Below are positions 1 through 50,744 of a DNA stretch of 50,744 nucleotides, piece by piece; within the stretch, counting starts at the first letter, position 1; each line of letters opens with the position of its first letter. Under the pieces are notes generated by a model. It had not been told where the DNA came from. It made no database searches and was given only the letters and a program-made list of their open reading frames with translations. A program made the translations under genes and the position numbers. This DNA comes from Octopus bimaculoides (taxonomy: Eukaryota), in the NCBI RefSeq assembly GCF_001194135.2, contig NC_069006.1:24494785-24545528 (forward strand). The letters are read 5' to 3'.

Positions 1-11489: not shown

Positions 11490-12570
11490 CAGCTATTTAT
11501 GAAATGAATGCTTTCGAGTCCTACTTTCATCTCAGTAATTGTGTTTGTTTTTTTCTTCTTTTGGAAAAAAAAATATATATATATACATATATTTATATCT
11601 ATTTTTGCGTGTTTGTTGTTATAATTGTCTTGATATTGAATTGTACAGTGATGGATAATTTTCCTGTGTAATCTGCAGGTTAAACCAGAGCTGTGGGCAG
11701 GTGAAAACCCAACCTGACACTTTACACAGGTTGGCAAGAATATTTTATGCTTATTGTTTGTATACCTCCTGAGTTGTGTTTTAGCCGCACGCACACACAC
11801 ACACACACACACACACATACATACGTATATACTCATATATAACCTATATACACACTCATGCATACATATATCCATACAAATACATAAATACATTTATCCT
11901 TCTTCCATGTGCAGGCATCCCCCCCCCCCACATTGCATTCTTGGAAAATCTTGCCAATAAACTTTGAAATTCTCCAATGCGAAGCATACCCTCCTGTTGA
12001 CTTCCATGTCGTAGCTTCGAAGTCGGCGGAAGATTTGTTTTCGCACTACAGAATTGCATATTACTCCAAGTAAGATTTTCTCAGAATCTCGACGTTTCCG
12101 TTACACCAGGGGGATGCCTGCGCCGACAAACCCAATCATATATATATTGAATGCAGCTATTACTAATTTGGTTGTTACACTATTTCTAAGCTAGGCATGT
12201 TATTGATATTCCAGCTAATGTTACTTGAGTCTTCTCTTAATCTTCTGATCTGTATTTCATTTAAGTGGGTAGAAGAGATATAAGTTTGATGCCTCGTCTC
12301 GATTCAGATAACATGCTGTTAAATGCAAGCTAGCAATTGTATTTGAACTGCCATTATAGACCATAATTCCAAATAATAATAATGATGATAATAATAATGG
12401 TTATAATAATAGTAATAATAATAATAATAATAATAATGGTTATAATAATGATGATAATAAATGGTTTAGCCTTAGTTGTACCTATAAACTTTGTTCATAA
12501 ATCTCTTTCTCTCTCTTGAATTGTGTATGTACATTTTGTTCTGTTCAATTAACTTTTATACTTAATCAAT

Positions 12571-12607
<37 letters not shown>

Positions 12608-13110
12608 ATCAATCCAATAAATTCCTCCTCTAATAAATTAATTGGTCAAAGTGCTGTTACGCCAAACAAACAATTCCTAATGGGGGGGAAACCGTTTTAT
12701 TTTTTTATTATTATTATTAAGTTTTCTGCTTTCTTTGAAAATCAAAGAATCGGTGAAAGATAGTTTAAAGTTCACCAAGAATGAATTTACTCAATGTTAT
12801 CATTAATGGATATTGATTTTAAATTTAGAATAATTAATTTTTGTTTATTTTTTTTCTTTCATTATTGATTTTAAATTTAAAAGTTAGATTACTTTTGCCA
12901 AGGGCTTCTCCACCCCTCTCTCAGCAGTTTGCCACATCTCAATTTAATTAAAGCTAATTAAGAATATTTTAAAACACTTGTCGATGATGGTGATAACAGT
13001 TAGTTCCGATCATCATTACTTCAACAAACCCATGGTGCTAACACAGGAAGTTTATGAAACACCAGTGATGGTGACACAAAGACAGATGTTTGGTGTTGTC
13101 TGGTGTTTAA

Positions 13111-13700
13111 CCCTTTAGTATTTGAACCAGCCTCATCCGGCCCAAATATTTTAGCTGTTTTTCTTTCAAACTAGCTAGATGTGACTTCTCACACCTACCT
13201 TACAATGTCATTCTAAAAATAGACAATCACATCAGGAAAACCTCAAAGCTATGAGATCATGAATGATTAATTCAAAGAAATGTGATTCGATGTAAGCAGT
13301 ACACTTGACAGTAATCTTACCTGTTTTATGTTCAAACTGGCTAGATCTGGCCTCTCACACCTACCCTACAATGCCATTCTAAAAAATAAACAATCATCAA
13401 AATCTCAGAAGCTACAAGATAATTGCAGGATTAAAATTCAAAACAATGTGATTAGATGTAAGCCTTATAATTGACAGAGTAATCTGAATGCCAAAGGATT
13501 GAATTGACTACATCCAGCCATAATATTCCACCTATTTCATGTTCAAATCTGCCAGATCTTGCCTCTCACACATACCATGCAATGTCATTCTAAAAATAAA
13601 CAATCACATTGTGAAGACCTTGAAGCTAATCCCTGATTAATTCAAAGCAATGTCAATAAATAAGAATTACATTTGACTGATTAATTGGAATGCTAAAGGG
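13111..13700. mobile_element. three head-to-tail copies of the same TTAA MITE, opposite orientation to 10133
   Basis: ttaa|ccctttag start, aatgctaaaggg end, about 190-200 bp internal units repeated. Confidence 0.75.
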
Positions 13701-16700
13701 TTTTAAACAGGTGTCGTTACAGGAAAACTAGTCCTTAAATTTTAGGGAAGCAGACCCTCTGTTCATGCTGTTAGCCACCCTTTGTATCTTTCTGCCATAA
13801 CATTAACATACCAGCTTTTAGTTTTAGATGCAGCATGTAAGAAAATGACCAATGTTGGCTGTTATTTAGCCCAGGTCTGTGCTAACAAGGCAGACCGTAT
13901 CATCAAAAGTATTTCTGTTATGACCACCTCACCTTTTAAGATATGTCTGGGACTGTGTTTTTTAATGTAAACATTTTTTTTTTTTTTTTTAATGGTAATT
14001 TGAGGAAGATTTGCTTGCTATTTAACTGAGCAACCACGTAGTTATCTCCCCCTGCCATTCTGAAATCACCCCCTGGATGAATTAGTAAAATAAAGACCTA
14101 GGATGTAAAATGTAGATCTTGCAAGAATTAGAATTGTACTAAAAGTAGTTTATACTTCCTGCTTGTAAATCTTATGTGTGTGTGTGTTAGAAAACGTTTT
14201 ACTGAAGACTTAATTGATAAAGTTTATTCTAAGATGATTTCATTAAAATATTTTCACTGCTTTTTTTTTTTTTGTTTTTTTTTTTTGTGTATGAAATGTG
14301 ATCAGAAAATTATTCCATCAGTTTCTTTTCCTATCTTCTCTATATCTATATGTATTTCTGTATTCCTCATGAATGTCTGATATTTTTTTAGTTTCTTGGT
14401 GGAAGTAGCCAACACCGTTTTCAGATCTATAAGTTGCCATTGTTGTAGTCGTTCCATGTGAAATTTTAAAAACATAATAGTAATAATAATAAAAGAAAAA
14501 AAGAAACTATGGTAGCATACCAAAGCAAAGTCCTCACCTATTTCTTCTTCACTGAAAAACTGCCAACAAAATGATCGTTATTTTTAATTGTTATGGAAAC
14601 TATTTGATAATGTTTTTAAGAGAATATTTGCTAAACTGTCTTCTCTCCACTCCAGCAAAATGTAAGGCTATTGCCATTTGTCAACTCAGAGAAACAGAAT
14701 CTAAGGATCTAAAAAATTTATTGGTGTCTTTTGTAACTCTGGTTCACTGCTAGGTGGGGGTGGAGACTAGATTTAGGAGTATTTAAGGAGAATCGTGAGC
14801 AAAATCTGTGAGATATCTACTGAATCTGGATTACTACCAGATGAATTTAGATTCCATTGTTTTGTTATTAATGTTAGCAAACCATATATCTTAAAGTTCG
14901 TTAGATTTCTAACATCTTATTATTCTAACCCTTTCTCATTTAGATTATCCTGTCAAGTTTAACACTTGCATTATCTCATAGCTCTGAAATTTTGATGGTG
15001 TGGTAGTTTTTCTTTTTTTTTTTTTAAGAACGAAATTGTAGGCTTGGTGTGAGAAGCTGGATGTGGCCAGTTTGAACATAAAACAAGATAGAATATTTGG
15101 GTTGGATGTGACTAGTTTAAATACCAAAGAGTTAACACAGTTCACCTTCTCTATCATATTGAAACCTTTTTGTGTATTGATTCCATTTTTTTTTATTCAA
15201 TTTATTTCTCCTGTTTTTTTTTGTTTTTTTTTTTTGCAATTACTAGCATGTAAGCTGGAATAAAATGCATAGATAGCCATTACCTTTATGCTGTGTGTGC
15301 TTTGTGAAGATCTCGCTATCACTAAACGTTTATACATGAACNNNNNNNNNNNNNNNNNNNNNNNNNNNNNNNNNNNNNNNNNNNNNNNNNNNNNNNNNNN
15401 NNNNNNNNNNNNNNNNNNNNNNNNNNNNNNNNNNNNNNNNNNNNNNNNNNNNNNNNNNNNNNNNNNNNNNNNNNNNNNNNNNNNNNNNNNNNNNNNNNNN
15501 NNNNNNNNNNNNNNNNNNNNNNNNNNNNNNNNNNNNNNNNNNNNNNNNNNNNNNNNNNNNNNNNNNNNNNNNNNNNNNNNNNNNNNNNNNNNNNNNNNNN
15601 NNNNNNNNNNNNNNNNNNNNNNNNNNNNNNNNNNNNNNNNNNNNNNNNNNNNNNNNNNNNNNNNNNNNNNNNNNNNNNNNNNNNNNNNNNNNNNNNNNNN
15701 NNNNNNNNNNNNNNNNNNNNNNNNNNNNNNNNNNNNNNNNNNNNNNNNNNNNNNNNNNNNNNNNNNNNNNNNNNNNNNNNNNNNNNNNNNNNNNNNNNNN
15801 NAGCATGTAAGCTGGAATAAAATGCATAGATAGCCATTACCTTTATGCTGTGTGTGCTTTGTGAAGATCTCGCTATCACTAAACGTTTATACATGAACCA
15901 TATTTAAAGGAAATAATTTTAAAAGATAATTTTGTTGGTGCTGCACATGCCGTCTGATTTGAGAGAAACTCCTAGGACATTCAGTGCCCTTTAGTGGTGA
16001 TGACTTTGGCAGTCTCTCTGTCCGTCGTTGAAAATTAGCTTTCACTCTGCATGGTCTCTTCGCATTATATACGTCTGGAAGAAAGTTTGTTCTTACACAT
16101 TTCATTTCAGTGCTTTGTCATCTTTCTAAGATAGAATAATTCCTATGGGAGTGTGTGTGGCTGTTGTTAGTATAAGATGTTTGTTAGAAGGGCCAGTAGA
16201 GGAATTATTTGTGGAAGAGCTTAGGGTTTTCTGTGTCTCTTATTTGGAACTGGTTTGTAGCAATAGCTTGATTACTGCCTGAGGTGCTGTGGAGTGTGAT
16301 TGAACCTGGAACCACTTGGCTGCAAAGCAAACTTCTACACACCATACAACCATACTGATGTCCTCTCTTCACAAACACACACACACACACACATACCTAA
16401 ACATATGAATACCTACACATACACTCCACATGAAAGTAAGAGTTCCAGTATGAACTTCGGAAATGATTGCTAAAACAAACTAAAGAACAAAAACACACAC
16501 ATATCTACACATCCATACACACGTGTGTGTGTGTGTGCAGGCATTGGCATGACTGTAGTTAAGAAGTTCTCATTGGAACCTCAGGGTTTCAATTTCAATC
16601 ACACTTTACAGCACCTTTACCATGTGCCCCATGCTGACCAATGTCTTGTGAGTGACATTGGAAGATGGAAAACTATATCAAAACCCATCACGTGTATGTA

Positions 16701-16724
16701 TGTGTGTGTGTGTGTGTGGCTATG

Positions 16725-16985
16725 TGATAAGAAGTTGGCGTCTTAACCACTTGGTTCTAGGTTCAGTTCCACTGCGTGGCACCTTGGGCTGGTATCTTCT
16801 ACAATAGTCTCAGGTCGAACGGTTTGACCAGAGCTGGCAAGTTGGGAGGCTGCACCAGGCTCCAGTTGTCTGCTTTGGCATGGTTTCTACAGCTGGATGC
16901 CCTTCCTGATGCCAACCACTACAGAGTGAAATGGGTGCTTTTACATGGCCCTGCACAGGCACTTTTACGTGACACCTTCACGAGT
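16725..16985. mobile_element. SINE A head fused to family D element
   Basis: A homology 16725-16815; D homology (ggctgcaccaggctcc...ctacagctggatgcccttcc) 16816-16985. Confidence 0.65.
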
Positions 16986-17093
16986 GCTTCACACCACCAG
17001 AATCTTAACACTTCTGATCTGGAGTACCAGTCTTCTTCAGGGTCTTGTGTGTTTGTGTGTGTGTCTACACACACACACACACACACACATACA

Positions 17094-17168
17094 CAGGATG
17101 GCCCAAAACTAGGTTTACAGTTATTCAAAAGTGCCTACATGATAACTATAAACCTACTTTTGGGCCAC
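17094..17168. mobile_element. miniature (about 75 bp) Tc1/mariner-type MITE
   Basis: TIRs tggcccaaaactaggtttacagttat / ataactataaacctacttttgggcca, followed by TA run; second copy near 17332-17406 is an assembly duplicate. Confidence 0.65.
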
Positions 17169-18113
17169 TATATATATATATATATATATATTATATACAC
17201 ACACACATGCATTCATGTCTCTTTCTNNNNNNNNNNAGAATCTTAACACTTCTGATCTGGAGTACCAGTCTTCTTCAGGGTCTTGTGTGTTTGTGTGTGT
17301 GTCTACACACACACACACACACACACATACACAGGATGGCCCAAAACTAGGTTTACAGTTATTCAAAAGTGCCTACATGATAACTATAAACCTACTTTTG
17401 GGCCACTATATATATATATATATATATATTATATACACACACACATGCATTCATGTCTCTTTCTTCTCTTTCACTTTGCATGTGGGCAAGACACCCGCTC
17501 CTCCCCATTTATTATAGTTTCTTACTCCTCCAGTCTATACCCAAGTTGGTCGAGTGGTGATGAGGGGTCTTATCTTGCAGATGCTTGGCAGCCTCATTGG
17601 TGGTGGTGGTGTCACATTAAAAAAAAAACGAAAAAAAAAACACTCAGGACATTTTGTAAAGTGTTTAGCATTAGGAAGGGCATCCAGCTGTAGAGACCCA
17701 ACCAAAGCAGACAGAGAGCCCTTGTCTCAACTGTTCTTGTTGAACCATGCAACCCTTTGAAAGAAGGGATGCTTAATGATGACGATGATGATGGCAACAT
17801 AAACATGCACACACACATCCATTTTCCCCATTGTATTAGATCCATGCTGTGGGGGGCTATTTGTTTCTGTAGTTAGCTTTGATTCCGTTTCGTTAACTCT
17901 ATTATAATGATAAGAGCTTAGTAGTAATGACACAGTTACGAGTGTTATCAAGATTATTGATTTATTGATTGCAGTCTCTGTGTGTTGAAACTGTGTCGGT
18001 TAACATTGTGTTTTCTCAGCACTAGAGAGAAAAGGTTCAGGGCTTCTGTTGGCCTTTCTCTTCTCTTTTCTGCATGTGTGTGTGGTGTGTCGTTAGGAAA
18101 TAACAATCTACAT

Positions 18114-18215
18114 CAGTGGTTCCCAACTTTTTTCTTTCTCCCCTCTGGACCCCATTGATTCCTATTTTTACTCCACTGGACCCTCATAACCACTCGGTGT
18201 TTTAAAAAATGCTTT
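18114..18215. mobile_element. hAT MITE fragment (reverse of 24698-24920 right end)
   Basis: cagtggttcccaac terminus and ggaccccattgattcctatttt internal match. Confidence 0.6.
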
Positions 18216-18235
18216 TATGATGGAATATTAGGGGA

Positions 18236-18560
18236 CAGGCATGGCTGTGTGGTAAGAAGTTTGTTTCCCAACCCCAACCACTGCATGGCTCTGGGGTCGG
18301 TCCCACTGCATGGCTCCATAGGCAGGGCAAGTGTCTTCTATTATAGCCTTGGGTTGACCGAAGCCTTGTGAGTGGACTTTGTACATGGAAACTGAAAGAA
18401 GCCCATTGTGTGTGTATGTGCCTTTTGTCTCTGTATTTGTCCCTCACCACCGCCTGACAACTGATGTTGGTTTGTTTACGTCCCCATAATTTAGTGGTTC
18501 AGCAAAACAGTCTGACAGAATAAGTAACAGGCTTTAAAAAAAATTAATACTGGGGGTTGA
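18236..18560 (+). mobile_element. SINE family A
   Basis: homologous to 392-760. Confidence 0.8.
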
Positions 18561-19828
18561 ATCATTTGACTAAAGATTTTTCATGGCACTGCCCATTAGT
18601 TTGAACATAAAAACAAGTAGAATAGTTGGGCTGGATGTGGCCAATTTAAATGCTAAAGGGTTAATGAATATCTTTGTTAATTTTTAAGCATCATTTATAG
18701 TTAATCCTATTGGATTTGGATTTCTGCTCATCAACTTCAGTTTGTGTGACAGAAACCATTTCTTANNNNNNNNNNNNNNNNNNNNNNNNNNNNNNNNNNN
18801 NNNNNNNNNNNNNATACATACATATTCACTCACAAGTAGTACCACACTTCATCATCAACAGCAACAACATCATTAAGTCCTTATACAGTCACACGATAAA
18901 TAAAACTGATTTTTGTTTTGGAAGTTTTCTGTACATTATTTTTCCTTTGGACTTTTGTTTCTTTGCTTTTTGATTTGCTCTTTTTTTGTTTTTGTTTTTC
19001 TGTTTGTTGTTGTTGTTGGAAAGTTTTAGTTATTTTCTCTGAAAATTTTATTTTTGTTTTATTTTAATTTTTAATTTTTTTTTTTTATTTCTGCCGTTGT
19101 GGAAACTACCCTTAAGTGTTCATACTAACATGTCCCTTATTAAACTAACTGACCGTTTGTTGTTGTTGATGATGTCAGTGGTGTTGATTGTTGGTGGTTA
19201 ATTAAGTTTAAGTAATCAACTGTAACTTAATTAACTTGGTCACCCGAGTCAGATAATAGCTGTCAGCTAGATGGTTCTCACTGGAGGGTTCCGAAATACA
19301 TCAAACAGCTAGAGTGGAATTAAGGGCCTTAATTGTTAACACTGTACCACAAACCCATCCGACATGTCAACCATCATTTAGTGATGAGATTTAAAGACTT
19401 TTTAAAATAATAAAGTACCTAAGACCTTAGTGGTTCGGCAAAAGAGACCAATAGAATAAGTGCTAGGCTTTTTTTATAAAAAAACATGTCCTCGGGGTTC
19501 GATTTGTTCAACTAAAACCCTTCAATGCGGTGCTCCAGCATGGCCACAGTCAAATGACTGAAACAAGTAAAAGAATGAAAGAAAGAACCTTTTGTGGCAC
19601 CACTTATTATTATTATTATTATCATTATTTTGATTATTGTTTTAATTATTTTAATTTATTTTCATTTCCAAAAGTAAATTACTGAAAGCAGTTTATGGCT
19701 ATTGGGTTTTAGTCTTGAGTGGAGGAAGATGGTTCAGCTGAAGAACCACGTTTGTTTAACGATAATACAGTCCGTTCATTGTGTAATTAGCTGACGATAT
19801 TAATAATGCTGTTTTCTTTGTTTTGCAG

Positions 19829-19916
19829 TAGGGTTAGTTCGAGAAGCAGCATAGGGGGATACGCCCGCAGTGAAGCTGAATTGGAACAAATCATGGATGG
19901 ACTTCATGAGCAAGAA
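19829..19916 (+). CDS. NCOR1: NCoR exon 6: (S)RVSSRSSIGGYARSEAELEQIMDGLHEQE; start 19829 or 19832 (tandem CAGTAG acceptor)
   Basis: follows a 16.5-kb intron; conserved ARSExExxxIxDGLxEQE; gtaagt donor. Confidence 0.93.
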
Positions 19917-19959
19917 GTAAGTAACAGCAACACATCTTTTTTCATTAATTATCCTCAGC

Positions 19960-20560
19960 AGAGTCGTTAGCATGCCAGACAAAATGCTCAGTGGGCCAAC
20001 CAAAGCCTTGTAAGTGGATTTGGTAGCCCATTGTGTATATATGTGTTTGTTATTTGTGTCTGTGTCTGTTGACATATTGATAAAGCTTATTGTATTGAAC
20101 TAGGATCAGAATATACGTTCTGAGTTCAAATTCCGCCAAGGTTGACTTTTCCTTTCATCCTTTCAAGGTCAACAAATTAAGTACCAGTTGCGTTCTGGAG
20201 TCGTTCTAATTGACTGGCCTGCTCCCTCGAAATTTTGGGCTTTGTGACTAGAGTAGAAAACAAATAAGTACCAGTTATGTACTGGGGTCAATGTAATCAA
20301 CTATTCCCTCCCCCAAAATTTCAAGCCTTGTGCCTATGGTAGTTATCATAATAATAAGGTGACAAGTTGACAGAATTGTTAGCACATCAAGTGAAATTGC
20401 TAAGCAGTATTTCATCCGACTTTATGTTCTGAGTCCAGATTCCGTCATGGTCAACTTTGCCTTTCATTCTTTCAGGGTCAATAAAAAGAAATGTACCAGC
20501 TGAGCATTGGGGCTCAATGAAACTGACTTATCCCCTTCCCCGAAAATACTGGGCTTCTGT
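19960..20560 (+). mobile_element. cluster of SINE B copies with a nested SINE A fragment
   Basis: B head at about 19960, A-derived ccaaagccttgtaagtggatttggtag insert, B cores near 20115 and 20420. Confidence 0.7.
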
Positions 20561-20637
20561 CAAAATATGTTGCTGTTGTTCTGCATTTGTAATTGATATT
20601 TAATTTGACTTAAATTTTGTTTTATTTGTATTTCAAG

Positions 20638-20871
20638 GAGGAAGACAAGAAAATGCGGAGCTATGCTGTGGTGCCACCCATGATGCTGGATGCTCGATCA
20701 CGGAGTTTAAAGTTTATTAATAACAACGGCTTGATTGAAGATCCTATGGCTGAATTTAAAGAAAGGCAGCATTTAAATATTTGGACTCAACCAGAAAAAA
20801 TGATTTTCAAAGAAAAATACCTCCAACATCCCAAAAATTTCTGTTTAATTGCTTCATTTTTAGAAAGAAAG
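20638..20871 (+). CDS. NCOR1: NCoR exon 7: DAD/SANT1 N-part EEDKKMRSYAVVPPMMLD...WTQPEKMIFKEKYLQHPKNFCLIASFLERK
   Basis: ttcaag/gtgagt; SANT1 of the HDAC3 deacetylase-activation domain. Confidence 0.97.
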
Positions 20872-21195
20872 GTGAGTCCTGATGTTTTGGAAGTCCTCTT
20901 GCTGATCTACTCTGGCTCACCTCTATGAAGTGAAACCCATTTTTTATTGGTTATACCTGTCTTTTATCCATCTGGGGTGGGGGGGGGGCAGTGACAAACT
21001 GGGGGTAGATGTAATCTCTCAAAATTGTTTGCATTGTATCTAAATGAGAAACAACAAATATATATATCCATTTCGTGAGTCCCAACACCTGTAGATCCTA
21101 TGTCTCCCCACCAAGGGTCATACAGACCCTGACTGAGGGCCACTGGTTTAAAGAGAGACGAATGCTTCATGAATTGTTGTTCTGTTCTGTTTCAG

Positions 21196-21306
21196 ACTGT
21201 TGCTGATTGTATATTGCATTATTACTTAACGAAAAAGAATGAAAATTTTAAACAGTTATTACGAAAGCAAGGTGTAAAGAAAAGAAGAGCTTTCCCTAAA
21301 CCGCAG
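21196..21306 (+). CDS. NCOR1: NCoR exon 8: TVADCILHYYLTKKNENFKQLLRKQGVKKRRAFPKPQ
   Basis: tttcag/gtaagt; conserved DCxxxYYLTKKNENxK end of SANT1. Confidence 0.97.
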
Positions 21307-21694
21307 GTAAGTTGCGTTTGATTATGAACCAATTGCTGCCGTCTGTCACAGTATTTGAAGTTTCATTTTGATTTCTGTATAAATTTGTTTCACAATCCAT
21401 AGGAATTCCACAGACTTCTTCCTCTTCCTTACAATCTGTGGCAATTAGATTATGTACATGATGCTGTATTTGTTCTTGACTCCAAGAACAAATACAACAG
21501 ACTCAGGGGTGGGAGGGAAGGAAGTATTCTCAAACCAGGAGCTTTTAGCGAATTTCTGCAATGGAGACTTTGCTGGAAGTAACCAAGGTGCCCCGTGGTG
21601 ATGTTAAACTGCACAACAGAATAAGGTTTGGAGAAGCAGTACTTGGAAGGAACCAATTGCTACCTTCTGTCAAAGAATATTTGAAGTTGAATCA

Positions 21695-22052
21695 GCAGGC
21701 ATCTGTGGTTGAGAAGCTTACTTCCCAAGCATGTGGTCTTGGTTTCAATCCCACTGTGTGATACCTTGGTCAAGCGTCTTTTACTATGGCACTGTGGGTC
21801 GGCAAAAGCCTTGTGAGTGGATTTGGTAGACGGAAACTGAAAGAAGCCCATCGTATATGGATATATTTGTTTGTCTGTTTGTCCCCACCACCATTGCTTA
21901 ACAACTAATGCTGGTGTGTTTACGTCCCCATAACTTAGTGGTTTGGCAAAAGAGGCCGACAGAATAAGTACTAGTCTTACAAATAATAAGTCCTGGGGTC
22001 AGTTTGCTCGACTAAAGGCAATGCTCCAGCATGGCCGCAGTAAAAGAATAAA
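21695..22052 (+). mobile_element. SINE family A, near full length
   Basis: homologous to 392-760. Confidence 0.85.
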
Positions 22053-22225
22053 AAATACCAATCAAAAACTTGCCTGTTCATATAAACCCCTCAACCCCTA
22101 GAAAGTCAGGCCCTTAATGTCAGACCATTTAAAGTTGATGTTGTTAGTCTCTATTGTCATACTAATGTTTGTTTGTTTTTTTCTTTCCTCCTTCCTCCAC
22201 CCTCTGCCCTTCTTCTTCTGTGAAG

Positions 22226-22425
22226 CCATCTGTGAGTAGACCCTTAGATGGTGTCAAAGAGGAGACCCCATCGAAAGAGGAATCTGATGATAATGCCAAT
22301 AACTCCAACAACAGCAGCAGCAGCAGCAGCAGTAGCAGCAGCACCACCACCACCACAACCTCCTCAACTGCCACAACTACAACCACTGCCACCTCAACAG
22401 CTAGTTCAGCTACTACAACTAATAA
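22226..22425 (+). CDS. NCOR1: NCoR exon 9: PSVSRPLDGVKEETP... Asn/Ser/Thr low-complexity
   Basis: long polypyrimidine tract ending tgaag, gtatgt donor; phases 0/2 fit neighbours. Confidence 0.75.
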
Positions 22426-22748
22426 GTATGTATCTACAGCTTCAGTATTTATTTATTGTATGTTGTTGTTGTTGTTCTTAAAAATGAAGGGGAAACTGAC
22501 CTTTGTAAGAGAGCATGTAATGCCTGTCCATTAGGTTATGTCATGTCCAGTTTTGTTTATTATGTTCATCATGTCTGTGCTGCAACCGATGAACAAAGGT
22601 GAACAAATGAATATTCGTTAACTGTTTATCCGAGTGAATTTGGTTGACGGAAACTGAAAGAAGCCTGTCGTATATGTGTATATATGTACACGTATATGTG
22701 TGTATGTATTTGTGTGTATCAGTCAAATACTGTGCTTGTGTTGGAAAT

Positions 22749-22780
<32 letters not shown>

Positions 22781-22814
22781 TTTTGTTCCATTTTTCTCTT
22801 TCTTTATTTTGTAG

Positions 22815-22903
22815 CAGTGTTAAAAAGGAACCTGATAAGGAAAGTGAAGAACTCTCCGAAATTACAGACATTACAACAGTTTCTGGATCAACAGATTCTG
22901 ATG
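22815..22903 (+). CDS. NCOR1: NCoR exon 10: SVKKEPDKESEELSEITDITTVSGSTDSD; start 22815 or 22818
   Basis: TAGCAG acceptor, gttggt donor, phases 2/1 fit. Confidence 0.75.
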
Positions 22904-22980
22904 GTTGGTTATTTGTTATTCGCTCTTCTCTATAATCCTGTTTCTTACTTCCACTCTTTATCTTAATCCGTGATGTATAT

Positions 22981-23416
22981 ATAGGGTTGGCCAAAAGTCA
23001 CTTGACAGTCATTTAATTTCAAGATTTATTTATGTTAAACAACTGAATGAATTTAATAAAAGCATCTAAGTATGAGAGAGTCGAAACTATTGAAACGGTT
23101 ACAAGATGCAATGAAAATCTTAGAAAAATAAAATAAGGAATAAGTGGAAATTTTACTGGTGAGTGTGTTATGTTATAAGGCACCAAAAGAGAATGGCTCT
23201 CCCCAGACACTACAGAATATGCTTCAATACACGATTTCACATAAAGAATCTTGAAAACCAAATCTCAAAACGAAATCTAAATATGAAACATCATGAAAAT
23301 TGTTCAAACTGAAGTCCCTTCTTGAGCAACATATTTTCCATTTGAGACAATACAGAATTACAGATAATATTTTTGGAATTTTGATTTGCTGTCGGGTGAC
23401 TTTTGGCCACCCTTTA
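22981..23416. mobile_element. Tc1/mariner non-autonomous element
   Basis: TIRs agggttggccaaaagtcacttgacag / ctgtcgggtgacttttggccaccct with TA flanks. Confidence 0.8.
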
Positions 23417-23419
23417 TAT

Positions 23420-23550
23420 ATCATCATCATCATTTAACGTCCGTTGTCCATCCTGGCATGGGTTGGGCAGTTTGACCAGAGCTCGTAAACTGGAAGGCTG
23501 CACCAGACTCCAGTCTGATTTATCATGGTTTTCCATGGCTGGATGCAGCT
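23420..23550. mobile_element. family D repeat (catcatcatttaacgtcc...)
   Basis: homologous to 2259-2398 and 16816-16985. Confidence 0.65.
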
Positions 23551-23693
23551 TTAGTATAAAAGCATCTTACCCTACCTTTGGTATTCAAGTACTATTTTTG
23601 ACCACCTTGTTTTGCATTCATGTGCTTACTCATGTGTGTATACAGAAAATATTGGTTTGTTTTTTTCCTCACTTTGCTCTGTTTTCTCTTCAG

Positions 23694-23874
23694 CTGGTGG
23701 AGGCGTACATCAATGCGCATTGTGTAAAGTTCAACTGGAGAATTTCAGCATGAGTCGTCCAATCTCTTTGACCGATTGTTCAATGTATTCTCTTACTGAA
23801 GCAGAGGTGAAGCCTGATATGCGAGTTTGTAATTCATGTCGTGCCCGCTCTGTTAAACAGTCGCGCTGTGTGCA
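23694..23874 (+). CDS. NCOR1: NCoR exon 11: Cys-rich GGGVHQCALCK...RVCNSCRARSVKQSRCV(Q)
   Basis: ttcag/gtaaga, phases 1/2 fit, open frame. Confidence 0.85.
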
Positions 23875-24524
23875 GTAAGATCATTTTGTTGCTTTTTTCT
23901 TTCTTTCTTTCTTTTTAATCTCTCTCTCTGATAATAAGTTTGTTTTATGTAGTCAAAAAAGCATCGTTAGTTAATAAGTAATCATATATAGGATGCTAAT
24001 GAAACTTGTTCTTTGTTTCTTTGTTTAAATTCTACAGCCTAAATGTATGTTGCTGTTTAAAACATCCAGTATTATACGGTGTAAACCATGCTATCTAGCT
24101 TTTGTTATTTCTCTAAAAGGACAGATACAGGTTACATATTGCTTATGGAAAGATTATGATAGTGTGAAATATACATGCTCAACCTGCTAGAAATAGTAGC
24201 AAGAAATGTCTCAGATCACACAACCGACATACAGTCTAAAGGTCATATTGGATAATGTTTCTGATGTACACAAAAAAAAAAAATGGTCACAGTTGGAATG
24301 GATATGACCAAAGGTCTGCTTAGTCAAGGATGAATAATATTATAAAAACAGCAATGTAGTATTAGTTTCTTGCTAAAAGTTTTACTTGTAGAAATAATGG
24401 TGATATTGATTTATTGACTGAAATGATTCACTGCTTGTGTCTTTGAAGCAGCCAATTTTCCAATTGGAAATTGCATTGATTAACGTTTGCTAACCTTGTA
24501 TCTATGTTTATTCCTACCTTTCAG

Positions 24525-24640
24525 GTGTCCTGTGCCTACTTGTAAAATTCCAAAACGGAAAGTAAAACGTCTTTGGCCCCTCTCTGTGAAGTGGTCAGAA
24601 ATAGCCACTGAAATCAAAGAACCAATACTAATGGAGATGC
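24525..24640 (+). CDS. NCOR1: NCoR exon 12: CPVPTCKIPKRKVKRLWPLSVKWSEIATEIKEPILMEM
   Basis: tttcag/gtaaga, phases 2/1 fit. Confidence 0.85.
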
Positions 24641-24697
24641 GTAAGAAGCCTTCACATTCTAATTTGTTTTATTTTATTTTGTTTTTGTCTTTTAGGT

Positions 24698-24920
24698 CAG
24701 GGGTTCTCAACAAAGGGTCCTTGTAAGATTTTGTTAAAACTTATCTCAATGCTCAAAATTTTGTAATTTTTTTTTTATATACAATTCCTAAAAATATTTA
24801 TTTATAAAAATGTAATAGGTTTTTTTTAAAAACATGAAATGGCTATGAGGGGTCCAGTAGAATAAAATAGGAATCAAAGGGGTCCATATGTAAAAAAAAA
24901 AGGGGGGTTGAGAAACACTG
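24698..24920. mobile_element. hAT (Charlie-like) MITE
   Basis: TIRs caggggttctcaac / gttgagaaacactg; flanks ttttaggt vs gtctaagt resemble a decayed 8-bp TSD. Confidence 0.75.
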
Positions 24921-25336
24921 GTCTAAGTCATCTCTAAATTGCTAATATAGAATCGTCTTAATTAGAATGTGAATTATTTGTTTCCCTACTTCTCAATATC
25001 CTCTTCCCCCCCTCAGTTCATGAACAAACAAAGAAAGACTCTACTAAGTTACTCTACTGTCTACAAATAACAGCTAAACCCCTCTCAAATCACACCCTGC
25101 CATCCATCTTAAAAAAGGCAATGGCATGATAATGTAATTGTAGATATCCTTAATAAGATGGAATGGTCATGGCTGGCTTTCCTTTGACAATGTTAGGGTT
25201 AACTTGGTTCAAAACAGTTATTAAAGGGACGTATCTGTCTTTTTACTTCCTGTAGATCCCTTTTTTGTCTTTCTTTGTCTATTTTTAATAGTTTTTTTTT
25301 ACTTATCTAATTGTGTCGTTGTTTTTGTCTTTCCAG

Positions 25337-25456
25337 AAATCTCTGAAGATATTTCCCGCTGCTGTTCTGCTTGTTTTAATAGAATTGCTCGACAACTCGG
25401 TACAAACCCTCAAACCAATGAGCCATTAGTTCCTTTAGTACCTGAAAATAATGATG
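25337..25456 (+). CDS. NCOR1: NCoR exon 13: ISEDISRCCSACFNRIARQLGTNPQTNEPLVPLVPENND
   Basis: ttccag/gtaaat, phases 1/1 fit. Confidence 0.85.
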
Positions 25457-26584
25457 GTAAATAATATATATTCGTATATTTTCTTTTTATATATATTCTG
25501 CGGAACCTCAGTTTATGGATTTTATTTGATCCTGAAACCCATTCGTTACCCAAAATCTTTGTAAACTGAAACCATTTCCCATGGGAAATTCAAGAGAAAG
25601 CACCATGGATTCAACCAGCAATGAGCAAACTGATGCTCTCCACTTGATACTCCCAGCTTGTTGCTAACTGTTGTTGCCAGCCTCACTGTTCATTTCTCGA
25701 GATACTATTCATGAACCTAAGACATTCTATGTTTGGAAAATTGTTTGTAAACTGATTTGCTCATGATGAGAGGCATTCACAAACTGAGGTTCCTTCTACT
25801 GTATTTAAAAGTTTTGAATCAATTATTTAATAATAGTAAAGATTGTTTGCCAACATAACATGGCAGTCCTGGTTTAGGACGAATGTTGCTGTAATTTAGC
25901 CCCTGGAGACATCGCCTCCAGCTGGCTATACGACACGATCTGTGTCCTTATATTTTCAAACAAGGGAATCTNNNNNNNNNNNNNNNNNNNNNNNNNNNNN
26001 NNNNNNNNNNNNNNNNNNNNNNNNNNNNNNNNNNNNNNNNNNNNNNNNNNNNNNNNNNNNNNNNNNNNNNNNNNNNNNNNNNNNNNNNNNNNNNNNNNNN
26101 NNNNNNNNNNNNNNNNNNNNNNNNNNNNNNNNNNNNNNNNNNNNNNNNNNNNNNNNNNNNNNNNNNNNNNNNNNNNNNNNNNNNNNNNNNNNNNNNNNNN
26201 NNNNNNNNNNNNNNNNNNNNNNNNNNNNNNNNNNNNNNNNNNNNNNNNNNNNNNNNNNNNNNNNNNNNNNNNNNNNNNNNNNNNNNNNNNNNNNNNNNNN
26301 NNNNNNNNNNNNNNNNNNNNNNNNNNNNNNNNNNNNNNNNNNNNNNNNNNNNNNNNNNNNNNNNNNNNNNNNNNNNNNNNNNNNNNNNNNNNNNNNNNNN
26401 NNNNNCTTCAACTGCTGGGAAGTGGGAGTAGTATAGTGGAAGGCAGCTTTGTGCCAGTTGATGAGGGGTTAAAAGAATAATTAGCAGGGAAAGAGATAGG
26501 TGTCTTGCTGTAGAAGAGATACAAGGACATCCCAGGTGGAGAAGAAAGGTGAGAAAGATTGAAATGATGGAGAGTGTGAGAGAG

Positions 26585-26745
26585 ATGGTGATGAAGACAA
26601 GGTCAGTTTTGGCAGGGTTTTTACAGCTGGCTGCCCTTCCAAATGCCAACCACTTTGCAGTGTGAACTGGATGCTTTTGACATGGTAGCAGCACAGGCAG
26701 GGAAACCGAGTAACTCTCAAGACAAGGAATTTTGAGAGAGGGGGG
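26585..26745. mobile_element. family D repeat
   Basis: ttacagctggctgcccttccaaatgccaaccac core. Confidence 0.6.
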
Positions 26746-26909
26746 GGGGAGCTTGTGTCAGAGGATGAAAGGTTAGAGTGTGACAGAGATTTGGGTTGAT
26801 TTGTATAATTTAATAGTAGAAACTAATAATACAACTAAAGCTGGTTATACCTTTTCTCTGATAACTCCATTTCAAGCGAGCCACGTGGTGTCTCTTGATA
26901 TGTTTTCAG

Positions 26910-26963
26910 ATGGTGTTGAAACGTCAAGATGGACAGAAGAAGAAATGGAAGTTGCCAAACAAG
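26910..26963 (+). CDS. NCOR1: NCoR exon 14: SANT2 start DGVETSRWTEEEMEVAKQ
   Basis: tttcag/gtttgt; ETSRWTEEEMEVAK as in vertebrate SANT2. Confidence 0.96.
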
Positions 26964-27761
26964 GTTTGTTCAGTTTTACATCTATTTTGCTATGCTAGCA
27001 TGGGTTAGATGCATACATATTATCGAGCTGTTGTTTTACAGCTGGAGGCTCTTTCCTGTTGAATACGTCTGGGATTTTTTTTCTTTTCCTCTTCATACTC
27101 CATTTGTCTTTAAAAGTGCTGAGCTAACAGATAATCTGTTGTTGGCAGGGAAATGCTTATCAAAGTTCACAGATTCTAATTCAGCATTATTTCCATCTAA
27201 ATGCAGAATGCAAACATATACACAAGAACATGTATGCATGCACACACACACACACAGCAGGCTTCATACAGTTTCTACCTGCCAAATTACTCACCAGGCA
27301 TGGGTTAGTCCTGAGTTAAAGTAGAAGACACCTTGACTTATGACCAAGTTCTGGTCCGACTGACAGGTTGTAAGTCGGATCTGGTCATATGTCGGATTTA
27401 TATTTTTCAACACTATTTTCATTCAAACGAAAGTGATACTTGAAAGCGACTGAGTGAGAGACAGTGGCAAGCAGTGGAGGCTTGTGTGGCCAGATGCTGC
27501 CACAGTTATCGTACGTGCAGCTGCTCAATGTCCGAAAATCAATTTTTTCATTTATTTATTTTCTGTGATCATTAGTCACATAGATCGTAAGTCAAGGAGA
27601 GCGAGTAATGTTATTTTTGTTACGATTTATCAATTCTGGTTTTAACTTTCTAACGTTTCCTAAATTCCACTTGAATATTGCTGAAACTGCATCTGTCGGA
27701 ATCATTTGTATGGGGAGACATTGAAACCGTTTTTTTTTTTTTTGTTCCCTTCTTACACCAG

Positions 27762-27904
27762 GTCTAAGAGAACATGGTAGAGATTGGGTTGCTATTGCCA
27801 ACCAAGTTGGAACGAAAACGGAGGCCCAGTGTAAGAATTTCTATTTCAACTATAAGCGGAAATTGAAATTGGAACTCATCTTGCAAGAACACCATAAAGA
27901 AAAG
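27762..27904 (+). CDS. NCOR1: NCoR exon 15: SANT2 [48 protein letters not shown]
   Basis: caccag/gtaatc; conserved [11 protein letters not shown]. Confidence 0.97.
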
Positions 27905-28226
27905 GTAATCATTTGTTAAATATGTTTCTTTTGGGAGAAAGCTTTAATTAAATTTGTTTTAGTGTTTGGTTTGCAAGATTCTTGATGTGAATTCTTGTGC
28001 TGAAACAAATCATGTGGAGTCTTGAGAGGGCTGTTACACCAATAATAATAATAGTTAACCAATTGATTAATAATGAAGTGATATTGAACCAGTGTGTGTG
28101 TTGTTATTGGCATAATGACCCTCTCAAGAGCCAACGAGATTTGAATTTATTATGCATATATATATTTTGTCTCCTGAATTTTTATTTTGTCCCCTGAATT
28201 ATATTGTCTCTTGTGTTTTTGTCTAG

Positions 28227-28404
28227 CAGTCAGGTAGTACAAGGACGAGAACAACTTCATTCGCTTCCACAGCAACGCATTCAGAGGAGGAGGATGTCTC
28301 AACTAGTGGTGAAGAAAACCCTGACGATGATTCTGATACAGCCAGTGCCCCCAGCCCCGCTCCCATACCACAGCCTCAAGATCCTGCTCTGATGAAGCAT
28401 CCGG
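28227..28404 (+). CDS. NCOR1: NCoR exon 16: QSGSTRTRTTSFASTATHSEEEDVSTSGEENPDDDSDTASAPSP...; start 28227 or 28230
   Basis: TAGCAG acceptor, gtactt donor; acidic post-SANT2 segment with EENP.D.S. Confidence 0.85.
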
Positions 28405-28575
28405 GTACTTTACACATTTTCACACTAATTATTCTACCTCGTCATCATTTAACACATTTACTGTCATCACCAATGGTTCATTGCAAACTTCACTCAATTG
28501 TTATATGTACCACCAGTGGTACATTTTCATAATTCGAGAAAATAATTTATCCTGTATCTTTGAATGCATAGTCAA

Positions 28576-28918
28576 GGCACACGGCTCAGTGGTTACAGCA
28601 TCGGGCTCTCAATCAGGGGGTAGTGAGTTCGATTCCCGGCCCGGTCTGTGTGTTGTGTTCTTGAGCAAGACACTTTATTTCACATTGCCCCTGTTCACTC
28701 AGCTGTACAAGTAAGTTGTGATGTCACTGGTGCCAAGCTGTATCGGCCCTTTTGCCTTTCCCTTGGATAACATCGGTGGCATGGAGAGAGGCATCTGGTA
28801 TGCATTGTCGACTGCTGGTCATCCATAAACAACCTTGCCTGGACTTGTGCCTCAGAGGGGAACTTTCTAGGTGCAGTCCCATGGTCATTCACGACCGAAG
28901 GGGGTTTCTACCCTTTAC
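28576..28918 (+). mobile_element. tRNA-derived SINE family C variant, full length
   Basis: A-box cggctcagtgg, B-box gagttcgattccc, ttgagcaagacac core; reverse copy at 43729-44069. Confidence 0.85.
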
Positions 28919-29305
28919 TCTGTCTTTGACGTGGTTTTCAGGATATTTAAATAACATGAGTGCTAAGTATTGAAGTTTAATTATGAAATATTGTAAAAAT
29001 GCAAAAAAATTAAATTTTCCTGCAATTAAACAAAATGCAGTAGGACTGCACGAAATCTGTGGCACAACCAATAAGTTCCAGTAAGGGGCTGTGGCGGTTA
29101 ACATCCGTTTTCCATACTGGCACGGATCGGAGGGTTTAACAGGGGACAGCAGCCTAAAAACATTTGGGAACTACTGGATTAAGGTTTTAACTCAGTAATT
29201 TAATTTTAGGCATTGCATCTTGTGAACTTTTTGAAATTGATTGTGTTTGAATTGCTTGGTGAAATTCCAGTTTTGTTTTAAAACCTGTTCCTTTTTGTAT
29301 TGCAG

Positions 29306-30058
29306 CCGAACAAAAAGACGAAAAGCTTACAGAAGCTGAGAATCAAGATAGGACACCTTGTCCTGATAATGCAGAATTGCAACCAGTTCTGGGACAAGAC
29401 AATAATTTAACGAGCAACAAGCCATTAAGTGATTCTCAAAGCAGTCTCCGTAGCATTGCTGATAACGACAGCAGTGCTACAATGAGTGCTGACGAAAGTT
29501 CACACCAGGATCCTGGTGCTCTTCCTATTTCTACTCCAGCAGCTTCCATTTCAAGGACTGATACCCCGACGTTGATCACCGAACGACCAATGTCGAGTAA
29601 TATGGTACCAGCTTCCATTAGTTACAGCTTACCTGTGGTACAACATCAAGAGCAAACCCTGTTGAAGGAGCCACGCCCTGCATCAGAAGGAGTCGATTTG
29701 TCGCACAGTCGCGGATTCTCTCCGTTTCGCTTCTCGTCACAACAGTCACCTCACCGACCTGCAAGCGCTGTGTCCGAACCGGGGCGGTCGGTCAGCTCGC
29801 CTCGCCCAAAATCGGCCGGGCCAGCATCTGTGGAGAAAATATTTTCCGGCAGCAGCGGTTACATAAGCATACACCCAGATCAGGAGCAGTTGGTGTTTCG
29901 TGAGAGTGGCAATGTTGGGGTTACGAATAGTAACCTTCCTGCCAATTGCAACCAGCAGGACACAAAGAAGCAAAAACCAGCCTGTGTGAGGGATCTCATT
30001 CACTCAGCTATTGAACGGAACTTAAGCCGTGGAGAGAATAGTGGTGATACAATAAATA
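29306..30058 (+). CDS. NCOR1: NCoR exon 17: Ser/Pro-rich region with SSATMSADE and VRDLIHSAIERNL
   Basis: ttgcag/gtatgt, phases 1/1; 250-codon open frame (ORF 29377..30066). Confidence 0.9.
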
Positions 30059-30226
30059 GTATGTAGCCCTTTTTAATATATACTCCTTTATTCTAAGTAT
30101 TGTTTTAAGGCCTTTTGACTCATTTTATTAACACCTTCATTTTCATATTTCTAATTAGATACACACACCCTTGTGAGTACCACTTGACTTTCAAAGTGAT
30201 TTGGAGGAATTCAGCAGTTTGGTGAA

Positions 30227-30360
30227 GGCATGTGGCCTAGTGGTTTAGGGTATTGCACTCATGATCAGAAGATTGTGGGTTCAGATCTGTGACCAAGCAG
30301 TGTATTTTGTTCTTGAGCAAAGCACTTCATTTCACTTTGCTCCAGTTCACTCACCCGTAA
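30227..30360 (+). mobile_element. SINE family C 5' fragment
   Basis: tggcctagtgg head and ttcttgagcaaagcacttcatttcac core. Confidence 0.6.
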
Positions 30361-30689
30361 ACCGGTCACCCTCATCATTGTCGTTGTCAAATGTCCTTCT
30401 GTGCTGACACAGGTTGTACTGTTTGACAGGAGCTGGTAAGGCCGGGCTTCACACCATGCTCCATTGTCCTTCCTCATGCCACCCGGGTGCTTTTTGTGTG
30501 ATACTGGCACTGAGCTAGAAAATTCTTTATCGTTTCAATCCTACTTTGGAGAAGAAATCATTATTTTGTAAGAAAAAAAAAAAAATGAAATTGTTATTTT
30601 GTAATAAAAAGAAAAACCATTTGTGTAGAATTCTATTCCTGTTTATGGAAATGTTTTATTCATTTTATTTTTTTGATTTTCTTTTCCAG

Positions 30690-33668
30690 AACCCATTATG
30701 TCTGAAAACACTGTGTTGTCCAGGAAATCGATGCTCTCTGGACTCGTCCACAACATGCCTCAGGACTTGCGTAAAGAACGGCGGCCGGAGCAGGCATCAC
30801 CATATATGTTTCCAGACATAGCAGCGTACAGAGGAATTACTGCACGGGAAATGCATGATCCGAGAGAGATACGTGATTTCGAAGTGCAAGACTTGTCAAG
30901 GCGTCCTATTGATTACCATGACAAAACGCAAAAGGCTTACAAAGGAGACCCTCGTGATTTTCAAAGGTCTATAGACTCTCACTTAAGGCCTGAAGAATCT
31001 CAAAGAAAAAATATGGGTCTGCCTCCTCCTGCCCATTCTCATCATCTCACTTCATCTAGCCTCCATCAGTCACAAGCAGATGAACCTATGCAACTTAAGT
31101 CTCATAAAACCATCGTCCCTCGGGTCAAATCACCCTCAATATATCACTCTGAGCCTGCACAAACAATATCACCAATCATCAGAGCTGTGCCACCCACTTC
31201 AAATTCTCCCTACAATTCACATCTTGCTCCCATGGAGTTTCAAAACAGGAACCAAATGGGGGCCCGTATACCACCACCACCACCATTGATTAATTCCAAA
31301 ATGTCCCCCAAGCTCCCTAAATCCCCTCCTGTTAGTTCACATCTCGTTCCACCTCCCACTGGATCCATCACCCACGGGACCCCTGTTAGTCATCCTGTAA
31401 CATCCACCTCGGGTGGCAATCATCCCAATAATTCAGGTATACCATCCCATCGAATTGACATCAGTCACCGGCAGCAGACTCCTCCCCAGGGATCTATAAC
31501 AAGGGGAACTCCACGGAACAGAGAACCTGGGACTGGGAGGGGTACCCCTGTTGGTCATGAAGCTAGTATAACCAGAGTTTCTCCAGTGATAGATCCCATG
31601 TTGGGCCGGGGAAATATCGTGTACGATTCAGGGATTAGACGGGTTGTGTATGAAAAAATATCAGAACCTTTTTATAGCTACCAAGATTTACTCTCCCCTA
31701 TTCGTACTTCCAGGCAAACGATAATGAGTGACTTTGTTACTGCTCAACACATGCCCAGAAGGGGTGCGACTCCTTCAGACAAAGATGAACGACAATCTCC
31801 CAGATCCCTGCCAAATGCTTCAAAGACCTATAGTTCAATTACTGAAAGCCAAAGAATGCCATCACCTGCAATACCACCATATCTTTCACAGTCATCGGGT
31901 ATCATCTATGTACCACATCAATCAGGTATGAATATTTCAGTTGCTGAGAGACTCAACCGAAATTCTCCTCTTCCATCCCAAAGTACGCCGTCTCCAAGGG
32001 ATGACAAAGGTATTTCTCCTGTACCAACTCCTTGGTCTAATAATCCAGCTAAAATTCCTCTCCTTGGCTCAGCAGCAAATGTTGCAATGGAACAATCACG
32101 TTATCCACCGTCCCCTCCTTCACGGCCCAGTATCGTTAAAGGTACTGGGTGGCAAAGACCAGACAACGGAGGGCATTTGCCTGACAGTACAACAATGCCA
32201 CCCAGCAAGGCAGCATCACCAAGACATGAAGGGCATGTCACAATCACCTACCCTCAATCTCTTAACACTCAGACACATGTTATTCCCCCCGAGCCACAGC
32301 ATCGAGAAACCCCTATAAAAATAATCGATCCCGAGATCCCTAAGGAAAGGGACAAAGAATGGGACAGAGAATCTCAAGACCGTTTTGATGTGAAAGAGTA
32401 TGATAAACATGAGATGGAGCCGAGGCCAGCTCGTGACTTCCATAATCGGCAGATGATGGTAAACAAAGCTGAACTCGAAAGTAACATAGCAGCCCAACCC
32501 CCTTGTCATGACAGACCTGGATATTCCACACCTTCCCGACACGGAACACCGTCCGGTGTCCGGGAGACCGATCCAAACCGACCCATACACATCGATGTAG
32601 ATCGACAGCCAGATTCATCCAAGACTCCTGACGCTCAGGACATTCAGCGGTTTCGAAGCAGCGACACAGAAATGACGCCACGGCCCCACCGGTCACCAGG
32701 TACTGGAGACACATCGTCTAATTTATTAAAAGCTCTGAAAAATAATGACAACATTCCTTCGTCCAATTTTGACTCCGATGCTGGTGCTGGTTCCAACGAC
32801 GACAGCTCGCAGTCGCGGACGGTCACAGCCGCTTATCTGATTGATGCGATCATCATCAACCAAATCCATCGTGGCAACGAGGAATTAGATTCCAAGTCGG
32901 GGGAAGAAGTTAAGGGCATGGTCAGCAGAGTGCCGGAACCGTGGCAGTCCGAGGGCCGGCAACCACCCCCGAGGGAGACCACTTCGCCGACCGTTATACA
33001 TCTCGACCAGGCGGCATCGCCGACGTTTACCAAACGTAAAGGCTATAGCAAATACCAACAAGAGAAGGAAGATTCCGCTGAGAAACCGTATTACACGTCT
33101 CCCCGTGAATCGCCCGGACCACAAATGGGATCTAACCACGGGCCAAATGGAGGAACTCAAACCAGTGGAGCTGGTAATAGTAATAACAGTAATAATAATA
33201 ACAATAATAACAGTAATAACAATAATAATAATAATAACAATAACAGTAATAATAACAGTAATAACAATAATAACCCGGGTAGTAGTAACACCAGCACCAG
33301 CAGTGGTTCCCATACTCCCCAGCCTCACCCACACCCTTCACAAGCAACTGGTAATGGTAGTAGTGGTGGTGGTAGTGGTGGCGGTGGTAGCAGTAATAAC
33401 AGTAGTGGTGGTGGTGGTGGTGGTGGAGGAGGAGGAGGCGGCGGAGGTGGTGGTGGTGAAAAAACTGATAAAGAGCGACCTCCCTCCGGATCAGGGGGGA
33501 GCTCTTCGAAATCTCCTGGCCCGCCCGGCTCTAACAAAGCCATCACGCTCGGCGAGCATATAGACGCCATCATCACACAGGACTACAGTAACCGTAGACT
33601 GGTCTATTCTATCCCGACTAAAGGTGGGCTTTTGAGCCAAATCAACGGTACTAGCAGCAAGTCTCCAT
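30690..33668 (+). CDS. NCOR1: NCoR exon 18 (2979 nt): repression-domain region with PPPLI, two GSI repeats, RQTIMSDFVTAQHM and two CoRNR boxes
   Basis: ttccag/gtaagt, phases 1/1; 1046-aa ORF 30698..33838; TVTAAYLIDAIIINQI and ITLGEHIDAIITQDY match NCoR ID3/ID2 boxes. Confidence 0.95.
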
Positions 33669-34074
33669 GTAAGTGGCTAATTTTGATTGACTGTTTCATG
33701 TTAACATTGTTCCATATCCATAACAATTGTACAGTCACAGCACTCAATTTCAGTGGGGATAGACACATAGATGTGTGTGTGTGTGCACGTGTGTGTATGT
33801 GTATAAATTTAAAGAAAGTGACAGAAAGAGAACAGTGAAATTGCTGTGAGGGAGAGTGGAGTATCCGATGTTTCGAACAGTCCACCTTCAGGGTTTAAGA
33901 TGACAGAAATGGTGGGAGGAGAGAGGGGTAAAATCTGCAGCGTTTTACATTGTCTGTGTTTTGGGTGATTGGTTGCAATTGATGGGCAACATACATGTAG
34001 ATGGGAAGTGATAGGAGGGAGGGAGAACAGAAGGGAAGCAGTGAAGAGTTGAGGGGAAATGAAGGTGAGAATAT

Positions 34075-34275
34075 ACCATCATTTAACGTTCTAGAGGTCT
34101 GTACCAAGCTGCAATGTNNNNNNNNNNAACGTTCTAGAGGTCTGTACCAAGCTGCAATGTCTGCTTTAACTTGGATTCTACAGCTGGATGCCCTCCCTGA
34201 TGCCAACCACTTTATAGAATGGACTGGGTGCTTGTTCCATGGCTCCAGCACTGGTGAGGTCTGCAACTGAATGTT
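34075..34275. mobile_element. family D repeat spanning a small gap
   Basis: ctacagctggatgccctccctgatgccaaccac core. Confidence 0.6.
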
Positions 34276-46974: not shown

Positions 46975-47190
46975 CCTGGCCAAGCTTGTTTGGACATGTT
47001 CAGCCCATACATGCCCTCCATCCTGGTCTCGCATCAGTTGAGGAATGTCTTCGGGGAGGCATCCAGAGTCCCTGGTGAGTTGGTTAATATACGTTGTGTT
47101 CGGATGACCTGTGGATGCTGGGTGCTTTTAACGTGGGGCCGCACAAGCGCTTCAACGTGGCACTGGCACAGAACTCTTGCAGGCCATTCC
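46975..47190 (-). mobile_element. RTE/RTEX-like LINE C-terminal remnant
   Basis: minus frame GHPNTTYINQLTRDSGCLPEDIPQLMRD resembles the GRPxxTYxDQLxxDxG...LMxDR pattern. Confidence 0.55.
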
Positions 47191-47519
47191 TCCTTTTTGT
47201 TGAAATACTGTTTTCGTTTCAATTAGTTTTCAAAATGATGAATGATTTAGTAAAATAAATATGTTATTAAGCCGGTGTTTGGATCATAGCATAAAAATTC
47301 CGATGGATGGTTTTAATGTAGATCACTTTAACCCTTTTGCTACCATAGTTCTGATGAAATTCGTTTGTTTCAATTAATTTTGAAAATAATGAAGAATTTA
47401 TTGAAATAACTTTGTCGTTATTAAGCTGGTATTTGGAACATGAATTAACGTGAAATTCTGATGGGAAGTTTTGGTTTAGATCACTTTAATCCTTCTATTA
47501 CAATCGGCCTGCCTCCTTT

Positions 47520-47899
47520 GTCATCTTCTCTGCTTGCTTGGCCATGTGATTTGGATGCCAGCTAACTGACTCCCAAAGATGGTCCTCTTCAGCAAGAATG
47601 AGACTGAAAATAGGCCTCAAACGGTCTCTCGTATTATATGGTGTCTCTCCCACTCAGTTGGAGCCATTGAAATGCTAGAACACAGGAGACTGCATGAAGA
47701 GAGGAGTAGACGTCACCATGAACCCCCCTGCAGCTGTTGTTTGGGGGCCAATTTCGGTGCCTTCTGCCTATCTGATCTCAGTCTTGTCAACCATGTCCGC
47801 TCCTATATGAAACAATGTAATGAAGGCAGGCAGGGGGAGGATGACTGTCTTGGATCGACACTTGTCATTGCGTTTGATGGGCTGACATAAGCTAAGCTA
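47520..47899 (+). mobile_element. RTE-type LINE 3' end
   Basis: LLGHVIWMPAN*LPKMVLFS (cf. WLGHVxRMxxxRLPK), later CLSDLSLVNHVRS, tail taagctaagcta. Confidence 0.7.
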
Positions 47900-47922
47900 C
47901 TGGCTGTAGTCAACCCCTTTGA

Positions 47923-48065
47923 CCCTTTAGCATCTAAACCAGTCATATCCAGTCAAAACATTCCACTTGCTTTATGTTCAAAGCTTCAAGATAATCCTTG
48001 ATTAGTTCAAGACAATGTGAATAAATGAACATCACATTTGACGGAGAAATCTGGAAGCTAAACGG
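47923..48065. mobile_element. internally deleted TTAA MITE
   Basis: ccctttagcat start, gctaaacgg|ttaa end. Confidence 0.6.
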
Positions 48066-48274
48066 TTAAAGGAGAATGTACTTCTGCCTGGTTTAACTGA
48101 AATTCAACACATGCACACTTAAGTCCATTGCAGTGACCAAATATATCTCATTAAAACTTACAGAACATTTTCATCATCATCATCATCATCATCACCATCA
48201 CACTCAAAACAAAAACTGCCACCATTGCATAACGTGTCTATGCAGGAGTATTGCAAATTCCCTTTTCATTTAAC

Positions 48275-48657
48275 TCTCTTTACTCTTTTACTTGTTTCAG
48301 TCATTTCACTGTGGCCATGCTGGAGCACTGCCTTTAGTCGAGCAAATTGACCCCAGGACTTATTCTTTGGAAGCCTAGTACTTATTGTATCGGTCTCTTT
48401 TGCCGAACCGCTAAGTTACGGGGACATAAACACACCAGCATCGGTTGTCAAGCAGTGTTGGTGGGGGCAAGCACAGACACACACGCATATATATACGACG
48501 AGCTTCTTTCAGTTTCCGTCTACCAAATCCACTCACAAATCTTTGGTTCGCCCAAGGCTGTATTAGGAGACACTTGCCCAAGGTGCCATGCAGTGGGACT
48601 GAACCCAGAACCATGTGGTTGGTAAGCAAGCTTCTTACCACACAGCCACTCCTACGC
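48275..48657 (-). mobile_element. SINE family A, full length, reverse
   Basis: reverse complement of 392-760 including head and tail. Confidence 0.85.
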
Positions 48658-49229
48658 CTATCTAACATTTTAAAACAGAAATCGAAATTACTGTTAAACA
48701 TTAATTATTCTTCCCATTAAAATTCTGCTTCTCCCAATTTTGCTGTTACCTATTCCACCCGTTGCATCAAAATGGCTGTTTGTTTTGAGGACAGGGAGTC
48801 GTTCCATCCTATAGTGATTTCAAATACATAGCATCCTTCTCTCCAATATCCTCACACAATTTCAATAAATGGCTTCTTGTTTTGCTTTCGGTTTTCTTTC
48901 TTTCTTTTTTTAATCAGGTGCAAGGACCATTTGAAAGGGTTAGAAATAGACTTGACTGCTCCCTCTACCTGTTCCTGTCTATGTTATAAACCCTGCAGAA
49001 ATCATGTTTTGTGTACATGTGGGTGTTTTTGAACATAGATGATATATAACTGTTATATACTCACATATTTGTATATATGCATGTACATATACACACATAC
49101 ATACATGTATATAACGCTGACTGAAGCCTTGTAATTGAATTTATTTGGTGAAGTTCTTGTCATGTGTATATGTGTGTGTGACAGTGCTTGTGTGTCCTTG
49201 AACAGATAAGGAAATGACATGTATGTATA

Positions 49230-49453
49230 CAAGGGGACGCTGAAAAGTCCCTTGCTTTAAAGGGTATTACGAAAGGCTTGGTTAGAAGCCCAACCTTCCG
49301 AGCTCTTTTACAGGGACTTAGAAAAGCTGAAGGACCCCTGCAATAAGTGTGTAAATCTGAGAGAGGAATATGTTGAATAAGATCATAATTAACTCATCCT
49401 CATCCTGTATTTTTCTTTTACCCAAAGCCAGGAACTTTTCCAGCATCCCCTCA
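49230..49453 (+). mobile_element. mariner deletion derivative (MITE)
   Basis: TA-flanked TIRs caaggggacgctgaaaagtcccttgcttt / aaagccaggaacttttccagcatcccctca; interior reads EKLKDPCNKCVNLRGEYVE* (mariner transposase end). Confidence 0.8.
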
Positions 49454-49802
49454 TATATATAAACACACACACACATGGAACATATATGTGTACATGCAAA
49501 CACACATCTATATAATTGAATGAGTTATTTTAAAGATTGTTGTTCATCATATTTTTATGTTAATTAATGTTCTAATTTGCATTTGTTATGTTTTTTTTAT
49601 ATTTTTTTTTTCTTTAATCGTGTTTAATAATTGCTTTCTGTATTACTAAATAATACACCCTGATATTGATTAGATGTCTTTTGCATGATATATGTTTGTT
49701 AGCTATCCCACGATTCCCTCCTGCTTTAGCTCATTTGATTATATATATATATATATATCAGGTTTCCCTTTCATAATGTATTTAGAGTTTGTGTATGTGC
49801 GC

Positions 49803-49807
<5 letters not shown>

Positions 49808-49868
<61 letters not shown>
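49808..49868. repeat. (TA)n microsatellite
   Basis: direct inspection. Confidence 0.9.
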
Positions 49869-49870
<2 letters not shown>

Positions 49871-50744
49871 GGAGTAGTTTTGGTGAAGTATTGCGTGGTA
49901 TTACTTTAAAGCGATTCATTGTGTGAGGCAGGAACAGTTTGAGAAGATACAGAGTAAACTCCAAAAGGAAAACAAAACTATACAAAGTTGTAGTCATACC
50001 TTGTCCTTCTATATTTCAGTGTTATGATCCCTTCTTCAGGACATCTGGAAAGGCAAAGGATAGAAATCACTTTTCTAAATGTCCTGAAGAAGGGCTTATT
50101 GCCCCAAAATATCAGAATATGAGGTAAAACTATACCTTTTTGTTTCATTTCCCTCTTGTGGTTTATTTTGTGTCTTCTCGCATTGTCCCAGCCTTACACA
50201 ACAAATCTCTTTGAAACGCACACAGACACATTTGTGTGTATACATGTATGATGTCTTTATGTACATTTATTTGTCTTGTATCCTTGCTATTGAGCGCGTC
50301 TTATGTTCCCTCTTTGCAGATGATTAAATAACTAAGTTAGTGCGCTGCCTTCACTGTCAAACCGGCTATTGATGATTGGGGTCCCTCTTAGTCTTAACAG
50401 GCTCCTCAACCCCGCCCGCATAGCCTGTAACAAGCCAAAAACTAACCATTTCCCCCATGAACAACCAGCAGAAAGAGAGGGGTCACTGAAGACTTTCACA
50501 GTTCACCGACAGTTGTTACTGTGCCACAGACTCCACCTTCTTTTATTGGATAGCATCTCAGAACGTTGATTTGCGATTTGCTAACCTCAGTACAGGCTAC
50601 CAAGCTGACAGTAGTGGTCTGGCCTTTGTACTCTACTCATCACCACCACCACCACCACCACCACCATCCCACTCTGAACTCCTTGCAGTTAACTGTAGTG
50701 GGGGGGGGGGCAATAGAGCAGTCAGCTTGCCCTTTGTTGTTGAC

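What the first reader, a model, noticed from the sequence alone, without database searches (positions are those of the whole stretch)
23694..25456. Putative double zinc-binding module inserted between SANT1 and SANT2 of NCoR
Seen: three in-phase exons encode HQ-CALC-x34-CNSC followed by CVQ-CPVPTC-x40-CCSAC-FNRIAR, with a basic KIPKRKVKR segment and W/P residues in the second unit. Established: vertebrate NCoR1/SMRT have a low-complexity linker here with no annotated zinc finger, and the second unit's spacing resembles THAP (C-x2-4-C-x35-50-C-x2-H) with Cys replacing His. I recall similar Cys motifs in arthropod orthologues but cannot verify this. Inference: an uncharacterised invertebrate C4 treble-clef-like pair that could give the HDAC3 corepressor direct DNA, chromatin or partner binding, lost in vertebrates.
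Basis: partly seen in the sequence, partly recalled or inferred. Interest (0 to 1): 0.7.

Follow-up and report, generated by a model that had tools for sequence, protein, structure and literature searches.

The report
Unannotated double zinc finger in NCoR
Three real exons of an invertebrate NCoR/SMRT corepressor gene encode a conserved, very basic domain with two four-cysteine zinc sites between the two SANT domains; Pfam, the PDB and the papers searched do not describe it, it is found from molluscs to amphioxus, and its function is still only inferred.

Summary
Exons 23694-23874, 24525-24640 and 25337-25456 (+ strand) have canonical splice sites.

The gene is an NCoR/SMRT orthologue. The module lies between the DAD/SANT1 domain and SANT2.

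A profile search found 274 relatives. Of 79 long ones, 71 carry it next to NCoR SANT domains. Named carriers include molluscs, chelicerates, myriapods, crustaceans, insects, nematodes, echinoderms, a hemichordate and amphioxus.

In 66 diverse full modules, eight Cys are 98-100% conserved: C-x2-C-x34-C-x2-C and C-x4-C-x41-C-x2-C. The His and three further Cys are variable.

Against a related genome only the exons align, with dN/dS about 0.05. AlphaFold2 predicts a folded core (pLDDT about 90). Each unit has a zinc knuckle, short strands and a helix that starts at the second Cys pair. Median net charge is +12.

Pfam, PDB sequence profiles, Foldseek and the searched papers give no match. THAP homology is not supported.

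Zinc binding, the function (I favour nucleic-acid or nucleosome contact) and the absence from vertebrates were not tested here.

The parts
23694..23874 (+). [not shown]
   Evidence: AG/GT splice sites and open frame. Orthologous exons in L001-L004, L007, L008 and L009. Only the exon aligns to L009.
24525..24640 (+). [not shown]
   Evidence: Same 116-nt exon in L001-L004 and L009. AlphaFold strands and helices over the equivalent tick residues.
25337..25456 (+). [not shown]
   Evidence: The CC[SP]ACFNRIAR motif appears in dozens of fragments.
23714..23839 (+). Predicted Zn site 1 ligand codons: C7 23714-16, C10 23723-25, C45 23828-30, C48 23837-39.
   Evidence: 98-100% Cys in 66 representative modules. 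Codons checked.
24526..25374 (+). [not shown]
   Evidence: 98-100% Cys in 66 representative modules. Codons checked.
20635..21306 (+). Context: the two exons of the DAD/SANT1 domain, about 20635-20871 and 21193-21306 (approximate ends taken from tblastn).
   Evidence: Best PDB match is the human NCOR2 DAD, 4A69_C, E 2.6e-37. Colinear with Haliotis NCoR residues 424-539.
22820..22903 (+). [not shown]
26910..27892 (+). Context: the SANT2 exons, 26910-26963 and 27762 to about 27892.
   Evidence: PDB 2LTP (NCOR2 SANT2), E 2.4e-20. Splice continuity. Haliotis residues 732-791.

Best explanation
The three exons encode a constitutive, independently folded domain of about 115 residues in the invertebrate NCoR/SMRT corepressor. 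It contains two structural Zn(Cys)4 sites.

The domain is strongly basic. It sits about 35 residues upstream of the histone-tail-binding SANT2 and downstream of the HDAC3-activating DAD.

The mechanism I think most likely is this. The domain is a zinc-stabilised cationic surface that contacts nucleic acid (nucleosomal or linker DNA, possibly RNA) or another polyanionic chromatin surface. That contact would hold the DAD-HDAC3 unit on chromatin alongside, or in insects instead of, SANT2.

It was present in the bilaterian ancestor, and I believe it was lost in the vertebrate lineage.

Shown here: real exons, position in the gene, conservation, the eight-Cys pattern, the predicted fold, and the charge. 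Inferred: zinc binding, the ligand pairing, and the whole functional step.
For: - Gene identity and position. Orthologues show S1-Z-S2 order in 42 of 79 long hits and Z-S2 in 26 more. They also carry GPS2_interact plus Myb domains.
- Breadth: 274 hits at E<=1e-3. Named carriers span Mollusca, Chelicerata, Myriapoda, Crustacea, Diptera, Lepidoptera, Nematoda, Echinodermata, Hemichordata and Cephalochordata.
- Ligands: eight Cys at 98-100%, while the other Cys and the His are at 41-76%.
- Selection: exon-only conservation and dN/dS about 0.05 against L009.
- Presence in mRNA: the tick module lies in an uninterrupted 2066-aa ORF on a 7.1-kb Logan contig, P0041, whereas the tick genomic locus L008 has introns.
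- Fold: pLDDT 88-94 over the core. Helices start at the second Cys pair of each unit.
- Charge: median net charge +12, median pI 9.7. Conserved basic columns lie on the two post-Cys helices and in the K-x-P-K-R-K-V-K-R-L-R segment.
- Autonomy: the module occurs in 1-3 copies in proteins with no SANT domain.
- Independence from SANT2: it is kept intact in insect-like orthologues with no Pfam-detectable SANT2 (PMC3590189 states that SMRTER lacks SANT2).
- Analogy from general knowledge: other class I HDAC scaffolds carry accessory zinc fingers, namely the MTA and RERE GATA-type fingers and the SAP30 zinc finger. PMC2673417 came up in the search; its title proposes a role for the SAP30 finger in nucleic-acid recognition.
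Against: - No zinc, DNA or nucleosome binding was measured.
- Neither Foldseek nor sequence profiles link the fold to any known nucleic-acid-binding finger.
- Small Cys-rich basic domains are also common protein-protein adaptors.
- The basic stretch PKRKVKRL looks like a classical nuclear localisation signal.
- If vertebrates really do without the module, it is not needed for core HDAC3 activation.
- A few orthologues have low net charge (minimum -2).
Confidence: 0.4

Rival explanations
1. The double zinc finger is a protein-protein interaction or scaffolding module. It would dock a partner (a transcription factor, another subunit of the HDAC3 complex, or a modifier), or pack against SANT2 or the DAD to fix their geometry, and would not touch nucleic acid.
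For: The module is always close to SANT2 through a conserved connector, NPQTNEPLVPLVPE. The weak, non-significant Foldseek neighbours are mostly protein-binding fingers such as RING, LIM and ZZ. Many small C4 fingers are adaptors (general knowledge). The domain is reused in non-NCoR proteins as tandem copies separated by low-complexity linkers.
Against: The module is retained with all eight Cys where SANT2 has decayed, so it is not merely a SANT2 support. Its very high conserved positive charge is more typical of polyanion binding. No partner is known.
Confidence: 0.3
2. Unit 2 is a divergent THAP-type finger (C2CH turned into C2CC) that recognises a specific DNA sequence. This would make invertebrate NCoR a sequence-specific DNA binder.
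For: The spacing C-x4-C-x41-C-x2-C-F falls within the THAP range. hhalign places C-x4-C on C-x4-C, L-r-x-L-P on f-h-x-F-P, and the last Cys pair on CSxHF, all colinearly over 46 columns. The segment is basic.
Against: That alignment has probability 0.6% and E 0.09, and the shallower profile gave 0.3%. The control THAP set hits PF05485 in 8 of 8 sequences. The module gives no THAP hit even at E<=10. No THAP structure appears among the listed Foldseek matches for the whole module (top 50 of 73) or among all 18 matches for unit 2 alone. The fourth ligand is Cys in 66 of 66 sequences. There is no AVPTIF motif. The Trp is not invariant and sits 3 residues after the Pro, not 7-9 as in THAP.
Confidence: 0.07
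3. The module mainly serves nuclear import. The invariant K-R-K-V-K-R-L stretch would be a classical monopartite nuclear localisation signal presented by a zinc scaffold.
For: PKRKVKRL resembles the SV40-type signal (general knowledge). The basic columns are more than 80% conserved.
Against: In the model the stretch forms strands inside the fold. In insects it is weakened to PNSRGRVKRLR or PNPKDRVKRFR, and in nematodes to RRKVKPTRPMP, while the Cys stay invariant. An import signal does not need about 115 conserved residues and eight Cys.
Confidence: 0.1
4. The exons are not part of the mature NCoR mRNA (pseudo-exons, or a chance Cys-rich open frame).
For: No RNA data exist for the organism of the window.
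Against: Canonical splice sites and frame continuity with both neighbouring exons. dN/dS about 0.05 with unalignable introns. The module is contiguous inside RefSeq and intron-free, transcript-like NCoR proteins of many species.
Confidence: 0.01

Closest known systems
THAP zinc finger (Pfam PF05485; THAP1, P-element transposase)
   Same: Unit 2 has a THAP-like ligand spacing (C-x4-C ... C-x2-[C]-F), a hydrophobic-x-Pro motif after a basic stretch, a helix between the two ligand pairs, and an overall basic character. The profile alignment is colinear.
   Different: There is no significant sequence or fold similarity. The last ligand is Cys rather than His in all 66 sequences. There is no AVPTIF motif. 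The Trp position differs and is not invariant. It is always preceded by a second, unrelated C4 unit.
Accessory zinc fingers of other class I HDAC corepressor scaffolds: the GATA-type finger after ELM2-SANT in MTA1-3 and RERE, and the SAP30 zinc finger of Sin3 (PMC2673417)
   Same: A small zinc-binding module placed next to the SANT or HDAC-binding part of a corepressor scaffold. Each has a zinc knuckle plus a helix carrying basic residues. Nucleic-acid or nucleosome contact has been proposed for these modules.
   Different: The spacing differs (x34 and x41 here, x17-18 in GATA). Pfam gives no hit to any zinc-finger family. Foldseek lists none of them. Here two fingers form one conserved module in the HDAC3-specific scaffold.
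Vertebrate NCoR1/SMRT linker between the DAD/SANT1 and SANT2
   Same: Same position in the orthologous protein. The flanking domains are highly similar (4A69_C E 2.6e-37, 2LTP E 2.4e-20).
   Different: From my recall of the human sequences, the vertebrate linker is an acidic/basic low-complexity stretch without Cys. This was not checked here, because only the isolated SANT domains are in the PDB and no vertebrate full-length protein could be fetched.
PARP-type, RING, LIM and ZZ fingers (the top Foldseek neighbours)
   Same: Zinc-stabilised small domains of similar size.
   Different: E values are 0.7 or higher, probabilities 0.2 or lower, and TM-scores normalised to the target are mostly below 0.4, at best about 0.5 over roughly 50 aligned columns. 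This is noise typical of any Cys-rich model.

Membership tests
NCoR/SMRT corepressor (the gene that carries the module) | DAD-type SANT1 with the extended N-terminal helix | tested here: met
   The window exons at about 20635-20871 and 21193-21306 match the human NCOR2 DAD, 4A69_C, at E 2.6e-37 over 92 residues. They are 75% identical to Haliotis NCoR.
NCoR/SMRT corepressor (the gene that carries the module) | A second SANT domain (SANT2, the histone interaction domain) downstream | tested here: met
   Exons 26910-26963 and 27762 onward match NCOR2 SANT2, 2LTP, at E 2.4e-20.
NCoR/SMRT corepressor (the gene that carries the module) | N-terminal GPS2-interacting domain (PF15784) | not testable with these tools
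   The window starts downstream of it: the first aligned exon corresponds to Haliotis residue 339. Module-bearing orthologues from abalone, amphioxus, a sand fly and P0044 do have PF15784.
NCoR/SMRT corepressor (the gene that carries the module) | C-terminal CoRNR-box nuclear-receptor interaction motif (I/L-x-x-I/V-I) | tested here: met
   ITLGEHIDAIITQDY at 33533-33658 aligns with Haliotis residues 2017-2056. This is a motif match by eye only.
THAP zinc finger | C2CH ligand signature C-x2-4-C-x35-53-C-x2-H | tested here: not met
   The spacing fits, but the fourth ligand is Cys in 66 of 66 representative sequences.
THAP zinc finger | Match to the family profile (PF05485), or profile-profile similarity | tested here: not met
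   No THAP hit at E<=10 for six module sequences. hhalign against a validated THAP alignment gave probabilities of 0.3% and 0.6%.
THAP zinc finger | Beta-alpha-beta THAP fold | tested here: inconclusive
   No THAP structure appears among the listed Foldseek PDB matches for the module (top 50 of 73 at E<=10) or among all 18 for unit 2 alone. Foldseek is weak on small zinc domains, and the order of secondary-structure elements in unit 2 (strand, helix, helix, strand, helix) does not exclude a distant relation.
THAP zinc finger | C-terminal AVPTIF motif and invariant Trp, Phe and Pro | tested here: not met
   There is no AVPTIF. The connector is NPQTNEPLVPLVPE and is itself absent in ticks and insects. 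Only the Pro of L-P is invariant. The Trp is replaced by Leu in many sequences.
Structural zinc finger, treble-clef-like (generic class) | Four invariant ligands per unit: one pair in a knuckle and one pair at the N-terminus of a helix | tested here: met
   Eight Cys at 98-100%. In the AlphaFold model of the tick protein the helices at 67-76 and 129-139 begin at the second Cys pairs, and the first pairs lie in turns next to short strands.
Structural zinc finger, treble-clef-like (generic class) | Actual binding of two Zn2+ ions per module | not testable with these tools
   This needs metal analysis of purified protein.
GATA-type zinc finger (as in MTA and RERE) | C-x2-C-x17-18-C-x2-C spacing and a match to the family profile | tested here: not met
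   Unit 1 spacing is x34. Pfam gives no GATA hit.
Nuclear-receptor C4 double zinc finger | C-x2-C-x13-C-x2-C and C-x5-C-x9-C-x2-C spacing, and a zf-C4 profile match | tested here: not met
   The spacings are x34 and x4/x41. Pfam gives no zf-C4 hit.

The most novel reading that the evidence does not exclude
Ancestral bilaterian NCoR carried its own nucleic-acid or nucleosome-reading double zinc finger of a previously unrecognised fold family. The HDAC3 corepressor could then engage chromatin directly, or even recognise particular DNA or RNA, without a recruiting transcription factor. Vertebrates lost the domain. Insects kept it and let SANT2 decay. The same domain was reused in tandem arrays in other, uncharacterised proteins.
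Probability: 0.3. Interest if true: 0.75.

Novelty: new variant of a known kind. Interest (0 to 1): 0.6.

Why it matters
NCoR/SMRT-HDAC3 is one of the most studied corepressor systems. It is usually described as having no chromatin contact of its own beyond SANT2 and its recruiting factors.

A folded, strongly conserved two-zinc domain lies between the DAD and SANT2. It is present in relatives of the model organisms (a sand fly, a moth, nematodes). It is not covered by Pfam or the PDB, and several carriers have empty or misleading public names.

If it binds DNA, RNA or nucleosomes, it changes how HDAC3 targeting should be pictured in most animals. It would also explain how insect SMRTER can work without a recognisable SANT2.

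It gives a clean evolutionary contrast: the domain was lost in vertebrates, and SANT2 was lost in insects. It also gives a small, easily expressed domain for structural work, and it defines a new domain family for annotation.

Tried and rejected
1. Pfam on the window peptide, five orthologous modules and full-length orthologues gave only noise (E>=0.13) over the module.
2. PDB sequence profiles from 5-, 43- and 40-sequence alignments gave nothing credible. A PAT1 hit at E 0.005 is the sum of two weak Cys-free stretches with per-stretch E of 0.24 and 860, so I reject it as chance.
3. Foldseek of the whole module against the PDB and the viral library, and of unit 2 against the PDB, gave no match at E<=0.001. 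The best E values were 0.72, 0.68 and 1.7.
4. THAP homology is not supported.
5. Internal duplication of unit 1 and unit 2: MAFFT first misaligned unit-1 fragments onto unit 2, which suggested it. hhalign then gave E 0.28 with shallow profiles, and only P 0.0086 over 24 C-terminal columns with deep profiles. I leave this as a weak hint.
6. The spliced window peptide could not be submitted to the representative search or to structure prediction. I used allowed database proteins instead: the tick protein P0009, and P0021 (species not identified). The models are therefore of orthologues, not of the window protein.
7. The third homologue search, with the DAD, returned only proteins of 179 aa or fewer. 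No vertebrate full-length NCoR was obtained, so the vertebrate linker could not be inspected.
8. The tRNA and Rfam scans of the window found nothing.
9. Four literature searches and three papers yielded no description of the module.

Full report

The window is AT-rich eukaryotic DNA with long introns. They measure 181, 116 and 120 nt. Joined, they give one open frame of 138 complete codons. The peptide carries exactly the described pattern: HQ-CALC-x34-CNSC, CVQ-CPVPTC-x40-CCSAC-FNRIAR.

**2. Which gene is it?**

The flanking exons are the two SANT domains of an NCoR/SMRT orthologue. The upstream pair matches the human NCOR2 deacetylase-activating domain (4A69_C, E 2.6e-37). The downstream pair matches NCOR2 SANT2 (2LTP, E 2.4e-20). 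The whole + strand from 2772 to 33658 is colinear with the 2383-residue abalone protein XP_046570749.1. In that protein the module is residues 594-729, between SANT1 (424-539) and SANT2 (732-791). A CoRNR-like motif (IDAIITQDY) lies further downstream.

**3. Is it more than chance, and are the exons used?**

- In ticks the module lies in an uninterrupted 2066-residue ORF on a 7.1-kb assembled contig, whereas the tick genomic locus has introns between the three parts. The exons are therefore spliced together there.
- No RNA data exist for the window's own species.

**4. How widespread is it, and what exactly is conserved?**

A profile search of 1.84 billion cluster representatives found 274 proteins at E<=1e-3 and 142 at E<=1e-10. 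Of the 79 listed hits of 400 residues or more:

| Arrangement | Number |
|---|---|
| SANT1 - module - SANT2 | 42 |
| module - SANT2 (models truncated at the N-terminus) | 26 |
| SANT1 - module | 3 |
| module only | 8 |

Names could be read for 30 clusters. They include:
- Molluscs: Haliotis, Potamilus, Bulinus
- Chelicerates: Rhipicephalus, Dermacentor, Centruroides, Nymphon
- Myriapods: Chamberlinius, Strigamia
- Crustacean: Notodromas
- Insects: Nyssomyia, Ostrinia
- Nematodes: Steinernema, Dirofilaria
- Echinoderms: Antedon, Apostichopus
- Hemichordate: Glandiceps
- Cephalochordate: Branchiostoma

The module therefore dates at least to the bilaterian ancestor, and it is present in a chordate.

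In 66 full-length representative modules, eight Cys are 98-100% conserved. In the window peptide these are C7, C10, C45, C48, C61, C66, C108 and C111. The other candidate ligands vary: the His before C7 is at 42%, C28 at 41%, the Cys of R-C-R at 45%, and the first Cys of CC at 76%. The Cys of the window's 'CVQ' is specific to its lineage.

The defining pattern is thus C-x2-C-x34-C-x2-C followed by C-x4-C-x41-C-x2-C. This is what two separate Zn(Cys)4 sites would look like.

**5. Predicted structure**

The spliced window peptide could not be submitted, so I modelled allowed orthologues. I first checked the alignments by eye, because MAFFT initially misplaced unit-1 fragments onto unit 2.

- The tick module gives mean pLDDT 79, with 88-94 over the core.
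- Unit 2 alone gives about 90 over its core, with the same helices.
- In both units the first Cys pair lies in a turn next to short strands. The second pair opens a helix (CSSC-RCKSVRRR and CSAC-FNRIARKL). Unit 2 has two extra helices in between.
- A disordered linker is thereby excluded as far as prediction can tell.

The module is very basic: median net charge +12 and median pI 9.7. The conserved Arg and Lys columns lie on the two post-Cys helices and in the K-x-P-K-R-K-V-K-R-L-R strand segment.

**6. Comparison with known families**

- Pfam (a 2025 copy) gives nothing over the module, whether in isolated modules or in full-length orthologues. Those orthologues are otherwise annotated with GPS2_interact and Myb domains.
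- PDB sequence profiles give nothing credible.
- Foldseek against the PDB and the viral library gives only noise.
- The THAP lead was tested directly. Profile-profile comparison with unit 2 gives a colinear alignment with probability below 1%.
- The last ligand is always Cys, AVPTIF is absent, and no THAP structure appears among the listed Foldseek matches.
- I therefore do not file the module as THAP. The resemblance is one of spacing only.
- The two units show at most a faint similarity in their C-terminal halves (P 0.0086).
- Four literature searches and three papers on SMRTER, GEI-8 and schistosome NCoR do not mention the module.

**7. What does it do?**

Nothing here measures function. 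Four observations constrain it:
1. The module is an autonomous domain. It occurs in one to three copies in proteins with no SANT domains, and unit 2 alone ends a mussel protein.
2. It is under its own selection. Insect-like orthologues with no Pfam-detectable SANT2 keep all eight Cys (PMC3590189 notes that SMRTER lacks SANT2).
3. Its conserved surface residues are cationic.
4. It sits next to the histone-tail-binding SANT2 and the HDAC3-activating DAD.

My best reading (confidence about 0.4) is a zinc-stabilised cationic platform that contacts nucleosomal or linker DNA, RNA or another polyanionic chromatin surface. It would help keep DAD-HDAC3 on its substrate. This would be analogous in role, not in ancestry, to the GATA finger of MTA and RERE and to the SAP30 finger.

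The rivals are a protein-docking module (0.3), a scaffolded nuclear import signal (0.1), a true THAP-like sequence reader (0.07) and an artefact (0.01).

**8. What remains untested?**

- Zinc binding and the ligand pairing.
- Any binding activity.
- The presence of the module in D. melanogaster Smr and C. elegans GEI-8 themselves.
- Its presence outside Bilateria.
- Its absence from vertebrate NCoR1/SMRT. I recall the human linkers as Cys-free low-complexity sequence. However, the tools gave me no vertebrate full-length protein, and the PDB holds only the isolated SANT domains.

**9. Verdict**

It is unproven on function.

The module is a new domain family of a familiar general kind, in a heavily studied protein. 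Interest is moderately high.

Noticed in passing
window 395-646, 4309-4552, 8552-8677, 18236-18500, 21768-21964, 37722-37875, 48395-48648 (-): A dispersed repeat of about 260 bp, with copies 72-79% identical, lies in the introns and flanks of the gene. It is probably a SINE-like element. It gave no tRNA or Rfam match.
   Followed up: partly
[not shown]
   Followed up: no
[not shown]
   Followed up: no
P0123 (1010 aa, three modules), P0175 (420 aa), P0158 = Mytilus californianus XP_052092831.1 (unit 2 at the C-terminus): The module, or unit 2 alone, also occurs in proteins with no SANT or any other Pfam domain. One of them carries three tandem copies separated by Ser/Lys-rich linkers. So the module is a mobile, autonomous domain. 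The source organisms of P0123 and P0175 are unknown.
   Followed up: partly
P0072, P0076, P0062 (insect-like), L006 4375-4752 and 4837 onward: Insect-type orthologues keep all eight Cys. Their SANT2 is degenerate or undetectable by Pfam, and in L006 the whole module is one exon. The pattern is complementary to vertebrates, which keep SANT2 and, from recall, lack the module.
   Followed up: partly
Public records of module carriers: Several carriers have empty or misleading names: tick 'uncharacterized protein LOC119435497' (a fragment of NCoR split off by the gene model), Ostrinia 'nucleolar and coiled-body phosphoprotein 1-like', Apostichopus 'serine/arginine repetitive matrix protein 2', and Nyssomyia 'Putative histone H3-k4 methylation'.
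   Followed up: no
[not shown]
   Followed up: no
[not shown]
   Followed up: yes
window about 33200-33500 (large exon 30677-33835): Long Asn/Ser and Gly homopolymer tracts lie inside the big coding exon. GSIT[HR]GTP repeats typical of SMRT-family proteins lie further upstream in the same exon.
   Followed up: no
unit 1 versus unit 2 (alignments A11 and A10): With deep profiles, the C-terminal halves of the two units align weakly (24 columns, P 0.0086). MAFFT also spontaneously superposed unit-1 fragments on unit 2. This is a faint hint that the pair arose by an ancient duplication.
   Followed up: partly
L009 4891-5649: A reverse-transcriptase ORF (RVT_1) lies in the large intron upstream of SANT1 in the related genome.
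   Followed up: no
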